Below, in pieces: positions 1-64,000 of a stretch of 64,000 nt of DNA (its first letter is position 1; every line of letters begins with the position of its first letter). The stretch lies in NCBI GenBank assembly GCA_965223865.1, contig OZ245020.1, forward strand, positions 1,344,001 through 1,408,000, given 5' to 3'. The stretch comes from Nitrosarchaeum sp. (GTDB lineage Archaea; Thermoproteota; Nitrososphaeria; Nitrososphaerales; Nitrosopumilaceae). The notes beneath the pieces were generated by a model that searched no databases, was not told the DNA's origin, and saw nothing but the letters and a program-made list of their open reading frames with translations. Position numbers and translations under genes: made by a program.

Positions 1-42
1 ACTTGCTAACTTATAGCATACAAAAATCACTTTTATTCATAA

Positions 43-345
43 TTGTCACTCCGAACCCCCATTAATGATACAACAAAAATAATGATAATTCTTCTAGTAG
101 GAATTGCGGCAAGTCTAGTAGTTATTTCTGTAATTGGAATACCTTATGATCAAGCTTGTAGAGAAATTCATAATTATTCAAAGCAAGCAGCTGAGGAGGA
201 TTCCCCATATGAACCAGATCCTGAAAAATAATTGGATGCATTTAGACAGGAATTTGGAGATTCGTGGGCAGTGGGATACTATGATGAGAAAAAGGATTCA
301 CTGCATGTGTGCAAGTTTAAGGAACATAATTTTTTGATTTTCTAA
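43..345 (+). pseudogene. small membrane-anchored protein interrupted by an in-frame TAA at 229-231
   Basis: N-terminal TM helix (IMIILLVGIAASLVVISVIGIP); the frame continues after the stop as LDAFRQEFGDSWAVGYYDEKKDSLHVCKFKEHNFLIF to TAA 343-345; one Cys on each side of the stop. Confidence 0.5.
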
Positions 346-376
346 GCTGCTGGAAAACGCATTCGCAAGGGTTTTC

Positions 377-751
377 TCAATACATAGTATTGTTATTTTC
401 TGAATTTTCAGGAATTTGTTGGATAGAATCCCAATGCTCCACTATCTTCCCATTCTCATCAAACCTGAAAAAGTCCATTGTCACGTACTCGTCATTTCCG
501 GGCCAAGTCTGGTGCGTGTGCAAGGCGACCAGATCCCCTTCTGCAATGACTCTCACAAACTCTATGCCCTTTTCAGGATACTCTTTTGACATACGCTCAA
601 AATAATCGATGAACCCTTGTCTTCCGTTTGCTACTGCAGGATTGTGTTGAATGTAATCATCTCCTACAAATTTCTCAACAGCCTCTTTTGGATTGCCTTC
701 ATAGGCCATCCTGTAAAACGCTATTGCATTTTGTTTATTTTCTTCAAGCAC
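377..751 (-). CDS. SnoaL/NTF2-like fold protein (ester cyclase family)
   Basis: YIQHNP, IAEGDLVALH and DFFRFDENGKIVEHWD motifs. Confidence 0.85.
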   Translation of the reverse strand: MLEENKQNAIAFYRMAYEGNPKEAVEKFVGDDYIQHNPAVANGRQGFIDYFERMSKEYPEKGIEFVRVIAEGDLVALHTHQTWPGNDEYVTMDFFRFDENGKIVEHWDSIQQIPENSENNNTMY

Positions 752-839
752 AACAAAGAAATCAATTGAGCATACTTTAGTATTTCAGATTCAGTATTAT
801 GGAATATTGGACCGTTTATTCTTAGTTGGAAGAATAAAA

Positions 840-1898
840 TCAGTTCATCTCTTGCAATAATGACAATCCCAATTTATGAACTGGTTTCATAGCTCTGTTT
901 GTTAGAACAACAGCAGCTGATTGGTTTTGCAGATTCATGCACATGAAACTAGAAAACCCTTGTGTGCCACCATCATGTCCAAGAACATCGACATTTTCTT
1001 GTGGAAACACAAACCACCCTATACGAAAAGTAGACAAGAAAATTCCAACAGATTTTGTAAATAATTTCATAGATGTGGGGATTTTTGGAGTGGTTTTGGT
1101 ATTTTGGCAGTATTCAAAAACAGGGGAGAGTTTTGTTTTGGTCAAGCCCAGGCTTGCTTTTAGGAACTTTATCATGTCAGATGTAGTTGAACGCAAACTT
1201 GCAGCTGCCTCTATTGCAGGAACATTCCAGTAATCAGTTTGTTTATTCCTAAAGGAATAGCCTGTTGCCAGTTTATGTTTATGGGATTCAAAAATGTCAA
1301 TCCCAGTATCTCTCATATCAAGCACATCACAAACATGACTTTTCACGAGTTGTTCGTATGAACTTCCAGTGATTCTTTCAAGTACTTTCCCTGCCAAACC
1401 AAAAGCGAGATTTGAATACATCCACGTATTTCCAGGAGAATTTTTTAGTTTTTGTGTGGACATGTATTTTAGAAATTTTTTTGTATCGTATTCGTATTCC
1501 GCAATTCGTGATTTGCCAGTAGACATTATTGACAACATTTGAGAGGCAAATACAGAAAATGAAAATTCTGAAATTCCTGAAGTATGTGTAAGAAGATGAT
1601 TCAAAGTAATGTTATTTTTATCAAATGCAGAATCTTTTAGCTCTGGTAGGAATATAGTTATAGGTTCATCAAGTGATAATATTCCTTCTTGTTGTAATTT
1701 CACTGCAAGTATAGCAGTAAAGGTCTTTGTCATTGAGCCAATCTCAAAAACGGTATCGGTAGTTGGTTCAGTATTTGATTTTTTTTCAATTTCTCCATAA
1801 TTGAAAGTTTGAATGCCATTTTCATTGATTAACCCAACAGAAATTCCGGGACTTTTCCCAGATGTGACATGTTGTTTGAGAAGAGATTCAATACTCAC
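840..1898 (-). CDS. serine hydrolase, beta-lactamase/AmpC-like family
   Basis: FEIGSMTK (SxxK), LLTHTSG, YSN (YxN), HDGG; no signal peptide; overlaps the upstream gene stop by 4 nt. Confidence 0.9.
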   Translation of the reverse strand: MSIESLLKQHVTSGKSPGISVGLINENGIQTFNYGEIEKKSNTEPTTDTVFEIGSMTKTFTAILAVKLQQEGILSLDEPITIFLPELKDSAFDKNNITLNHLLTHTSGISEFSFSVFASQMLSIMSTGKSRIAEYEYDTKKFLKYMSTQKLKNSPGNTWMYSNLAFGLAGKVLERITGSSYEQLVKSHVCDVLDMRDTGIDIFESHKHKLATGYSFRNKQTDYWNVPAIEAAASLRSTTSDMIKFLKASLGLTKTKLSPVFEYCQNTKTTPKIPTSMKLFTKSVGIFLSTFRIGWFVFPQENVDVLGHDGGTQGFSSFMCMNLQNQSAAVVLTNRAMKPVHKLGLSLLQEMN

Positions 1899-3115
1899 TT
1901 TATTTTCTCATCCCAATTCACCTTGTAAGAGAATATCCAATTTTGTCCTTTTTTGAAATTGGATTCACGTAAACCAACTTTAAGGAAAATTTTAGCGGCA
2001 ATCTTGCCCAAAATTCCAGATCTTAGAAATATGTTGCCGCTTTTCTGTGCTTCCATTACTATTCTCTCCACTCTGTCCTTTCGCAAAGACTCAAACTTTG
2101 TAAATGATTGCTCATGGTCAGAAACATCCCTAAGGCATTTTGCAAGGGCCACTGCATCCTCCATTGAGGCTGCCGCACCCTGGCCTATGTGGGGGGATGT
2201 GGCATGTGCAGCATCTCCAATCAGACACACCCTACCCTTATGCCACTTGTCCAAATGTGGGATGGAATAGATTGGAATCTTGACATAGTCTCTTGACATC
2301 TTGATGAATCTCTTTATCTGATCATCCTCTTTGTGAAACTCGAGCAATTTTTTTGTCCATTGTTCATCTGAGATATTTTTCAGCTCAGTCTTTATGGATT
2401 CTTCAGGATATGGAACATAACTCCACCAAACCATATTGTTGTCTGCTTCTACTGATGCACCACACAAGGTATTTTTGGCAAGGGTCATGTGAAATGCATT
2501 TGGTTCCAAACTGTGATCACTTTTTTTGCCCAACTCAGATCCTATCACGACAGTTCCAGAATATTCAGGCAATGGCGCACCAGGCAAGATTGCCTCTCTT
2601 GTCTTGGAGCGCAATCCGTCACAGCCTATTAGGAGATCCCCTTCTGCGCAAGTTCCGTCTTCAAAATGCGCAGTTACCTTTTCATCTGTCTCTTTGACAT
2701 CAACAAGTCTTTTTCCAAACTCCACAGGCATGCCAATGGATATGGCCTTTTGGGTCATCTCATGAATTAAATTCTCACGCCTGATGATTACCATGCCAGA
2801 ACCAAACTTTTCTCTCATCCATCCCCCAAAATCCATCTTGAAGATGTTCTTTCCGGAATGATTGTAAAAAAAGATCTTTGTAGAGTCGTCTACATTGATG
2901 CTCTTGTACACATCCAACATCTTCAAAATATTGATTCCGTTTGAGGTCAAAGAGAGCAGCCCAAAGTTTGGAGGTTTCTTATGTGCCTCATATATCTCTG
3001 AGTCAATTCCAGCACGATTTAGTGCAAGTGCCAAAGTTGGACCTGCAATTCCACATCCTACAATTATCACCTTTTTCTTATCTTTTTTATTTTCTGTGGA
3101 ATTCTCTGCTGTCAT
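1895..3115 (-). CDS. FAD-dependent monooxygenase (UbiH/salicylate hydroxylase-like, group A)
   Basis: GCGIAG Rossmann motif, LLIGCDGLRS (DG motif), LIGDAAHATSPHIGQG (GD motif). Confidence 0.9.
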   Translation of the reverse strand: MTAENSTENKKDKKKVIIVGCGIAGPTLALALNRAGIDSEIYEAHKKPPNFGLLSLTSNGINILKMLDVYKSINVDDSTKIFFYNHSGKNIFKMDFGGWMREKFGSGMVIIRRENLIHEMTQKAISIGMPVEFGKRLVDVKETDEKVTAHFEDGTCAEGDLLIGCDGLRSKTREAILPGAPLPEYSGTVVIGSELGKKSDHSLEPNAFHMTLAKNTLCGASVEADNNMVWWSYVPYPEESIKTELKNISDEQWTKKLLEFHKEDDQIKRFIKMSRDYVKIPIYSIPHLDKWHKGRVCLIGDAAHATSPHIGQGAAASMEDAVALAKCLRDVSDHEQSFTKFESLRKDRVERIVMEAQKSGNIFLRSGILGKIAAKIFLKVGLRESNFKKGQNWIFSYKVNWDEKIK

Positions 3116-3150
3116 TTTTTGTTCTCTTTGCTGTATCTTAGTTCTGAAAT

Positions 3151-3175
3151 TATATAAACCGACCGGTGCACCGGT
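3151..3175. promoter_or_regulatory. TATA box plus perfect 14-bp palindrome, candidate TetR operator
   Basis: ACCGGTGCACCGGT at 3162-3175 lies next to TTTATATA (minus strand, 3151-3158) in the divergent monooxygenase/TetR intergenic region. Confidence 0.65.
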
Positions 3176-3245
3176 ATGTATTAGTTTTATAGTTGAGAAC
3201 CAAATCAGTAGAATTTAGATACTGGTGTGTGTCCTATTGTAGATA

Positions 3246-3845
3246 GTGAAGAAAACCCGTGTCAAAGACCCTGTTTCTGTAAAAAAAAGAATACTGGAAT
3301 CAGCTACAAAGAATTTTGCAAAAAACGGGTATGCAAAGACATCGCTTAATTCGATTGCAGAATCTGCCAAGGTAAGCAAAGGAGGACTGTACCATCACTT
3401 TCAAAGCAAGGAGGAACTGTTTACTGCAGTACTGTTTCAAAGCGTAGAACTTTCTGAAAAAACCAACTCAAATCTATTTCAAAACAAGGACAACATTGTA
3501 AAAGATCTGAACGAAAGTTATGACAAGGTAATTGACGGACCATTAAATTTTGCCAAAATCTGGATAGAGGGAATTTCTGAGTCAATACATAATCCAAAGC
3601 TCAGAAAACTGCTAAATCAGGGACGAGGTGAAACGGTAAAAATTGCAGTATCAAGACTAAAGAAAATACGAGAAGGTATAGGCGCATATCAAGGATTTAG
3701 TGATTCTGAGTTGACAGAGGTGGCAGAGTTAGTTTTGGACATATACAGAGGAATGATGATTGAAAGAGTATTGGGAAAGGACTCAAAATTGATCAGAAAG
3801 CGATGGATCAAAGCAATGCAATTGCTTTTGGCTTTGAAAAAATGA
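3246..3845 (+). CDS. TetR/AcrR family transcriptional regulator
   Basis: N-terminal HTH: ILESATKNFAKNGYAKTSLNSIAESAKVSKGGLYHHFQSKEELF. Confidence 0.92.
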   Translation: MKKTRVKDPVSVKKRILESATKNFAKNGYAKTSLNSIAESAKVSKGGLYHHFQSKEELFTAVLFQSVELSEKTNSNLFQNKDNIVKDLNESYDKVIDGPLNFAKIWIEGISESIHNPKLRKLLNQGRGETVKIAVSRLKKIREGIGAYQGFSDSELTEVAELVLDIYRGMMIERVLGKDSKLIRKRWIKAMQLLLALKK

Positions 3846-3894
3846 GGTTAAGTTTTTACTACTAATCATGTTCTTGAATTGTAAACATGTTAGT

Positions 3895-4170
3895 TTATTT
3901 TAAAAAATAATCCACGGATTTTCGAGATGTTATATTTGCCTCGTTTTTGGAATTGTATTTTGAGTTTCCTAGTCTGAGTGAATAACCTATTAGTAAAAAC
4001 AGGGCAATTGCAGGAATGGTAAATCCTACTGCTACTATACCATACAGTACTTCTTTTGTCAATACATTTGCAAGAAAATTCTGGATTGGAGGAAAAGCAA
4101 CCACAATCAAGCTAGTTAAAAGTGAAGAAAACATGAAAAGTCCAAAATATTGCCACTTGTGATTTTGCAT
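3895..4170 (-). CDS. hypothetical membrane protein (2 TM)
   Basis: ATG-started ORF with two hydrophobic helices. Confidence 0.6.
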   Translation of the reverse strand: MQNHKWQYFGLFMFSSLLTSLIVVAFPPIQNFLANVLTKEVLYGIVAVGFTIPAIALFLLIGYSLRLGNSKYNSKNEANITSRKSVDYFLK

Positions 4171-4258
4171 TTGTAATTGTTAGTTAGCAGTAGAATTTAT
4201 CTTTGATTAAAAATAACGTAAATTTGGTGACAATTAAAGTAATTTATTAATTAAACAA

Positions 4259-4768
4259 TTACCTATTTGCATTTATTTGATTTCTTTTCTGTTTGAATGC
4301 CCAAAGTATGGCTACAAAAGCAGATGCCATAATTGAGCTAAATGCCAGATTTGCTACACTAAACATTGCATAAAGGGAAGCTTCTGCAATGTTTTCACGA
4401 AGAACCAGCGAATTATTGCTAATTTCAACGAGTTTTACATGATATGAAGAACTATCTTGCGGAGTCCACGTAAGTGATTCTGCATTCAGAATCATTCTAT
4501 CCAAATTCTCTTGCATACGGTTAAAGTCAGTAGTCATTGTAGGATAGATAAAAACAGGATTACCCTTATGCGGCAGATTTGTTTTTATCTCTTCAAGATT
4601 GGAATAGATCTCTTGAGGATCAGAGGAACTCATTACAATTCCTAACTGTGTTCTACTTTTGTCAAGGGGGTAAATGGCACCAAAATAATAACTAGTAAAC
4701 ATATATCCTGCAAAAACGACAACTGCAAGCATCCCAACAACATATGGAAGATAGATCTTGTTTATCAT
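4259..4768 (-). CDS. hypothetical membrane protein (N- and C-terminal TM, helical middle domain)
   Basis: long ORF; ATG at 4768 (MINKIYLPY) preferred over the TTG at 4831. Confidence 0.65.
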   Translation of the reverse strand: MINKIYLPYVVGMLAVVVFAGYMFTSYYFGAIYPLDKSRTQLGIVMSSSDPQEIYSNLEEIKTNLPHKGNPVFIYPTMTTDFNRMQENLDRMILNAESLTWTPQDSSSYHVKLVEISNNSLVLRENIAEASLYAMFSVANLAFSSIMASAFVAILWAFKQKRNQINANR

Positions 4769-4820
4769 TTGTTTTCCATTTTGTTTATGTACTTTATTTC
4801 TTTTTTTGAAACTTGGGTGA

Positions 4821-4985
4821 TTATAATCCAAAAATCTCTTCCATCTCTATTCTTGGATTCTTTTTTGGAATTTTCCTAATGGAATTTCCAATATCCAAAT
4901 TTCGGTACTTTATCATGCATGCCATTGTAAATCCTATGATACCCAACATCATTATATCAATGGGTGTAGGTACAGGAAGATTCAT
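4821..4985 (-). CDS. 54-aa single-TM protein (not in ORF track)
   Basis: MNLPVPTPIDIMMLGIIGFTMACMIKYRNLDIGNSIRKIPKKNPRIEMEEIFGL; co-oriented with its neighbours. Confidence 0.45.
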   Translation of the reverse strand: MNLPVPTPIDIMMLGIIGFTMACMIKYRNLDIGNSIRKIPKKNPRIEMEEIFGL

Positions 4986-5345
4986 GATTAAGATATTACA
5001 TTCATGATTTTATAAAATGTTGTTTTTTTCCACGTGGGTACGTTCTAAAACACCTTAACTATATCCCCATACACGTTGTGCTCCCATTCAAATTTGAACC
5101 AAATATTGAACAATTTCAGATCTAAAACCTTATGAGAAGCGTCAGATTTCTAGGCGTAAACTGGAGGATTTCTATTTTTACTCTTTCTCGATGAATTCTT
5201 TCGCACCTTATCTATAAAATAAACAAAAACTAATCTCTAGAATTTTATTCATATGGAAAAGTGTTCTAATCATCTCTTTAAGATCCTACATTCTCAGATT
5301 TGATAATAGTCAATTAATTAATCTGCTTCTGACAGAGGTGGGTAT

Positions 5346-5873
5346 ATGTTGAATGAAAAAAGATTTGTAGAGTTGATATCTTCTAGACATTCGGTTCGTT
5401 CATTCAAAGATATCTCTATCTCAGAGGATAACTTAACCACAATAATTGATGCATCCACAAAAGGCCCTTCTTCTGGAAACCTACAATCCTATCATACTTT
5501 TATCGTAACTAAAAAGGATCACAAGAAAAAATTAGTTGATGCAGCACATGGACAGGGATACATAAATGAAGCACCATTAGTTATGATATTTTGTGCAGAT
5601 CCTAAAAGATGCAGTACCGAATACGAATCAAGAGGAGAAGAGTTGTTTTGTATTCAAGATGCAACAATTGCATGTGCATATGCTCAAATCTCTGCTCACA
5701 GCTTGGATCTTTCTTCAGTATGGATAGGCTCTTTTGATGAAGACAAAGTATCTGAAATATTGAATTTAGATAAGGATCTTAGACCTGTTGCCATTCTTCC
5801 AATAGGATTTTCAAATGAAACTCCTGAAATTACTGGTAGAAGATCAAAAGAAGAGATTATCCATAAAATCTAA
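5346..5873 (+). CDS. nitroreductase family protein
   Basis: RHSVRSF, PSSGNLQ, AHSLDLSSVWIG motifs; GAGGTG SD-like sequence upstream. Confidence 0.9.
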   Translation: MLNEKRFVELISSRHSVRSFKDISISEDNLTTIIDASTKGPSSGNLQSYHTFIVTKKDHKKKLVDAAHGQGYINEAPLVMIFCADPKRCSTEYESRGEELFCIQDATIACAYAQISAHSLDLSSVWIGSFDEDKVSEILNLDKDLRPVAILPIGFSNETPEITGRRSKEEIIHKI

Positions 5874-5973
5874 AATAAAAATGGCTTATCCATTAAAATT
5901 TCTCAAAACATTCGAATTAGAAAAAGCACTAGACTTAGAATTAGATTGAAAATTTTCAATTGGGCGAAATTTT

Positions 5974-6633
5974 TTGAGCAAAACTGAAAATAATAAAAAA
6001 TATCAATCAAGGATGGATGAATTAATCAAAACCATGAAAAATTCTGGTTATCTAAATGACAGTAAAGTCGAATGGGCAATTAGAAAAAATCCTAGACATG
6101 AATTCGTACCTGAATCTTTTCTTGATATTGCTTATGAGAATATCCCAATACCTTTAATAAAAAATCAAACTATTTCCCAGCCCATCGTAGTATCAAGAAT
6201 GACTGAATGGCTAAATGTTATGGATGGACAAAAAATCTTAGAGGTAGGCAGCGGCTCAGGTTGGCAATCTGCCATACTTTCGTTCTTGGTTGGTCAGGGT
6301 GAGGTTTTTTCCATTGAGAGACATCCTGAATTGGTAGAATTTGCCAGAAACAATTTGGACAAACTAGGAATAGAAAACGTCACTGTTATTTTGGGAGATG
6401 GTAGTATGGGATTTCCAAAAGAATCCCCTTTTGATAGAATAATTATTACTGCTGCTTGTAAAAAAATTCCAGATCAATTACTACGCCAATTATCTTTAAA
6501 CGGATTGTTAATTGCTCCAGTTGGCAAAAACCTTCAATCATTAATCTTAGTTAAAAAAACATCACAAGGAATTATGGAAATCGAGTGTCAACCTGGATAT
6601 TCCTTTGTACCTCTTTTTGATAAATTCAGCTAA
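5974..6633 (+). CDS. pcm: protein-L-isoaspartate O-methyltransferase
   Basis: [37 protein letters not shown]. Confidence 0.93.
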
Positions 6634-6716
6634 ATTACAATAAGAATTCATTTTCATCATTTCTAAAATTGATAATTATCTATCTATTTTATGTCAAAAT
6701 TCACGTAATCATACCG

Positions 6717-7775
6717 ATGGAAAAAGATGCAATTCTCTATGAAAGATTACCAAATCACAAGGTAAGGTGTTTGGCATGTGCTCGTTATTGTGAACTTGGA
6801 GAAGATCAGATTGGATTGTGTGGGATTCGAGGCAATAAAGATGGAAGACTTGTTCTTTATGTATATGGGAAAGTAGCTGCTGCTCATATTGACCCAATTG
6901 AGAAAAAACCAGTAACTCATTTTATGCCCGGAAGTAAAATTTTCTCAATTGGAACTACAGGATGTAATTGGCTTTGTAAATATTGCATAAACTTTGATCT
7001 CAGTCAACGAAGAAAAATTGAAGGTGTAGATATTTCTCCCAAGGAGGTTGTAGACCAAGCAATTCAAAGGAATTGTCATGGTATTGCATATACCTACAAT
7101 GAACCAAGCATTTTTTTAGAATACGCAAGAGACTGTGGGGTTTTAGCGAGAAAGAAAGGATTGTTTAACATCTTTGTTTCAAATGGATATGATACGCCAG
7201 AATCTGTATCGATGATGGATCAATTTCTAGATAGTATCACCATTGACTTTAAAGGTAATGGAGAGGAAAAATTTGTCAGAAAATATGTAGGAATACCAAA
7301 CTCTCAACCAATTTTTGATACATTAATTGAAATTCGTGATAAGACAAAGATTCATGTCGAAATAACTGATTTGATTGTCCCACAGGTAGGAGACAGTCTT
7401 ATTCATGCCAAAAAATTATGTAAATTCATTTATGATGAGTTTGGACCTGACATGCCAATTCATTTCTTACAATTTCATCCATCATACAAGATGACAGAGT
7501 TTGAGTCCACACCTGTTGCAACTTTAGAGAAGCATCATGAGATTGCAAAAAAGGAAGGTTTGAGATATGCATATGTTGGAAACGTACCTGGGCATCCCTT
7601 AGAGCATACTTATTGCCATGAATGCAAAAAAATTGTGGTTAGAAGATATAATTTTGATATTTTAGAATGGAACCTAGATGAAAACAACCAATGTAAATAC
7701 TGTGGAAATCAAATCCCAATTGTAGGAAAATTAAATCTGTCTTACAAAGAACGAAGATTTGAGTTTGTCTTCTAA
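6717..7775 (+). CDS. amrS: AmmeMemoRadiSam system radical SAM enzyme
   Basis: N-terminal [29 protein letters not shown] (CxxxCxxC), YTYNEP, C-terminal CHEC/CKYC Zn ribbon; ATG 6717 likely start. Confidence 0.88.
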
Positions 7776-7794
7776 TTTATTATAAAAATGAAGT

Positions 7795-8274
7795 TTAGTT
7801 ATGTGAATTAAGTTTCAGACTTTTATCTCCATTTACTATGAGAATTGGCACTTTGGAACTCTGAACAAGAGCATTTGATACACTACCTAATGAAGGACCT
7901 GTTATCTTGTTTGTCCCTCTACGTCCCATAACAACCAGATCAAATTTTTTCTTTTTTATTAGATTCAAAAGTTCAGCAGATGGAGTACCATAAAGTATGT
8001 GTTGATTAACTAATATTCCTTCTTTAAAGGCAGAATGTTTTGCATCTTTTAAGAATTTTTTTACATGACTGATCATTTTACCTTTGTAAGGTTGCACAAT
8101 TTTTGCCATTGCGTTATGATAGGAAATCACATGAACCACAGATATCGTACTATTTGATAATTGTGCTAAGGTAATTGCATAGATTAGTGCTCTTTTTGAA
8201 TTTGCAGAATTATCAAAAGGAACAAGAATGCTTTTCAAAGTTTTTGCCATTATATTTACACTATATTTAGACAT
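7795..8274 (-). CDS. universal stress protein (UspA family)
   Basis: ILVPFDNS, DLVVMGRRG..LGSVSNALV..PILIV. Confidence 0.9.
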   Translation of the reverse strand: MSKYSVNIMAKTLKSILVPFDNSANSKRALIYAITLAQLSNSTISVVHVISYHNAMAKIVQPYKGKMISHVKKFLKDAKHSAFKEGILVNQHILYGTPSAELLNLIKKKKFDLVVMGRRGTNKITGPSLGSVSNALVQSSKVPILIVNGDKSLKLNSHN

Positions 8275-8304
8275 TAAATAAACTCAAGACAAATATCAAA
8301 GATG

Positions 8305-8705
8305 GTAAAAACAAAATTCCATTTTTCTTTAGAGTTCTAATCTGTGTTAAATAAGCAGATAGTTTTTCTTGCTCAAAAATATGAAAAACACCTCTATCCA
8401 GGATAATCAATTCACTATCAATAAATTCTGAATGAAATATCATCTACTACATAGGAAGCCTTTGGATACAATCTTTTTGCCCTTTCTATCACACTTTGAG
8501 ATAAATCTGAATCAATCACAACAAATCCTAAATTTACTAACTACATAGCTTGTGTTCCAAGCCCGTACCTAAATCCAAAAATCTCCCTTAGATTTTTGGA
8601 TTTATTTTTTTTTGACATCTAAATCAAGATTCTTTTCAAACCAACATTTTTTCAACCTCCTTTTCTTTGTAAAACATGTTCCAATCAGGATTTTATTATT
8701 GTCAT
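8305..8705 (-). pseudogene. class I SAM-dependent methyltransferase remnant
   Basis: fragments in shifting frames: PDWNMFYKEKEVEKM, WFEKNLDLD, FLDLGTG / GTQAM*LVNLGFVVIDSDLSQSVIERAKRL, ILDRG, FHIFE, LKKNGILFL; frameshifts and a TAG stop. Confidence 0.75.
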
Positions 8706-8761
8706 TTAATGTAATTTAAAAAAACAAAGCATATAATCTGTTAATAGATTTAAGTTTAGAA

Positions 8762-9013
8762 TTATTTTGAAGTAAGAATGCTTACTAGTTCATTAATCTC
8801 TTGAATTTTATCTTCTAATGACTTGAATTGTGATAAATCCGAGTAATCAGATACCTCATTTAGCTTATCGATAATATTTGGCTTGACCGCGTATTTCTTA
8901 ATCTCTTTTGACAAGATTTTGCATTGTTCATCAAGTTTTATCTTATCTTGAGTTTGTAAGGCATCTTTAATTTCACATAGATCTTGTGCTATAATGTTTT
9001 CATTTTTCTCCAT
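8762..9013 (-). CDS. hypothetical helical protein
   Basis: 83-aa ATG ORF in an AT-rich region. Confidence 0.55.
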   Translation of the reverse strand: MEKNENIIAQDLCEIKDALQTQDKIKLDEQCKILSKEIKKYAVKPNIIDKLNEVSDYSDLSQFKSLEDKIQEINELVSILTSK

Positions 9014-9370
9014 ACGTGATAAATTTTAAGAGCTAAAAATAATCTTTTTTATAAAATTTGTAACGCAAAATTCGTCTTTTTTAGGATATTTTTGAAAAGT
9101 TAAAACTTTGAAAATTATTGTTTGAAATAATTACAAATTTTTTCATTTATAATTCAAGTAATTAACTAGCAGATATTAAAAATAAACAAAGATCATTTCA
9201 ATGCAAAACCTGTCAAAAATTTTTACCAATCTCAAAAATAAAACATCACGTTTTGAATAAGTATTTTGGACTTAATATTTGATCATCGGGATTTAGAAAA
9301 TAATGTAATATAGTGTTATGAAAACCAATTTTTAGATCAAGCTTATTTACAATGAATATTATTTTATAAT

Positions 9371-9787
9371 ATGAGTAAATCAACAGACGAGAAAAAAGAT
9401 ATTTTTACAGAATGCAAAAAGAACACTGAAAAATTTTTTAACGAAATTGATAAATCCTCACCAGTTTATCATCAAATAACAACTGACATACAAAAAAGCT
9501 ATTTTGAGGCATGGAAGAATGTAATCAATTCATCAATTGCTTTACAACAAGAATTTGCTACCAAATCAGGTCTGAATGTTAATGTTTCTGAAGAGACGCT
9601 AAAGGCAATTCAAAATATGACTGATAGAGCAGTATCTGCATACCAAAGTCAGAACAAATTCGCTATGGATTCTACTGAAGCATCAAAAAAAATATTTGAT
9701 GTATTTAATGAAAATACCAAAGTTTTTGCCTCCCTGAATAAAAATATGATAGAACTGATGGAATCTGTTTTGAAAAAAAATTCATAA
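9371..9787 (+). CDS. hypothetical amphipathic all-helical protein (phasin-like appearance)
   Basis: 138-aa ORF with helical heptad pattern; followed by a T-rich tract. Confidence 0.7.
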   Translation: MSKSTDEKKDIFTECKKNTEKFFNEIDKSSPVYHQITTDIQKSYFEAWKNVINSSIALQQEFATKSGLNVNVSEETLKAIQNMTDRAVSAYQSQNKFAMDSTEASKKIFDVFNENTKVFASLNKNMIELMESVLKKNS

Positions 9788-9926
9788 AAAACCAAACTTA
9801 TCTTTTCTCATTTTTTCCTATCAAATAGGAACTCTATTTCTAATTAGTTTCAATGAATTCAATGCACGTCTAACAATTCCTCTATGAAAAATAAAAAAAT
9901 TAACTGTAATAATTATTTGATTTCAT

Positions 9927-10181
9927 TTAATCTTCTATATCCCTCATTTGTCTTCTAAGTTTTTGTTCATTTCTTTGCCAAATTTCTATCATTTTTTCAT
10001 TAAAGGTGATTTCTTCTTTGATTTTCATTGTATCGTCAAAAGCCATTCCTTCTAATTGTTGTTCTAGCTGATCTTTCTTGTCTTGATGAAACTGAATGTT
10101 TGTCAATATTTCATTTAGCTTTTTTTCTTGATATTGTCTTACCCTTTTTTTAAAAAATTCCAACATAGAATTTAGATTCAA
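9927..10181 (-). CDS. hypothetical coiled-coil protein
   Basis: 84-aa ORF rich in K/E/Q. Confidence 0.6.
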   Translation of the reverse strand: MNLNSMLEFFKKRVRQYQEKKLNEILTNIQFHQDKKDQLEQQLEGMAFDDTMKIKEEITFNEKMIEIWQRNEQKLRRQMRDIED

Positions 10182-10400
10182 TCTAACTAAAATTTATTTT
10201 TGATAATTTGTGAAAATGATAAACTCTAAAAACTCAAGGGCAATTTGTCTTCGTTTTGTGATTATACATTAACTTGTTTAGACTTATGATTAAAAAGGTG
10301 TCTTTACACTTTGAAGTATTTTAAGAATTCCTAGTCAGAGTAAAAACCAAACAATTAAGATCATGTATTGTTTATTTTAAAATTTGAGAATTTTGGGATT

Positions 10401-11486
10401 TTATTTTTTCAAATAACTATTTTTTAATCTTAATTTTTTGAACCAAAAACTACCAAAGCTGTTAGGATCTTTCTTATTGGAAATGGTTGGTGTTGGTTTT
10501 TCAACAAAGATTCCTTGTGGGCGGTACAAAAGCACTACTAGTAAAATAATCCCAAGTAGTAAAAAGCCAAGCCAGACGACATCAAATGGGACAAACCCCT
10601 CAAAGGAATTCTTGAAAAATATGATTAGCTTTCGAATTGTCACAAAGATCAAAGTTCCTACTATGACCCCTTTGTTGTTTGCAAGCCCCCCAATGAGAAT
10701 CATGAGAAATGGCCAAAATGTCCAGCTTGCTATATCATAAGCAAATGCGATAGTTCCTCCAACATAAAATGCGTATAGTGCTCCGCCTATTGCTGCAAGT
10801 GCAGCTGAGACCATAATTACTTTGATTCGAATCTGTGTAGTATTTTTTCCAAGAGATTCTGCTGCAACTTCATTGTCTCGTACCGCACGAAGTAATCTCC
10901 CAAGTGGAGAACGAATCAACTTTTCACTATACGCAAAGACAGTAATTGCAATTAGGATCATTCCAAGTGTAGCTACTGGAAAACGAATATCATCTGGTAA
11001 AAATGTCAACGGATCAGGTACCTGAACACCTAGTGTTCCCCCAACTAATGGCGTAAAGTTGTTTCCAATAATTCTAATGCTCTCACCAAAGGCAAGGAGG
11101 GTGATTGCCAAATAATCTCCTCTCAGTCGTATTGCAGGGTATGATGTAAGAAGGCCCAATCCTCCACCAACTCCTGCAGCAATACCTAAAGTTAAAAAGA
11201 AAACAGCAAAGCCAACACCAATATTGTCAACTAACCAAACATTAATCTGCGAAACTATGAGCAAGTTATCTGCAATATAGTCTCCCTCTATTCCTGCAAG
11301 GCTTGCAAAAATTCTTCCAGGAATCGATGCTGCTACAAATGCACCAGCACCGACTGCAAGAACCTTTCCAAAGTTTGGAATTCCAGTATATCCAAATTCT
11401 AAATTCAAGCTAAGATTAACAATTGCATATACTGCAAATATTGCAAGCAAGTCTACAATGAAAACTGTTTCAGGACCTAGAACCAT
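10401..11486 (-). CDS. livM: branched-chain amino acid ABC transporter permease (LivM-type)
   Basis: SLNLEFGYTG, RLRGDYLAITLLAFGE, SPLGRLLRAVRDNEVAAESLG, RPQGI. Confidence 0.88.
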   Translation of the reverse strand: MVLGPETVFIVDLLAIFAVYAIVNLSLNLEFGYTGIPNFGKVLAVGAGAFVAASIPGRIFASLAGIEGDYIADNLLIVSQINVWLVDNIGVGFAVFFLTLGIAAGVGGGLGLLTSYPAIRLRGDYLAITLLAFGESIRIIGNNFTPLVGGTLGVQVPDPLTFLPDDIRFPVATLGMILIAITVFAYSEKLIRSPLGRLLRAVRDNEVAAESLGKNTTQIRIKVIMVSAALAAIGGALYAFYVGGTIAFAYDIASWTFWPFLMILIGGLANNKGVIVGTLIFVTIRKLIIFFKNSFEGFVPFDVVWLGFLLLGIILLVVLLYRPQGIFVEKPTPTISNKKDPNSFGSFWFKKLRLKNSYLKK

Positions 11487-12329
11487 ATCTCCTCAACTTT
11501 GACCAATTAATTCCTGCCAAACCTTGTGGTGCAAGCAGTAGTGTGACTACAATGAAAACAAGTGGAATGAGGGGCCTGTATGCAATTAACCACGAACCAA
11601 ATTCGCCTGCCAAAAACCGCGTTCCTAAAACTTCGATTAGTCCTAAAAGAATACCTCCTACTATTGCACCATAAATACTAAGAAATCCCCCAACAATACT
11701 AGCTGCAAATACACTTGGTATTAGCAGCGGACCTAGGTTTGGGTCCCCTGAAACCACAATGACATTAATGCACCTGCAATTCCAGCAAATCCCCCTCCTA
11801 GCAACCAAGATGCTCCATAAACTAGCTTGACATTGATTCCTACAGTCTCTGCTAAATCTGAGTTTTGAGTTGCAGCCCTCATGGCTATGCCAAATTTTGT
11901 TTTCTTTAACATAACATGCAAAGTTATACCTAAAATTGCAATAGTAATGGGGGCAACAAATACTATCAAAGGAAGTCCCATAAACTCTGCATCATAACTT
12001 CGCAAAGTAAACTCCCTTGATGTAACTTGGAAAGTCTTTACGATAAAATCTGCTGTAATATTTAGCAGAGCAATTACAACTAAATCAAATGCCAAAGTAG
12101 CAATCATCAGAATTGCTTGGGATGAACCTTTCCTAATTAGTGGTTTTAAAATAAAGTGGTACAGAGATAATGCAACTAATCCAGATATTACAAAAGCAAT
12201 AGGAATTGCAATGTATGGAATAACATCCCAAACTCTAGTTGCTATTAGTGCAATGTAAACACCAATTGTTGCAAAAGAGGCATGCGCAAAGTTTGGTACT
12301 CGAGTGGTTAGATATGTAAGAGTCAGCAT
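11470..12329 (-). pseudogene. livH: LivH-type permease, 5'-truncated and frameshifted
   Basis: LTLTY..VPNFAH, TKFGIAMRA, GINVKLVY, then IVGGFLSIYG..APQGL in another frame; -1 frameshift in the GGGG run near 11745-11748 (FQG|DPNLG); first TM helix missing. Confidence 0.85.
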
Positions 12330-12396
12330 ATGCCGAAATTGGATAAAGTACCAAAATCATCATTGCTGTAGAAAGTAAAAAGAATTCTTTTCTCAC
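12235..12396 (-). pseudogene. orphan 5' end of a secreted-protein gene (signal peptide only) running out of frame into livH
   Basis: GTG at 12396 gives MRKEFFLLSTAMMILVLYPISAYA-DS, a Sec-type signal with AxA site; TATA-like AT-rich tract about 15-30 nt upstream. Confidence 0.6.
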
Positions 12397-12633
12397 AAGT
12401 TGAAAATTGTGTAATAAAAGATAAACATATTGGATGAATTACAAATAATTGTTTTACTTTATTCATATAACATTCAAGTTCATCCAAAAATGAATCCTCT
12501 TCAATATTTGGGTACTAATGAGCCTAAAGAGACTCACCCACCAAATTGGGGATATAAATGGACGTAGATGAGTGTGAAACTCAACTTCAATGTGTAACAT
12601 CGTCAATTTGTTGTACAGGATCTTATGAATAAA

Positions 12634-12960
12634 TTAAACTGGTTTATTTTGCAAACTAATTTTTTGATTTACTATCTTGAAGGCATTCTTTGTCAATACA
12701 TCAAAACCTGCGATGGATGCAATCAGACTTGCAATTATAGTCAGTTCTGACAAGTCAGATAGCATTTGATCTTGAATGGCTTCGATTTGAGGACCAATTA
12801 TTGTAATTCCAACAATAAATGCAATAATGGTGGATGCTAATGCACTTCTTGTATCATAGTGTTCTTTAGATTTTAGCCAGCCAAGAAGATTCTGTAATAT
12901 CACCCCAATAGTTACTATAACTATGGTGGCAATTACTGGAGATAATCCAAAAACATCCAT
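12634..12960 (-). CDS. hypothetical small membrane protein (3 TM)
   Basis: three hydrophobic segments; ATG at 12960. Confidence 0.7.
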   Translation of the reverse strand: MDVFGLSPVIATIVIVTIGVILQNLLGWLKSKEHYDTRSALASTIIAFIVGITIIGPQIEAIQDQMLSDLSELTIIASLIASIAGFDVLTKNAFKIVNQKISLQNKPV

Positions 12961-13121
12961 ACTTGAATTATGCAAAAAATACTAAAGTAGATTAGTTATA
13001 ATTTATGAGTGAATCTTAATATTGACTTCTTTTACTGTTATGTTTTGTGAATGCATAATCTTATACAAGATTAAGGAATACTTGAAGTAATCATTAAGCT
13101 ATTTTCTTTTTTATGGTTAAC

Positions 13122-13580
13122 TTAATTTTTTGTAATTAAGAGAGGCTTCTCATATTCTGTGATTGGTTCTGATGCAATTTGGAAGTTGGTGAAATTTATT
13201 TGCATGCGTAAATCAGTCAATGTTTTTAGCATTATACTACGTTTTACTGGTTTTTTCAAATATGAGTACAATCCATGTTTTTGCCATTTTTCTAATTCAG
13301 TATTATCAAAATCAACACCTGAAAACAAGAAAACAGTTGTTTTTTTGAACACTTGATTTTCTTTAAGTTGAGCCAAAATTTGTTTTCCATCAAAATCGCC
13401 TAAAGGAACGTCAACAAAAACTGCATCATATGATTTATTTTCAATGTGTTGTAATCCTGTTTTGAGTGTGGTTGCTCCAACTGCAGAGAAACCTTTAATC
13501 TGTAACATCTTTGTAAATACACGTACAAGGTAAGGATTGTCATCAATTATCAGAATCTTCATATTTTGTATAATTGACAT
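13122..13580 (-). CDS. response regulator receiver protein
   Basis: KILIIDDN, AVFVD (phospho-acceptor Asp), FLFSG, YLKKP; no output domain. Confidence 0.85.
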   Translation of the reverse strand: MSIIQNMKILIIDDNPYLVRVFTKMLQIKGFSAVGATTLKTGLQHIENKSYDAVFVDVPLGDFDGKQILAQLKENQVFKKTTVFLFSGVDFDNTELEKWQKHGLYSYLKKPVKRSIMLKTLTDLRMQINFTNFQIASEPITEYEKPLLITKN

Positions 13581-13712
13581 TGAAAATTTTATTTCATCAT
13601 AATTATTAATTAATTCTACTCTTTGTAACGTCTTGTTATGTAGAAATACATAAATCCATCTGGATTGGTTTTCGGCAACAACATAATGGATGTAAAAAAA
13701 GATAAAGTATGG

Positions 13713-14096
13713 TTAGCATGCTTTGAGAGTTTGCCAAATTCCAATTACATTTCCTTCGGTATCGGCAACTCTAGCATACAAACCAAAATCTCCAACTTGC
13801 ATTTTTGGCATTACTGTTTTACCCCCTGCAGATTCTACTTTTGAAATGTGTTCATCTATAGATGAAACATCAATTACAATTACAGGATGTTCTCCTGTAG
13901 GGTCCTTTTTGAGTAAACCGCCATTGATTGCACCCGGTTCCTTTGGCTTCATATTCTCATCACTTGGAGTAGTAGTAGCAAGATAGTAATCCATTTCAGG
14001 AAATTTGGTTATTTGCCAACCAAAAACGTCTTGGTAGAACTTTTGTGCTCGAGTTTCATCATCAAAAGGGATCTCAAAATGTACAACTTTGTTCAT
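13713..14096 (-). CDS. VOC/glyoxalase family protein
   Basis: VVHFEIP..RAQKFYQDVFGW, GAINGG, DTEGNVIGIWQ. Confidence 0.88.
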   Translation of the reverse strand: MNKVVHFEIPFDDETRAQKFYQDVFGWQITKFPEMDYYLATTTPSDENMKPKEPGAINGGLLKKDPTGEHPVIVIDVSSIDEHISKVESAGGKTVMPKMQVGDFGLYARVADTEGNVIGIWQTLKAC

Positions 14097-14193
14097 ACCA
14101 GAACAAAATGTTGATAGTTGATAATCTTTTTTCCAATAGATTCAATTTCTAAGAGAATTGAATTATTAAAATTCATAATATTAGAAATTCATA

Positions 14194-14216
14194 TGGGCCC
14201 ACGGGGATTTGAACCC
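14194..14216 (-). other. orphan tRNA 3'-end fragment (att-like site)
   Basis: minus strand reads GGGTTCAAATCCCCGTGGGCCCA = partial T-arm, 3' acceptor strand and discriminator; no 5' half adjacent. Confidence 0.75.
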
Positions 14217-14268
14217 ATATTAAGAAAACTCCACTAATTGTATTTTTTAAAAAATCCAGCGTCTTTAT

Positions 14269-15867
14269 CTAAAAGACCTCTTTTGGACGATATTCTCCAA
14301 ATACTTCTCTGAATGTGTTACTAATCTCACCAGTTGTTGCATATGATTTAGCAGCTGTAATGATGTATGGCATTAGATTCTTATCCGTATCTGCAGCACT
14401 TTTCATAGCAGATAATGCCTTTTCTAATTTCTTATTATCTCTAGATGATCTTAGTTTTTTGAGTTCTTTCTTTTGTTGAATCTCAATTCTGTCATCAATT
14501 CGCAAAAGTTCTGGCTGTTCTTCTTTTTCAGAATATTTGTTTACCCCCACCAAGATTCTATCGCCCTCATCAGTCTCTTTCTTTAAACGATATGCATTTT
14601 GTCTGATTTCAGACTGGAAGAATCCTTTCTCAATTGCCTTGACAGAACCTCCCATCTTTTGAATTTTTTTAAGATATTTCCAAACTCCGTCTTCTATTTG
14701 ATCACAGAGTTCCTCAAGATAGTGAGAGCCTGACATGGGGTCTGCAGTCTTTGTAATGCCACTTTCGTGGGCCACAATCTGTTGTGTTCTTAGGGCAATT
14801 TTTGCAGATTCTTGTGTAGGTAAAGCAAGTGCCTCATCTCTAGAATTTGTGTGAAGTGATTGAGTTCCGCCCATTACTGCCGCCATTGTTTGAATAGCTA
14901 CTCTAACAATATTGTTATCTGGTTGTTGAGCAGTAAGAGATTCTCCACTTGTTTGAGTATGGAATTTTAGTTGCATGGATTTTGGATCTTTTGCATGGAA
15001 CATCTCTTTGAGAATTTTTGCATAAACTTTTCTTGCTACTCTAAACTTTGCAACTTCTTCAAAGAATTCAATTGTACAGCAGAAGAAAAATGATAGACGT
15101 GGTGCAAAGTCATCAATTTTGAGCCCTCTGTCAATACATGTCTGAATGTATGCTATTGCATTTGCAAGTGTAAATGCAACTTCTTGTGTAGCAGTACAGC
15201 CTGCCTCTCTCATATGATATCCAGAAATAGATACAGGATACCATTGAGGAACTTTTTGTGCACAATACCCAATCATATCTCCAATTAATCTCATTGATGG
15301 TTGAGGGGGATAGATGTAGGTGTTTCGTGCAATGTATTCTTTTAGAATATCATTTTGTGTAGTTCCACGTAGCTGTTCGCTTTTAAATCCTTGAGACTCT
15401 CCTACTGCGATATAATATGCAAGTAAGGTTGATGCTGTAGAATTAATTGTCATAGATGAGCTGACTTTACCAAGAGGAATCCCATCAAATGCCGTCATCA
15501 TATCTTTTAGAGATGCAATAGATACCCCTACTTTTCCTACTTCGCCTTCTGCTTGTGGGGAATCTGGATCATATCCAATCTGAGTTGGAAGATCAAAAGC
15601 CATGCTGAGACCTGTCTGGCCCTTTTCAAGCATAAACTTGAAGCGTTCATTTGTAAGCTTTGCATCCCCAAATCCAGAATATTGACGCATCGTCCAGAAT
15701 CTATCACGATACATTCCAGGATGAATTCCTCGCGTGAATGGATATTTTCCAGAGTCCTCAGTAGGTCTCTTTTTTGAGGATTTTTGATAAATTCTTTTTA
15801 CAGGAAAATTTGAATCAGTAAAAATTTTCTTTTCTGGTTGTTTGGGTTTTGATTTTTTTTCTGCCAT
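14269..15867 (-). CDS. methylmalonyl-CoA mutase, catalytic (large) subunit
   Basis: YPFTRGIH..WTMRQYSGFG, GTTQNDILKEYIARNTYIYPP, SISGYHMREAG, GGTQSLHTNS. Confidence 0.95.
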   Translation of the reverse strand: MAEKKSKPKQPEKKIFTDSNFPVKRIYQKSSKKRPTEDSGKYPFTRGIHPGMYRDRFWTMRQYSGFGDAKLTNERFKFMLEKGQTGLSMAFDLPTQIGYDPDSPQAEGEVGKVGVSIASLKDMMTAFDGIPLGKVSSSMTINSTASTLLAYYIAVGESQGFKSEQLRGTTQNDILKEYIARNTYIYPPQPSMRLIGDMIGYCAQKVPQWYPVSISGYHMREAGCTATQEVAFTLANAIAYIQTCIDRGLKIDDFAPRLSFFFCCTIEFFEEVAKFRVARKVYAKILKEMFHAKDPKSMQLKFHTQTSGESLTAQQPDNNIVRVAIQTMAAVMGGTQSLHTNSRDEALALPTQESAKIALRTQQIVAHESGITKTADPMSGSHYLEELCDQIEDGVWKYLKKIQKMGGSVKAIEKGFFQSEIRQNAYRLKKETDEGDRILVGVNKYSEKEEQPELLRIDDRIEIQQKKELKKLRSSRDNKKLEKALSAMKSAADTDKNLMPYIITAAKSYATTGEISNTFREVFGEYRPKEVF

Positions 15868-15873
15868 AATTTC

Positions 15874-16791
15874 TCACTTTACCAACGACTTTGTAATTTT
15901 ATCTGCTGCTTCAAAGGGATCAATATTTTTTGTTTGTAGTTTGTTTAGATATTTTGAAAATGTCTTATCAGAATCTAGCATTTCATTCATCTTTTCTTTT
16001 ATGTTATTTAAAACAATATCCTTGAGTTCAGTTTCGAGTCTTTCTTGATCTTTTTCTTTTTTGAATTTCTTTTTATCGCCCATCATCTTTTTTAGAGTTT
16101 TGGCAAATTCTGTAATTCCCCTGTTTTTCTTTACTGATGTTTTTAAAATTACTGGGTTTCTCTCAGAGGCACCAATAAAATCCCTTACAGCATCAAATAA
16201 TTGATTTGTTCCATCCAAATCGCTTTTGTTTACTAGATAAATATCTCCAATTTCAGTTAAGCCTGCCTTGATTGTTTGTATGCTGTCTCCTGTATGTGGG
16301 TTAAAAACAACTACTGTAATATCAGCAATATTTGAAATTTCTACCTCTGTTTGGCCTGCACCTACGCTCTCAATAATAATTGGATTAAATCCGGCATACT
16401 CTAAAATTCGAATACTGTTTCTTAAAGAACGTGAAACAGCTCCAGTTGCACCTCGTGAGGCAATACTTCGAATATAAGTACCAGAATCCGTAGATTCACT
16501 CATCCTTACTCTATCGCCTAATATGGCTCCGCCTGTAACATGACTAGTAGGATCTACTGCAAGTACTGCTGGCTTCGTTCTTAATTTTCTCATAGCGACT
16601 GCTGTTTTGTTAATTAGTGAACTCTTTCCAGCTCCTGCAGGTCCTGTAATTCCAATAACCATGGAGTTGCCCGTATTTTTGAAAATTTTCTTAAGAATTT
16701 TTTTTGCTTCAGGTTGATCATTTTCTACTATGGTGATTGCCTTTGCAATTGCACCACGTTTTCCTTTTTTTAACTCTGCAAGTAAATCCAA
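15874..16791 (-). CDS. meaB: MeaB/ArgK GTPase chaperone of methylmalonyl-CoA mutase
   Basis: GPAGAGKSS, AVDPTS..GGAILGDRVRM, ESVGAGQTE, NKSD; adjacent to the mutase. Confidence 0.92.
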   Translation of the reverse strand: MDLLAELKKGKRGAIAKAITIVENDQPEAKKILKKIFKNTGNSMVIGITGPAGAGKSSLINKTAVAMRKLRTKPAVLAVDPTSHVTGGAILGDRVRMSESTDSGTYIRSIASRGATGAVSRSLRNSIRILEYAGFNPIIIESVGAGQTEVEISNIADITVVVFNPHTGDSIQTIKAGLTEIGDIYLVNKSDLDGTNQLFDAVRDFIGASERNPVILKTSVKKNRGITEFAKTLKKMMGDKKKFKKEKDQERLETELKDIVLNNIKEKMNEMLDSDKTFSKYLNKLQTKNIDPFEAADKITKSLVK

Positions 16792-16835
16792 TATTAGAAC
16801 GATTTTCCAAGCTGCAATAAAATCTTGTGTTCGAT

Positions 16836-17243
16836 CTATGGTTTTCCATAAATTATAGGAGGTTTTGGTTCATCTACCGGATGGATTTCAGTTTTTAGCT
16901 GAATCTTTCCAAGTTCTTTATGTTCAATATCTAAAACTACAGGATGAATAGGCCAACCATACTTTGGAGGATTTGGAAACGGAACAATTTCTATAAATTC
17001 AGACTCTGAAAATGTCTTTTGAAACGATTTCTCCATCCCAAGAATCTCTAAAACTACATAATTTGTTTGCGCTGATTTATCAAGAAATGAAATCTCAACA
17101 TGACCTGAGTCATAGTATATTGCTTCAATTAGAAATGTTTCTCTAAGGATATCTTTGTCGTCATTTCCAGCCCCCGTCAAAAACAAAATTGCCAACACAC
17201 TAATTACTCCTAGAGAAATTGTTGAAACAATTTTTTTAGGCAT
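16836..17243 (-). CDS. hypothetical membrane-anchored/secreted protein
   Basis: N-terminal hydrophobic helix; overlaps the aminopeptidase stop. Confidence 0.7.
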   Translation of the reverse strand: MPKKIVSTISLGVISVLAILFLTGAGNDDKDILRETFLIEAIYYDSGHVEISFLDKSAQTNYVVLEILGMEKSFQKTFSESEFIEIVPFPNPPKYGWPIHPVVLDIEHKELGKIQLKTEIHPVDEPKPPIIYGKP

Positions 17244-19737
17244 CTTTGAACTCTTTTCTCATATTCCTCAAGAATTTAGAATTTATTCTGATTCGTTCAA
17301 GTGTTTGAGCTTGAGTTCTTTCAGTTCCAGGAGTTGGATTTTTCTTAAAGAATTGTTTGATTTCTTTTTCCATCGAATCATCGGCAACTGATGAAATACT
17401 TGCAACAATTCTATTGAAAAGTGGGTTTCCATGCCCAACTTTTTTGTTTAGTTTTTTCCAGTTCGCTTTTAACCATGGCCATAGTACTTGTTTACCATAT
17501 GGATTTGCAGCCACTTTCATTATAGGCAATTGCATATTTTGAGACTTTACCTCAGAGGTTTGAGAAAAATTAAGTGACTTTTCAAGTAATTTTTTGTTTT
17601 TAAAACCACACATTGCTCCCAAAAAGCGAAGTTTTTCCTCCATTGTTTTCGCACTTTTGTAGAGATTAATTAGTTCAGAATGAGTCTTTGAATTTCCAGT
17701 CCATGCAGCAATTGAACAAATAGGTTCTATTAAATCAGGAGAAAGTGAGCTTTGAGATTTTAGAAATTTTCTGTATCTTTTTCTTGCTTCATCTAAAACT
17801 ACTTCGTCATCTAATTTACCTAAAGTTGAAATTGCAAAAGAACGTAACAGTGCATCAGTATGTTTATCTGATTTTTTAGGTTCCCATCCTAAATCAAATA
17901 AAATTTTTCTAAAATAGTTAATAGCATAACCCCGTATATCTTCAGAAAATTTTTCATCATATACACGAAAGAAAAGAGATGCCAAGTTATGAGCAACATT
18001 TACTGATGCAAGATAACTGTCTTCTTCATAATAAGCATCTGAAAAATCAAGATAATTCCTAACCTGCTCATTACCTGAAATACACAGAGAATAAAGATCA
18101 TTTTGTATTGCCCATCTATCAATAGGGGCAATTCTTTTTTGATCAACTAGCATCTTTAGGTCAAGTAAGATCCCTTCTCCATATTTCACACGATAGAATC
18201 CCCTTCGTCCATAATTGGCAACAAAGCCTACTGTTTTTTTAGGAATTTTTACTGTCATTGATTTTTTTGAAAACATCTTTTTTGAAATTTCTTTAGATAG
18301 CCCAATAGAAATAGGAATCATCCATTGACCTTTACTGAATTTTTTATCATGCTCAAGAAGGTATCTTCTCTGTTTCAAATAAAGAGTAGAGTCTTTTTGT
18401 TCAATCTCAACTAGTGGAAATCCTGATTGTTTTAGCCATGAATTTACCATATTGCTAACAGGCATTCTCGAGGCTTTTCCAATTTCATTCCATAAATCTT
18501 GTCCTTGGGCATTTTTGTATTTGAATTTTGAAAGATATTGTTTCAAGCCTTTTCTAAAATTTGTCTCACCGACGTAATGCTCTAACATTCTCAAAATACA
18601 TCCACCTTTGTCATAAGAGATTGCATCAAAAATCTCTCTAATTTCTGAAGGAGAGTGTACTTTAACATCTATTGGATGTGTGGTCTTTAGAGAATCAAGA
18701 CTCATTGCTACATTCATAGCATCTTCTACAAATTGATTCCACAAATCCCATTCAGGATAGAATTTATCTACAAACTTTGTGGCCATAAATGTTGCAAAAC
18801 TTTCATTTAACCACAAATCATTCCACCATTTCATAGTGACCAAATTTCCAAACCATTGGTGAGCTATCTCGTGAGATATTACTTCAGCAATGAATTGCTT
18901 TGTTCGAGTGGAAGATGTTTTAGGATCATAAAGTAAAATTGTCTCTCTAAATGTAATTGCCCCCCAGTTTTCCATTGCTCCTGCAGCAAAGTCTGGAACT
19001 GCAATCAAGTCAAGTTTAGGTAAAGGATATTTTATTCCAAAGTATTTTTCATATGAAGTTAACAATTTCTTTCCCAAGTTAAGTGAGAATTTTCCTTTTG
19101 ATTTGTTTCCTTTTGTAGTTACTACGCGAATCTGAACTTTTCCAATCTTGCTTGTAAGATATTCAAATTCACCCACACCAAGATAAATCAAATAAGTAGA
19201 AACAATTGATGTTTTTCCAAATTTGTAAAGTGTCTTACTTCCAATTTTCTTTTTTGATTCAACAGGCATGTTTGAGATTGCAGAAAATTTGTTGTCTGCA
19301 ATAATTGAAATTTCAAAAGTAGCTTTTGCTTCAGGCACATCCCAGCATGGAAATGCACGTCTTGCATCAGCTGCTTCAAATTGAGTAGTGGCAAGATACT
19401 TTATTTTTCCACCTTGTTTGTATTGGCTTCTATAAAATCCCAGTAATCGATCATTGAGAATTCCTTGAAATTCTATATGAAGAGTTGCTTTACCCTTAAT
19501 TTTCTCTTTTAGTTTGATTTGGAGTTCTTCTTTTTTTTCATTTGTTTTACTGGTAGATTTGATAATTTTACCGAATTGTTCAGAATGAATTGATTTTATT
19601 TTGATTTCTGCACAATCCATAATGATCGTGTCTGTTGATTTTTTACAATCAATTGTGATTACTTCTTGTCCTCTAAAAGTAAATTTTTTTAGATCAGGTT
19701 CAAATGTTATCTTGTAATTAATCGGAGTAGTATTCAC
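17236..19737 (-). CDS. pepN: M1 family zinc aminopeptidase (PepN/tricorn-interacting factor type)
   Basis: GAMENWG, HEIAH-x18-E (WLNES), ARRAFPCWD, ISYDKG. Confidence 0.94.
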   Translation of the reverse strand: MNTTPINYKITFEPDLKKFTFRGQEVITIDCKKSTDTIIMDCAEIKIKSIHSEQFGKIIKSTSKTNEKKEELQIKLKEKIKGKATLHIEFQGILNDRLLGFYRSQYKQGGKIKYLATTQFEAADARRAFPCWDVPEAKATFEISIIADNKFSAISNMPVESKKKIGSKTLYKFGKTSIVSTYLIYLGVGEFEYLTSKIGKVQIRVVTTKGNKSKGKFSLNLGKKLLTSYEKYFGIKYPLPKLDLIAVPDFAAGAMENWGAITFRETILLYDPKTSSTRTKQFIAEVISHEIAHQWFGNLVTMKWWNDLWLNESFATFMATKFVDKFYPEWDLWNQFVEDAMNVAMSLDSLKTTHPIDVKVHSPSEIREIFDAISYDKGGCILRMLEHYVGETNFRKGLKQYLSKFKYKNAQGQDLWNEIGKASRMPVSNMVNSWLKQSGFPLVEIEQKDSTLYLKQRRYLLEHDKKFSKGQWMIPISIGLSKEISKKMFSKKSMTVKIPKKTVGFVANYGRRGFYRVKYGEGILLDLKMLVDQKRIAPIDRWAIQNDLYSLCISGNEQVRNYLDFSDAYYEEDSYLASVNVAHNLASLFFRVYDEKFSEDIRGYAINYFRKILFDLGWEPKKSDKHTDALLRSFAISTLGKLDDEVVLDEARKRYRKFLKSQSSLSPDLIEPICSIAAWTGNSKTHSELINLYKSAKTMEEKLRFLGAMCGFKNKKLLEKSLNFSQTSEVKSQNMQLPIMKVAANPYGKQVLWPWLKANWKKLNKKVGHGNPLFNRIVASISSVADDSMEKEIKQFFKKNPTPGTERTQAQTLERIRINSKFLRNMRKEFKDA

Positions 19738-20111
19738 ATGAGTTGTTCAATAATTAGCCTTTATGTAGATTTTCTATTTTGAATAATTTGGCGATCAAGA
19801 AAATAATTACAGAATATTTGAGCAAATATCGTTCAATGGCTTTATTACAAAATTTCATTTTCTAATTATTACTACAATTTTTAATAGGATATAATCATGC
19901 CAAAAAAATTGAACTGTTTTACACTTTAATCTTGATGTAGTTTTTTACTAAACTTATTCAGATATAATACAATCAAAAGAAACAACTGCTGATACTTTTT
20001 CAAACAAAATATAACAATAAAACAAAGTTGATGTTTTCCCTTACTGGATGTTGATTTTTTCTACAAGTATGTTGTAAAATCTTGTTCTATATCGTATAAT
20101 TAAAAAACAAT

Positions 20112-20243
20112 ATGATAAATTGTGTGAAACCACCTGTTGGAATACCGGGAAAGGATGACTTTTGCATAATTAACTGCTGTCCTAAATGCAATCGACATTT
20201 TTTGATCGATGCAGAAATTGAGATCCACAAAAAATATTGTTGA
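20112..20243 (+). CDS. 43-aa C2HC zinc-finger microprotein (not in ORF track)
   Basis: MINCVKPPVGIPGKDDFCIINCCPKCNRHFLIDAEIEIHKKYC; C-x2-C-x12-H-x3-C spacing. Confidence 0.6.
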   Translation: MINCVKPPVGIPGKDDFCIINCCPKCNRHFLIDAEIEIHKKYC

Positions 20244-20358
20244 ACAATTCCTCCACTTTTGAGAACTTGTGGAGTTACTAGATGAAACTCTCAAAGATAT
20301 AATGCCTTCAAAATCAGTTCTCTGTTTATTCTTCTTTTTTTTTAATTTGCTGATGTTT

Positions 20359-20733
20359 TCATCTTTTTTTAGGATCCTCAGGATCTGTTATTGAAGCTAA
20401 TTCTGGTCTTGCCATCGTATAATAAACATGCATACAATTTTTTTCTCTACAAATTTGACACCATAAGCGACCATCTAGCAGTTTTACCTCTACGATGGAA
20501 TCTTTAAGATGCTTATCTCGAAGTAAGATTCCGTTTTTATCTGTACCTACAAAGGATAAATGAGCAGCATAACCCTTTAACCATTTGTCTTTTTCTATAG
20601 CTTGTAGTATTGTATCTAAAACCCATGAAGATAATTTTTTATCCTCAGAGGTTTGCTCCCATGCTTTTCTTATGATATCATGAGTTTTTTTGGCCATTGT
20701 CAAATTGATTTGACGTGCAGTACTTCTGGGCAT
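20359..20733 (-). CDS. putative regulator: RHH-like N-terminus plus C-terminal Zn site
   Basis: RQINLTMAKKTHDIIRKAW strand-helix pattern; LWCQICREKNCMHV (C-x2-C-x4-C-x-H, SWIM-like). Confidence 0.6.
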   Translation of the reverse strand: MPRSTARQINLTMAKKTHDIIRKAWEQTSEDKKLSSWVLDTILQAIEKDKWLKGYAAHLSFVGTDKNGILLRDKHLKDSIVEVKLLDGRLWCQICREKNCMHVYYTMARPELASITDPEDPKKR

Positions 20734-20941
20734 ATGTTTTATCAGACCTACTAGATTTTTAATATTTTGATCGCACCTATTGGCATATTTTTTTTAATAA
20801 TATACACAAAATTTAATAGCCTGTACTATTAATATTAGTACATAATAAAATGATTGCTATTGTTAATATATTAAATTGTGAATTAGATAAAAAAAATAAC
20901 TCTACAAAAAATTTCTTAGTTTTAATGGAACCTGCTGAATT

Positions 20942-22705
20942 ATGTGTTCGATAATTGGATGTGTTTCAAACTCTGATGCATCTGTACCAATAGTAAAAGC
21001 TCTTCGAAGAATGGAATATAGAGGATATGATAGTGTAGGAATAGCTACTAATCAGGGTTCAGAAATATTGGTAAAAAAAGGAATAGGTAAGGTAAATAAT
21101 GTCAATACAAATCTTCACCTTGATACTTTACCCGGACATGTTGGAATAGGTCATACTAGATGGGCTACACACGGAAAAGTTAATACTAAAAACGCACATC
21201 CTCATCTCTGTGCAGATAATTCCATAGCTGTTGTTCATAATGGAATAATTGAAAACTATTCTGATTTAAAAAAAGAAATTGAAAAAACAGGAGTTAAATT
21301 TAGAAGTGATACGGATACCGAAGTAATTCCAAATCTTATGGGATTGAATTTTCAAAAATCAGGAAACATTAAAGAGATGTTAATGAAGACTTGTGCTAGT
21401 CTGAAAGGACAATACAGTTTTGTAGGTATGGTAAAAAATGGCCCATTAGTAGCTGCCAGATTCCATGAGCCTCTAATTATCGGAATAGGAAAAGACGAAT
21501 ATTTTCTTTCAAGTGATGTCTTAGGCTTTATCGAAAAAACTGATCAAGCAATTTATCTTAAAAATGAACAATTTGTAATAATGGATGATAAAGGATTTCA
21601 AATTTATGATTTTAAAGGTAATCCAGCTCCATATGAGACAGTCACAGTTTCAAAACAATTCCATGATTTTGACAAGAAGGGATTTGAGCATTTTACAAGA
21701 AAAGAAATCTTTGAACAACCCACTACAATTCAAAATTCAGTAAATAATCCAAGTAATAACTGGAAAACTTTTGCAGATATAATTCAAAAATCTTCAAATG
21801 TCTATATTACTGGTAGTGGAACTAGTTATAATACTGCACTTGTTGCAAAGTACCTATTTCCAACACATACAGCAACTTCGCCTGAAACCATAATGTCAAG
21901 TGAAATGAACTATTCACAAAATAGACTGAAAAAAAATTCGTTATTAATTGCCATATCACAAAGTGGAGAAAGTGCAGATGTGTTAGAGGCAGCATCCATT
22001 GCTAGACAAAAAGGTTTGAATGTCATATCTATTGTAAATTCTCTGACTTCTTCACTTGAAAGAGAATCAGATGCGGCATTAGGACTACATTGTGGACCTG
22101 AAATAGGAGTAGCTGCCACTAAAAGCTTTACTTCTCAATTGGTAATTTTTTATAAAATTATGGAGCATCTTTCTGATCAAAATCTAGCATTTGATTTTGC
22201 TCTAGTTTCAAAGGCAATATCTAAAATTCTCGATGAAGAGCCAAGTATAATGAAACTTGCAAAAGAGCTAAAACACGCTTCAGACATTTACATATTGGGA
22301 AGAGGAATTCATTATCCAATCGCAAAAGAAGGCGCACTAAAAATAAAAGAACTATCATACATTCATGCTGAAGGCTTTCCAACTGGAGAATTAAAACATG
22401 GGCCTCTTGCCTTAATGGACAAATCATGTTTTGTTATTGTTATAAACCCTGAGGACAGTGCATATCAAGATAACATATCTAATATTTTAGAAGTCAAATC
22501 ACGCGGTGCAAAAATAATCGGTATTTCAAATAAAAATCACGAAACATATGATTATTGGATTAAAATTCCTAAAATGGACCCAGATATACTTTATCCACTA
22601 GTAGAAATAATTCCGTTCCAACTATTAGCATATTATACTGCTTTAGAAAGAGGAGAGGATCCTGATTATCCAAGAAATCTAGCAAAATGCGTTACTGTAA
22701 AATAA
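20942..22705 (+). CDS. glmS: glutamine-fructose-6-phosphate aminotransferase (isomerizing)
   Basis: N-terminal Cys, EYRGYDS, GHTRWATHG, SQSGES, VAATKSF, GELKHGP, PRNLAKCVTV. Confidence 0.95.
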   Translation: MCSIIGCVSNSDASVPIVKALRRMEYRGYDSVGIATNQGSEILVKKGIGKVNNVNTNLHLDTLPGHVGIGHTRWATHGKVNTKNAHPHLCADNSIAVVHNGIIENYSDLKKEIEKTGVKFRSDTDTEVIPNLMGLNFQKSGNIKEMLMKTCASLKGQYSFVGMVKNGPLVAARFHEPLIIGIGKDEYFLSSDVLGFIEKTDQAIYLKNEQFVIMDDKGFQIYDFKGNPAPYETVTVSKQFHDFDKKGFEHFTRKEIFEQPTTIQNSVNNPSNNWKTFADIIQKSSNVYITGSGTSYNTALVAKYLFPTHTATSPETIMSSEMNYSQNRLKKNSLLIAISQSGESADVLEAASIARQKGLNVISIVNSLTSSLERESDAALGLHCGPEIGVAATKSFTSQLVIFYKIMEHLSDQNLAFDFALVSKAISKILDEEPSIMKLAKELKHASDIYILGRGIHYPIAKEGALKIKELSYIHAEGFPTGELKHGPLALMDKSCFVIVINPEDSAYQDNISNILEVKSRGAKIIGISNKNHETYDYWIKIPKMDPDILYPLVEIIPFQLLAYYTALERGEDPDYPRNLAKCVTVK

Positions 22706-22921
22706 AATAAATCTTCTTAAAATTAATTTTAAAACCATCAAAATCGATGCCTTCATTAATTTCTGATAGAATTTGTCATTAAATCATATGGTGAATTAAA
22801 CTTCATTGGGATTTTTATTTTTAATTATTAGTAAACCTCCTAGGAACAATTTTTTTCAATGTTTCGCTAATTCGAAAATCAAATAAACCCTTTAAAATAT
22901 ACAAAATAAAGGTAATTATTC

Positions 22922-23344
22922 ATGAAACAAAAAACAGCATCAAGAAATATCAAGATTCTAGTAGCAAAATTAGGACTCGATGGTCATGATAGAGGCGCTT
23001 TAGTGCTTTGTAGGGCCTTTAGAGATGCCGGGATGGAAGTTATCTATTCAGGATTATTTGCAACACCAGAAAGAGTAGCACAAATTGCTGAAGATGAAGA
23101 TGTAGATGCAATTGCAATGAGCCTTCTTAATGGAGCACATGGAACCTTATTCCCAAGAGTAGTAAAGGCATTAAAAAAGAAGGGAATCAAAGACGTTCTT
23201 GTCGTTGGAGGCGGGGTAATTCCAGAAGTAGATCACAAGGCATTAACCAAAGCAGGTATTGATCATGTATTTGGTCCAGGAACACCATTACCTACAATCA
23301 TCGATCATATCACATTAGGTGTTTCAAAATTAAGAAAGATTTAG
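22922..23344 (+). CDS. methylmalonyl-CoA mutase cobalamin-binding (small) subunit
   Basis: AKLGLDGHDRG (DxHxxG), SLL, GGGVIP, FGPGT. Confidence 0.93.
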   Translation: MKQKTASRNIKILVAKLGLDGHDRGALVLCRAFRDAGMEVIYSGLFATPERVAQIAEDEDVDAIAMSLLNGAHGTLFPRVVKALKKKGIKDVLVVGGGVIPEVDHKALTKAGIDHVFGPGTPLPTIIDHITLGVSKLRKI

Positions 23345-23347
23345 GAA

Positions 23348-23533
23348 CTATTCTACACTAAAGGAATCACATCCAGAAGTACAAGGCTTATTCATTACGC
23401 CTTCACATTTTCCAAATTCATCATGCATGATTCTATGATGCCCACATATTCTACATTTTTCTCTAAAATAAGAAATAAGTTCTTTCTCTGATAGTTCTGA
23501 CTTTACAATTTTAATTTCTGTTGAATCTGCCAT
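23348..23533 (-). CDS. small Cys/His-rich metal-binding protein
   Basis: CRICGHHRIMHDEFGKC..PCTSGCDSF. Confidence 0.65.
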   Translation of the reverse strand: MADSTEIKIVKSELSEKELISYFREKCRICGHHRIMHDEFGKCEGVMNKPCTSGCDSFSVE

Positions 23534-23595
23534 TTCAAATACTGTAACTCATTGTTCTTGATAAATATTCAAAAAAATAAGGAAAAATGATTTGA

Positions 23596-24498
23596 CTAAA
23601 CCCTTGGAATAATACTTAGTTTCGACTTTGCAGATACTGCAATTATAGATATTATTGCAACTGCCAGTATCATTGCCGCAATTGTTCCAAACTCAGGAAC
23701 TACATTAAAGTATAGTATTTCACCTGTAGGCCCAGTCCAATTTGCCTCATCTTCAGGTAACCCAAATCCAAGTAACATTACTTCAATGTCCACTGCATCA
23801 TCAGATGCTAATGGTGCTGTTGTATGCATTCCATTTCCTTCATGTTCGTGAGCTCCTAAAACAGAAAGAATTTTGTCGTCATTTTGTGTTGCACTGATAT
23901 CATAATTGGCATGTTGAATTAATCCACCACCACTTGAATCTCTGAATTTTATGTCAATAGACATTGATTCATTTGCAACAGGATTACTTGATGTTATCTC
24001 TACTCGTACTTTTCCATCTGAAGACATTCCTGTAACTGTAGTTTCTTCTGTAGATGGTGCTTCTACTACAAGTGTGGCTGTAGGTTGGGCACCTGCTTCC
24101 TGAACAACTACAATTCCTTGCATCCATGGATGAACCATGCAGAAGTAGTCGTAGTTACCAGGTTCGTAACCGTCGAACTTGACAGAAAATGTAGATCCTG
24201 CCATGAACAAGCTACTATCAAATAGACCATCAGGTCCATCAGCTGGAGTTCCAGATGTTACAGTATGTGCTGCAGTGTCATCATTTGTCCATGTGACTTC
24301 ACCACCAACATCGATTGTTACCTCGTATGGAAGATAACATTCGTTTGTTTCTTCACATCCTGGAACTGAGGTACCTGCAGGAGTACTAACAGTTGCAGTC
24401 GGATAATCTGCAAATACAGGCGAAGCACTAAGCATAATAGCAGTTACAAATACTGCCATAAATGGAAATACCGTTTTTGTTTGTATTTTCATTAACAA
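23596..24498 (-). CDS. PEFG-CTERM-anchored blue copper (cupredoxin) protein
   Basis: signal peptide, WTNDDTAAHTVTSG, YFCMVHPWM type 1 Cu ligands, C-terminal VPEFG + TM + basic tail. Confidence 0.9.
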   Translation of the reverse strand: MLMKIQTKTVFPFMAVFVTAIMLSASPVFADYPTATVSTPAGTSVPGCEETNECYLPYEVTIDVGGEVTWTNDDTAAHTVTSGTPADGPDGLFDSSLFMAGSTFSVKFDGYEPGNYDYFCMVHPWMQGIVVVQEAGAQPTATLVVEAPSTEETTVTGMSSDGKVRVEITSSNPVANESMSIDIKFRDSSGGGLIQHANYDISATQNDDKILSVLGAHEHEGNGMHTTAPLASDDAVDIEVMLLGFGLPEDEANWTGPTGEILYFNVVPEFGTIAAMILAVAIISIIAVSAKSKLSIIPRV

Positions 24499-24647
24499 AA
24501 ATTTGTACAGAAAGATAAAAAACTTGTTGTTATGATTGGAGTAAGTATCCGTTTGATAATTTTAGTATTTTTTTGTATAGAATAATTTTACTTTTTAGAA
24601 TTAAATAAAATAAAACGATTTTGAATAATTCCCAGCATTTTTTGAAA

Positions 24648-25646
24648 TTATTCAGTGGAATCAGGCCACATCATTTTGCGCATTTCTTTACCAACTTCTT
24701 CAATTTGGTGTGCATCATACTCTTTCATGTATTTGTCAAATGCATCTTTGCCATTTTTTTGATATTCAGAAATCCATTCGTTGTTAAAGGTACCGTCTTG
24801 AATCATGGTAAGAACTTTCTTCATGTTCTCTTTGTTTGTACTATCCATGACCATTGGGCCACGAGTTAAACCACCATATCTTGCAGTCTCACTTACACGT
24901 CTCCACATACCATTGATTCCATATCTTTGAATCATATCTACGATGAGTTTTAGTTCATGTAACACCTCAAAGTATGCAATTTCTGGTTGATATCCTGCCT
25001 CAACTAGAGTTTCAAATGCATTTGTAACCATGGAAGCTGCTCCACCGCAAAGGTCAGCTTGTTCGCCAAACCAATCAGTCTCGACTTCTTCTTTAAAGGT
25101 AGTTTTAATTAATCCAGCTCTTGCACTTCCTATCGCTTTTGCAATTCCTAGTGTTCGGTCCCATGCCTTTCCTGTAAAGTCTTGATCAACTGCAACAATT
25201 GATGGAGTACCAAAATTATCAAGATATGTCTCTCTTACTTTTGAACCCGGTCCTTTTGGTGCAATCATAATAAGATCAACGTTATTTGGTGCTTCAATCC
25301 ATTTCCAATAGATTGCAGCTGCATGTGAAAATGAAAGTGCCTTTCCTTCAGAAAGATTTGGTCCAATATCATCTTGGTACACTTGACCTTGAATCATATC
25401 CGGAATTAATATATGAATGATATCTGCTTGTTTTGTAGCATCTGCAACAGACATTACTTTATGACCGTCGGATTCGGCTTTTTTCCAGCTGTTACCCCCT
25501 TCCTTAAGACCGATTATTACATTGAGGCCAGAGTCTTTCATGTTGTTTGCCTGAGCATCACCTTGTATTCCGTAACCAATTACAGCAATTGTTTGATCTT
25601 TAATTGGGTCGATGCTAATTTCGTTATCTTTCCATGTTTTTGCCAT
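24648..25646 (-). CDS. ilvC: ketol-acid reductoisomerase
   Basis: IGYGIQG, APKGPG, ETDWFGEQADLCGG, AYFEVLHELKLIVD, SETARYG. Confidence 0.95.
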   Translation of the reverse strand: MAKTWKDNEISIDPIKDQTIAVIGYGIQGDAQANNMKDSGLNVIIGLKEGGNSWKKAESDGHKVMSVADATKQADIIHILIPDMIQGQVYQDDIGPNLSEGKALSFSHAAAIYWKWIEAPNNVDLIMIAPKGPGSKVRETYLDNFGTPSIVAVDQDFTGKAWDRTLGIAKAIGSARAGLIKTTFKEEVETDWFGEQADLCGGAASMVTNAFETLVEAGYQPEIAYFEVLHELKLIVDMIQRYGINGMWRRVSETARYGGLTRGPMVMDSTNKENMKKVLTMIQDGTFNNEWISEYQKNGKDAFDKYMKEYDAHQIEEVGKEMRKMMWPDSTE

Positions 25647-25685
25647 GATTAGATACTAAAATACTGCAAATATTAACTATGGAAT

Positions 25686-25805
25686 TTAGATTTCAATAAT
25701 CTTGTCACAAGAGCGGCATTTCACAGTTACTTTCTCACCGGATAACCGTACAAATCTCTTTGAACCACAATTTGGACAAATAGGGCAAGCTCGTATAGGT
25801 TCCAT
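25686..25805 (-). CDS. 39-aa zinc-ribbon microprotein (not in ORF track)
   Basis: MEPIRACPICPNCGSKRFVRLSGEKVTVKCRSCDKIIEI; TAATG overlap with the NMN adenylyltransferase stop. Confidence 0.75.
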   Translation of the reverse strand: MEPIRACPICPNCGSKRFVRLSGEKVTVKCRSCDKIIEI

Positions 25806-26335
25806 TAATGTTCAGTGGGTTTTGTATCGGATACAGAGATTACCTTTAGTCTATTTGCACCATTAATTTTTTCAATGTGTTGTGAAACTGCTTTTGGCAC
25901 AATCTCTTGCCAGTTTTCATCATTAATTATCATTGAGCGAATTTTGGTTGCGTTGTATTGTTCTCTATCTAAAAATTTAGGAGGTACAACTTTAATTTCA
26001 GAGTCAGCTAAAAGCATAGAAACATAATCATTTCCACTATACACTTTATCAAATTGCGGCAATGCAGCCTTGAGATAAGATGCCCAGGTTGCGATATTGA
26101 ATTGATTTTCAATTCCAATGACAAAACATCGTGATAGATCAACATCAGATTCTTTTAAAGAGTTATGAATCATTTCAATTCTTTCGCCAGCTGTAAAAGG
26201 ATCTTTTTCTAAATAGTTAAACTGAGAGCTAGTAACTGCAATAATTATCTCATCACATTCATCTAGTATTTTTTTTACTAAATCCAAATGTCCTAAATGA
26301 AAAGGCTGGAATCTGCCCATCATTAACCCTCGCAT
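25805..26335 (-). CDS. nadM: nicotinamide-nucleotide adenylyltransferase
   Basis: GRFQPFHLGH, PFTAGERIEMI, NATKIR. Confidence 0.92.
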   Translation of the reverse strand: MRGLMMGRFQPFHLGHLDLVKKILDECDEIIIAVTSSQFNYLEKDPFTAGERIEMIHNSLKESDVDLSRCFVIGIENQFNIATWASYLKAALPQFDKVYSGNDYVSMLLADSEIKVVPPKFLDREQYNATKIRSMIINDENWQEIVPKAVSQHIEKINGANRLKVISVSDTKPTEH

Positions 26336-26406
26336 AATTTGAGATTAATTTTGGTTTAATTAAATCAGTCCATCATTGACGAATATTACTATTTTGTAAA
26401 AAAATT

Positions 26407-27330
26407 CTATTTGATTTGACCGCTTCCAACAATTCGAATTGTAGTTGACTCTGGTTTCAAAATCACAGCAATATCTCCTGAATTACAAACTATGGGCTTT
26501 TCAAAGTATAATTTCAACGGTGAAATTGACGAGAATTTTGCAGCTCTTATTTGCAAACCAATACTGACAAGACATCCTTGATTTTCAGCTATTTCTCCTT
26601 TGTAATACTGATTTTTTGTAAAATCCAGCTCGATTTCAGATTTTACCTTAACTGAATCGCCTTCAGAAATCACATCTCCTCTTCCAACATCGTCTGGTTT
26701 TGCACCTTTTACTGCAAGACCAACTCTTGCAGGACACACAGATTCATCAACAGGGTCATCGTGCATTTGAATAGATTTTATCATAACATCAATTCCTGCA
26801 GGGTAAAGTTTTAGATTATCATATTGCTTTATTTTTCCAGATGTAACTTTTCCCAGAATTACTGTCCCTACACCTTTTACATCAAAACAATGGTCAATTA
26901 TCATCTTTGATTTTCCTTCAATTGAAATTGGCTCAAATTTGTCAATCTCTTCTTTAATCTTGTTTTGGTCTATCTTTGCATATTTTTCTAGAACCGTTCC
27001 TTTGATCATTGCCTCTAATCTTGATTCATCTACATCAAAGGTATGCGATAAAACTCCTTTGTCTTTTTTTAGAGAATCCAGTGCTAGGATTTGTTCACCT
27101 GTGAATTTATCAAGTTTATCAACATGAAAGATTACAAACTCTGCAAGGTTAATTGCTTGAAACAATGGTTGAATTTTGTCAGGGAATCCGTTTGGAGTAA
27201 CCCACGTTTTAATTATATCTGATTCTTTTCTGTCATACAGAGAAAGATCTGTTACTGTTCCTTTTTTGCCAAACTCTGACGCAATGTCTTGTTTTCCTAA
27301 AACTACAAAGTTAATGGATTTTACCAACAA
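26407..27330 (-). CDS. EF-Tu/SelB-like protein with degenerate G domain (SelB-like family)
   Basis: domain II motifs IDHCFDVKGVGTVILG, IKSIQMHD, RVGLAVKG, RGDVI; GKKGT but no GxxxxGKS/T P-loop. Confidence 0.8.
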   Translation of the reverse strand: MLVKSINFVVLGKQDIASEFGKKGTVTDLSLYDRKESDIIKTWVTPNGFPDKIQPLFQAINLAEFVIFHVDKLDKFTGEQILALDSLKKDKGVLSHTFDVDESRLEAMIKGTVLEKYAKIDQNKIKEEIDKFEPISIEGKSKMIIDHCFDVKGVGTVILGKVTSGKIKQYDNLKLYPAGIDVMIKSIQMHDDPVDESVCPARVGLAVKGAKPDDVGRGDVISEGDSVKVKSEIELDFTKNQYYKGEIAENQGCLVSIGLQIRAAKFSSISPLKLYFEKPIVCNSGDIAVILKPESTTIRIVGSGQIK

Positions 27331-27480
27331 GTTTTGAGCTAAAAATCGACCTTATGAAGTTTTGAATTTTTTGTGGCCAAATGTTTCTCATAAAATATGT
27401 CTTAACAGTTTTGATTCAAGATCGATTAAAGATTTTATTTTGATTCAAAAACGGACATTTTTTAAAATTTATATTGATAT

Positions 27481-27771
27481 TTGGATCGCCAAGTTTTTAC
27501 GCATGTAATATTGATGATTATATCGTTGAAGATCAAAATTTTGCAAAATGACAATATCATTCGGATTTATCATTCTCCCAAGGACGTAGTAGTCAAACCT
27601 AAAGGAAAGAGAGTAGAGCTGTATGATAGCAATGGTCTTCTGACTGACTCTTATGATCTAATTGATAAAAATTTGTCATGGCTAGAAGATAACGAAACTG
27701 ACTGTTCTGAAATATTGCTGACTTTGACTGTAGGAAAGCAAGTTTCTCAAGAAAATGTCAATTACGTCTAA
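27481..27771 (+). CDS. hypothetical protein
   Basis: ORF with beta-rich pattern; true start probably further downstream. Confidence 0.55.
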   Translation: MDRQVFTHVILMIISLKIKILQNDNIIRIYHSPKDVVVKPKGKRVELYDSNGLLTDSYDLIDKNLSWLEDNETDCSEILLTLTVGKQVSQENVNYV

Positions 27772-27941
27772 AATACAGTAAATTTAATCTTCAGTAAATT
27801 TGAAAATTTCAAGAATTTCTCAATTTCTATTTCTAATCTAAAGAAAACTAACCACAACTTTTCTAGGCGATCAAAAGTTTCTAATTACTGAAAAATCTAA
27901 GTTATGGAAATTAAAAATAATTAATATTTGGCAGATTCAAA

Positions 27942-28697
27942 TTATGGGAATTTTGTTAATACTGCAGCATAACTTGCAAATCGATGGTTTTTGGGTTTTA
28001 CTGATTTTTGATGATATTTTGAGACAGTCTTTCCTGTGGCTCCGTTTAAACCTAATGGACCTTTTACAAACTTGTGTTTATTTGCCCAGGACAAAACTTC
28101 ATCATTTGGACTAAAGTAGTTTGTTATTTTTTTAGAGACTATCATGTCAAGTAACCTTCCATATTTTTTTGAAGAAGGTATGTCTTCAGTTATTGAGGCA
28201 CCAAAAAAATAAACACTCTCAATAATTCCTTTGTTTTGAGGTTTTTTTGATAGATGTTCTATTGTACTTAAGATAACCTGTGAGCCCAAAGAGTGGCCCA
28301 TTAATCGGATTTTAGTTTGTGGGTTTTCTTTTTTGAAATCCTGTATGAATAAGGAAAGATTACGACCGTTTTTCTTTGCAATTAATTGTCCTGCAGCAAG
28401 CGAACGCTTTGCATATTTTAGCAAGTGTGCTCCCTTAGTGTTGGAATCATAACTATATCCAATTATCGGAAAAGAGTACCCCAGACGTTTTAATCTATTT
28501 CTTGCAATTACTACTTTAGCAATAGATCCTTCATTGTTGTTTCTCAAACCATGAATCATTATAGTTAATTCTTTTGTTCCAGTTAATTTTTCAAATTCTT
28601 TTTTTGGATATAAAAAATATGACTTTTTTTTCAAGGTTTTTCCATGAGTCAAATCATAATAACCTCTAGTTGAGATACGTGGAATATTTTTTTTCAT
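27942..28697 (-). CDS. alpha/beta hydrolase (DUF726/DUF900-like)
   Basis: MIHGL, GHSLG nucleophile elbow, NYFSPNDEVL, LGLNG, C-terminal His. Confidence 0.8.
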   Translation of the reverse strand: MKKNIPRISTRGYYDLTHGKTLKKKSYFLYPKKEFEKLTGTKELTIMIHGLRNNNEGSIAKVVIARNRLKRLGYSFPIIGYSYDSNTKGAHLLKYAKRSLAAGQLIAKKNGRNLSLFIQDFKKENPQTKIRLMGHSLGSQVILSTIEHLSKKPQNKGIIESVYFFGASITEDIPSSKKYGRLLDMIVSKKITNYFSPNDEVLSWANKHKFVKGPLGLNGATGKTVSKYHQKSVKPKNHRFASYAAVLTKFP

Positions 28698-28698
28698 T

Positions 28699-30351
28699 TT
28701 ATTGTGGACCTAATTGTTTTTTGTATTTTTCAATATCTGATTTTTCAACTTTGCTAAATAATGGTGCTGATTCCCCTAATCTATGACCTATCATTACATC
28801 TAGATTTGAAAGTTCATCCCATGAAATATCCCGGATATTTCCTTCAAATCCTAATTGGTCCCAAATTTTTTGAGAAGACTCTGGAATGAATGAAAAAACG
28901 GCTATTGCTAAACTTCTTACAGCATTAACTGACAAGAAAACACAGTTTTCCGTGCCTGGCCCTTTCTTCCAGGGTTCCTTATGTTGGAAATATTGATTAA
29001 AAAACGATGAAAATTCCATTATTTTCTTGAGTGCTCTATCCAAGTGGTTCTGTTGCATAAGATCACCTACTGCAGAAGAGAGACTCGTTATCTTGTTTAG
29101 CGCTTCTTTGTCTTGTTCATCATAATTTCCAGATTCTGGAATGATTCCATCAAAGGATTTTTTTGTAAATCCCAATGCACGATTAACAAAATTTCCAAGA
29201 TTTCCAATTAACTCAGAGTTTATTTTAGTTGTAAACTCATCCCAATCAAAATTCAAATCATCTTGAGAATATGGATTGATTGAAACAAGATAGTATCTCA
29301 AATAATCAGCAGGATAATAATTTAGAAATTCTTTTAATCCAATATACCAATTTCTGCTTTTTGATATTTTTTTAGATTGTAACGTCAAGTGGCCTCGAGT
29401 TGGAATATAGTCAGGAAGTTTATACTCGCTGTTTATACCTAAACGCATTGCAGGTAAGAAAAGATAGTGATGATAAACAATGTCTTTGCCAATAAAGTGA
29501 TAAACGTCTGCAGAGTTCCAAAACTCCTTTCCATTAATTCCCTTATCATTCAAAAACTTTAGAGCAGTTGAAATGTATGCCAAATGATTATCAAACCATC
29601 CATAGAAAACTTTGCCTTTGGCCTCATCAAGAGGTATTGGAACTCCCCATGAAATATCTCTTGTTATATCCCAATCAATTAATCCAGATTTTATCCAGTT
29701 TTGTACATATTTTTTTACATCTTTTTGAAGATGAGGGTTTTCTTCTAACCATTGAGATAAAGAATCTCCAAAGTTTTTAAGTTTGAAAAAATAATGTACT
29801 GTTTTTTCTTTAGTTGGAGTTTGACCACATATTGAGCATTTGGGATTTGATATTTCTTCAGGAACTCGTCCGCATCTTTCACACAGATCTGAGTATTGGT
29901 CTTCTGCTTGACAATAAGGACATGTTCCTTTTACGTATCTATCAGGCAGGAATTTTTTGTCATTGCTACAGTAAAATTGGATGATTTCTTTTTCATATAT
30001 GTGGCCTGCCTCATTTAGTTTTTTGAAAACATCTTGAACAAATTCGATGTTTTCAGTAGAACTTGTCTTGTAGAAATAATCAAATCCGATATTAAAGGCT
30101 GTAAAATCATCATAATCTCGCTTATTCCAATAGGCAACATATTCAGAGGGGCTTTTTCCTTCTTTTTCTGATTGAATCAAAATCGGTGTCCCAAAATCAT
30201 CTGAAGCACAAACATAGTATGCCTCTACGCCCTTTTGTTTTAGGAATCTTGTTGTTACATCTGCTGGAAGGTATGTTGAGGCAACATGTCCAAGGTGGAT
30301 CTCACCATTTGCATATGGTAAGGCACTTGTGATTATTGCTTTATTACTCAT
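28699..30351 (-). CDS. metG: methionine-tRNA ligase
   Basis: SALPYANGEIHLGH, Zn knuckles, DWDITRDISWGVP, FIGKDIV, KISKS; no C-terminal tRNA-binding domain. Confidence 0.95.
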   Translation of the reverse strand: MSNKAIITSALPYANGEIHLGHVASTYLPADVTTRFLKQKGVEAYYVCASDDFGTPILIQSEKEGKSPSEYVAYWNKRDYDDFTAFNIGFDYFYKTSSTENIEFVQDVFKKLNEAGHIYEKEIIQFYCSNDKKFLPDRYVKGTCPYCQAEDQYSDLCERCGRVPEEISNPKCSICGQTPTKEKTVHYFFKLKNFGDSLSQWLEENPHLQKDVKKYVQNWIKSGLIDWDITRDISWGVPIPLDEAKGKVFYGWFDNHLAYISTALKFLNDKGINGKEFWNSADVYHFIGKDIVYHHYLFLPAMRLGINSEYKLPDYIPTRGHLTLQSKKISKSRNWYIGLKEFLNYYPADYLRYYLVSINPYSQDDLNFDWDEFTTKINSELIGNLGNFVNRALGFTKKSFDGIIPESGNYDEQDKEALNKITSLSSAVGDLMQQNHLDRALKKIMEFSSFFNQYFQHKEPWKKGPGTENCVFLSVNAVRSLAIAVFSFIPESSQKIWDQLGFEGNIRDISWDELSNLDVMIGHRLGESAPLFSKVEKSDIEKYKKQLGPQ

Positions 30352-30444
30352 TTAATATTGCCAATTTCATCAGATCTTAAGAAGTTTTGTAGATAATGTA
30401 TTTTGGAACTTTTCAAACTATTTTTGATTTGAAAAAAGACAGAG

Positions 30445-31686
30445 TTACCAGCTGTTCATGTATTTAATCTGCTCTGGGGTTAGCTTGTCAATCTTTACAT
30501 CCATTGCTTTTAAAGCATCAATGGCTACCTGTTTGTCAATTTCTTCAGGAACATTGATAATTTTGTTTTCCATTTTTTTATGGTTTTTAAGAATATACAT
30601 TATAGACAAAATTTGATTGGAAAATGATTGTGCCATTACTTCAGGAGGATGTCCTTCAGCTGCAACTAGATTTGCAAGTCTACCTTCGCCAATAAGATAT
30701 ACCCGTTTATTGTTTTTCAGAGTACATTCATCCAGACTAGGTCTTACTCTTTTTACTGATTTTGAATGTTTTAGTAAAAATTTACTATCAATCTCCACAT
30801 CAAAGTGGCCAACATTTCCCATTACAGCGCCTTCCTTCATTTGTAAGATGTGTTCTTTTCGAATTACACTAGTCATTCCAGTACATGTGATAAAGATGTC
30901 GCCGATTTTTGCAGCTTGAGCCATTGGCATCACCTCAAATCCATCCATATGTGCTTCAAGTGCTTTAACAGGATCAACCTCTGTAACAATTACCTTAGAA
31001 CCCATTCCATGACATCTTGAGGCAACACCACGTCCTACCCATCCATAACCTACAACAACAACTTTTTTTGATGCCAACAATAGGTTCATTGCTCTGAGAT
31101 AACCATCAATTGTACTTTGACCAGTACCATATCTGTTGTCAAACATGTGTTTTGTGTAGGCTTCATTTACTAAAATGACGGGATATCGTAGTTTACCTTG
31201 ATTCTCAACTGCTCTAATTCTGGTGACTCCAGCTGTTGTCTCTTCAGTAGCTCCAAAAATCTTCAATGATCTAAACCTCTTATCAAAATGAGCTTTGATA
31301 TTCATATCAGCTCCATCATCAGTTAGGATAGAGGGCTTGTGCTTCAAAACCTGATCAATACACCAACTGTATTCTTTGACAGATTGTCCATGCCATGCAT
31401 AAACATGAATTCCTTGTGAGGCCAAAAAGGCAGCAATATTATCTTGTGTTGTAAGGGGATTTCCACCACAGCAAGCAACAGTTGCGCCAAGCTCTTTTGC
31501 ACCTAGTAAAAGCACAGAAGTTTCTTTGGTAATATGCAAACAAAATCCCAAGGTTATTCCTTTGAGAGGTTTTGATTTTTTAAGTCGATTGATTGTATTA
31601 TCTAAAATTTGCATATGGGATCTGGCCCATTCATAGGATAGCTTTCCTTCTTTGATTAATTTAGAATTTGATTTTACCTTACTCAA
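30445..31686 (-). CDS. ahcY: adenosylhomocysteinase
   Basis: CLH, DDGAD, EETTAG, KHMFDNRYGTGQS, GYGWVGRG, GHFDVEID, EGRLANL..GHP. Confidence 0.96.
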   Translation of the reverse strand: MSKVKSNSKLIKEGKLSYEWARSHMQILDNTINRLKKSKPLKGITLGFCLHITKETSVLLLGAKELGATVACCGGNPLTTQDNIAAFLASQGIHVYAWHGQSVKEYSWCIDQVLKHKPSILTDDGADMNIKAHFDKRFRSLKIFGATEETTAGVTRIRAVENQGKLRYPVILVNEAYTKHMFDNRYGTGQSTIDGYLRAMNLLLASKKVVVVGYGWVGRGVASRCHGMGSKVIVTEVDPVKALEAHMDGFEVMPMAQAAKIGDIFITCTGMTSVIRKEHILQMKEGAVMGNVGHFDVEIDSKFLLKHSKSVKRVRPSLDECTLKNNKRVYLIGEGRLANLVAAEGHPPEVMAQSFSNQILSIMYILKNHKKMENKIINVPEEIDKQVAIDALKAMDVKIDKLTPEQIKYMNSW

Positions 31687-31762
31687 TACGGAATTTCTTG
31701 TGGCAGATTATAAAATCCTATCATGCGAATCTAAATAAATGACAAACTTATCAAAAAATTAG

Positions 31763-32065
31763 ATGACATGGAAAAAGATTGCTGAAAAAGGAGAAATTGA
31801 TGCCGGTAAAGGCAAGGCCTTTAAAATTGATGGAAAACAAATTGCAATTTTTAATCAGAACGGATATCATGCTTTAGATGATCTTTGTGTACATCAAGAT
31901 GGCTCACTTGCACCCGGAAAACTTGATAATGATATTGTAGAGTGCCCTCTTCATTTTTGGCATTATAACATCAAGACTGGAGAATTGAAAGACTATCTAA
32001 AGGATGTCAAATTAGAAACATATGCAGTAGAGGCAAGAGATGATGGCATCTATGTAGACATCTAA
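31763..32065 (+). CDS. Rieske [2Fe-2S] ferredoxin
   Basis: CVH ... CPLH ligands. Confidence 0.9.
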   Translation: MTWKKIAEKGEIDAGKGKAFKIDGKQIAIFNQNGYHALDDLCVHQDGSLAPGKLDNDIVECPLHFWHYNIKTGELKDYLKDVKLETYAVEARDDGIYVDI

Positions 32066-32202
32066 AAAATATAACAAAATCAATAATTGAAAAAATAATA
32101 GTAGATTATTTTCAGAGTTCATAATAATTAAAAATAATTTATGATATATCTTAAAAATTTGTGACAGCTTACTGATTAATATTTTCAAGAGGAAGTAAAA
32201 AC

Positions 32203-32358
32203 ATGAAGAAACTTGCTCCAATTTCTGGAAAAGGAACTGAAAAAGTTTTGATTGGAAAAATCAATCAATTAATTCAACAAAACAATGAACAAAAAGAGGA
32301 AATCAGACAAATCAAACAGAAACTACGTGTAAATGCCCATTTTGGGAGACGTAGTTAA
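32203..32358 (+). CDS. 51-aa coiled-coil microprotein (not in ORF track)
   Basis: MKKLAPISGKGTEKVLIGKINQLIQQNNEQKEEIRQIKQKLRVNAHFGRRS; GAGG upstream, T-tract downstream. Confidence 0.55.
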   Translation: MKKLAPISGKGTEKVLIGKINQLIQQNNEQKEEIRQIKQKLRVNAHFGRRS

Positions 32359-32527
32359 AGCTTTTTTTTATGAGTAAATTGATCATCTTTTGATATTGTA
32401 CTTTCAATTTTGAATTTCTCAAATTCACGGTGGTTTTTTGAATATATTTTTCATTAAGAATCTAGAAAATAAAATTGAGTTTTTGAAAAAACCTTTTATT
32501 GTAAAAACGTCAAAATTAAACTCTACA

Positions 32528-32707
32528 ATGGTTCTTCTATACACAGTAATTGGAGTAGTAACAACTGTAGTCATAATCTTACTTCGTTATTATCTTGCAG
32601 AGCGAAAAAAAGGACCTAAAAATAATAAATTCTGTTTTAATTGCAATCAAAATTTTCCAAATAACTATAATATATGCCCCAAATGCGGCATACGTTTTGG
32701 TTCATAG
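32528..32707 (+). CDS. single-TM zinc-ribbon protein
   Basis: TM helix then CFNC..CPKCG; ATG at 32528. Confidence 0.7.
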   Translation: MVLLYTVIGVVTTVVIILLRYYLAERKKGPKNNKFCFNCNQNFPNNYNICPKCGIRFGS

Positions 32708-32742
32708 TAAATTTTTTGTTGTTGTTTTAACAATGACGTGAA

Positions 32743-33303
32743 ATGTCTACTCAACCAATTAGAATTAGGCGAAGGACATGGTACCTTTTACCAATATTTT
32801 TTCACATAATAGGTGGTGTAATAGCATATTTTGCCATACGAAATGATGATCCGCAAAAAGCAAAAAGATGTCTTTTTCTTGGAGTGACCCTTTTCGCGAT
32901 AAATATTGCAATTGGTCTTGTAATTACTTCTTCTCTTTCCAGTCCAGATAATTTTTTTGGACAAATGAGTAAACAAAGTGAAATTGATATTATTATTCAA
33001 AATGATGAAATACAAATTTTGCTAAATGATCAAGCAAAGTTTCTGGCAGTAAAGTGGGATCCTATTGTAATTCCAAGGGATAAAATAGTAAGGATTCATG
33101 ATCAATTACCAAAACAAAGCAGCTCTGACCTGACAATTCCAGGTACTTATATTCCTAAAATTGTAAAAGCAGGTACTTACATCACAGAAGATGGGAGTAA
33201 AGAGTTTTGGTTTACAAAGAATAATGAAAACAACATAATTACAATAGAGCTTAAAAATCATGAATATGACCGGATAGTCTTAGAATCTAAAAAAACAATT
33301 TGA
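32743..33303 (+). CDS. membrane protein (2 TM) with C-terminal PH-like domain
   Basis: WYLLPIFFHIIGGVIAYF hairpin; IPGTYIPKIVKAGTY..KEFW..ITIELKNHEYDRIVL. Confidence 0.7.
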   Translation: MSTQPIRIRRRTWYLLPIFFHIIGGVIAYFAIRNDDPQKAKRCLFLGVTLFAINIAIGLVITSSLSSPDNFFGQMSKQSEIDIIIQNDEIQILLNDQAKFLAVKWDPIVIPRDKIVRIHDQLPKQSSSDLTIPGTYIPKIVKAGTYITEDGSKEFWFTKNNENNIITIELKNHEYDRIVLESKKTI

Positions 33304-33445
33304 GTGTTGAGAAAATAAACAAAATAATTACATCAAAATAAAAAAATTTTTTTTAAGTGGGTTTTTTTGAAAAGTAAATATGCATATTTGTAAAAAATAA
33401 ATCCTTACGCTAAATTATTTCATAAAATGATAATAGTTTAGGTTT

Positions 33446-33979
33446 CTATCTTACTGTAACTTGTCCTACCCTCCAAGGATGAAGAGAGCAATAGTAGTGA
33501 TAAGTTCCTTCCTCATCGAAGGCATATGCAAATCTCTCTCCCGTTGCAAGAGGCGCACTATTAAACAATCCAATAATGTTTCCTTCTTCATCTAAACTTT
33601 GTACAGTATGAAGTACAGTGTCATCATTTACCCAAACAACAGTAGTTCCAGGAGATGTCTCAAGGTTTAATGGAATATAGAATCCAGTGTGTTCTATATT
33701 GGCATTTCCATTTGGTATTATTATTTCAGATGTCATTGCTTTATTGGAGGGTTCTGATTTTACTTCATCTGGACTTTCAATTACAATTACTTTATTTTCA
33801 ATGAGGAATTTTATTGCATTTAGAAACTCAGTTTCTGAAATATTTCCCTGACCATACCACAAAGCAGTGTTTTTTATCCATTCAGGAATATTCTGAGCTA
33901 AAACATCCTGATAAGTAACAGTGCCAAGAACTAAAACTGCCAATAATACTATGGAAAGAATTTTGTAATTATCATTCAT
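33446..33979 (-). CDS. secreted cupredoxin with IPxWIKN surface domain and atypical axial residue
   Basis: signal peptide; IPEWIKNTALWY..EFLNAIKFLI; WVNDDTVLHTVQS; YYCSLHPWRVG. Confidence 0.85.
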   Translation of the reverse strand: MNDNYKILSIVLLAVLVLGTVTYQDVLAQNIPEWIKNTALWYGQGNISETEFLNAIKFLIENKVIVIESPDEVKSEPSNKAMTSEIIIPNGNANIEHTGFYIPLNLETSPGTTVVWVNDDTVLHTVQSLDEEGNIIGLFNSAPLATGERFAYAFDEEGTYHYYCSLHPWRVGQVTVR

Positions 33980-34262
33980 AATAATACTATAACATATTAT
34001 GCTTTAATAATCGGATATAATTATCAGACTTGATATCTTCTATCTAGAAGCATTATGGATATACAAGATTTTCAAAGGTATGATTTAAGAAAAATTGAAC
34101 GTTGAATTTTCTTTGTTTATTCAAGTATTTTTTGATTTTGAACATGTTAAAGATCTCTCAATAAGATCGTATTTAACAAAATTTTGAAACTATCTATTTT
34201 TGGAATATGCAACTTTTTGCATAATACTTAAAAATAAGGATACCTCTTGTTTTTCGACATTC

Positions 34263-34511
34263 ATGGCTGAAAAAAAAGCTGCAAAAAAGTCCATTGGAAA
34301 AAAAACCGACAGAAAAAAACCAACTAAAACAAAGGCAAAATCCACTAAAAAGTCCTCAAAAACTACAAAATCAAAAAAACCCAAAGTATTGCCTTCAGAT
34401 GATATGGGAATAGTAATAGTGGATGATGATATTACAATTGATCAGGAAAAAGTAAATGAAGAAAGAAGAGCATATCTAGAAGAAGCAAGATCTCAAGAAG
34501 CTTTTGATTAA
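34263..34511 (+). CDS. small protein with Lys-rich N-terminus and acidic C-terminus
   Basis: MAEKKAAKKSIGKKTDRKKPTKTKAKSTKK...DDDITIDQEKVNEERRAYLEEARSQE; ATG at 34263. Confidence 0.7.
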   Translation: MAEKKAAKKSIGKKTDRKKPTKTKAKSTKKSSKTTKSKKPKVLPSDDMGIVIVDDDITIDQEKVNEERRAYLEEARSQEAFD

Positions 34512-34547
34512 AGTAATCTTTATCCACTTTAACTTCATAAACTAATT

Positions 34548-34787
34548 ATGCGAGCATTATGTCTGATTACAGTAAAGCCAGGAAAAGTTGATAATGTTGT
34601 ACAAATTTTAAAAAAGAAACGCAAAGTCGTCAAAGATGTAATGGTTGTTACTGGACGAGCAGACATTAGCGTTATTTTACAAGGAAATATCGATGAGATT
34701 AACAACATAGTCATTGATTTTAAAAAAATCAAAGAAATTGTTACAACTGAGACATTAATTGAAGTGGAGGTTAATTTAGGATGGTAA
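34548..34787 (+). CDS. Lrp/AsnC ligand-binding-domain-only protein
   Basis: ALCLITVKPG, VTGRADI, TTETLI. Confidence 0.85.
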   Translation: MRALCLITVKPGKVDNVVQILKKKRKVVKDVMVVTGRADISVILQGNIDEINNIVIDFKKIKEIVTTETLIEVEVNLGW

Positions 34788-34999
34788 GAGCCATTGTTTT
34801 GGTAAAATCTCCAAAGAAATTGATTGCAGCACGACTAAGAAAAGTTAATTCTATCTCGGATTCCTTTCCAACAAGTGGACAGTTTGATGCTGTAGCCATA
34901 ATTGAAGTAGAAGAATTGGGAAAAATCCTCGAAATTACCAACCAAATTCAAAAGATCAACGGTGTAGAAAGAACCGAAACTATGGTTGAGGTTCAATGA
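34781..34999 (+). CDS. Lrp/AsnC ligand-binding-domain-only protein
   Basis: TSGQFDAVAII, IQKINGVERTETMV; overlaps the previous gene. Confidence 0.85.
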   Translation: MVRAIVLVKSPKKLIAARLRKVNSISDSFPTSGQFDAVAIIEVEELGKILEITNQIQKINGVERTETMVEVQ

Positions 35000-35033
35000 C
35001 AAAGTTTTTACGTACTTGAACGGAAGATAAATC

Positions 35034-35447
35034 GTGAACGTTAAAAAAGTCGGAAACGTTATTTTGGCTGTTAAAGACATCGACAAATCTGTAGCGTTTT
35101 ACCATGATCTTATTGGTCTTCCTATAAAGAATCAAAGAAGATCTTGGGTAGATTTAGGAACATCTGGAGGTTTATTGAGTCTACATCCTGCCTCGTTGAC
35201 AGCAGAGCACATAGGTAGCTCTATTGATAATGGAATTTCAATTGGATTTCTTGTTGGAGATGTGAAATCTGCCGTTGAGGAATTAAAATCAAAAGGAGTT
35301 AAAGTCTACCGAGATATTGTAGAACGAGAAGCTGGTAAAAATGCAATCGTTTTAGATCCAGATGAATATATGGTATCATTATTTGAGCCAAACTTTGCAG
35401 ACAAAGATCAACAGACAGGTGGATATCAAGGATTTACACCAGCTTAG
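35034..35447 (+). CDS. VOC/glyoxalase family protein
   Basis: VILAVKDIDKSVAFYHDLIGL, V.DVKSAVEELKSKGV, DPDEY. Confidence 0.85.
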   Translation: MNVKKVGNVILAVKDIDKSVAFYHDLIGLPIKNQRRSWVDLGTSGGLLSLHPASLTAEHIGSSIDNGISIGFLVGDVKSAVEELKSKGVKVYRDIVEREAGKNAIVLDPDEYMVSLFEPNFADKDQQTGGYQGFTPA

Positions 35448-35830
35448 ATTGTCTTTTTAATAGATGAGATAATCTTGTCTATACTTTTTTCTTTTCTATC
35501 TATTGAAATGTAATATGTTACATCATTTTTTTGGAAAATCATAATTGATACCTTTTGATGTTGAAGTAAAACATAATCAAGTTTTCCTACTGCACTTGCA
35601 GTATCTTTTCGAAGTGTCATCAGAGTAGAGATTATGAAAAACTCATTTTTTATTTGTTCTGATTTTAAAAGAGGCTTTACATTTGGTCTAACAATCCCAG
35701 TCAGTGTCCTTCCATAATTATTTACAACCCCTGCATATCTGATACTTTTTGATAATTCAATTATTTTTTGACATTTTTTCCTATACTGTACAATTTGTTC
35801 TTTCCATTTTTCTGAAGGAGTTTTCACCAT
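35444..35830 (-). CDS. hypothetical protein, roadblock/profilin-like thaumarchaeal family
   Basis: CQKI..IRYAGVVNNYGR..G.R..VKPL..GKLDYV pattern. Confidence 0.65.
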   Translation of the reverse strand: MVKTPSEKWKEQIVQYRKKCQKIIELSKSIRYAGVVNNYGRTLTGIVRPNVKPLLKSEQIKNEFFIISTLMTLRKDTASAVGKLDYVLLQHQKVSIMIFQKNDVTYYISIDRKEKSIDKIISSIKKTI

Positions 35831-35909
35831 GATAAAAACTAGAGTCGCAAATTAATAAGGATTCTTACCATTTTTAGAAAAATTTTTTGAAAAATATAAT
35901 GTCAAAATA

Positions 35910-36293
35910 CTAGTTTGGTTTTGTTTTTTCTAATTTTTTCTTTAACTCTAAGTTTTCTTTTAAAAGTTTGTCTTTTTCTGCTTTTAATGTTTCAACAGAA
36001 TTTTGTCTGCTAAACAATGGATGACCTGGTGGAACAATTCCTGAAGAATTCATGTTCATTAGACCTGAAGCATATTGTTGATACATATGTTGGAATCCTT
36101 CAATTTTTTTATTTATCGACTCGGAATTATTTGCAAATTTTTCTTTCATTGGATTTTCATATATTTTGAACATGGGATAAGACAACCCTGGTGGCAATCT
36201 AGGAAATTGAAATGCAAGGTGAGGTATATTGGGATTTAATCCATAAAGGTCTCTGAGTTGTTTTATTGCCAAATCTTCCATAGATTTATTCAA
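35910..36293 (-). CDS. hypothetical protein with C-terminal coiled coil
   Basis: 127-aa ORF; PPGHPL then KAEKDKLLKENLELKKKLE. Confidence 0.65.
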   Translation of the reverse strand: MNKSMEDLAIKQLRDLYGLNPNIPHLAFQFPRLPPGLSYPMFKIYENPMKEKFANNSESINKKIEGFQHMYQQYASGLMNMNSSGIVPPGHPLFSRQNSVETLKAEKDKLLKENLELKKKLEKTKPN

Positions 36294-36419
36294 TTCTTGC
36301 TATATTTTTGCCTTGTCTTTAGGCGTTTGATATAATACATTGTTAATTTCTAGTCATTTTTGCTCAATTTGAGCTGATCGCAGATCCTTATAGTTTCCCA
36401 ATTTTGATCGCAGTTACAC

Positions 36420-36566
36420 ATGACACAATCAACAAAGACCTGCATAAAATGTAAGAAAACAATTGAAAATGAGGATCTACATAAAATTGTGATTTATGTG
36501 GTACAGGAAAAATTCACAGAACACCATTATGAACATGTGGAATGTCCTGGAAAATTTACTGTTTAG
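36420..36566 (+). CDS. 48-aa CxxC...HxxC zinc-finger microprotein (not in ORF track)
   Basis: MTQSTKTCIKCKKTIENEDLHKIVIYVVQEKFTEHHYEHVECPGKFTV; TATA-like CTTATA about 30 nt upstream. Confidence 0.7.
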   Translation: MTQSTKTCIKCKKTIENEDLHKIVIYVVQEKFTEHHYEHVECPGKFTV

Positions 36567-37381
36567 CCTTTGAATTCATATACTTTGTATATTTCACCGG
36601 TCAGTCTTGAACGATATTTCCACTCATTGTTTTTCCAAAGTATTTCTTTGAAATCTTTTTGAGTTGTTGGATGTAATTTTTTGAAAACATCATCACCAAT
36701 TAGAATTTGATTTGTTTTGGCTTGAGATTGAATTTTAGATGCAATATTCATACATGGTCCCATTAAATCTACATGAGATGCTTCTGGATTGGAGCCATAT
36801 CTTACAACTATACTATGGCCAAAATCCAAACCAATCTTTACCATCAAATCAGGATAATCGTACTGATTTAATATTGGGTTGATTCCTTTTTGAATTACAG
36901 TAAGCATGGACTTTGCACATGTGACTGCATTATCAGCTGCCAATAAGGGATTATCAGATGCAATAAAATATCCAATTACTGCATCACCTACGAATTTTAA
37001 CACATATCCTTTATGATGTCGAATGACCGATGCCATTTCTTGTGAAAATGAGCTGATTATTATTGCAAGTTTTTCTTCTGGTAATTCTAGGGTCATGGTA
37101 GTTGATCCTACTAAGTCAACATATAGAACAACCATATCAATTTTGGAAAAAACATTTTTTCTGAGAAATTTTTCAGATTCGTTTGTTATTCCAGTGTATT
37201 CATATCCTTTCTTTAATGCCCCCCATACTCTTTTTTGAGTTTCTAGAATCATTGTTTCTGAATCTACTATCTTCTCATGTTTTTGGCTAAGTAGCATATC
37301 TACAACATTTGGGTTGGAGGTAGAATCTAAAGGATTTCCATTTTTTGTGTTTTGAGAGTCCTTATCAATATTTTCTGACAT
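36563..37381 (-). CDS. class III adenylate/guanylate cyclase
   Basis: VLYVDLVGST, LKFVGDAV, KIGLDFG, DLMGPCMNIASKIQ. Confidence 0.9.
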   Translation of the reverse strand: MSENIDKDSQNTKNGNPLDSTSNPNVVDMLLSQKHEKIVDSETMILETQKRVWGALKKGYEYTGITNESEKFLRKNVFSKIDMVVLYVDLVGSTTMTLELPEEKLAIIISSFSQEMASVIRHHKGYVLKFVGDAVIGYFIASDNPLLAADNAVTCAKSMLTVIQKGINPILNQYDYPDLMVKIGLDFGHSIVVRYGSNPEASHVDLMGPCMNIASKIQSQAKTNQILIGDDVFKKLHPTTQKDFKEILWKNNEWKYRSRLTGEIYKVYEFKG

Positions 37382-37588
37382 TTGTTGTTACTCCAATAGA
37401 AAGTCTACTTTGGAGACAAGGCACATTCCCCTATGTCCCTTATAACCCTCATTATAATACTGAGAGATTACAGAATTGCAATTATTACACAAAATTTCCT
37501 CATCTTCCATGTCTAAAATGAACTAAATTTTGTATTTAAGGTATTCAGGATGCAAGGTTTAAGGAGAGTAAAATTTGGGTAATATTTA

Positions 37589-38425
37589 GTGAGATTAGGT
37601 TCTAGATCCTCAAACGAGTTTATCCAAATTCTTAACAAAAAAAATGAAGAGATTCAACAGTCATTTCTTGCAAAAATTACTGACCTTACGAAAATGGTTG
37701 AAGTGCAAGTCATGATGGGAGACTCTACAGTTACTACACAGAAAACATTTGATCCAGTATTGATTAGTAATTTCTTCAAAAAAATAACTCAAGATTTGAA
37801 AGAATGGTCAATTCAAGAAGTTTCAATTTCAAACAATGAAGATATTAGACGAATTTTTACAAAATTTGAAATTATGGAAGGAAATTATTTGATATCAGGA
37901 CATCTTTCCTTGCAGTTTCATGTGTTGTTATATTATAAACCAGATCAGAGAGTTATTGATTGTCAAAAAGAATTATCAGAGATTATGGACTTGACCAAAA
38001 GTAGTGAGCAGCAAATATCCAATAATAGTGATCAGTTTGTATTAAACAAACTAAAAGAGATGGGATACAAAGATTTTGATCATCAAAAATTATTTGAAAT
38101 TTTTTATGAGAATGATGAGTTTAGAGAAAAAGTTTTCAAAGAAATAGAAGAAAATGCAGAAGTTGACTTTAAGGCTTTATCGGAAAAAAAAATGAAATTG
38201 TTTAATGAGCTTGATACTTTACTAATAGAAACATATCAGACAACTCCCGTTTTAATTGATGATACAAGATTAGTTACTGGAGAAGAAGGCGGATTATGCA
38301 CTTTTGATATTGAATTTGTAAAACATAAAACAAAAGAAGGATTATTTGACCCTCGAAAAATGTCAAATTCAGCTAAAGAAAACATAATCAAACGTTTAGA
38401 TGAACTTTATGAATCAATAAAATAA
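37589..38425 (+). CDS. hypothetical protein
   Basis: 278-aa ORF with host-like composition. Confidence 0.75.
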   Translation: MRLGSRSSNEFIQILNKKNEEIQQSFLAKITDLTKMVEVQVMMGDSTVTTQKTFDPVLISNFFKKITQDLKEWSIQEVSISNNEDIRRIFTKFEIMEGNYLISGHLSLQFHVLLYYKPDQRVIDCQKELSEIMDLTKSSEQQISNNSDQFVLNKLKEMGYKDFDHQKLFEIFYENDEFREKVFKEIEENAEVDFKALSEKKMKLFNELDTLLIETYQTTPVLIDDTRLVTGEEGGLCTFDIEFVKHKTKEGLFDPRKMSNSAKENIIKRLDELYESIK

Positions 38426-38588
38426 TTATTCTAAACTATATTTTGACAGATTAAAATCCTAGGATATTACGTAGAAATGACTAATTCCCAAATACTTTGA
38501 AATATCACATAAAATTATTTTGAATAGTTTGGAAAAATACGCATAAAATTTAGAATCTATTCTAATTGTAAAAAGGAAGAAGTCAAAT

Positions 38589-39821
38589 ATGTCAGTCATG
38601 AGGGGATTTCAAATGTATCCAACATATGATGACATACTCAAAGCACAGTCTATGCAAGGTAAGGAAATAAGAAAAACAGCGTTATTGCACTCTCCTACAT
38701 TTAGTGATCTTACAGAATCTGAAATGTACCTTAAAGCTGAATTTCAGCAAAAAACAGGTTCTTTCAAAATTCGTGGTGCATACTATAAAATAAAATCTCT
38801 TTCACCTGATGAAAAAAAACGAGGAGTAGTTGCCGCATCAGCTGGAAATCATGCACAAGGTGTTGCTTTCGCATCGTCTCTTGAAAAAATTCCATGTACT
38901 ATTGTAATGCCAAAAAATGCATCTCCGGCTAAAGTTGCAGCAACAAAAGGATATGGTGCAAATGTTATTTTAGAAGGGACAAATTATGATGAGTCTTCCT
39001 CTAAGGCAAAGGAAATTGCTAGGGAAACCGGAGCAATAATGATTCATGCATTTGATGATCCACAGATAATTGCAGCACAAGGAGTGATAGGTTTGGAGAT
39101 ATTAGATGACTTGCCAGATGTGGATGAAATTTATGTTCCAATCGGAGGAGGAGGATTGGCTGCAGGAACCTTGATTGCAGTAAAAGAAAAAAATCCAAAT
39201 GTCAAAGTTATAGGTGTTCAATCCAGATCCTTTCCTTCAATGTTTGAGTCGCTTAAAGAAGGCAAGATAACTGCCAGTGGTGGTGCAAGAACAATTGCAG
39301 ATGGTATTTCGGTAAAACTACCAGGGCAGTTGACATTTGCAGTAATTCAAGATTTAATTGACGATGTTGTTTTAGTGGAAGATACAGATATCACCAAAGC
39401 AATGTTTTTGCTTATGGAAAGAATGAAATTTGTTGTAGAACCTGCAGGAGCTGCAAGTTTGGCATATTTGATATCTAATAAACCATCTCCAGGAAAGAAA
39501 GTAGTGGCAGTTCTTGCAGGAGGTAATGTGGATATGTACCTGCTTGGTCAAATTGTGGACAAAGGTCTTGCTGCAATGGGAAGACTTCTTAAACTATCAA
39601 TATTACTACCAGATAGACCTGGAGCATTCAAATCTATTGTAGATGAGATAAGTGCAGCAAATGCGAACATTGTAGAAGTAGTTCACGATAGACTTAGCTC
39701 AAACATTAATGCAGGCTCAGCAGGGGTCACATTAAGTCTGGAGACTCAGGGAAAAGAGCAAGCAGAAAAACTAATTGAAAAGCTAAGACAAAATAATATT
39801 CAATTTACCCTACTTACGTAG
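38589..39821 (+). CDS. ilvA: threonine ammonia-lyase with C-terminal ACT domain
   Basis: QKTGSFKIRGA, ASAGNHAQG, PIGGGGL, VEPAGA, LPDRPG. Confidence 0.93.
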   Translation: MSVMRGFQMYPTYDDILKAQSMQGKEIRKTALLHSPTFSDLTESEMYLKAEFQQKTGSFKIRGAYYKIKSLSPDEKKRGVVAASAGNHAQGVAFASSLEKIPCTIVMPKNASPAKVAATKGYGANVILEGTNYDESSSKAKEIARETGAIMIHAFDDPQIIAAQGVIGLEILDDLPDVDEIYVPIGGGGLAAGTLIAVKEKNPNVKVIGVQSRSFPSMFESLKEGKITASGGARTIADGISVKLPGQLTFAVIQDLIDDVVLVEDTDITKAMFLLMERMKFVVEPAGAASLAYLISNKPSPGKKVVAVLAGGNVDMYLLGQIVDKGLAAMGRLLKLSILLPDRPGAFKSIVDEISAANANIVEVVHDRLSSNINAGSAGVTLSLETQGKEQAEKLIEKLRQNNIQFTLLT

Positions 39822-40398
39822 CCTGTTTGAATTTCTTTGAAACAAACTTTGAGAGGCCTTCTTTTTTCATTTGTTCTGATTCTTTTACAACTGAATTATG
39901 TTGAATGGATTTGTGTTGTATGAGTTTCTTTTTTAATTCAGGAAATTCATTTGCTAAAATTTTCATAGCATAGATTCCTGCGTTTCCAGCTTTGTTTACA
40001 CCAACTGCAACAACTGGAGAACCAGTAGGCATTTCAGATATAGACAAAAGAGAATCCAATCCTCCAAATGCAGAAAATTTTGTATTGTCTGTTTTTTTTG
40101 TTTGTTTATCGTTGTATACTAGAATTGGAACTCCTATTACAGGAATCACTGTGTGAGATGCAATCATTCCTGGAAGATGAGCAGCTCCGCCAGCACCTGC
40201 AATTATTACTTTGAATCCTTTTTTTTGAGCATATTCTGCATATTCTACTAATCTGGTTGGTGTTCGATGTGCAGAAACAATTTGATCCTCATGTTTTACA
40301 TTAAATTCATCTAAAACTACTGCTGCTTCTTTCATAATTCTACTATCCGAACTAGAACCCATAATGATCCCAATCAAAGGTTTTTTTGTATAATCCAC
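39814..40398 (-). CDS. purE: N5-CAIR mutase
   Basis: IIMGSSSD, SAHRTP, AGAGGAAHLPGM, GGLDSLLSI. Confidence 0.95.
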   Translation of the reverse strand: MDYTKKPLIGIIMGSSSDSRIMKEAAVVLDEFNVKHEDQIVSAHRTPTRLVEYAEYAQKKGFKVIIAGAGGAAHLPGMIASHTVIPVIGVPILVYNDKQTKKTDNTKFSAFGGLDSLLSISEMPTGSPVVAVGVNKAGNAGIYAMKILANEFPELKKKLIQHKSIQHNSVVKESEQMKKEGLSKFVSKKFKQAT

Positions 40399-40505
40399 AA
40401 TATTTTACAGATATTGTAACTTATTATTTATAATGAATGAAAAAAAGACGACAATTAATACAAATCATCATTAGCTATTTTTAATCCCAAATTATTGCAA
40501 TTACT

Positions 40506-41651
40506 ATGCAAAAAGTTCTTGGAATAATTGGAGGAGGACAACTGGGAATGATGATTACAGAATCTGCAAAAAAAATGCCAGAATACATATCAAAAATTAT
40601 TGTATTGGATCCTACCAAGAATTGCCCAGCAGCACAAGTTGGTGCAGAACAAATTGTGGGAGATTTCAAAAACAAAGAAGCCATCATAGAACTAGCTGAG
40701 AAATCCGACATTATTACATACGAAATTGAGTCAGGAGATAGCGACGTTCTAAAATCAGTAGAAGACAAGGCAAAAATTGAGCCTTCACCAGAAACATTAC
40801 GAATAATTCAAGATAAATTCTTGCAAAAATCCTTTTTACAAGAAAATAACATTCCGGTTCCTGAATTTATTGAAATTTCATCAATATCAGACTTACAACA
40901 AGATTTGGAAAAATTTGGATACCCTGTTCTTCTCAAAGCAAGAAGGGATGCCTACGATGGAAGGGGAAATTTCAAGATAGATTCTGATGATCAAATCAAA
41001 AAAGCATTTGATTATTTTGCTGGTAAAAAATTGATGCTTGAAAAGTTTGTTCCATTTAAAATGGAGGTATCTGTAATTGCTATCAGAAACACGAGAGGTC
41101 AAATCAAAACTTTTCCTTTAGTAGAGAATATTCATGAAGAAAATATTCTAAGACAAACAATTGCACCTGCAAGAGTTTCTGAAGAAGTTGCAAAAAAGGC
41201 AGAAGAAATTGCAAATAATACAATGAAAGTGCTAAAAGGTGCAGGAGTTTTTGGAATAGAAATGTTTGTTACTCAAGATGATGAAATTTTAATTAATGAA
41301 ATTGCTCCAAGAGTACATAATTCTGGTCACCACACATTACAATCAAGTGAGACATCTCAATTTGAACAACATCTAAGAGCAATTTTAGGTCTTGATCTTG
41401 GAAGTACAAAATTAATTCATCCTACAATAATGTACAACATTTTAGGATCAAAATCATTTGAAGGAAAATACCAACCAATAGTTCTTTCAGAACAAAACGT
41501 ATTTCTGAAAATGTATGGAAAAGAAATTTCAAAACCTCAAAGAAAACTAGGACATTTTAACCTGACTGCAAAAAATGAAGAAACAATAGAAGAACTTCTA
41601 GAAAAACTGGGACCTCTAAAAGAAAAAGTGATCACAGAGCCTCTTACCTAG
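40506..41651 (+). CDS. purK: N5-CAIR synthetase (ATP-grasp)
   Basis: IIGGGQLG, YDGRG, NEIAPRVHNSGH, SQFEQHLRAI, RKLGH. Confidence 0.95.
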   Translation: MQKVLGIIGGGQLGMMITESAKKMPEYISKIIVLDPTKNCPAAQVGAEQIVGDFKNKEAIIELAEKSDIITYEIESGDSDVLKSVEDKAKIEPSPETLRIIQDKFLQKSFLQENNIPVPEFIEISSISDLQQDLEKFGYPVLLKARRDAYDGRGNFKIDSDDQIKKAFDYFAGKKLMLEKFVPFKMEVSVIAIRNTRGQIKTFPLVENIHEENILRQTIAPARVSEEVAKKAEEIANNTMKVLKGAGVFGIEMFVTQDDEILINEIAPRVHNSGHHTLQSSETSQFEQHLRAILGLDLGSTKLIHPTIMYNILGSKSFEGKYQPIVLSEQNVFLKMYGKEISKPQRKLGHFNLTAKNEETIEELLEKLGPLKEKVITEPLT

Positions 41652-41722
41652 CCATAATTTACAAAATTCTAGTGTCAAGGCATCCTAATAGGTTTATTAA
41701 TTAATTGTAAAGTACTCCAAAC

Positions 41723-42109
41723 ATGGTATCTATTCCACATGTATTGTCTGGGATTTCAATAATCCTTTTGGTGATTTATGGCGTTGATGTAATGGTCGGC
41801 GGCGGAGGTGCAGGAGATGGCTTTTTACCATTTGATGCAATGACACGTGGGATAGGATTTGGAATGCCTCCAATAATTTTATCATTTATTGCATTTTTCA
41901 TGTCTAAAAAACCTCCTTTCAAAGGATTAGGAATAATGCTCATCATAACAGGTGTGTTGATCATAATAGGCGGTGGTATATCTGTTGCAAGTGCAGGAGA
42001 AACAGAAAATGCTGCCAGAATGGCAGGAGAAGGTGGTGGCCTAATAGCAGTTGGAGCAATCATTACTGCATTAGGCGGAATAAAGATAAAAAAATCCCTT
42101 ACCGCATAA
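41723..42109 (+). CDS. hypothetical membrane protein (4 TM)
   Basis: Gly-rich hydrophobic helices. Confidence 0.75.
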   Translation: MVSIPHVLSGISIILLVIYGVDVMVGGGGAGDGFLPFDAMTRGIGFGMPPIILSFIAFFMSKKPPFKGLGIMLIITGVLIIIGGGISVASAGETENAARMAGEGGGLIAVGAIITALGGIKIKKSLTA

Positions 42110-42115
42110 CAGCAT

Positions 42116-42244
42116 ATGCCCATTTGTGCAAAATGTAACAATCAAGTTCCAAAAGTATACGATTGTGATCATACTGATTTTGAGGAATTTTGTAAAGAGT
42201 GCTATACTGAACTTCATTACTATCTGACGGAAGAAAATAGTTGA
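42116..42244 (+). CDS. 42-aa B-box/AN1-like two-metal zinc-finger microprotein (not in ORF track)
   Basis: MPICAKCNNQVPKVYDCDHTDFEEFCKECYTELHYYLTEENS; starts 6 nt after the previous gene. Confidence 0.75.
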   Translation: MPICAKCNNQVPKVYDCDHTDFEEFCKECYTELHYYLTEENS

Positions 42245-42763
42245 ATGGTATTGAATCATTTATTGAATTTGTTGTGTCTTTGATTTATGAGAACAGATAT
42301 CCAGATGTTTTTTTAGCAGCCTATATAGAAACTGTTTTTCCCCTATTCCAAATGAAGTTGTGTTTCCATTGGCAGGGCATAGATTGTTGAAAAATAAGAT
42401 GTACCGTTTTCATATAATTGGGGCGGATTTGTAAGAGGATCAGGTGCAACTACTGGCGCATTTGTAATTTACATTATTTCAAAAGTTTTGGGCCAAACAG
42501 GTTTAGTAGAATATCTAAAATATGCCAAGATAAGAATTCAATTTAAAGAAAGCAGTAAGGGGTTTGCAAGATATAATAATAAATCAGTACTTATTGGAAG
42601 ACTGATACTAGGAATACAGGATTGGTATCAATTCCAACAGGAATTTTCAATATGAATCCTATAAAATCACTAATTTTTTTCTATGATTGAGTCATTTATG
42701 TGGAGTATTGTTCCTACAGCAATAGAATATTATTCTGGAATTGCAACAATTGGCTTTTTTTAA
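42241..42763 (+). pseudogene. dedA: DedA family membrane protein remnant
   Basis: fragments YPDVFLAAYIETVFP / IPNEVVFPLAG / GATTGAFVIYIISKVLG / SVLIGRLILGI / LVSIPTGIFNMNPIK in shifting frames. Confidence 0.8.
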
Positions 42764-42809
42764 ATTTAAAAAGTAAAACACCTATTAAGAAAAATTCTAA
42801 AAGAATTTT

Positions 42810-43055
42810 GTGCTTACAGATAGAGAGATAGCTATTTACTCATTAGGAAAAACCGAAGGAATCAATTCAATTGCAGAAACTCTGGGAAAAGGACTGGATG
42901 ATGAAAAATACATCGAATCATGGAACAAGACAATGGAACTGCTAGGTATCAAAATGCCATTAAAAGAATTAGAAAAGATATACAACGAATTTGCCAAAAA
43001 AATGGAAAACATTGTTAGTTTAGAAGAACAGAGTTCAAAAAATCAAGAGCAATAA
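42810..43055 (+). CDS. hypothetical protein
   Basis: 81-aa GTG-started ORF. Confidence 0.6.
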   Translation: MLTDREIAIYSLGKTEGINSIAETLGKGLDDEKYIESWNKTMELLGIKMPLKELEKIYNEFAKKMENIVSLEEQSSKNQEQ

Positions 43056-43269
43056 CAGAAAAAAATCACAAGCTACATTACTAGAGCAGCCACAAATTTG
43101 GCTATATTTTGTGAGATTTGTAAGAAAAGGCAGAAAGAAATAGAATGATTAATTATAAAATTTGAAAAAATCTAGGTAAAAAATCCTTTTTTGAGTAATT
43201 ATAGTAATAATCAAGACCTGAATCAAAAATTCAACTAAATTATAAATTCAATAAATTTCAAATATTATA

Positions 43270-43941
43270 ATGAAGGCAATTATTTTAGCTGGTGGTAGAG
43301 GAAAAAGATTACGTCCCATTACTGATTACGTTCCAAAACCGCTTGTTCCATTAAACAACATTCCAATCTTAGAATGGCAGATAAAATATTTAAAAAAATT
43401 TGGCATAAATGAGATTATAATTTGCACCGGATACAAAACCGAAATGATCGAAAATTACCTAGCAATGAAAAAAAACATGGGTATCAAAATCAAATTTTCT
43501 AAAGAAAAAACTCCACTTGGCACAGGAGGAGCAATAAAACAAGCAACCAAATTAATTAAGGATAAATCATTTTTTGTTTTAAATGGCGATATCATAACAA
43601 ATATTGATCTGAATAAGTTAGCAAAATCTCCAAACTCAATTGCTGCAATTGAATTGAGAACAAAATTTGGGATTATGGATACTGATGATGACAAAGTTAC
43701 TAAATTTCGAGAAAAAAAAGAGATTTCGGATTTGTGGATGAATGCTGGAATTTACCATATAGTTAAACAAACTATCAAAGATCTACCAGATAAAGGAGAC
43801 ATTGAGAAGACAGTATTTCCAGATTATGCAGAAAAAAGAAAGTTAAACACAGTAAAATTCAAAAATGTAAAATGGTACTCTGTAGATTCCTTTAAGGATA
43901 TGGAAGAGTGTTCTATGGAAATTGACAAAATAATAAAATAA
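43270..43941 (+). CDS. sugar-phosphate nucleotidyltransferase
   Basis: ILAGGRGKRLRPITDYVPKPL, PLGTGGA, NGD, FREK, NAGIY. Confidence 0.9.
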   Translation: MKAIILAGGRGKRLRPITDYVPKPLVPLNNIPILEWQIKYLKKFGINEIIICTGYKTEMIENYLAMKKNMGIKIKFSKEKTPLGTGGAIKQATKLIKDKSFFVLNGDIITNIDLNKLAKSPNSIAAIELRTKFGIMDTDDDKVTKFREKKEISDLWMNAGIYHIVKQTIKDLPDKGDIEKTVFPDYAEKRKLNTVKFKNVKWYSVDSFKDMEECSMEIDKIIK

Positions 43942-44252
43942 TCAAGTGTCTATTAGGCACCAGTTCTATGTAATGTTACCATTACATAAGCTATTTCGCT
44001 AACAAAAGACTCGTCATCTTTTTTTAATGATGCATATTTTGTAGCATTAGCCCAAAAGGACCCATCAGAGTTGTTTTGCTCAGGATAGAATTGTTCTCTC
44101 AATAATTTGTGTTAGTATTCAATTTCATAATTAATGACCTCAATGATAATTAACCTATTACTAAAAGAGATGAACAGATTTTTACAATTTTTTATTATGC
44201 CTTTATTTTAGGCACAAATTTCAAGATTTTTAATCATTTTAAAAATTTAAAA

Positions 44253-44522
44253 TTAATCTAATTCCAACAGTAAGGCTTTAAAAAATTCAACGTCCTTTTG
44301 TAAATTTTTAATTTCAAATTCTATTATATCAACTGCAATCTCAAAATTTCCTTCCTGAACTTGTCTTTTTCTTGTCTTAATCGGATTTTTCTTTAATCGA
44401 ATTTTACTAATTATCATTTCTGTGGCGTGAGATAATGTCAGAGATTCTAAAGGAGATTTGAAATTAAGGGTGTCGATATTAAACGAGTCAGGGGAAAACA
44501 GATACACTAGAATATTCCTCAA
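44253..44522 (-). CDS. hypothetical protein (start uncertain)
   Basis: C-terminal helical segment IAVDIIEFEIKNLQKDVEFFK; TTG start weak. Confidence 0.35.
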   Translation of the reverse strand: MRNILVYLFSPDSFNIDTLNFKSPLESLTLSHATEMIISKIRLKKNPIKTRKRQVQEGNFEIAVDIIEFEIKNLQKDVEFFKALLLELD

Positions 44523-44535
44523 TTAGAATAAATTT

Positions 44536-45504
44536 ATGAAAATATCATACAGTTTAGGCTCCCTTTTAACAGTCAAACAAGTATTAGAATGCTCAAAGAT
44601 ATTGTCAAAAACTACCACTAACACAGTATGGATTCCTGAAACATGGGGTATGGAAAATTTTGCAATGCTAAGTATGGTGTCGCAGAATGCACCTAACGTA
44701 AGAGTTGGTTCTTCAATTATCAACATTTACTCAAGAAGCCCAGCATCTATAGCAATGGGAGCAACAACTGTGGATACATTATCAAATGGAAGACTAATTT
44801 TAGGTTTAGGTACTAGCAGTATTCCAATAGTTGAAGAATTTCATGGTTATAAATTTGAAAATCCTGTTTTACGAATGAAAGAATATGTTGAAATTATTCG
44901 ATTAGCATTTTCTGGAAAAAAAATAAACTACTCGGGTAAAATATTTAGTTTGAAAAATTTTTCTCTGTTGATAAAACCTCCTAGAGAAAATATCCCGATT
45001 TATCTTGCTGCAATTAATCAAAGAATGGTTAATTTAACATGGGATATTGCAGATGGCGTTATTTTTTATTTACGTCCTATTGATGAAATGAAAAAAACGA
45101 TTCAAAAAATGCAAAACAAGAAAAAGATAGATGTCACGTGTCAACTAATCACGTGTGTTTCAACAGATTCAGAAAAAGCTGTTACTAGAGCAAAACAAAC
45201 TTTAGCATTTTATGTTTCTGTAGGTACAATTTATCGTAAATTTTTAGCAGAAAATGGATTTAAAGATGAAACTAGAAATATTTTTGAAGAATTTAAAAAA
45301 TCAGGTTTTAAATCAAATCATCAATTAGTAAGTGATAAAATGCTAAAAGCCCTAACTGTGTGTGGTACTCCTGATCAATGTCAAATTCAACTAGACAAAT
45401 TCAATGAAACTGGAATTGATTTACCAATAATTCAATTCAATCCTGTAGGAGATGTAATTGAATCATTCAAATTATTTGTAAAAACATTTTCTGAAGAAAG
45501 ATGA
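44536..45504 (+). CDS. LLM-class (likely F420-dependent) oxidoreductase
   Basis: VWIPE, GSSIINIYSRSP, LSNGRLILGLG, IPIYLAA, ADGVI. Confidence 0.88.
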   Translation: MKISYSLGSLLTVKQVLECSKILSKTTTNTVWIPETWGMENFAMLSMVSQNAPNVRVGSSIINIYSRSPASIAMGATTVDTLSNGRLILGLGTSSIPIVEEFHGYKFENPVLRMKEYVEIIRLAFSGKKINYSGKIFSLKNFSLLIKPPRENIPIYLAAINQRMVNLTWDIADGVIFYLRPIDEMKKTIQKMQNKKKIDVTCQLITCVSTDSEKAVTRAKQTLAFYVSVGTIYRKFLAENGFKDETRNIFEEFKKSGFKSNHQLVSDKMLKALTVCGTPDQCQIQLDKFNETGIDLPIIQFNPVGDVIESFKLFVKTFSEER

Positions 45505-46613
45505 TTAACAAAGTAGGAATTGCCACATATGGAATAACTAAATTTTCAAGAGAAGATGTTAAAATTGAATCGGTTTTATTAAAAGCCACAAAAAATCTTT
45601 TTGATAATTGTTCAAATTTAAATCAAAAAGATATTGATGCAGCAATAGTATCGACAAATAACAACTCAAAGTACCTTTCACCTATTTTAGCAGAAATGGC
45701 AGGAATACAACCTAAAATTGCACATTCTGTTGAAAGTTTATGTAATTCTGGAACAAATGCAATTGTTTCAGCTTACTCATACATTGCATCTGGTCTGGCC
45801 GAAGTCGTTTTGGTAGGAGGCGCAGAAAGGTATGATAGTCCAGGGCAAATTTTAGAATGGGATAATTCTAGAGGAAAATTCAAACACCCGGTATTTTGGG
45901 CATCTATTTTTACAAAGTCATATAAAAGAAGGTATTCTGTTAGCGATGAAGATCTGGCATTGGTTTCTGTAAAAAATCACAGACAAGCTCAAAAAAACCC
46001 ATACGCATTATCTGATAAAGAATATACTTTGAGAGAAGTATTAGAATCAAAAAAATTAACAGATGACCTTAGATTACTTGATTGTTCAAGGCCTTGTACA
46101 GGGGGGGCTTCAATTATTTTAGCATCAGAAAACAAAATTAAAGAATTTACAGACACCCCAATTTGGATTACAGGAATTGGACAAAAAACAACATCTGCTG
46201 GTTTTACAAAGAGCACTGACTTTAGTTCAATGGAATCATCTACATTTGCTGCCCAATCTGCATTAAAAATGTCAAATCATCAATCAAAAGAAATAGATGT
46301 TGCAGAGATTCATGATGCCTTTTCTGTATGTGAACCTATGGCTTTAGAATCAATTGGAATCACAGAGAAAGGAAATGGAATGAACCTAGTCAAAGAATTG
46401 GTATCTACAAATAATTCAAAAATTAATCCACGTGGAGGATTAATAGGATCTGGTCATCCATTGGGAGCAACTGGAATCGCTCAGACAATTGAAGTTTCAC
46501 AACAATTACAAAGGAAAGCAGAATCCAGGCAAATTGACAATCCAAAAGTAGGTTTAATTCACAACATATCAGCTGCATCAACTTCCTCTACTGTCTTGGT
46601 ATTAGAAAATTGA
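45501..46613 (+). CDS. thiolase family protein (SCP2/archaeal type)
   Basis: ESLCNSG, KNH, EIHDAF, NPRGGL..GHPLGATG, HN. Confidence 0.9.
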   Translation: MINKVGIATYGITKFSREDVKIESVLLKATKNLFDNCSNLNQKDIDAAIVSTNNNSKYLSPILAEMAGIQPKIAHSVESLCNSGTNAIVSAYSYIASGLAEVVLVGGAERYDSPGQILEWDNSRGKFKHPVFWASIFTKSYKRRYSVSDEDLALVSVKNHRQAQKNPYALSDKEYTLREVLESKKLTDDLRLLDCSRPCTGGASIILASENKIKEFTDTPIWITGIGQKTTSAGFTKSTDFSSMESSTFAAQSALKMSNHQSKEIDVAEIHDAFSVCEPMALESIGITEKGNGMNLVKELVSTNNSKINPRGGLIGSGHPLGATGIAQTIEVSQQLQRKAESRQIDNPKVGLIHNISAASTSSTVLVLEN

Positions 46614-46927
46614 ATTTTGAATCTGAAATAAAAAAAGGAAATTTTGTAGTAGGGGAATGCACTAAATGTAAAAAAACTGTTTGGCCACCTTCAGATTATT
46701 GCAATAGATGTTTTGGGGAGGTCGTATTAAAGAAAGCACCTGAAGAAGGAAAAATAATAGAATTTTCAAAAGAAGGTGAAAATTATTTTTGTCTAGTGGA
46801 ATTTGAAAAGGAAGTGAAAATTATGGGGAAGATTTCTTCAGGAGTTCCAAAAAATAATCAAATAGTAAAAATTGAAAAGTGTGGCATACAAGATGATAAT
46901 TATTTTTTTGAATTTTCTTCAGATTAA
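46610..46927 (+). CDS. DUF35-type Zn-ribbon/OB-fold thiolase partner
   Basis: CTKC..WPPSDYCNRC then OB-like strands; 4-nt overlap with the thiolase. Confidence 0.8.
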   Translation: MNFESEIKKGNFVVGECTKCKKTVWPPSDYCNRCFGEVVLKKAPEEGKIIEFSKEGENYFCLVEFEKEVKIMGKISSGVPKNNQIVKIEKCGIQDDNYFFEFSSD

Positions 46928-47751
46928 TTAAAACTCGTATAGATATATGGTGTGTCTATTGTTTGATCAAAAGTCCAAACTGTAGGAAGAAAAATAGTTG
47001 TAATTTCGTTTAGATCAAATTTATCAATTAATGAACTCCAACCTCCTGATTTTTGATTTGCAGATAATTGTTTTTTAGAATGAGAACCAGCAAAAACAAG
47101 ACAGGTATTTTTTTTAAGATTTTCAATTGAATTAATTTTTTCGATAATACTTGTGGCTAATACATCACCTCCCATTTGTGGCAAACCTCCAATGAAAAAG
47201 GCAGGCTTTGTTAATTTTAAAGACGAATAATCAAATTCTAAGGCATCTGCACAATTTGGATTAAAATCAATTTGTGTAGAAGATGCAATAATTTTTTGCA
47301 AATCAACTAACACATCATCTATTTCGACGCCATGTGATTCTAGTCCCAAAATCTTACCACAATATGCAATTCTGCCGTCTCCTGAACCAATATCTATCAA
47401 TTCTTTAAACCCAAGATTCTTGGCAGTTACTGCCATCAAATATGCTGAAAATATCCATGTCGGATAAAATGGTTGGCAACTTGAACCGTGTTTAATACTA
47501 TTTAACCAATATTCGTTTATGTCTCCTTCATACACCATACAAGAAACATTTGAGATTTTTTCTGCATAAGAGTTATTGTAAATTGGATTTTTATTGGCAA
47601 ACAAATGTAGATATTTCAAATCATTTTTTTCTATTGGAAATGTTTCTGAAGAGTCAAAAGGAATAATTTCTTGTATATGGCTTTTTCTTGTATAATTTTG
47701 AGCAAATTCTTTTTTTAAAAGACATAAGTTTTCAGATATTTTTTCTAACAC
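46924..47751 (-). CDS. class I SAM-dependent methyltransferase-like protein
   Basis: PFYPT, LIDIGSGDGRI, GVEID. Confidence 0.75.
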   Translation of the reverse strand: MLEKISENLCLLKKEFAQNYTRKSHIQEIIPFDSSETFPIEKNDLKYLHLFANKNPIYNNSYAEKISNVSCMVYEGDINEYWLNSIKHGSSCQPFYPTWIFSAYLMAVTAKNLGFKELIDIGSGDGRIAYCGKILGLESHGVEIDDVLVDLQKIIASSTQIDFNPNCADALEFDYSSLKLTKPAFFIGGLPQMGGDVLATSIIEKINSIENLKKNTCLVFAGSHSKKQLSANQKSGGWSSLIDKFDLNEITTIFLPTVWTFDQTIDTPYIYTSFN

Positions 47752-47804
47752 TATATCTTCATTTTAAAAAGGGATTGATAAACTCACTGAATTAAGATTA
47801 TACA

Positions 47805-47996
47805 TTACAATGAATTTTGATTTAGTATATTCCGTATCTCATTTTCCACTTTTTTTAATTCTTCAAAAGTAATTTTTATTAATTTTTTGATTTCATCAGA
47901 ATTGGTTTCATCAATGCTCCTAAATTCCAGGTGTTTTATGGTATAGAGATAAAAATCTCGTTTTTCTAACAATTCTTCAATTTCAATTTCTGACAC
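47805..47996 (-). CDS. hypothetical small helical protein
   Basis: 63-aa GTG ORF with helical hairpin pattern. Confidence 0.5.
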   Translation of the reverse strand: MSEIEIEELLEKRDFYLYTIKHLEFRSIDETNSDEIKKLIKITFEELKKVENEIRNILNQNSL

Positions 47997-48228
47997 ATTA
48001 ATACTTCAACCAACTCTTATTTTAGAAATATTAAAAATTTTTTAGATGATTTTAGAATAGTTGAATGATCAACAGTCATCGAAATTCATATCTGAATCGA
48101 TATTTTTTCTTCAAATATGTTAAAAATTCTATCTATTTGATTCCTACCTTGCGTAAAATGACAATCTCATGACATTTAATTGAGTTATTATGTAATTACC
48201 AGCCTTACTATATCTCAACTTGTAAAAA

Positions 48229-48789
48229 ATGGTAATGAAAAGCGGAGCAGTATTGATGGCAAAATCAAAAAAAACTGTCAATAAAAAAAATAAAAAAAGT
48301 TCACGAATTCGAAGACAAAGAGGATATCATTGGGAGGACACCATAGCGAAAAGATTTAACTCAATAGAGGGATGGAAGGCATTCAGATTAGGATCTCCTA
48401 GCACAGGATTACCAGATATTCTTGCTGTGAATACTAGAGAGAAAACAATTTTTACTATTGAGGCAAAATCAGGAACTGGTACCTCTTTACCTGTTCCAGC
48501 AGATCAGATAGAAAGATGTGACAAATGGATAAAGACATTTGATATTTACAACAATCGAAAGGTAATACTGGCATTCAAGTTCCTTTCAAAAAAGAGAGTA
48601 GGTCTTGGTGAATATGAAGGAAGGCAATTAAGAGAATTTTTCAAAATATGGGATGGTTCACTAGAATTCAGTAACTGTGTTTGTACTTATGATGGAGAAG
48701 TATTTACAAATGTTAACGGAAGGCGAGAGAAAATTCTTTTAAAAGAATGCAAAATGCCGTTTAAGACAAAACAAAGATCTAATGCCTAA
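48229..48789 (+). CDS. Hjc-like Holliday junction resolvase (PD-(D/E)xK)
   Basis: RGYHWE, AFRLGSP, LPDILA, IEAKS. Confidence 0.8.
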   Translation: MVMKSGAVLMAKSKKTVNKKNKKSSRIRRQRGYHWEDTIAKRFNSIEGWKAFRLGSPSTGLPDILAVNTREKTIFTIEAKSGTGTSLPVPADQIERCDKWIKTFDIYNNRKVILAFKFLSKKRVGLGEYEGRQLREFFKIWDGSLEFSNCVCTYDGEVFTNVNGRREKILLKECKMPFKTKQRSNA

Positions 48790-48842
48790 CTTTCAAAATT
48801 TGGCATCAGATCATTTTTTAATGATGTACAAAAAATATTTTC

Positions 48843-49865
48843 ATGTCGGATAATAATAATCAAAATCATAAAGATTTAAAAAAAACAGAATCAACTGAAC
48901 CAGCTCCTGAAGCTGTAGTGGAATCAACTGAACCAGCTCCTGAAGCTGTAGTGGAATCAACTGAACCAGCTCCTGAAGCTGTAGTGGAATCAACTGAACC
49001 AGCTCCTGAAGCTGTAGTGGAATCAACTGAACCAGCTCCTGAAGCTGTAGTGGAATCAACTGAACCAGCTCCTGAAGCTGTAGTGGAATCAACTGAACCA
49101 GCTCCTGAAGCTGTAGTGGAATCAACTGAACCAGCTCCTGAAGCTGTAGTGGAATCAACTGAACCAGCTCCTGAAGCTGTAGTGGAATCAACTGAACCAG
49201 CTCCTGAAGCTGTAGTGGAATCAACTGAACCAGCTCCTGAAGCTGTAGTGGAATCAACTGAACCAGCTCCTGAAGCTGTAGTGGAATCAACTGAACCAGC
49301 TCCTGAAGCTGTAGTGGAATCAACTGAACCAGCTCCTGAAGCTGTAGTGGAATCAACTGAACCAGCTCCTGAAGCTGTAGTGGAATCAGAAGCTGTTGTA
49401 GAAGAAAAGGAACCGATCATCATCACTGAAGAATCTTTTGAGAAAGATGAAGAACCGACATCTGATTATTTAGTGGCGGTTTCAGAATCTGAACACAGTT
49501 CTAGAATAAGCTTTGAAGAATTTACCGATGAAAAGTTGTTGGTAAGCCATGATGCTTTTGGAAATAAGCAGATGAAGATCAAAGTTCTCGAAGTATCTGA
49601 TGAGAATCCACCATCAAAATGGAAGTTCGGTGACCGTGTAAAAGTAAGTAAAATACTTGTTACAATAAAACATCTTACAACACAAGAAGTTGAAGAAGGA
49701 GAATTTGACATTGAGGCAATTGAGCGTGAATTGGCAGAAAAACGTCATTACACATCTACAAATCGGTGGATTCCTGCAAATGATATCAAAAACGGGTATG
49801 TTGTAGGGTCACGTCATACTACCTTGATCAGTGATGCTTCTGCCTTAGACTATATTGTCTTCTAG
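48843..49865 (+). CDS. hypothetical protein with acidic tandem-repeat N-terminal region and globular C-terminal domain
   Basis: (ESTEPAPEAVV)x15 followed by about 160 aa of non-repetitive sequence; no signal peptide. Confidence 0.8.
   Translation: MSDNNNQNHKDLKKTESTEPAPEAVVESTEPAPEAVVESTEPAPEAVVESTEPAPEAVVESTEPAPEAVVESTEPAPEAVVESTEPAPEAVVESTEPAPEAVVESTEPAPEAVVESTEPAPEAVVESTEPAPEAVVESTEPAPEAVVESTEPAPEAVVESTEPAPEAVVESTEPAPEAVVESEAVVEEKEPIIITEESFEKDEEPTSDYLVAVSESEHSSRISFEEFTDEKLLVSHDAFGNKQMKIKVLEVSDENPPSKWKFGDRVKVSKILVTIKHLTTQEVEEGEFDIEAIERELAEKRHYTSTNRWIPANDIKNGYVVGSRHTTLISDASALDYIVF
48888..49382 (+). repeat. perfect 33-bp tandem repeat, 15 copies
   Basis: unit GAATCAACTGAACCAGCTCCTGAAGCTGTAGTG; 495 bp = 15 units; no spacers. 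Confidence 0.95.
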
Positions 49866-49938
49866 TTGTTCAAGTCTAAACGCTTTGCATCACAATTGAA
49901 CTAAAAACATTTAAGCATTAGAATTTGAAAGCTGAGAT

Positions 49939-50265
49939 ATGAGTTCAAGACAAGTTGAAGTTAACGGTACAGACTATAGAATAGTATTGACTGAGCAAGT
50001 AATTGGTCATGTCAATAATCTAAAAAATCTATACAATGCTGCATATGAAGATCCAGAAAGTTTTGAAGATGTTAGTGCTGAAATATCAAGTACAATTAAT
50101 GAAATAGCAAGTACTGTAGAACCTGAGGCAGAAGACAGTGATCTTGATGGACTTATTCAAGAGATTATCAAAGCTGTAGATAATAAAGCAGCTGAAATAG
50201 AAAAAGAGCTAGAGGGAAAACCAGAAAAAACATCAAAAAAATCTAAATCAAAATCCAAAAAATAG
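49939..50265 (+). CDS. hypothetical acidic protein with basic tail
   Basis: 108-aa ATG ORF. Confidence 0.75.
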   Translation: MSSRQVEVNGTDYRIVLTEQVIGHVNNLKNLYNAAYEDPESFEDVSAEISSTINEIASTVEPEAEDSDLDGLIQEIIKAVDNKAAEIEKELEGKPEKTSKKSKSKSKK

Positions 50266-50333
50266 GGTCAATTGACCTTAAAATCAGGAAAATTTGAAGT
50301 ATTAGTTATATTGTAAAAAAATCCAGTAAGTAT

Positions 50334-50450
50334 ATGGCAGGAAGTTGTGAATGCGGTATTTGTGGTCACCATTCAGAAGAAGAATGTAGGAAAAAAGAAT
50401 GTAAATGCTGTTTAAATTTCCATATTCGATCAGGTCCCAAGACAAAATAA
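50334..50450 (+). CDS. 38-aa metallothionein-like microprotein (not in ORF track)
   Basis: MAGSCECGICGHHSEEECRKKECKCCLNFHIRSGPKTK: 7 Cys, 3 His; TTATA about 25 nt upstream. Confidence 0.7.
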   Translation: MAGSCECGICGHHSEEECRKKECKCCLNFHIRSGPKTK

Positions 50451-50482
50451 TCTAAATTTTCAAGCAAAATAATTTTTTGTTT

Positions 50483-50587
50483 CTATTTTTTAAAACAAGA
50501 GCATTTTTTAGCTAAATGCTTTGAGCAGCCAATTAATTTGTGATCTTGGCACCCACATAAAACACATTTTTTCTGTTTTTCAGTCAT
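50483..50587 (-). CDS. 34-aa Cys-rich microprotein (not in ORF track)
   Basis: MTEKQKKCVLCGCQDHKLIGCSKHLAKKCSCFKK: 6 Cys, 2 His; ATGA overlap with the upstream gene stop. Confidence 0.7.
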   Translation of the reverse strand: MTEKQKKCVLCGCQDHKLIGCSKHLAKKCSCFKK

Positions 50588-50958
50588 AAATCCTCTATCG
50601 CTTCCTGAATTCTATCCATCAATTTTTTGTCTTGAAGGGACTCTATTATCTTTAAGCGCAAGTTTTTGATTCTGCTGGTATCTTCTGAGTATAAAGGAGC
50701 CATGGTCTCAATCTCTTTTGCAAAATAATAAGAATCCATGTAATTTTCTAATTTTATTTTGATGTCTGACAAATTTTTTGATTGGTAATCTTCAGAGTCT
50801 AGTTTTCGAATAATCACATTAAAAAAACCAACAATTCTAAGTGATTCTTTTTTTATGATCTCCAAATCTCCTGGTTTGTCATTTAATTTTAGTAAGATGG
50901 AATAAGATTCGACGATTTTTTCAAAAATTCCTTTAAGATACTCGTTCCATGTAACCAT
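50584..50958 (-). CDS. hypothetical helical-bundle protein
   Basis: 124-aa ATG ORF. Confidence 0.7.
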   Translation of the reverse strand: MVTWNEYLKGIFEKIVESYSILLKLNDKPGDLEIIKKESLRIVGFFNVIIRKLDSEDYQSKNLSDIKIKLENYMDSYYFAKEIETMAPLYSEDTSRIKNLRLKIIESLQDKKLMDRIQEAIEDL

Positions 50959-51077
50959 AATTAATTCACTATTCTCAATTTCAATCTATAGTTTAGGGAT
51001 TAAAATATGACTTTTACCTAAATATCGATATTGAATCTAAACAATACGCTTAATTTTATATAATTTCAATTGATTGT

Positions 51078-51497
51078 ATGATAAACCCAGAGTTAATGAA
51101 ATTACTTGAATCTATTGATGTTTTAGAGATCTTGCGCGATTCTGTAACTTATCAAATACAGAAAATTCATAATGTTGAAAAAACTACCGAAGGCAGAGAC
51201 TGGTATCAAGAATTACCTCAGATAGTTAAAGAGAAGTTTAATAATTACAAAAAGGATTATGAACACCTGGCATTAATTTTAAAATCAGAACCAGAAAAGA
51301 TCACATCTGAGATGAACAAGGGATATTATTATTGGAGATTGATACGTTCTGCCTGTATCACATATAGAAATGATCTTACTGACTATGATCAACAGCTATT
51401 TCATGAATTTAATCTAAAAGAAACCGAAGCAATATCAGATAATGTTGTATTGAATAAATGCATCGGAGTTTTAGAACAACACGTAGTTGAAAATTAG
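51078..51497 (+). CDS. hypothetical protein
   Basis: 139-aa ATG ORF, TATA-like tract upstream. Confidence 0.7.
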   Translation: MINPELMKLLESIDVLEILRDSVTYQIQKIHNVEKTTEGRDWYQELPQIVKEKFNNYKKDYEHLALILKSEPEKITSEMNKGYYYWRLIRSACITYRNDLTDYDQQLFHEFNLKETEAISDNVVLNKCIGVLEQHVVEN

Positions 51498-51604
51498 AGG
51501 ATTTTCAAGAATAATTATCAATGTTAATTTGAATAAAGGGTTATTCCTTTAATCTCAGTTTTTCTTCTAACTTTAAATTATCATGATATGTCCCCTAATT
51601 CACT

Positions 51605-52942
51605 ATGCAAGGTGAGGCTTTTCTAAAATGTGTAAACCCTCAATGCGGATTAGAGTATCCTATTGAGAGTACAAATGTACAATGTGATAAAGGTCACCTT
51701 TTAGATGTAAAATACAAAAAAACTCCTTCTAGCAGCCTAAAAGAAGTTTTTTACAAAAGGAGAAATCCTCAAGGGAGTATATTTAATGAAAGTGGGGTTT
51801 GGAGGTTCAGAGAATTACTAAATTTTTGTCAGATTGATACTGAAAACTTGGAGGAATGCTCAAAATATCTGGTTTCTTTAGATGGTTCAGAAGGCAGACA
51901 ATCAAAACCATATCAAATGTCAAAAGCTGCAGATTTTATCGGAATTTCAAAGAATAATTTATGGTTGCAACCTGAGGGATACAACCCTAGTGGTTCATTC
52001 AAAGATAATGGAATGGCAACCGCTGTAACTCATGCAAAAATGGTAGGCGCAACAAAGATAGTTTGTGCATCAACAGGGAACACTTCTGCATCTGCAGGAA
52101 TGTTTGCTGCAAATGAAGGAATAAACTGTGATGTCTATATTCCATCTGGTCAAATTGCACCTGGAAAATTAAGTCAAGCATATCAATTTGGAGCTCAAAT
52201 TGTAGAAGTGGAGGGCAATTTTGATGATGCATTAAAACAATCATTAGAAGATGCAAAAAATCATAATGGATATACAGTAAATTCTATAAATCCATTTAGA
52301 ATAGAAGGTCAAAAAACAATTCCATTTAGAGCATTAGAATATTTGAAATGGGAAACACCAGATTGGATTGTTTATCCAGGAGGAGCTCTTGGTAACACCT
52401 CAAGTTGTGGAAAAGCTTTGATGGAACTTTATGAATGGGGATGGATAAAAAAAATCCCACGTATTGCAGTAATCAATGCAGAAGGAGCAAACACTCTATC
52501 TGATTTGTATAATGGAAAGTTTGAAGAAGAAGAACTTCGATGGAATAAAGGAAATCCTAACGTTGAGATAATTCAGAGATATTATGATCATTTAGATAAA
52601 GAGAATATTAGACCAAAAACAAAGGCAACTGCAATCCAAATTGGCAGACCAGCAAATATTCTCAAAGGACTACGTGCATTGGAATTCACAAACGGAGTAG
52701 TCACTACTGTTACTGATTCAGAAATGCTTGATGGTATGTCAGTAGTTGGATTAAACGGATTTGATTGTGAAATGGCATCAGGAGCATCTGTTGTAGGAAT
52801 AAAAAAATTAATGAATGAAGAAATTATAAAAAAAGACGATGTTGTAGTAGGAATTCTTACTGGCAGGCAAAAAGATGCTATGCTACCTGTAGATTATCAT
52901 AATAATCCACAAAATAGATTTGCAAATCCACCTAAAGTGTGA
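51605..52942 (+). CDS. thrC: threonine synthase
   Basis: N-terminal Zn-ribbon-like Cys, NPSGSFKD, CASTGNTSAS, NSINPFRIEGQKT, ATAIQIGRP. Confidence 0.92.
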   Translation: MQGEAFLKCVNPQCGLEYPIESTNVQCDKGHLLDVKYKKTPSSSLKEVFYKRRNPQGSIFNESGVWRFRELLNFCQIDTENLEECSKYLVSLDGSEGRQSKPYQMSKAADFIGISKNNLWLQPEGYNPSGSFKDNGMATAVTHAKMVGATKIVCASTGNTSASAGMFAANEGINCDVYIPSGQIAPGKLSQAYQFGAQIVEVEGNFDDALKQSLEDAKNHNGYTVNSINPFRIEGQKTIPFRALEYLKWETPDWIVYPGGALGNTSSCGKALMELYEWGWIKKIPRIAVINAEGANTLSDLYNGKFEEEELRWNKGNPNVEIIQRYYDHLDKENIRPKTKATAIQIGRPANILKGLRALEFTNGVVTTVTDSEMLDGMSVVGLNGFDCEMASGASVVGIKKLMNEEIIKKDDVVVGILTGRQKDAMLPVDYHNNPQNRFANPPKV

Positions 52943-53092
52943 CCACAAATCAAGGAAAAAGTTTAGCCTCAAAATTTTACATCTAAAACCTTAAAAGGTG
53001 AATTTGTGTTTTATTATCAACCAAGAGATGGTGTATAAAGCATAAATGAATGACCAGTGTTGTTATTCTGATTTAATTTTCTGGAGGATTCT

Positions 53093-54346
53093 ATGGTAGA
53101 ACTTTGGATTGAGATGGTAGTATTAACTATCTTAATAGGATTGTCTGGATTCTTTAGCGGTTTGGAAGTTGCTTTGGTTGGAACAAGAAATTCCAAAGTA
53201 AATCAATTAAAAAAACAAAAAGTCAAGGGTTCAGAGGCACTTTACAAGCTAAAGAACAATCCGGGATGGATGATGGCAAGTGTCAATCTTGGAAATAATC
53301 TTGTAAATGTTGGTTCTTCAGCTCTTGCAACAAGTGTTGCAATTAGAATTTTTGGTGATGAAGGATTAGGGATTGCAGTTGGTGTAATGACATTTTTAAT
53401 TCTAGTATTTGGTGAGATTACTCCAAAAACATATTGTAATGCCAATGCAACAAAGATTGCATTAAAATTTGCACCAGTATTGCTAGTGTTTAGCTATGCA
53501 TTTTGGCCAATTGTAAAACTTTTTGAAATAATAACTAGAGCGATGGTGAAACTAACTGGTAGTAGCTATCAGTCACCACCAATTACAGAAGAGGAGATAA
53601 AAGGAATTGTTGAACAAGGTTTAGCAGATAAAGCATTAGAAAAAGATGAAAGTGAACTTGTTCACAGTGCTTTGGAGTTTGATGACACAGTAATTCGTAC
53701 TGTCATGACTCCAAGAACAAAAATGTTTACACTTCCTGCAAAGATGTTTTTGTTTGAAGCACTTCCATTGATTAATCAAAATGCTCATTCAAGAATTCCA
53801 ATTTTTGGAGAGACCAGTGATGATATTGTCGGATTTGTTCATGTTAGAGATGTTCTAAAAGAGCTTGAACAAGACAATAAAATGAAAATATTGAAACAAA
53901 TTGCGCGAAAACCCGTTTTTGCCTCTCAGGAGAAAATGGTTAGTTCTTTGCTAAAAGAGATGAAGGGAAGAAAAACACACATGGCAATAGTAATTGATGA
54001 ATATGGTGGAGTTGAAGGATTAGTAACCTTAGAGGATCTCATTGAAGAGATAATCGGAGAAATTGAAGATGAAACAGATGTAACACCTCCAGTAGATCAT
54101 CACACTATTGATCAAGACACAATAATTACAAATGGAGATATTGAAATAGAAAGGGTAAATCAAATTTTTAAATCAGAACTGCCAGAAGGAGATGATTATA
54201 GTACACTAAATGGATTATTGCATGAAAGATTACAAGACATACCCCAAGCAGGAGACAAACTAGAGATTGAAGATCTTAGAATTGTGGTAGAAAAAGTTAC
54301 AAAAAATATTCCAGAAGAAATAAGAATAGAGAGAATTAAAAAATAA
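53093..54346 (+). CDS. CNNM/CBS/CorC-domain membrane protein (HlyC/CorC, Mg/Co transport related)
   Basis: SGFFSGLEVAL, GNNLVN, FGEITPK, VMTPR, HSRIPI, DEYGG..GLVTLEDLIEEIIGEIEDE. Confidence 0.92.
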   Translation: MVELWIEMVVLTILIGLSGFFSGLEVALVGTRNSKVNQLKKQKVKGSEALYKLKNNPGWMMASVNLGNNLVNVGSSALATSVAIRIFGDEGLGIAVGVMTFLILVFGEITPKTYCNANATKIALKFAPVLLVFSYAFWPIVKLFEIITRAMVKLTGSSYQSPPITEEEIKGIVEQGLADKALEKDESELVHSALEFDDTVIRTVMTPRTKMFTLPAKMFLFEALPLINQNAHSRIPIFGETSDDIVGFVHVRDVLKELEQDNKMKILKQIARKPVFASQEKMVSSLLKEMKGRKTHMAIVIDEYGGVEGLVTLEDLIEEIIGEIEDETDVTPPVDHHTIDQDTIITNGDIEIERVNQIFKSELPEGDDYSTLNGLLHERLQDIPQAGDKLEIEDLRIVVEKVTKNIPEEIRIERIKK

Positions 54347-54348
54347 GA

Positions 54349-55398
54349 TTATTTTTTGGCAAAATGCTCTTCGAGTTTTTGCTTTTTCTCATTCATATGA
54401 AATATAGATTCAGTATGAGAAAATGCATCTTGATAAGATTTTCCAAACAACATTGATTGCATTAACATATGATTTTCTGGAATCACAATACCTGTTTGAT
54501 CATCAGAATACATCATTTGTACAGTATCTCCAATAGATGTTGTCATGTTTGCATGGATGTGAATCATGTTAGTATCTGTAAAATTAAATCCCATATTGTC
54601 AGCATAATCTCTTACATCTTTTGTCCCTTTTGCAGTCCAAAGTGTAGCTACTCCAAATTCGTTTTTGAAAATTTCATGTATTTCAGAGGGTTTTGGAGCA
54701 ATATCTTTGAAGCGAATATCCATTATGTGTAAGTGCATTTGTCTCGTTGGTACCTTTACTGCCCTAACAAAAAGTGGTGCATCTTTTCCAAAATAGGTTT
54801 TGACATCTTCTCCATGATGAGGTTTTTCAGTCATCTCTATTGTATCTTGAAGTTTTTTATCAGTCTGTTCAATGTCTGCCCATCTCCTAATCAAAGTAAC
54901 ATCAAATCTGAGTAATTTATCGCCAAACTTGTCACGGAGTGGTTCTAAAATTCTGCCCATGCCAGTAACATTACAGCTTCCCTGCATAACGTGTTTTTTG
55001 CCAATTGCCAAATCGTAGTTTGCTCTTGAATTGAACAACAAATCAGATACCATCTCATCACCCATAGTAGTTTCACCGCCTTGGTAAATTGCCATCAAAC
55101 CTTTTGGCTCATAGAGGTTTTTCTTGTTCTTATATCCATGTCCTCCAGGAGCTGCATCAATAACTAAATCACAATCATCTAAAACAGATTCGATTGTCCC
55201 TGAAATTTTATAATCTTTAAAATCATCTACCTTTCTTTCAGGGACATAGACATTTAGGCCTCTCGATATTGCGACATTTACTTTTTCATCGGGAGAATAT
55301 TTTCCTACTCCTAAAATCGAGATTTCAGGGTCATCTTTTAAAAATGAAGTAATTCTGCTTCCAATAGATCCGTATCCATTGACAAAAACTTTTTTCAT
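54349..55398 (-). CDS. gap: archaeal type II glyceraldehyde-3-phosphate dehydrogenase
   Basis: VNGYGSIG, YQGGE, SCNVTG, RRWAD, HHGEDV, IVIPEN. Confidence 0.9.
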   Translation of the reverse strand: MKKVFVNGYGSIGSRITSFLKDDPEISILGVGKYSPDEKVNVAISRGLNVYVPERKVDDFKDYKISGTIESVLDDCDLVIDAAPGGHGYKNKKNLYEPKGLMAIYQGGETTMGDEMVSDLLFNSRANYDLAIGKKHVMQGSCNVTGMGRILEPLRDKFGDKLLRFDVTLIRRWADIEQTDKKLQDTIEMTEKPHHGEDVKTYFGKDAPLFVRAVKVPTRQMHLHIMDIRFKDIAPKPSEIHEIFKNEFGVATLWTAKGTKDVRDYADNMGFNFTDTNMIHIHANMTTSIGDTVQMMYSDDQTGIVIPENHMLMQSMLFGKSYQDAFSHTESIFHMNEKKQKLEEHFAKK

Positions 55399-55565
55399 GT
55401 TTTTCTAAAATTGTCCTCATTTATTTATATTAATATACAAAAAAACCACTAAAATAAATTTAGTATTAAATCTAAATTTTCAAAAAATGTTTGAACCTAT
55501 CTTTTATCCTAAAAAATTTTCCCATTAGACATCGTAAAGGACTAAATGAGACTAAAAATTTTAAA

Positions 55566-56276
55566 ATGACGTTGATTCATGGGCCATCCTTAGGAATTGG
55601 AGCTGGAATAACTGCAGTGGTTCTAATAGCTACATTTTTTGCATTTGATATATTCTCTGAACAAAAAGAACTGGTCATAGAACCCACACCAACAATTCAA
55701 GAAGAAGGTCCCGCCAAAATAACGATGGTTACTTTTCTTGAAAATGGCTCTCCAGTATTAGGAAATCCTGATGCACCCATAACACTAGTAGAATTTGGAG
55801 ACTATCAATGTCATTTTTGTAACGTATTTTTTCATAATACTGAAGAGAGTATTTTAAAAAATTTTGTTGAAACTGGAAAAGTAAAGATGATTTTCAAAGA
55901 CTATACCATCATAGGTCCAGATTCAGTAAATGCTGCTCATGGTGCACATTGTGCAAATGACCAAGGATTATTTTGGGAATACCATGATATTTTGTATAAT
56001 AATTGGAATGGTGAAAATAATGGATGGGCCTCATCAGATAATCTTTTCAAATTTGCCCAAGAAATCAATTTAGACATGGATAAATGGTCTGACTGTATGT
56101 TGAATGCTGAGCACTCTGAAATAATCCTAGCAAGTAATAATGATGCAAAAGATTTGGGTTTAACTGGAACTCCATCATTTTTTGTGATCGCACCTGATAA
56201 CAAGATAACAAAACTTCATGGGGCTCAGCCATACTCACAATTTGAAAATATTTTTAATTCCTTACTAGAAAATTAG
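55566..56276 (+). CDS. membrane-anchored DsbA-like thioredoxin-fold protein
   Basis: GNPDAPITLVEFGDYQCHFC, GTPSF, GAQPY; ATG 55566 likely start. Confidence 0.88.
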   Translation: MTLIHGPSLGIGAGITAVVLIATFFAFDIFSEQKELVIEPTPTIQEEGPAKITMVTFLENGSPVLGNPDAPITLVEFGDYQCHFCNVFFHNTEESILKNFVETGKVKMIFKDYTIIGPDSVNAAHGAHCANDQGLFWEYHDILYNNWNGENNGWASSDNLFKFAQEINLDMDKWSDCMLNAEHSEIILASNNDAKDLGLTGTPSFFVIAPDNKITKLHGAQPYSQFENIFNSLLEN

Positions 56277-56389
56277 AAAAATTATAGATATTGGTACGAG
56301 AATCATTTAAAAAAACTGAAAAAGCTGCCTTAAAAGTAAGATAGAATTAGCTCAATATCCTTTTATGTGAATAGAAGGAGGCAAGCTTT

Positions 56390-57784
56390 ATGGCAGCTGG
56401 GATAGATGACATTTCAATTTACATTCCTAGATTATACGTTGATGCATCAGATTTTGCAGAAGCAAGAGGATTAAACCCTGAAAAACTTCAGAAAGGTCTT
56501 GGAGTAGCACAGATGGCAATTGTAGATACAAACCAAGATCCTGCATGTCTTGCTGCAAATGCATGCTTGAAAATCATGCAGAAAAACAAACTTTCTCCTG
56601 AAGATATTGGACGATTGTATGTATCAACTGAATCATCATTTGACGAATCAAAAGCAATGAACTCCTATGTGGTAGGAATGTTAGAGCAAGTTTATGGTCA
56701 AGGAGCGTTCGAGCACTGCGGTGGAGTTGAGACAAAATTTGCGTGTGTTAGTGGCTCTTATGCATTATATGATAATACTAATTGGATTAGAGCAGGAGAA
56801 GCAGAGGGAAAGTATGCACTGGTTGTAGTATCAGATATTGCAAAATATGACATGGGCTCTAGTGGCGAGATGACACAAGGAGCAGGTGCGGTAGTAATGT
56901 TGCTAAATGACAAGCCAAGATTGTTGGCTTTTGACCCCAAAGTCACCTCGACTTCAATTAAAGACGAATATGATTTTTACCGACCATTTGGAAAAGAGAC
57001 TCCAATTGTCCATGGTCAATATTCTAATTTGTTGTATATGATTCAGGTAAGAAAGGCAGTGGAGGCCTACAAGAAAAAGGTCATTAACACGGGATTGGTA
57101 AAACTAGAACCAGGAGAGACAATTGTAGACCATCTTGATTACATTAACATGCATTTGCCATACAGTAACATGGGTAAAAAAGCACTTGCGTATCTTGTGA
57201 GACATGAATGGCGACAACTTCCAAGATGGAAAAAAATTATTCAAAGCATAGGAATGGAAGAACCAGTTCCAAAAGATCCTCGTGGTACTATAGAATCTGT
57301 TTTAGGGGACCAAGAGTTTATGGCAAAAGATCACGAGTTTACAAAATTATTTACTAAAACTCAAGAATTCCAAGAAGTGTATGAATCAAAACTTGCAAGC
57401 TCACTAATTGCATCAAAGATGATTGGTAACTTGTACACTGCTTCACTCTACCTAGGATTTAGAAGTAGTTTAGAATTTGAATATCAAAAAGGAATAGAAT
57501 TAGAAGGTAAGAGAATCGGATTTGGTTCGTATGGTAGTGGTAGTAGTGCAATGGTCTTTAGCGGGGTAATTCAACCAGAATATGAAGAGATTGTCAAAAA
57601 CATGAATCTTGAATCAGAGATTGGAGAAAGAAGAAAACTAACCTTAGATGAATATGAAGAACTACATGAAAATAAATTATCCCCTGAGGAATCCATGTTA
57701 CATTCAAAGCATGAGTTTGTCCTAGTAGATGTAAAAACTGATGCCGAATCAAGAGGAGAAAGGCGTTACGTGTTTAACGAATAA
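56390..57784 (+). CDS. hydroxymethylglutaryl-CoA synthase
   Basis: TES, ETKFACVSG (catalytic Cys), SDIAKY..GEMTQGAGAV, DFYRP, HLPY, GNLYTASLY, SYGSG. Confidence 0.93.
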   Translation: MAAGIDDISIYIPRLYVDASDFAEARGLNPEKLQKGLGVAQMAIVDTNQDPACLAANACLKIMQKNKLSPEDIGRLYVSTESSFDESKAMNSYVVGMLEQVYGQGAFEHCGGVETKFACVSGSYALYDNTNWIRAGEAEGKYALVVVSDIAKYDMGSSGEMTQGAGAVVMLLNDKPRLLAFDPKVTSTSIKDEYDFYRPFGKETPIVHGQYSNLLYMIQVRKAVEAYKKKVINTGLVKLEPGETIVDHLDYINMHLPYSNMGKKALAYLVRHEWRQLPRWKKIIQSIGMEEPVPKDPRGTIESVLGDQEFMAKDHEFTKLFTKTQEFQEVYESKLASSLIASKMIGNLYTASLYLGFRSSLEFEYQKGIELEGKRIGFGSYGSGSSAMVFSGVIQPEYEEIVKNMNLESEIGERRKLTLDEYEELHENKLSPEESMLHSKHEFVLVDVKTDAESRGERRYVFNE

Positions 57785-58335
57785 TGCAAGAAGAGCAAAA
57801 TCCTGTAAAGGAATACTTGTTTGATTATTTGTCAAAATCAGAAGAAAGAATTCAAAAATTAATCTCTGAAAATAAATTTTCTGAAATCATTAATGATGTA
57901 ATAACAAATTGTTACGATAAGACAATCACACTAGGAGAAAAAGACGACAGTTTAGGCATTTTAGCCACAGGATTACTTCATTTTCTACTTACTAATGCAC
58001 TTTTGACTAGTCAAAGAAAGATAGAGTACAATGGCATAGACGTTGACATTGTTATTCCAGACTTGAAAACATTAGAAAAAGACCCCAAAAAAACATTAAT
58101 CATCTACATACCAAAAACAAGTAACAAAAATACCATTGAGCAAAAAATAAATGAATTAGAAAAAATTCAGTCTGAAAAACAAAACATTTGGTTAGTATTG
58201 TCTCAAGATCTTGGTTTTAAAAATAAATTTTTTATAATTGATAAAAAAAACAATACGTTTTCAAAAATTATTTTTGAAATTGCTCAATTTGTAAATGTTC
58301 AAGGTCAAAACAAATTCAAAATTTTAAGAGTTTAA
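57784..58335 (+). CDS. hypothetical protein
   Basis: 183-aa ORF coupled to HMG-CoA synthase by a TAATG overlap. Confidence 0.7.
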   Translation: MQEEQNPVKEYLFDYLSKSEERIQKLISENKFSEIINDVITNCYDKTITLGEKDDSLGILATGLLHFLLTNALLTSQRKIEYNGIDVDIVIPDLKTLEKDPKKTLIIYIPKTSNKNTIEQKINELEKIQSEKQNIWLVLSQDLGFKNKFFIIDKKNNTFSKIIFEIAQFVNVQGQNKFKILRV

Positions 58336-58345
58336 AATGTTACAA

Positions 58346-59029
58346 TTAATCAAAGAGTGATTTCCAATCTAAATTTTTCTTAAATATTTTGTATAAGGAT
58401 GCATCACTTAGATCATTGATGAATGGGATAGAGCCTAAAACTTTGAGTCCCGTAAGATTTTTCAAATCACGTTTTAGTTCATCGATAGGATATCCTTGAT
58501 CAAAATTGTTGATAATAATTCCTTTAATCGGAATTTTATATTTCTCGCACATTTTACAAGTCATAATGGTATGATTAATGGTGCCAATTTTGCTTCTCGT
58601 GACAAGAACTGTAGGAATTTTCATTTCTTTAATTAGATTAGTAAAATAATAGTCCTTTAAGATCGGAGTCATAACTCCACCCATCCCTTCAACTAGTAGT
58701 ATTTCATGTAATTTTGATAATTTTTTGAAACTATCTAGAACGGATTTTATTTTGGGTTTTGTTTTTAGATTCTTCCAAGCAGTATAAGGAGATGCAGGTA
58801 TTGGGAAAAATTGAGGGTTTACTAAATTTTCAGGATCTGATATCTGAGCAGCGTTTGATAGAATTTCAACGTCTTCAGATTTGAATCCTCTTTTTTGAGC
58901 TGTTCCAGCCGCAAAAGGCTTCATCACGCCTATATCGACTCCCATCTTATGCATTGTCACGGCTAGACCTGCAGTGATGTACGTTTTTCCAACATCAGTA
59001 TCAGTGCCAGCAATAAACAGAGATTTCAT
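58346..59029 (-). CDS. bioD: dethiobiotin synthase
   Basis: GTDTDVGKT, MKP, VEGMGG, GTINHT. Confidence 0.94.
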   Translation of the reverse strand: MKSLFIAGTDTDVGKTYITAGLAVTMHKMGVDIGVMKPFAAGTAQKRGFKSEDVEILSNAAQISDPENLVNPQFFPIPASPYTAWKNLKTKPKIKSVLDSFKKLSKLHEILLVEGMGGVMTPILKDYYFTNLIKEMKIPTVLVTRSKIGTINHTIMTCKMCEKYKIPIKGIIINNFDQGYPIDELKRDLKNLTGLKVLGSIPFINDLSDASLYKIFKKNLDWKSLFD

Positions 59030-59101
59030 GGAATTTCTTGAATTTGTTTTATTGATTAATTATTCGGTTGGTTATTAAGATCTAAAACTAAACAAAATTA
59101 G

Positions 59102-60418
59102 TTGAAAAGCTCTGTTTGGCATCCAAACACACAGATGAAAGAATGGAATTCATTTGATACCATTGTCAGCGGCAAAGGTATGTGGTTAATTGATTCTAAA
59201 GGAAACAAGATGTTAGATGCAGTAGCATCGATGTGGTGTAATGTATGGGGTCATTCGAAACCAGAACTAATTAAGGCAATTACAAATCAAAATAAAAAAC
59301 TTCAACATTCTTCAATGTTTAATCTAACTAACGAGCCATCAGAAAAATTAGCTCAAAATTTAGTAAAAATATCCCCTGGAATGCACAAAGTGTTTTTTTC
59401 AGACAATGGGTCATCTGCAATGGAGATATCGTTTAAGCTAGCGCTGCAATATTGGTATAACATTGGTGAAAAGAAAAAAACAAAGATAATGACACTGGAA
59501 AATGGATATCATGGAGATACATTTGGTTCAATGTCCGTAGGATTTGTTCCTGAATTTTTTGGCAAATTTAAAAAACAACTATTTTCTACAATACAAATTC
59601 CTGTTCCAAATAAATACCGAATACCAAAAGGATACACAGTTTCTGAATATGAAAATTATTGTCTTGATAAAATTGAAAAACAAATGGCAAAAGATGATAA
59701 AATTGCAGCATTTGTAATGGAAAGTGGCGCTCAAGTTGCTGGAGGGGTAATTATTTTTCCCAAAGGTTTTCAAAGAAAGATTAGTCAATTATGTAAAAAA
59801 TACAATGTGCTTTTTGTTTTAGATGAGATTGCTACTGGATTTGGAAGATTAGGTTCCATGACAGAATATACAAAGCAAAAAAGTAATCCAGATATTGTAG
59901 CCTTTGGAAAAATGCTAACTGGAGGGTATCTTACTATGGCTGCTACTTTAGCAAACAAAAAAATCTATGATTCCTTTTTGGGAGAATTTAACGAGTGGAG
60001 ACATTTGTTTCATGGTCATACATACACTGGAAATCCACTTGCGGCAGCAGTTGCAAATGAGAATTTACGATTATATCAGAAAAATCAACTGATCAAAAAA
60101 ATCCAAAAAACATCAAAAGTTTTTGAAAAATATTATGATGAAATTGCAGATATCGATATTGTAGGAGATATTAGACATAAAGGAATGCTTATGGGAATTG
60201 AACTTGTTAAAGACAAAAAGAAAAAGATTCCAATCCATCCTGAAAAATCAATTAACAAAATATTCTTTGAAGAAGGAAAGAAAAATGGAATTTATCTTCG
60301 CACATTAGGAAATATTGTAATGCTTGTACCGCCCTTGGACATATCTGAGAAAGAATTGGATTTACTAATTACAAGAACCATTTCTACTATAAAGAATTCA
60401 AAAAAACATGTATTGTAA
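59102..60418 (+). CDS. bioA: adenosylmethionine-8-amino-7-oxononanoate aminotransferase
   Basis: VWHPNTQM, SDNGS, YHGDT, DEIATGFGR, GKMLTGGY, HGHTYTGNP. Confidence 0.94.
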   Translation: MKSSVWHPNTQMKEWNSFDTIVSGKGMWLIDSKGNKMLDAVASMWCNVWGHSKPELIKAITNQNKKLQHSSMFNLTNEPSEKLAQNLVKISPGMHKVFFSDNGSSAMEISFKLALQYWYNIGEKKKTKIMTLENGYHGDTFGSMSVGFVPEFFGKFKKQLFSTIQIPVPNKYRIPKGYTVSEYENYCLDKIEKQMAKDDKIAAFVMESGAQVAGGVIIFPKGFQRKISQLCKKYNVLFVLDEIATGFGRLGSMTEYTKQKSNPDIVAFGKMLTGGYLTMAATLANKKIYDSFLGEFNEWRHLFHGHTYTGNPLAAAVANENLRLYQKNQLIKKIQKTSKVFEKYYDEIADIDIVGDIRHKGMLMGIELVKDKKKKIPIHPEKSINKIFFEEGKKNGIYLRTLGNIVMLVPPLDISEKELDLLITRTISTIKNSKKHVL

Positions 60419-60655
60419 ATAAATTCAGGATTTAAGAATAATTAGAACATCAATCTTCATTATTGGGTGTGAATAGAATTTTTTGAAGATCAGGTATCTT
60501 ACTCCGGTCGAATCCCATATAGTTTATTTTTATTTCCAAAATAGTAATCTAGTAATCTAGAATTCAATTATATTCTAATAGTTTGGAACAGTTTTGTATT
60601 CTAAAAAAAAGGAAGCATGAGATATTTTATAGATAAAAAAAATTTTAGACTCTCA

Positions 60656-62254
60656 ATGACTAAAAATAAAGCAAAAAACATTGCAGTTCTTTGTTCAGTT
60701 GCATTTCTATCCATCACCGTATTTGGAAGCTCAACTGCATTTGCAGAAGAAAATTCCGGATACAAAATGGCTGATGATGTTAGTGCAACTTTGACATTCA
60801 CATTCAGAGACGGTGTTGAAACACATGAGTTTCCAGTCTTTAAGATGACCTCTGATCTTGTTTCAAATGTTGGAACAACATTTAATGTTCAAGGTGTAGT
60901 AAAAGAGGCTCCTCATTTGCATAAGGCATTAGATGAATCTTTTAAGTATAGATTAATGGTGTCTACTGGATCAAGTAGTTTAGAATATGATTACAGATTT
61001 TTTGACGTAAATGTAGTTATTTCAAATGATACTGAAATCATACGTAATGTAAACTATTACAACTGTGAAGTTCTGGACTACAAAATTAAGACAATGAAAG
61101 ATGATTATGAAAGCTGGGGATTCTATGAGAAAGTAGGATTTGCAATTGTAGATGACATCGACTTTAGATGCGGTGGTGTAATGTCAAATGATGAAATTCC
61201 ATCAGAGCCACGCTCCACTACAAACCAGATAGTATATGACTATGGTCAAACTCCATTCAAATTTGCCAGTGATGCAAGAACCTTTGTAACTTTCAAATTT
61301 GATGAAGGAACTGAAAAAATAGAGTTTCCAATTTTTGAGTTAACGACTGGTTTTGAAGAAGAAGATGATTCTGGTCCTAGTTTTCATGTAGAAGGAACTG
61401 TGATAAACCATCCACTATTGGATAATGCAATAAACCAGGCACGAAATACCAAGGGATTGTCAAGTACCTTTAACACTGATTTTGAGGCACTTGTCGAATT
61501 TACCAATAATGGTAAAGTGGTACGGGGCCTTGATTTTACAGATTGTAGAGTATCTTCCTTTTTCATTGATACCTATCAAGATAAGGAAGAAGGATACACT
61601 GGTAAACGTGGCTTTGCATTAATCGAAAAAGTTGACTTTACATGTGCTGGAATGACTCCTCTTAATCCAACCTATGATAAAGTTAAAGGAAATGCACCTG
61701 TTTGGTCTACTACCAAAGTATCAAATGAATACATGGTAAATTCATACAATATGGGACAAGGTCCTCATGCTGTAGCTACTTTGACTTTCAGTGATGGACA
61801 AGAAACAATTAATTTTCCAATATTTGAACAAGGAAATTTGTTGGATAGGTCTTACCCAACTATTGAATTTGTAGCAGTTCCAGGGGAATATCCATTACTG
61901 TACAAGCATGTTGATGATGCACAAAAGCTTGGACAAAAAGTGAGTGGAGTAAATGCACTTTCTGACTTGTTTGATGTAGATGTTCAACTGGTATACGGAG
62001 AAGATTCTATACGAGAATTCAACTATTCAAATTGCAGAAGTGTTGACTATGTCATAAAAACCCAGCATGACAAAGATGAGAGTTTCTTTAAAGGATTTGC
62101 CTTGACAAATGAATTTCATCTTGAATGCCAAGGATATCATCCATATAGTCCAGTCTATGATGCAATGTTTAATTCATACGAAAAAGCAAACACATCAAGT
62201 AGTATGGACCTACTAAGCACAGATGATTGGGGTCCAGGATTCTACGTACAGTAG
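60656..62254 (+). CDS. secreted protein with three tandem homologous beta-rich domains
   Basis: signal peptide ending STAFA; three repeats sharing TFxFxDG.E..EFPxF, [ND]C..xY.I.T..D..E, GFA, [FL]xCxG; start ATG 60656 (or 60617). Confidence 0.85.
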   Translation: MTKNKAKNIAVLCSVAFLSITVFGSSTAFAEENSGYKMADDVSATLTFTFRDGVETHEFPVFKMTSDLVSNVGTTFNVQGVVKEAPHLHKALDESFKYRLMVSTGSSSLEYDYRFFDVNVVISNDTEIIRNVNYYNCEVLDYKIKTMKDDYESWGFYEKVGFAIVDDIDFRCGGVMSNDEIPSEPRSTTNQIVYDYGQTPFKFASDARTFVTFKFDEGTEKIEFPIFELTTGFEEEDDSGPSFHVEGTVINHPLLDNAINQARNTKGLSSTFNTDFEALVEFTNNGKVVRGLDFTDCRVSSFFIDTYQDKEEGYTGKRGFALIEKVDFTCAGMTPLNPTYDKVKGNAPVWSTTKVSNEYMVNSYNMGQGPHAVATLTFSDGQETINFPIFEQGNLLDRSYPTIEFVAVPGEYPLLYKHVDDAQKLGQKVSGVNALSDLFDVDVQLVYGEDSIREFNYSNCRSVDYVIKTQHDKDESFFKGFALTNEFHLECQGYHPYSPVYDAMFNSYEKANTSSSMDLLSTDDWGPGFYVQ

Positions 62255-62257
62255 ATC

Positions 62258-62272
62258 TTTTTTCTTTTTTTT
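62258..62272 (+). terminator. oligo-T archaeal terminator
   Basis: T6-C-T8 tract immediately after the stop at 62254. Confidence 0.55.
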
Positions 62273-62313
62273 ATTGAAAATATTAAATTACTTTCAAATG
62301 ATTTGAAAATAAA

Positions 62314-63453
62314 TTGAAAATTATAATTTCTCTATTAGCAATGTTTTTGTTTACGGGATTAATTGCTCCATCTCTTGCTGATACTATTGAACCACCATTA
62401 AAACAGTATGATTCAAAAACAGATCCACATAACATCAAATGTAAACCAGAGTTAAAATTAGTATTCAAAGATAAGGTTTGGAGTCCAGCATGTGTAAAGC
62501 CATCAAGTGTTGACAAGCTAATTGAAAGAGGTTGGGCAGCAAAACATGATCCCCATCACATGGATGTAATGATGCCAATGAAAAAAGAAAGAGTATTTTT
62601 TACATTACAGGGAGATGACCAAGTAGCATCCATAAGCATGGAAAAATGGACTGCAGGCCCAAAAATGACCTATCTATCTGTAAATAATGACAGTACCGTG
62701 ATTCTAGCTACAAGCAGTGGTTCTGATACAATCTTTGCTTTTGATACATTTCAAGGAGAACTAATCTCTGAGGTTAAAGTTGGCAGTACTCCAAAGGGAG
62801 TAAAATTTCATCCAGATGGCAAAATTGCCTTTGTAGCAAATGAGGGCTCCGGAACAGTAGGAGTAATTGAAACTTATTCCTGGAATGTAACAAAAGAGAT
62901 TGAGGTAGGACAATTACCTCATAACATCAGGTTTGATTCTACCGGAAAAACTGCATACGTAACTTTGCAGGGAGAAGATAAGATTGCCATAATTGATGTT
63001 GAACATCTACAAATGATAGACTCAATTTCAGTAGGAAATATGCCACATAATCTTGATTTGTCACCTGATGACAGATACCTATACACATCCAACATTGGAA
63101 CTAACGATGTTGCAGTAATAGATCTGCAAGCCAAGGAGATCATCAAGAGAATACCTGTTAGTACAGGGCACCATGGAATAGATGTCTCCCCTGATGGGAA
63201 ACGAGTCTATGTTTCAGGTATCGGTTCAGATCTGGTAAACGTGATCGATGTTGATTCCTTTGAACTGATAAAGGTGATTGCAGTAGGTAATGGTCCACAC
63301 GGGATTCGTACAAATGATAATGGAAGCAAACTGTATGTGGGAGTAACAAAAACCAATGAAATTGCGGTAATAGACACCAAAAGTCTTACAGTTACGCAAA
63401 ATATCAAAACAGGAAATATTCCATTTTGGATAGCCATTCCTGAAAATCCCTAG
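62314..63453 (+). CDS. secreted YncE/YVTN beta-propeller protein with N-terminal PPLKQ/SPACVKP domain
   Basis: signal peptide; PPLKQ..C..SPACVKP..KLIERGW; repeated VG.xPH...SPDG..YV blades. Confidence 0.88.
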   Translation: MKIIISLLAMFLFTGLIAPSLADTIEPPLKQYDSKTDPHNIKCKPELKLVFKDKVWSPACVKPSSVDKLIERGWAAKHDPHHMDVMMPMKKERVFFTLQGDDQVASISMEKWTAGPKMTYLSVNNDSTVILATSSGSDTIFAFDTFQGELISEVKVGSTPKGVKFHPDGKIAFVANEGSGTVGVIETYSWNVTKEIEVGQLPHNIRFDSTGKTAYVTLQGEDKIAIIDVEHLQMIDSISVGNMPHNLDLSPDDRYLYTSNIGTNDVAVIDLQAKEIIKRIPVSTGHHGIDVSPDGKRVYVSGIGSDLVNVIDVDSFELIKVIAVGNGPHGIRTNDNGSKLYVGVTKTNEIAVIDTKSLTVTQNIKTGNIPFWIAIPENP

Positions 63454-63673
63454 ACAATGAAACTAAAGCAATCACTAAACTACGTACCTAGTTCCCATAG
63501 AATGGGATTTTTTTAGAAACAAGTTACTGTCCTCTCTGGTCTGATTCGAACTAACTTTTCATTATTTTTGGGCATAGTTATGTAAAAATTATATTCCTAC
63601 TGTTAACCCATACAAAATCAAAGGTTAACCTTTCCAATATCTTATTTAACCCCAAATTTACTAAAGAAATCTG

Positions 63674-64000
63674 ATGAGTTCTTCCTTAGAGTTTATCAAA
63701 GAATGCCAAGAAAAGGTATTTTCAGGAGTTGGATTGTCTGCAGAAGATGCTCAAAAATTATTCAATATTCCTGATGAAAATCTCAAAGATTTAGCAAATG
63801 CAGCTAATGAAATTACTCGAGACTTTAATGGAGACAAAGTAGATGTCGAAGAATTAAACAATATAAAAAAGAATTCTTGTAGTGAAGACTGTTCATTTTG
63901 TGGACAATCTGCATTTTTTGATACAGGAATTGATACCTATCAACTTCCAACACCAGACGAAGTTGTATCAAGAGCTCAAATTGCAAAAGATGATGGTGCA
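63674..64000 (+). CDS. bioB: biotin synthase (5' partial, runs off the window)
   Basis: MSSSLEFIKECQ..AANEITRDF..NIKKNSCSEDCSFCGQSA (CxxxCxxC..QSA); near bioA/bioD. Confidence 0.9.
   Translation, partial: MSSSLEFIKECQEKVFSGVGLSAEDAQKLFNIPDENLKDLANAANEITRDFNGDKVDVEELNNIKKNSCSEDCSFCGQSAFFDTGIDTYQLPTPDEVVSRAQIAKDDGA

Follow-up and report, generated by a model that had tools for sequence, protein, structure and literature searches.

A putatively exported archaeal protein of three predicted tail-tube/Hcp-fold domains, with a twin copy in a phosphate island

The window analysed here (a 64-kb stretch of Nitrosarchaeum DNA, 64,000 nucleotides in full) encodes a protein in which, according to structure models, each of three tandem domains has the Hcp/phage-tail-tube fold, behind a leader that points to export by the general secretion route. 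Taken jointly, our explanation is that this triple tube-fold protein is Sec-exported, forms a two-chain ring and is an accessory of phosphate acquisition, the window gene being a converted paralog; the chances that all of these parts hold together are, in our judgement, evenly balanced. We infer the phosphate role and any mechanism: the ring of two chains and six domains would sit outside the membrane as an extracellular accessory of phosphate acquisition, and may serve beneath the S-layer as a scaffold or a conduit. To our knowledge, the tail-tube/Hcp fold has been met almost only in phage tails, tailocins, injection systems and T6SS, where the proteins are all produced in the cytoplasm and their assembly involves a sheath or tape measure. 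Here, the tube fold is combined with a Sec-type leader, conserved Cys pairs and no partner genes found, in a family that hundreds of genomes from one of the sea's most abundant archaeal groups have retained. The features of the gene and protein are the following.

60656..62254, + strand: coding sequence of the putatively exported triple tube-fold protein, 532 aa plus stop (from the ORF list, homologs and the conserved start ATG)
60656..60745, + strand: Sec-type signal peptide, aa 1-30 (...AFA/EE), read by eye from the sequence
60761..61195, + strand: predicted tube/Hcp-fold domain 1, aa 36-180, with Cys137 and Cys172 (BLASTP, domain profile, VIA)
61256..61675, + strand: predicted tube/Hcp-fold domain 2, aa 201-340, with Cys297 and Cys330 (BLASTP, domain profile, VIA)
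61745..62158, + strand: predicted tube/Hcp-fold domain 3, aa 364-501, with Cys460 and Cys491 (BLASTP, domain profile, VIA)
62159..62251, + strand: C-terminal tail of low model confidence with the end motif SSxDL ... W..PGFY (alignment and monomer model)
62255..62287, + strand: T-rich stretch immediately 3' of the stop, terminator-like by reading of the sequence

The enclosing ORF (60617..62254, + strand) spans 545 aa, or 532 aa when counted from the ATG at 60656. This second ATG is kept in a paralog from the same genus and the one at 60617 is not, and for that reason position 60656, already chosen in the sequence-only reading, is the better start. The leader, MTKNKAKNIAVLCSVAFLSITVFGSSTAFA/EENSG, displays by eye a basic n-region, a hydrophobic core and an AxA motif; a Sec-type signal peptide had been noted from the sequence. 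A30 and E32 are near-invariant in an alignment of 51 homologs, and a hydrophobic leader begins every apparently complete relative inspected. In the tail, W525 and F529 are invariant in the same alignment, and many one-domain relatives end in a similar S-S-x-D-L...W...[FY] tail. Two other signals were considered and rejected, namely a lipobox at leader Cys13 (the residues ahead of it are wrong for one, and the twin copy lacks a Cys at that position) and a PGF-CTERM-type sorting signal (only four residues follow PGF, and there is no membrane helix).

That the protein is built of three homologous domains of ~140 aa was confirmed by comparing its thirds with each other by BLASTP: identity was 30% over 142 aa between domains 1 and 2 (E 1e-22), 35% over 141 aa between domains 1 and 3 (E 2e-20) and 26% over 161 aa between domains 2 and 3 (E 9e-17). 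The repeat motifs quoted at the outset are all found in the translation, and the ranges first given for the domains are all close to the borders listed above, which were set by a profile of the domain, although the second range was one base out of frame. The two Cys pointed out in each domain turned out to be invariant across 141 aligned domain copies; disulfides between them probably stabilise the domains. The tip of the domain 2 hairpin is conserved as DKEEG[YF]TGK[SR]GFA. Its P-loop-like appearance (G-[YF]-T-G-K-[SR]-G) was dismissed, as the Walker A spacing is wrong and domains 1 and 3 lack the motif.

The tail-tube/Hcp fold had been assigned by eye, and in the models all three domains match it (Z 11.6-13.2), with no competing match to Ig, jelly-roll or lipocalin folds in the structure comparisons of the domains. 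In VIA, domain 1 (model residues 39-180) aligned with 6j0n_n at Z 11.6 (rmsd 3.1, 120 aligned) and domain 3 (model residues 367-501) with 9qgl_5A at Z 12.2 (rmsd 3.3, 122 aligned), while domain 2 folded alone (pLDDT 81; the full monomer model has a pTM of 0.76) reached Z 13.2 with 6j0n_n (rmsd 3.1, 124 of 148 residues) and Z 12.6 with Hcp1 8z7k_A (rmsd 2.6, 111 of 138) in the wide VIA comparison. The full model aligned with the same Hcp1 chain at Z 10.7 (rmsd 2.5, 111 aa). That wide comparison of domain 2 was an unbiased scan of 48,161 chains, and 49 of its best 50 matches were tube, Hcp or tail entries or Hcp1 fusions. Foldseek, too, ranked tail-tube and baseplate chains highest, among them 6rao_F (prob 1.00, TMt 0.54), and the best named set in the Atlas was PF06841 at 0.87, which is a lead only. 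The predicted fold is that of the CIS/myophage tubes (Pvc, Afp, PlPVC1; 6j0n, 6j0b, 6rao, 9qgl; PF06841, Phage_T4_gp19), with which the domains have in common the order of elements, i.e. four strands, a helix, a long hairpin and two strands; such tube proteins form six-fold rings. No sequence relation to them is detectable, however: the protein matched 0 Pfam families at E<=10 and nothing in a PDB sequence search, the best PDB match of the domain profile was YjcQ (E 0.7), and in PHROGs the only match was a weak one to the unknown family phrog_23497 (E 0.046). The protein also differs from CIS/myophage tubes in its Sec leader, its two invariant Cys per domain, its three domains per chain, the lack of any sheath or baseplate genes found with it, and a family context of phosphate uptake. 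Hcp/TssD (8z7k, 4hkh, 3he1, 1y12) has the same fold as well. Hcp forms a six-domain ring whose stability does not depend on a sheath and which works as a carrier; lacking a signal peptide, it is released by way of the T6SS. In contrast, the present protein has a Sec leader, an archaeal host and a tandem triplication, and a genome-wide search for the gp25/TssE-like family gave no match.

On the models, the most likely assembly is a pseudo-hexameric ring of six domains, closed by two chains joined head-to-tail. Dimerisation into such a ring had been put forward from the sequence, and the two-copy model supports it with ipSAE values of 0.64, 0.63 and 0.66 against 0.00 for the best control, although part of this complex score may stem from solved Hcp/tube rings that the predictor remembers. 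For reference, 20 of 30 proteins solved as same-chain pairs attain the ipSAE mark, as does 1 of 23 solved as single chains. The runs agree in at least 96% of contacts, with a partner pLDDT of at least 81. Symmetric contacts are predicted between domain 1 (81-100, 139-164) and domain 3 of the other chain (364-408, 445-498), as would be expected from closure of a ring, and the modelled interface takes in the long, conserved beta-hairpin tips from all three domains. For the ring geometry, the evidence consists of model scores and contact lists. Tandem tube domains are also seen in the two-tube-domain baseplate chains 9b45_d (VIA with domains 1-2: Z 9.6, rmsd 3.8, 189 of 285) and 8eon_E (likewise with domains 1-2: Z 9.4, rmsd 4.5, 189 of 287), in the gp27/VgrG hubs and in phage T5 pb6, in all of which the oligomer number restores six. 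In pb6, a chain has two tube domains and the oligomer is a trimer (PMC5717097). The modelled arrangement here would instead comprise two chains of three domains each, and the protein is no part of a phage tail or T6SS spike. No three-domain, two-chain arrangement occurred among the best 50 matches of Foldseek or of VIA with the full model.

The protein has 642 homologs at E<=1e-3. In a search of genomes the family was found only in Nitrosopumilaceae, of which it is an invention. The domain number of complete relatives is 1, 3 or about 6: of 77 representatives that look complete, one domain signature was scored in 57, three in 11 and five or six in 7, the last being about 1100-1200 aa long. Two representatives that seemed to have two domains were discounted, one being a three-domain protein by HMM and the other truncated. 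The 1/3/6 series constitutes a natural experiment on six-fold rings from fused subunits. In literature titles and abstracts, nothing was found on the family. Papers that combine 'hcp' with Nitrosopumilus appear by title to belong to the nitrogen cycle and probably concern the hybrid cluster protein.

A second copy of the gene in the same genome (G000:C1:1845440-1847059, - strand) lies between the genes for PstS and AbrB-PhoU/PstCAB/PhoU. This location is not isolated. In other genomes, a phosphate gene is found within 2.5 kb of 35 of 73 three-domain copies, and the slot between PstS and AbrB/PhoU-PstCAB is occupied by 8 of 16 one-domain loci from other genera. By gene order, the ancestral slot of the family is a phosphate island, beside pstS, beside the AbrB-PhoU regulator with pstCAB, or beside PhoU-PiT. 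Moreover, the island copy carries, 62 nt before its start, a rare palindrome (CTATATAG) with 21 sites in the 2.0-Mb genome, 5 of them within a 16-kb stretch of the island. The palindrome also stands before pstS, pstC/AbrB-PhoU, a Ppx operon, a second AbrB-PhoU gene and two genes for secreted proteins, which we take, by motifs only, to be phytase-like. Among copies from other genomes, it occurs around position -91 relative to the start of the ORF in 30 of 35 with a phosphate context, in 0 of 13 beside a putative topoisomerase IB gene and in 9 of 25 others. It is the island slot, together with a promoter word common to other phosphate genes, that argues for an accessory of phosphate acquisition. 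Against this reading, the acidity of the mature protein (pI 4.5; D+E 80 vs K+R 41) does not point to an anion binder, and none of its conserved residues could be matched to a known phosphate site. A cluster (c25) beside several islands was at one point taken for BioA, but in this genome it is a different class-III aminotransferase and no link between the island and bio genes is claimed. If both the ring and the phosphate link are true, the family would put a viral building block to a new use and would supply an extracellular component so far missing from archaeal phosphorus acquisition. Qin et al. 2020 (PMC7490402) link a phosphate-uptake trait to the ocean distribution of these archaea. The pst-locus twin, the island synteny with its promoter word and the chimeric nature of the window gene described below are all new beyond the sequence-only reading.

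The protein could instead be an envelope or structural protein with no phosphate role, the island being a flexible region in which genes for exported proteins (the NHL-repeat protein, the ABC-2 exporter and this one) lie by chance and CTATATAG a strong TATA variant, a possibility that we regard as unlikely but one to be taken seriously. The palindrome does contain a TATA-like core, and presence of the family is uncorrelated with that of PstC (151 Nitrosopumilaceae genomes: both 52, family only 24, PstC only 54, neither 21). That is, the family does not track PstC, and Pst clearly works without it in many genera. Paralogs also occupy at least two other conserved contexts, in one of which the 13 copies have the putative topoisomerase IB gene, an SDR and a helicase as neighbours; an ABC-2 permease is near 38 of 82 loci and an NHL protein near 26 of 82; and the window copy sits among biotin genes. 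Such a view fits poorly, however, with the retention of the pstS/AbrB-PhoU slot across genera and in both one- and three-domain architectures, and with a palindrome that is rare, marks phosphate genes and is missing from all 13 of those non-island paralogs.

It is also conceivable, although distinctly improbable, that the rings stack into an extracellular tube or filament, such as a surface appendage or a conduit from membrane to S-layer. The closest structures all stack into tubes, in which hairpins mediate contacts between neighbouring subunits and rings, and the conserved hairpin tips lie, as noted, within the modelled interface. On the other hand, tape-measure, sheath, initiator and terminator genes were not found (the Pfam searches were for sheath, gp25 and gp19), and the conserved C-terminal tail suggests partner docking over polymerisation. 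Still more doubtful is a bolder version of the phosphate accessory, in which the protein would be a phosphate-starvation-induced anion gate or collector under or through the S-layer, 1, 3 or 6 domains always completing six, and a virus-type tail-tube ring would have been turned into a Sec-exported, free-standing part of the envelope. The S-layer of marine ammonia oxidisers has been reported to attract cations. The bacterial counterparts would be the OprP/PhoE porins, envelope accessories of phosphate starvation that are encoded with pst. The likeness, which applies to the plain accessory as well, is that of a non-transporter envelope protein at a high-affinity phosphate locus, probably co-regulated by the promoter word, but the fold is unrelated and the archaeon here has no outer membrane.

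Very unlikely, in our view, is an Hcp-like carrier or chaperone ring that would hold an exported protein, e.g. PstS or an NHL-repeat protein, in its lumen or on its face. The genes found most often directly upstream of family loci are an NHL gene and pstS, and two one-domain relatives (P0226 and P0187) end in a C-terminal module shared with this genome's PstS, whereas many family members have neither PstS nor NHL as a neighbour. Hcp rings are reported to bind cargo in the lumen (PMC13035841).

On the searches of the genome and of viral sequences, the triple tube-fold protein belongs to no contractile or phage machine. The search for contractile partners covered PF04984 (sheath), PF04965 (gp25, TssE-like) and PF06841 (gp19), with the T6SS sheath family VipB/TssC outside it, and returned 0 Pfam matches for each in this 99.98%-complete genome; the original remark that phage and T6SS genes are missing nearby holds for the window and, for these three families, genome-wide. 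Relatives were absent by tblastn from 50,697 phage records, and in viral contigs a search with the full-length alignment gave 20 pattern matches and no relative. It is scarcely credible that the protein is left over from, or still works in, a provirus, tailocin or contractile injection system, for only the fold speaks in favour of this, against the Sec leaders of all the apparently complete members inspected, the two invariant Cys of each domain, housekeeping or phosphate genes as neighbours, the unmatched partner families, the lack of viral relatives and the 642 conserved, intact homologs.

Returning to the preferred reading, in which the window gene is a converted paralog of the island copy, two features of the window are relevant.

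60737..62287, + strand: gene-conversion tract, 99.7% (1546/1551) identical to the island copy (copy alignment)
60545..60736, + strand: the window copy's own promoter, 5' leader and signal-peptide coding region (alignment with a same-genus non-island paralog)

The tract runs from the last codons of the leader to 33 nt past the stop. Upstream of it, the 5' region shows 87% column identity with the same-genus non-island paralog, while the mature proteins of the two are 54% identical, and both copies of this genome fall in the island clade (in a quick tree with SH-aLRT only). The junction at 60737 is bridged by a contig of a second study and is a branch point in the assembly graph of another run. 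The alignments show the window gene, by its pattern of identity, as an older paralog whose mature coding part was recently overwritten by the island copy, a conversion that kept the window copy's own promoter and leader, without the palindrome. Indeed, the window copy lacks CTATATAG and instead has CCATATAG at 60515. It lies outside the pst/pit island, with no phosphate gene near it; its neighbours are bioA upstream and a gene for a YncE-like propeller downstream, where a 3'-open ORF was read as bioB. Given the conversion and the distinct promoters, the same mature protein could be made from a phosphate-type promoter and from another one.

The open reading frame of the window gene begins with an ATG at 60617, but the ATG at 60656 taken by an earlier sequence-only reading is the better start, because a same-genus paralog shares it and the sequence upstream of it, but not the ATG at 60617. 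Translation from 60656 gives 532 residues (P0001), the N-terminus of which reads by eye as a Sec-type leader ending in AFA/EE. BLASTP of the protein thirds against one another confirmed the three homologous domains described in that reading, with 30% identity between D1 and D2 (E 1e-22), 35% between D1 and D3 (E 2e-20) and 26% between D2 and D3 (E 9e-17), and every motif quoted there was found in the protein. Each domain contains two Cys, invariant across 141 aligned domain copies, that would form one disulfide. The mature protein is acidic (pI 4.5), and its C-terminal tail, modelled with low confidence, ends in a conserved W..PGFY motif (W525 and F529 are invariant in 51 homologs).

The window gene and its domains (residues by domain profile)
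60617 to 62254, + strand: open reading frame
Residues 36-180, + strand: domain 1 (D1)
Residues 201-340, + strand: domain 2 (D2)
Residues 364-501, + strand: domain 3 (D3)

Searches with the window protein returned no Pfam family, just one weak PHROGs match, to a family of unknown function, and no PDB sequence match, the domain profile reaching E 0.7 at best. In an AlphaFold2 model built from 51 homologs (mean pLDDT 77.3, pTM 0.76), each domain shows four strands and a helix, then a long hairpin followed by two more strands. Tail-tube and baseplate chains ranked first in Foldseek against the PDB, with nine matches at E<=0.001 and a probability of 1.00 for the contractile-system tube chain 6rao_F. 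VIA-align of the full model, covering the best 991 chains from Foldseek, superposed domain 3 on 9qgl_5A (Z 12.2, rmsd 3.3, 122 residues) and domain 1 on 6j0n_n (Z 11.6, rmsd 3.1, 120 residues), both from contractile-system tubes, and many Hcp chains matched at Z ~10-10.7. Domain 2, folded alone on the 141-row domain alignment (pLDDT 81.3) and compared with 48,161 chains without Foldseek prefilter, matched 6j0n_n (Z 13.2, rmsd 3.1, 124 of 148 residues) and Hcp1 8z7k_A (Z 12.6, rmsd 2.6, 111 of 138). Among its best 50 rows, 49 were entries for tubes, Hcp, tails, tailocins or gene-transfer agents, or constructs fused to Hcp1, the lone exception being an uncharacterised S. aureus protein; 4ksr, also among the matches, is counted here as an Hcp1 fusion, which its entry title does not state. 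The structure matches of all three domains therefore bear out the tube/Hcp assignment first made by eye, and we consider this fold very probable.

The family is narrowly distributed. The named proteins among 642 homologs at E<=1e-3 are all hypothetical proteins of Nitrosopumilus, Nitrosarchaeum or Nitrosopumilaceae. Of 401 genomes drawn from the whole phylum, 35 had the domain, and every one belonged to the same family as the window (34 of 56 genomes besides the source genome, G000); it was not found in any of the 344 from other families. Inside Nitrosopumilaceae, 76 of 151 genomes, belonging to 12 of 24 genera, had it, with one-domain forms in some genera and three-domain forms in others, and two or three paralogs per genome were common. 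Some relatives are broken (G060:C1:691582-692963 and G383:C2:68867-69292), one with an internal TAA and the other with four TAA codons, and some lineages are thus losing paralogs.

A connection with phosphate, new with respect to the sequence-only reading, came from a second copy of the gene within a phosphate-uptake gene cluster (the island), and from the palindrome CTATATAG. PstS and AbrB-PhoU were named by Pfam and the remaining island genes by cluster membership or motifs; the SixA-like, Ppx and CHAD-domain labels, last in the gene order, are presumptive, being our own reading.

Second copy, island gene order and sites of CTATATAG
G000:C1:1845440-1847059: island copy
Island, up to PhoU: PRC-barrel-like gene, ABC-2 exporter, PstS, island copy, AbrB-PhoU regulator (divergent), PstC, PstA, PstB, PhoU
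Island, after PhoU: SbtA-like, PII-like, ArsR, ArsC, aquaporin, SixA-like, exopolyphosphatase (Ppx), CHAD-domain gene
Island CTATATAG sites: upstream of pstS; upstream of the island copy; between AbrB-PhoU and pstC; upstream of the SixA-like/Ppx genes; at the island edge
Window 42321: CTATATAG site

Among 73 three-domain copies from other genomes, 35 had a phosphate gene (PstS, PstC/A, PhoU, AbrB-PhoU or PiT) within 2.5 kb, 13 belonged to a paralog group adjoining a putative topoisomerase IB gene, an SDR and a helicase, and 25 lay elsewhere, several of them at contig ends still showing the ABC-2/NHL side of the island. In other genera, 8 of 16 one-domain loci occupy the slot PstS-x-AbrB/PhoU-PstCAB. 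The palindrome is rare, with 21 occurrences in the 2.0-Mb genome, five of them inside one 16-kb stretch of the island and others ahead of a second AbrB-PhoU gene and of two secreted proteins, presumably phytase-like to judge from their motifs. In other genomes it precedes, at a constant spacing of about -91 relative to the first start codon of the ORF, 30 of the 35 phosphate-context copies, 9 of the 25 others and none of the 13 beside the topoisomerase-like gene; all eight one-domain genes that occupy the pst slot have it too, whereas the eight elsewhere lack it. It is a candidate for a phosphate-regulon box or a special TATA box of Nitrosopumilaceae.

Speaking against a close functional tie, family presence does not follow that of PstC (TIGR02138, 106 of 151 genomes; counts include the unpublished G429, G440 and G449): both were present in 52 genomes, the family only in 24, PstC only in 54 and neither in 21. 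Pst functions without a tube-domain protein in many genera, and in Pst-less genomes the family gene often adjoins PhoU-PiT. The link would thus be with phosphate cassettes in general, as synteny and the promoter word suggest, and we give a phosphate-related role for the family an even chance, any specific mechanism being less probable than that. The strongest rival, of low probability, is an envelope protein unrelated to phosphate, which would suit the copies lying elsewhere and the PstC counts, and would leave the recurrent slot and the palindrome at -91 to be explained otherwise. As a separate observation, the last ~40 residues of the PstS of G000 (L082:3388-4560, - strand) form a module, W[IV]..NA.WWA.GLI.D.[DE][FY]..G[IL].[FY]L...GI, that also ends the one-domain tube-fold relatives P0226 and P0187; Pfam gave no family for this module, which may be a common cell-surface anchoring or docking domain.

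The window and island copies are identical at 1546 of 1551 bases from 60737, in the last leader codons, to 62287, which lies 33 nt beyond the stop, with no similarity outside this tract. The promoter region, 5' leader and signal peptide of the window copy are instead ~87% identical to those of a non-island same-genus paralog, the mature protein of which is merely 54% identical. A quick maximum-likelihood tree built from 70 mature sequences pairs the G000 copies (SH-aLRT 100) within a clade holding two phosphate-island genes (99) and places the leader-sharing paralog in a distant clade. By tract identity, leader likeness and tree, the window copy is a chimera: gene conversion replaced the mature part of an older paralog with that of the island copy. 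The junction at 60737 is real: a contig from a second study bridges it (60300-60965), and the assembly graph of another run forks at this very position into the leader of the other copy. The window copy lacks CTATATAG and has CCATATAG at 60515, a word occurring 42 times in the genome. With the same tract behind different promoters, the organism could produce mature protein of identical sequence under both a phosphate-type and a second promoter.

Domain number was counted in 77 complete-looking proteins among the 150 representatives listed of 191 (full-library HMM search with the domain profile, E<=1e-3), the remaining 73 being set aside as fragments or uncertain. One Cys-pair signature was found in 57, three in 11, and five or six in 7 metagenomic proteins of ~1100-1200 aa (P0171, P0197, P0202, P0210, P0214, P0246 and P0247). 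Both proteins scoring two were rejected, one being a three-domain protein by HMM and the other truncated. Six full domains stand behind a single leader in P0121, whose sequence has no start Met. The family thus has 1, 3 or about 6 domains per chain, a series that, like the two-chain model below, points to a ring; the longest relatives may hold an entire ring in one chain. These seven are divergent, with signatures ~165 aa apart, a longer gap before the last and 14-16 Cys in total. In some genomes (L055 and L077) three-domain genes form a tandem pair, from which a six-domain fusion such as that of P0121 might have arisen.

Modelling two copies of residues 36-505 gave ipSAE values of 0.64, 0.63 and 0.66 against 0.00 for the best control, although solved Hcp rings may have contributed to the score; in calibration, 20 of 30 proteins solved as same-chain pairs attained the ipSAE mark, against 1 of 23 solved as single chains. 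Runs agreed in at least 96% of contacts, with partner pLDDT of at least 81. The modelled interface is symmetric, domain 1 (81-100, 139-164) lying against the partner's domain 3 (364-408, 445-498) while the start of domain 2 and its hairpin tip add a few contacts, as would be expected if two half-rings closed head-to-tail. Independently of this model, domains 1-2 jointly superpose on baseplate chains with two tube domains, 9b45_d (Z 9.6, rmsd 3.8, 189 of 285 residues) and 8eon_E (189 of 287), which suggests ring-neighbour geometry inside a single modelled chain. On model scores the two-chain model passes its controls, and we consider the dimeric pseudo-hexameric ring proposed in the sequence-only reading somewhat probable.

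We propose that the protein would be exported by Sec and reside between membrane and S-layer, as a ring-shaped scaffold or conduit in phosphate acquisition. With lower probability, the rings might instead be stacked as a tube or filament, for which the tail-tube matches speak, or the protein might, like Hcp, act as a carrier, here of PstS or the NHL protein, with the Hcp matches and the island neighbours in its favour, although many family members have neither neighbour. A search of literature outside the subscription journals found no paper on the tube-domain family, and the account of pst and pit of these archaea in PMC7490402 does not include a tube-domain gene. This window contributes a gene conversion between twin copies, the series of 1, 3 or about 6 domains per chain, a homodimer model that passes its controls, one-domain forms sharing the pst slot and the lack of a positive presence correlation with PstC.

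A phage remnant, which the fold by itself would suit, is disfavoured, and the protein is read as standing outside any contractile or phage machine: sheath (PF04984), gp25 (PF04965) and T4 gp19 (PF06841) profiles, which respond in control genomes, had no match in the 99.98%-complete genome, tblastn against 50,697 phage records found no relative, and viral contigs yielded no confirmed one. The window neighbours, which include an HMG-CoA synthase, speak against it as well.

Neighbours of the window gene
55491-56276, + strand: membrane-anchored DsbA-like thioredoxin (PF13462, PF01323)
58346-59029, - strand: bioD
59102-60418: bioA
62314-63453, + strand: exported YncE/lactonase-type beta-propeller with its own leader, between window gene and bioB-like ORF
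From 63674: bioB-like ORF, open at the 3' end

The 3'-open ORF reads as bioB from a CxxxCxxC-type motif, and Pfam gave no family for the fragment. The thioredoxin, 4 kb upstream of the window gene, could plausibly oxidise Cys pairs in exported proteins, any tie to the window gene specifically being conjecture. The window gene and the beta-propeller gene together interrupt the biotin genes, with bioD and bioA on one side and the bioB-like ORF on the other.
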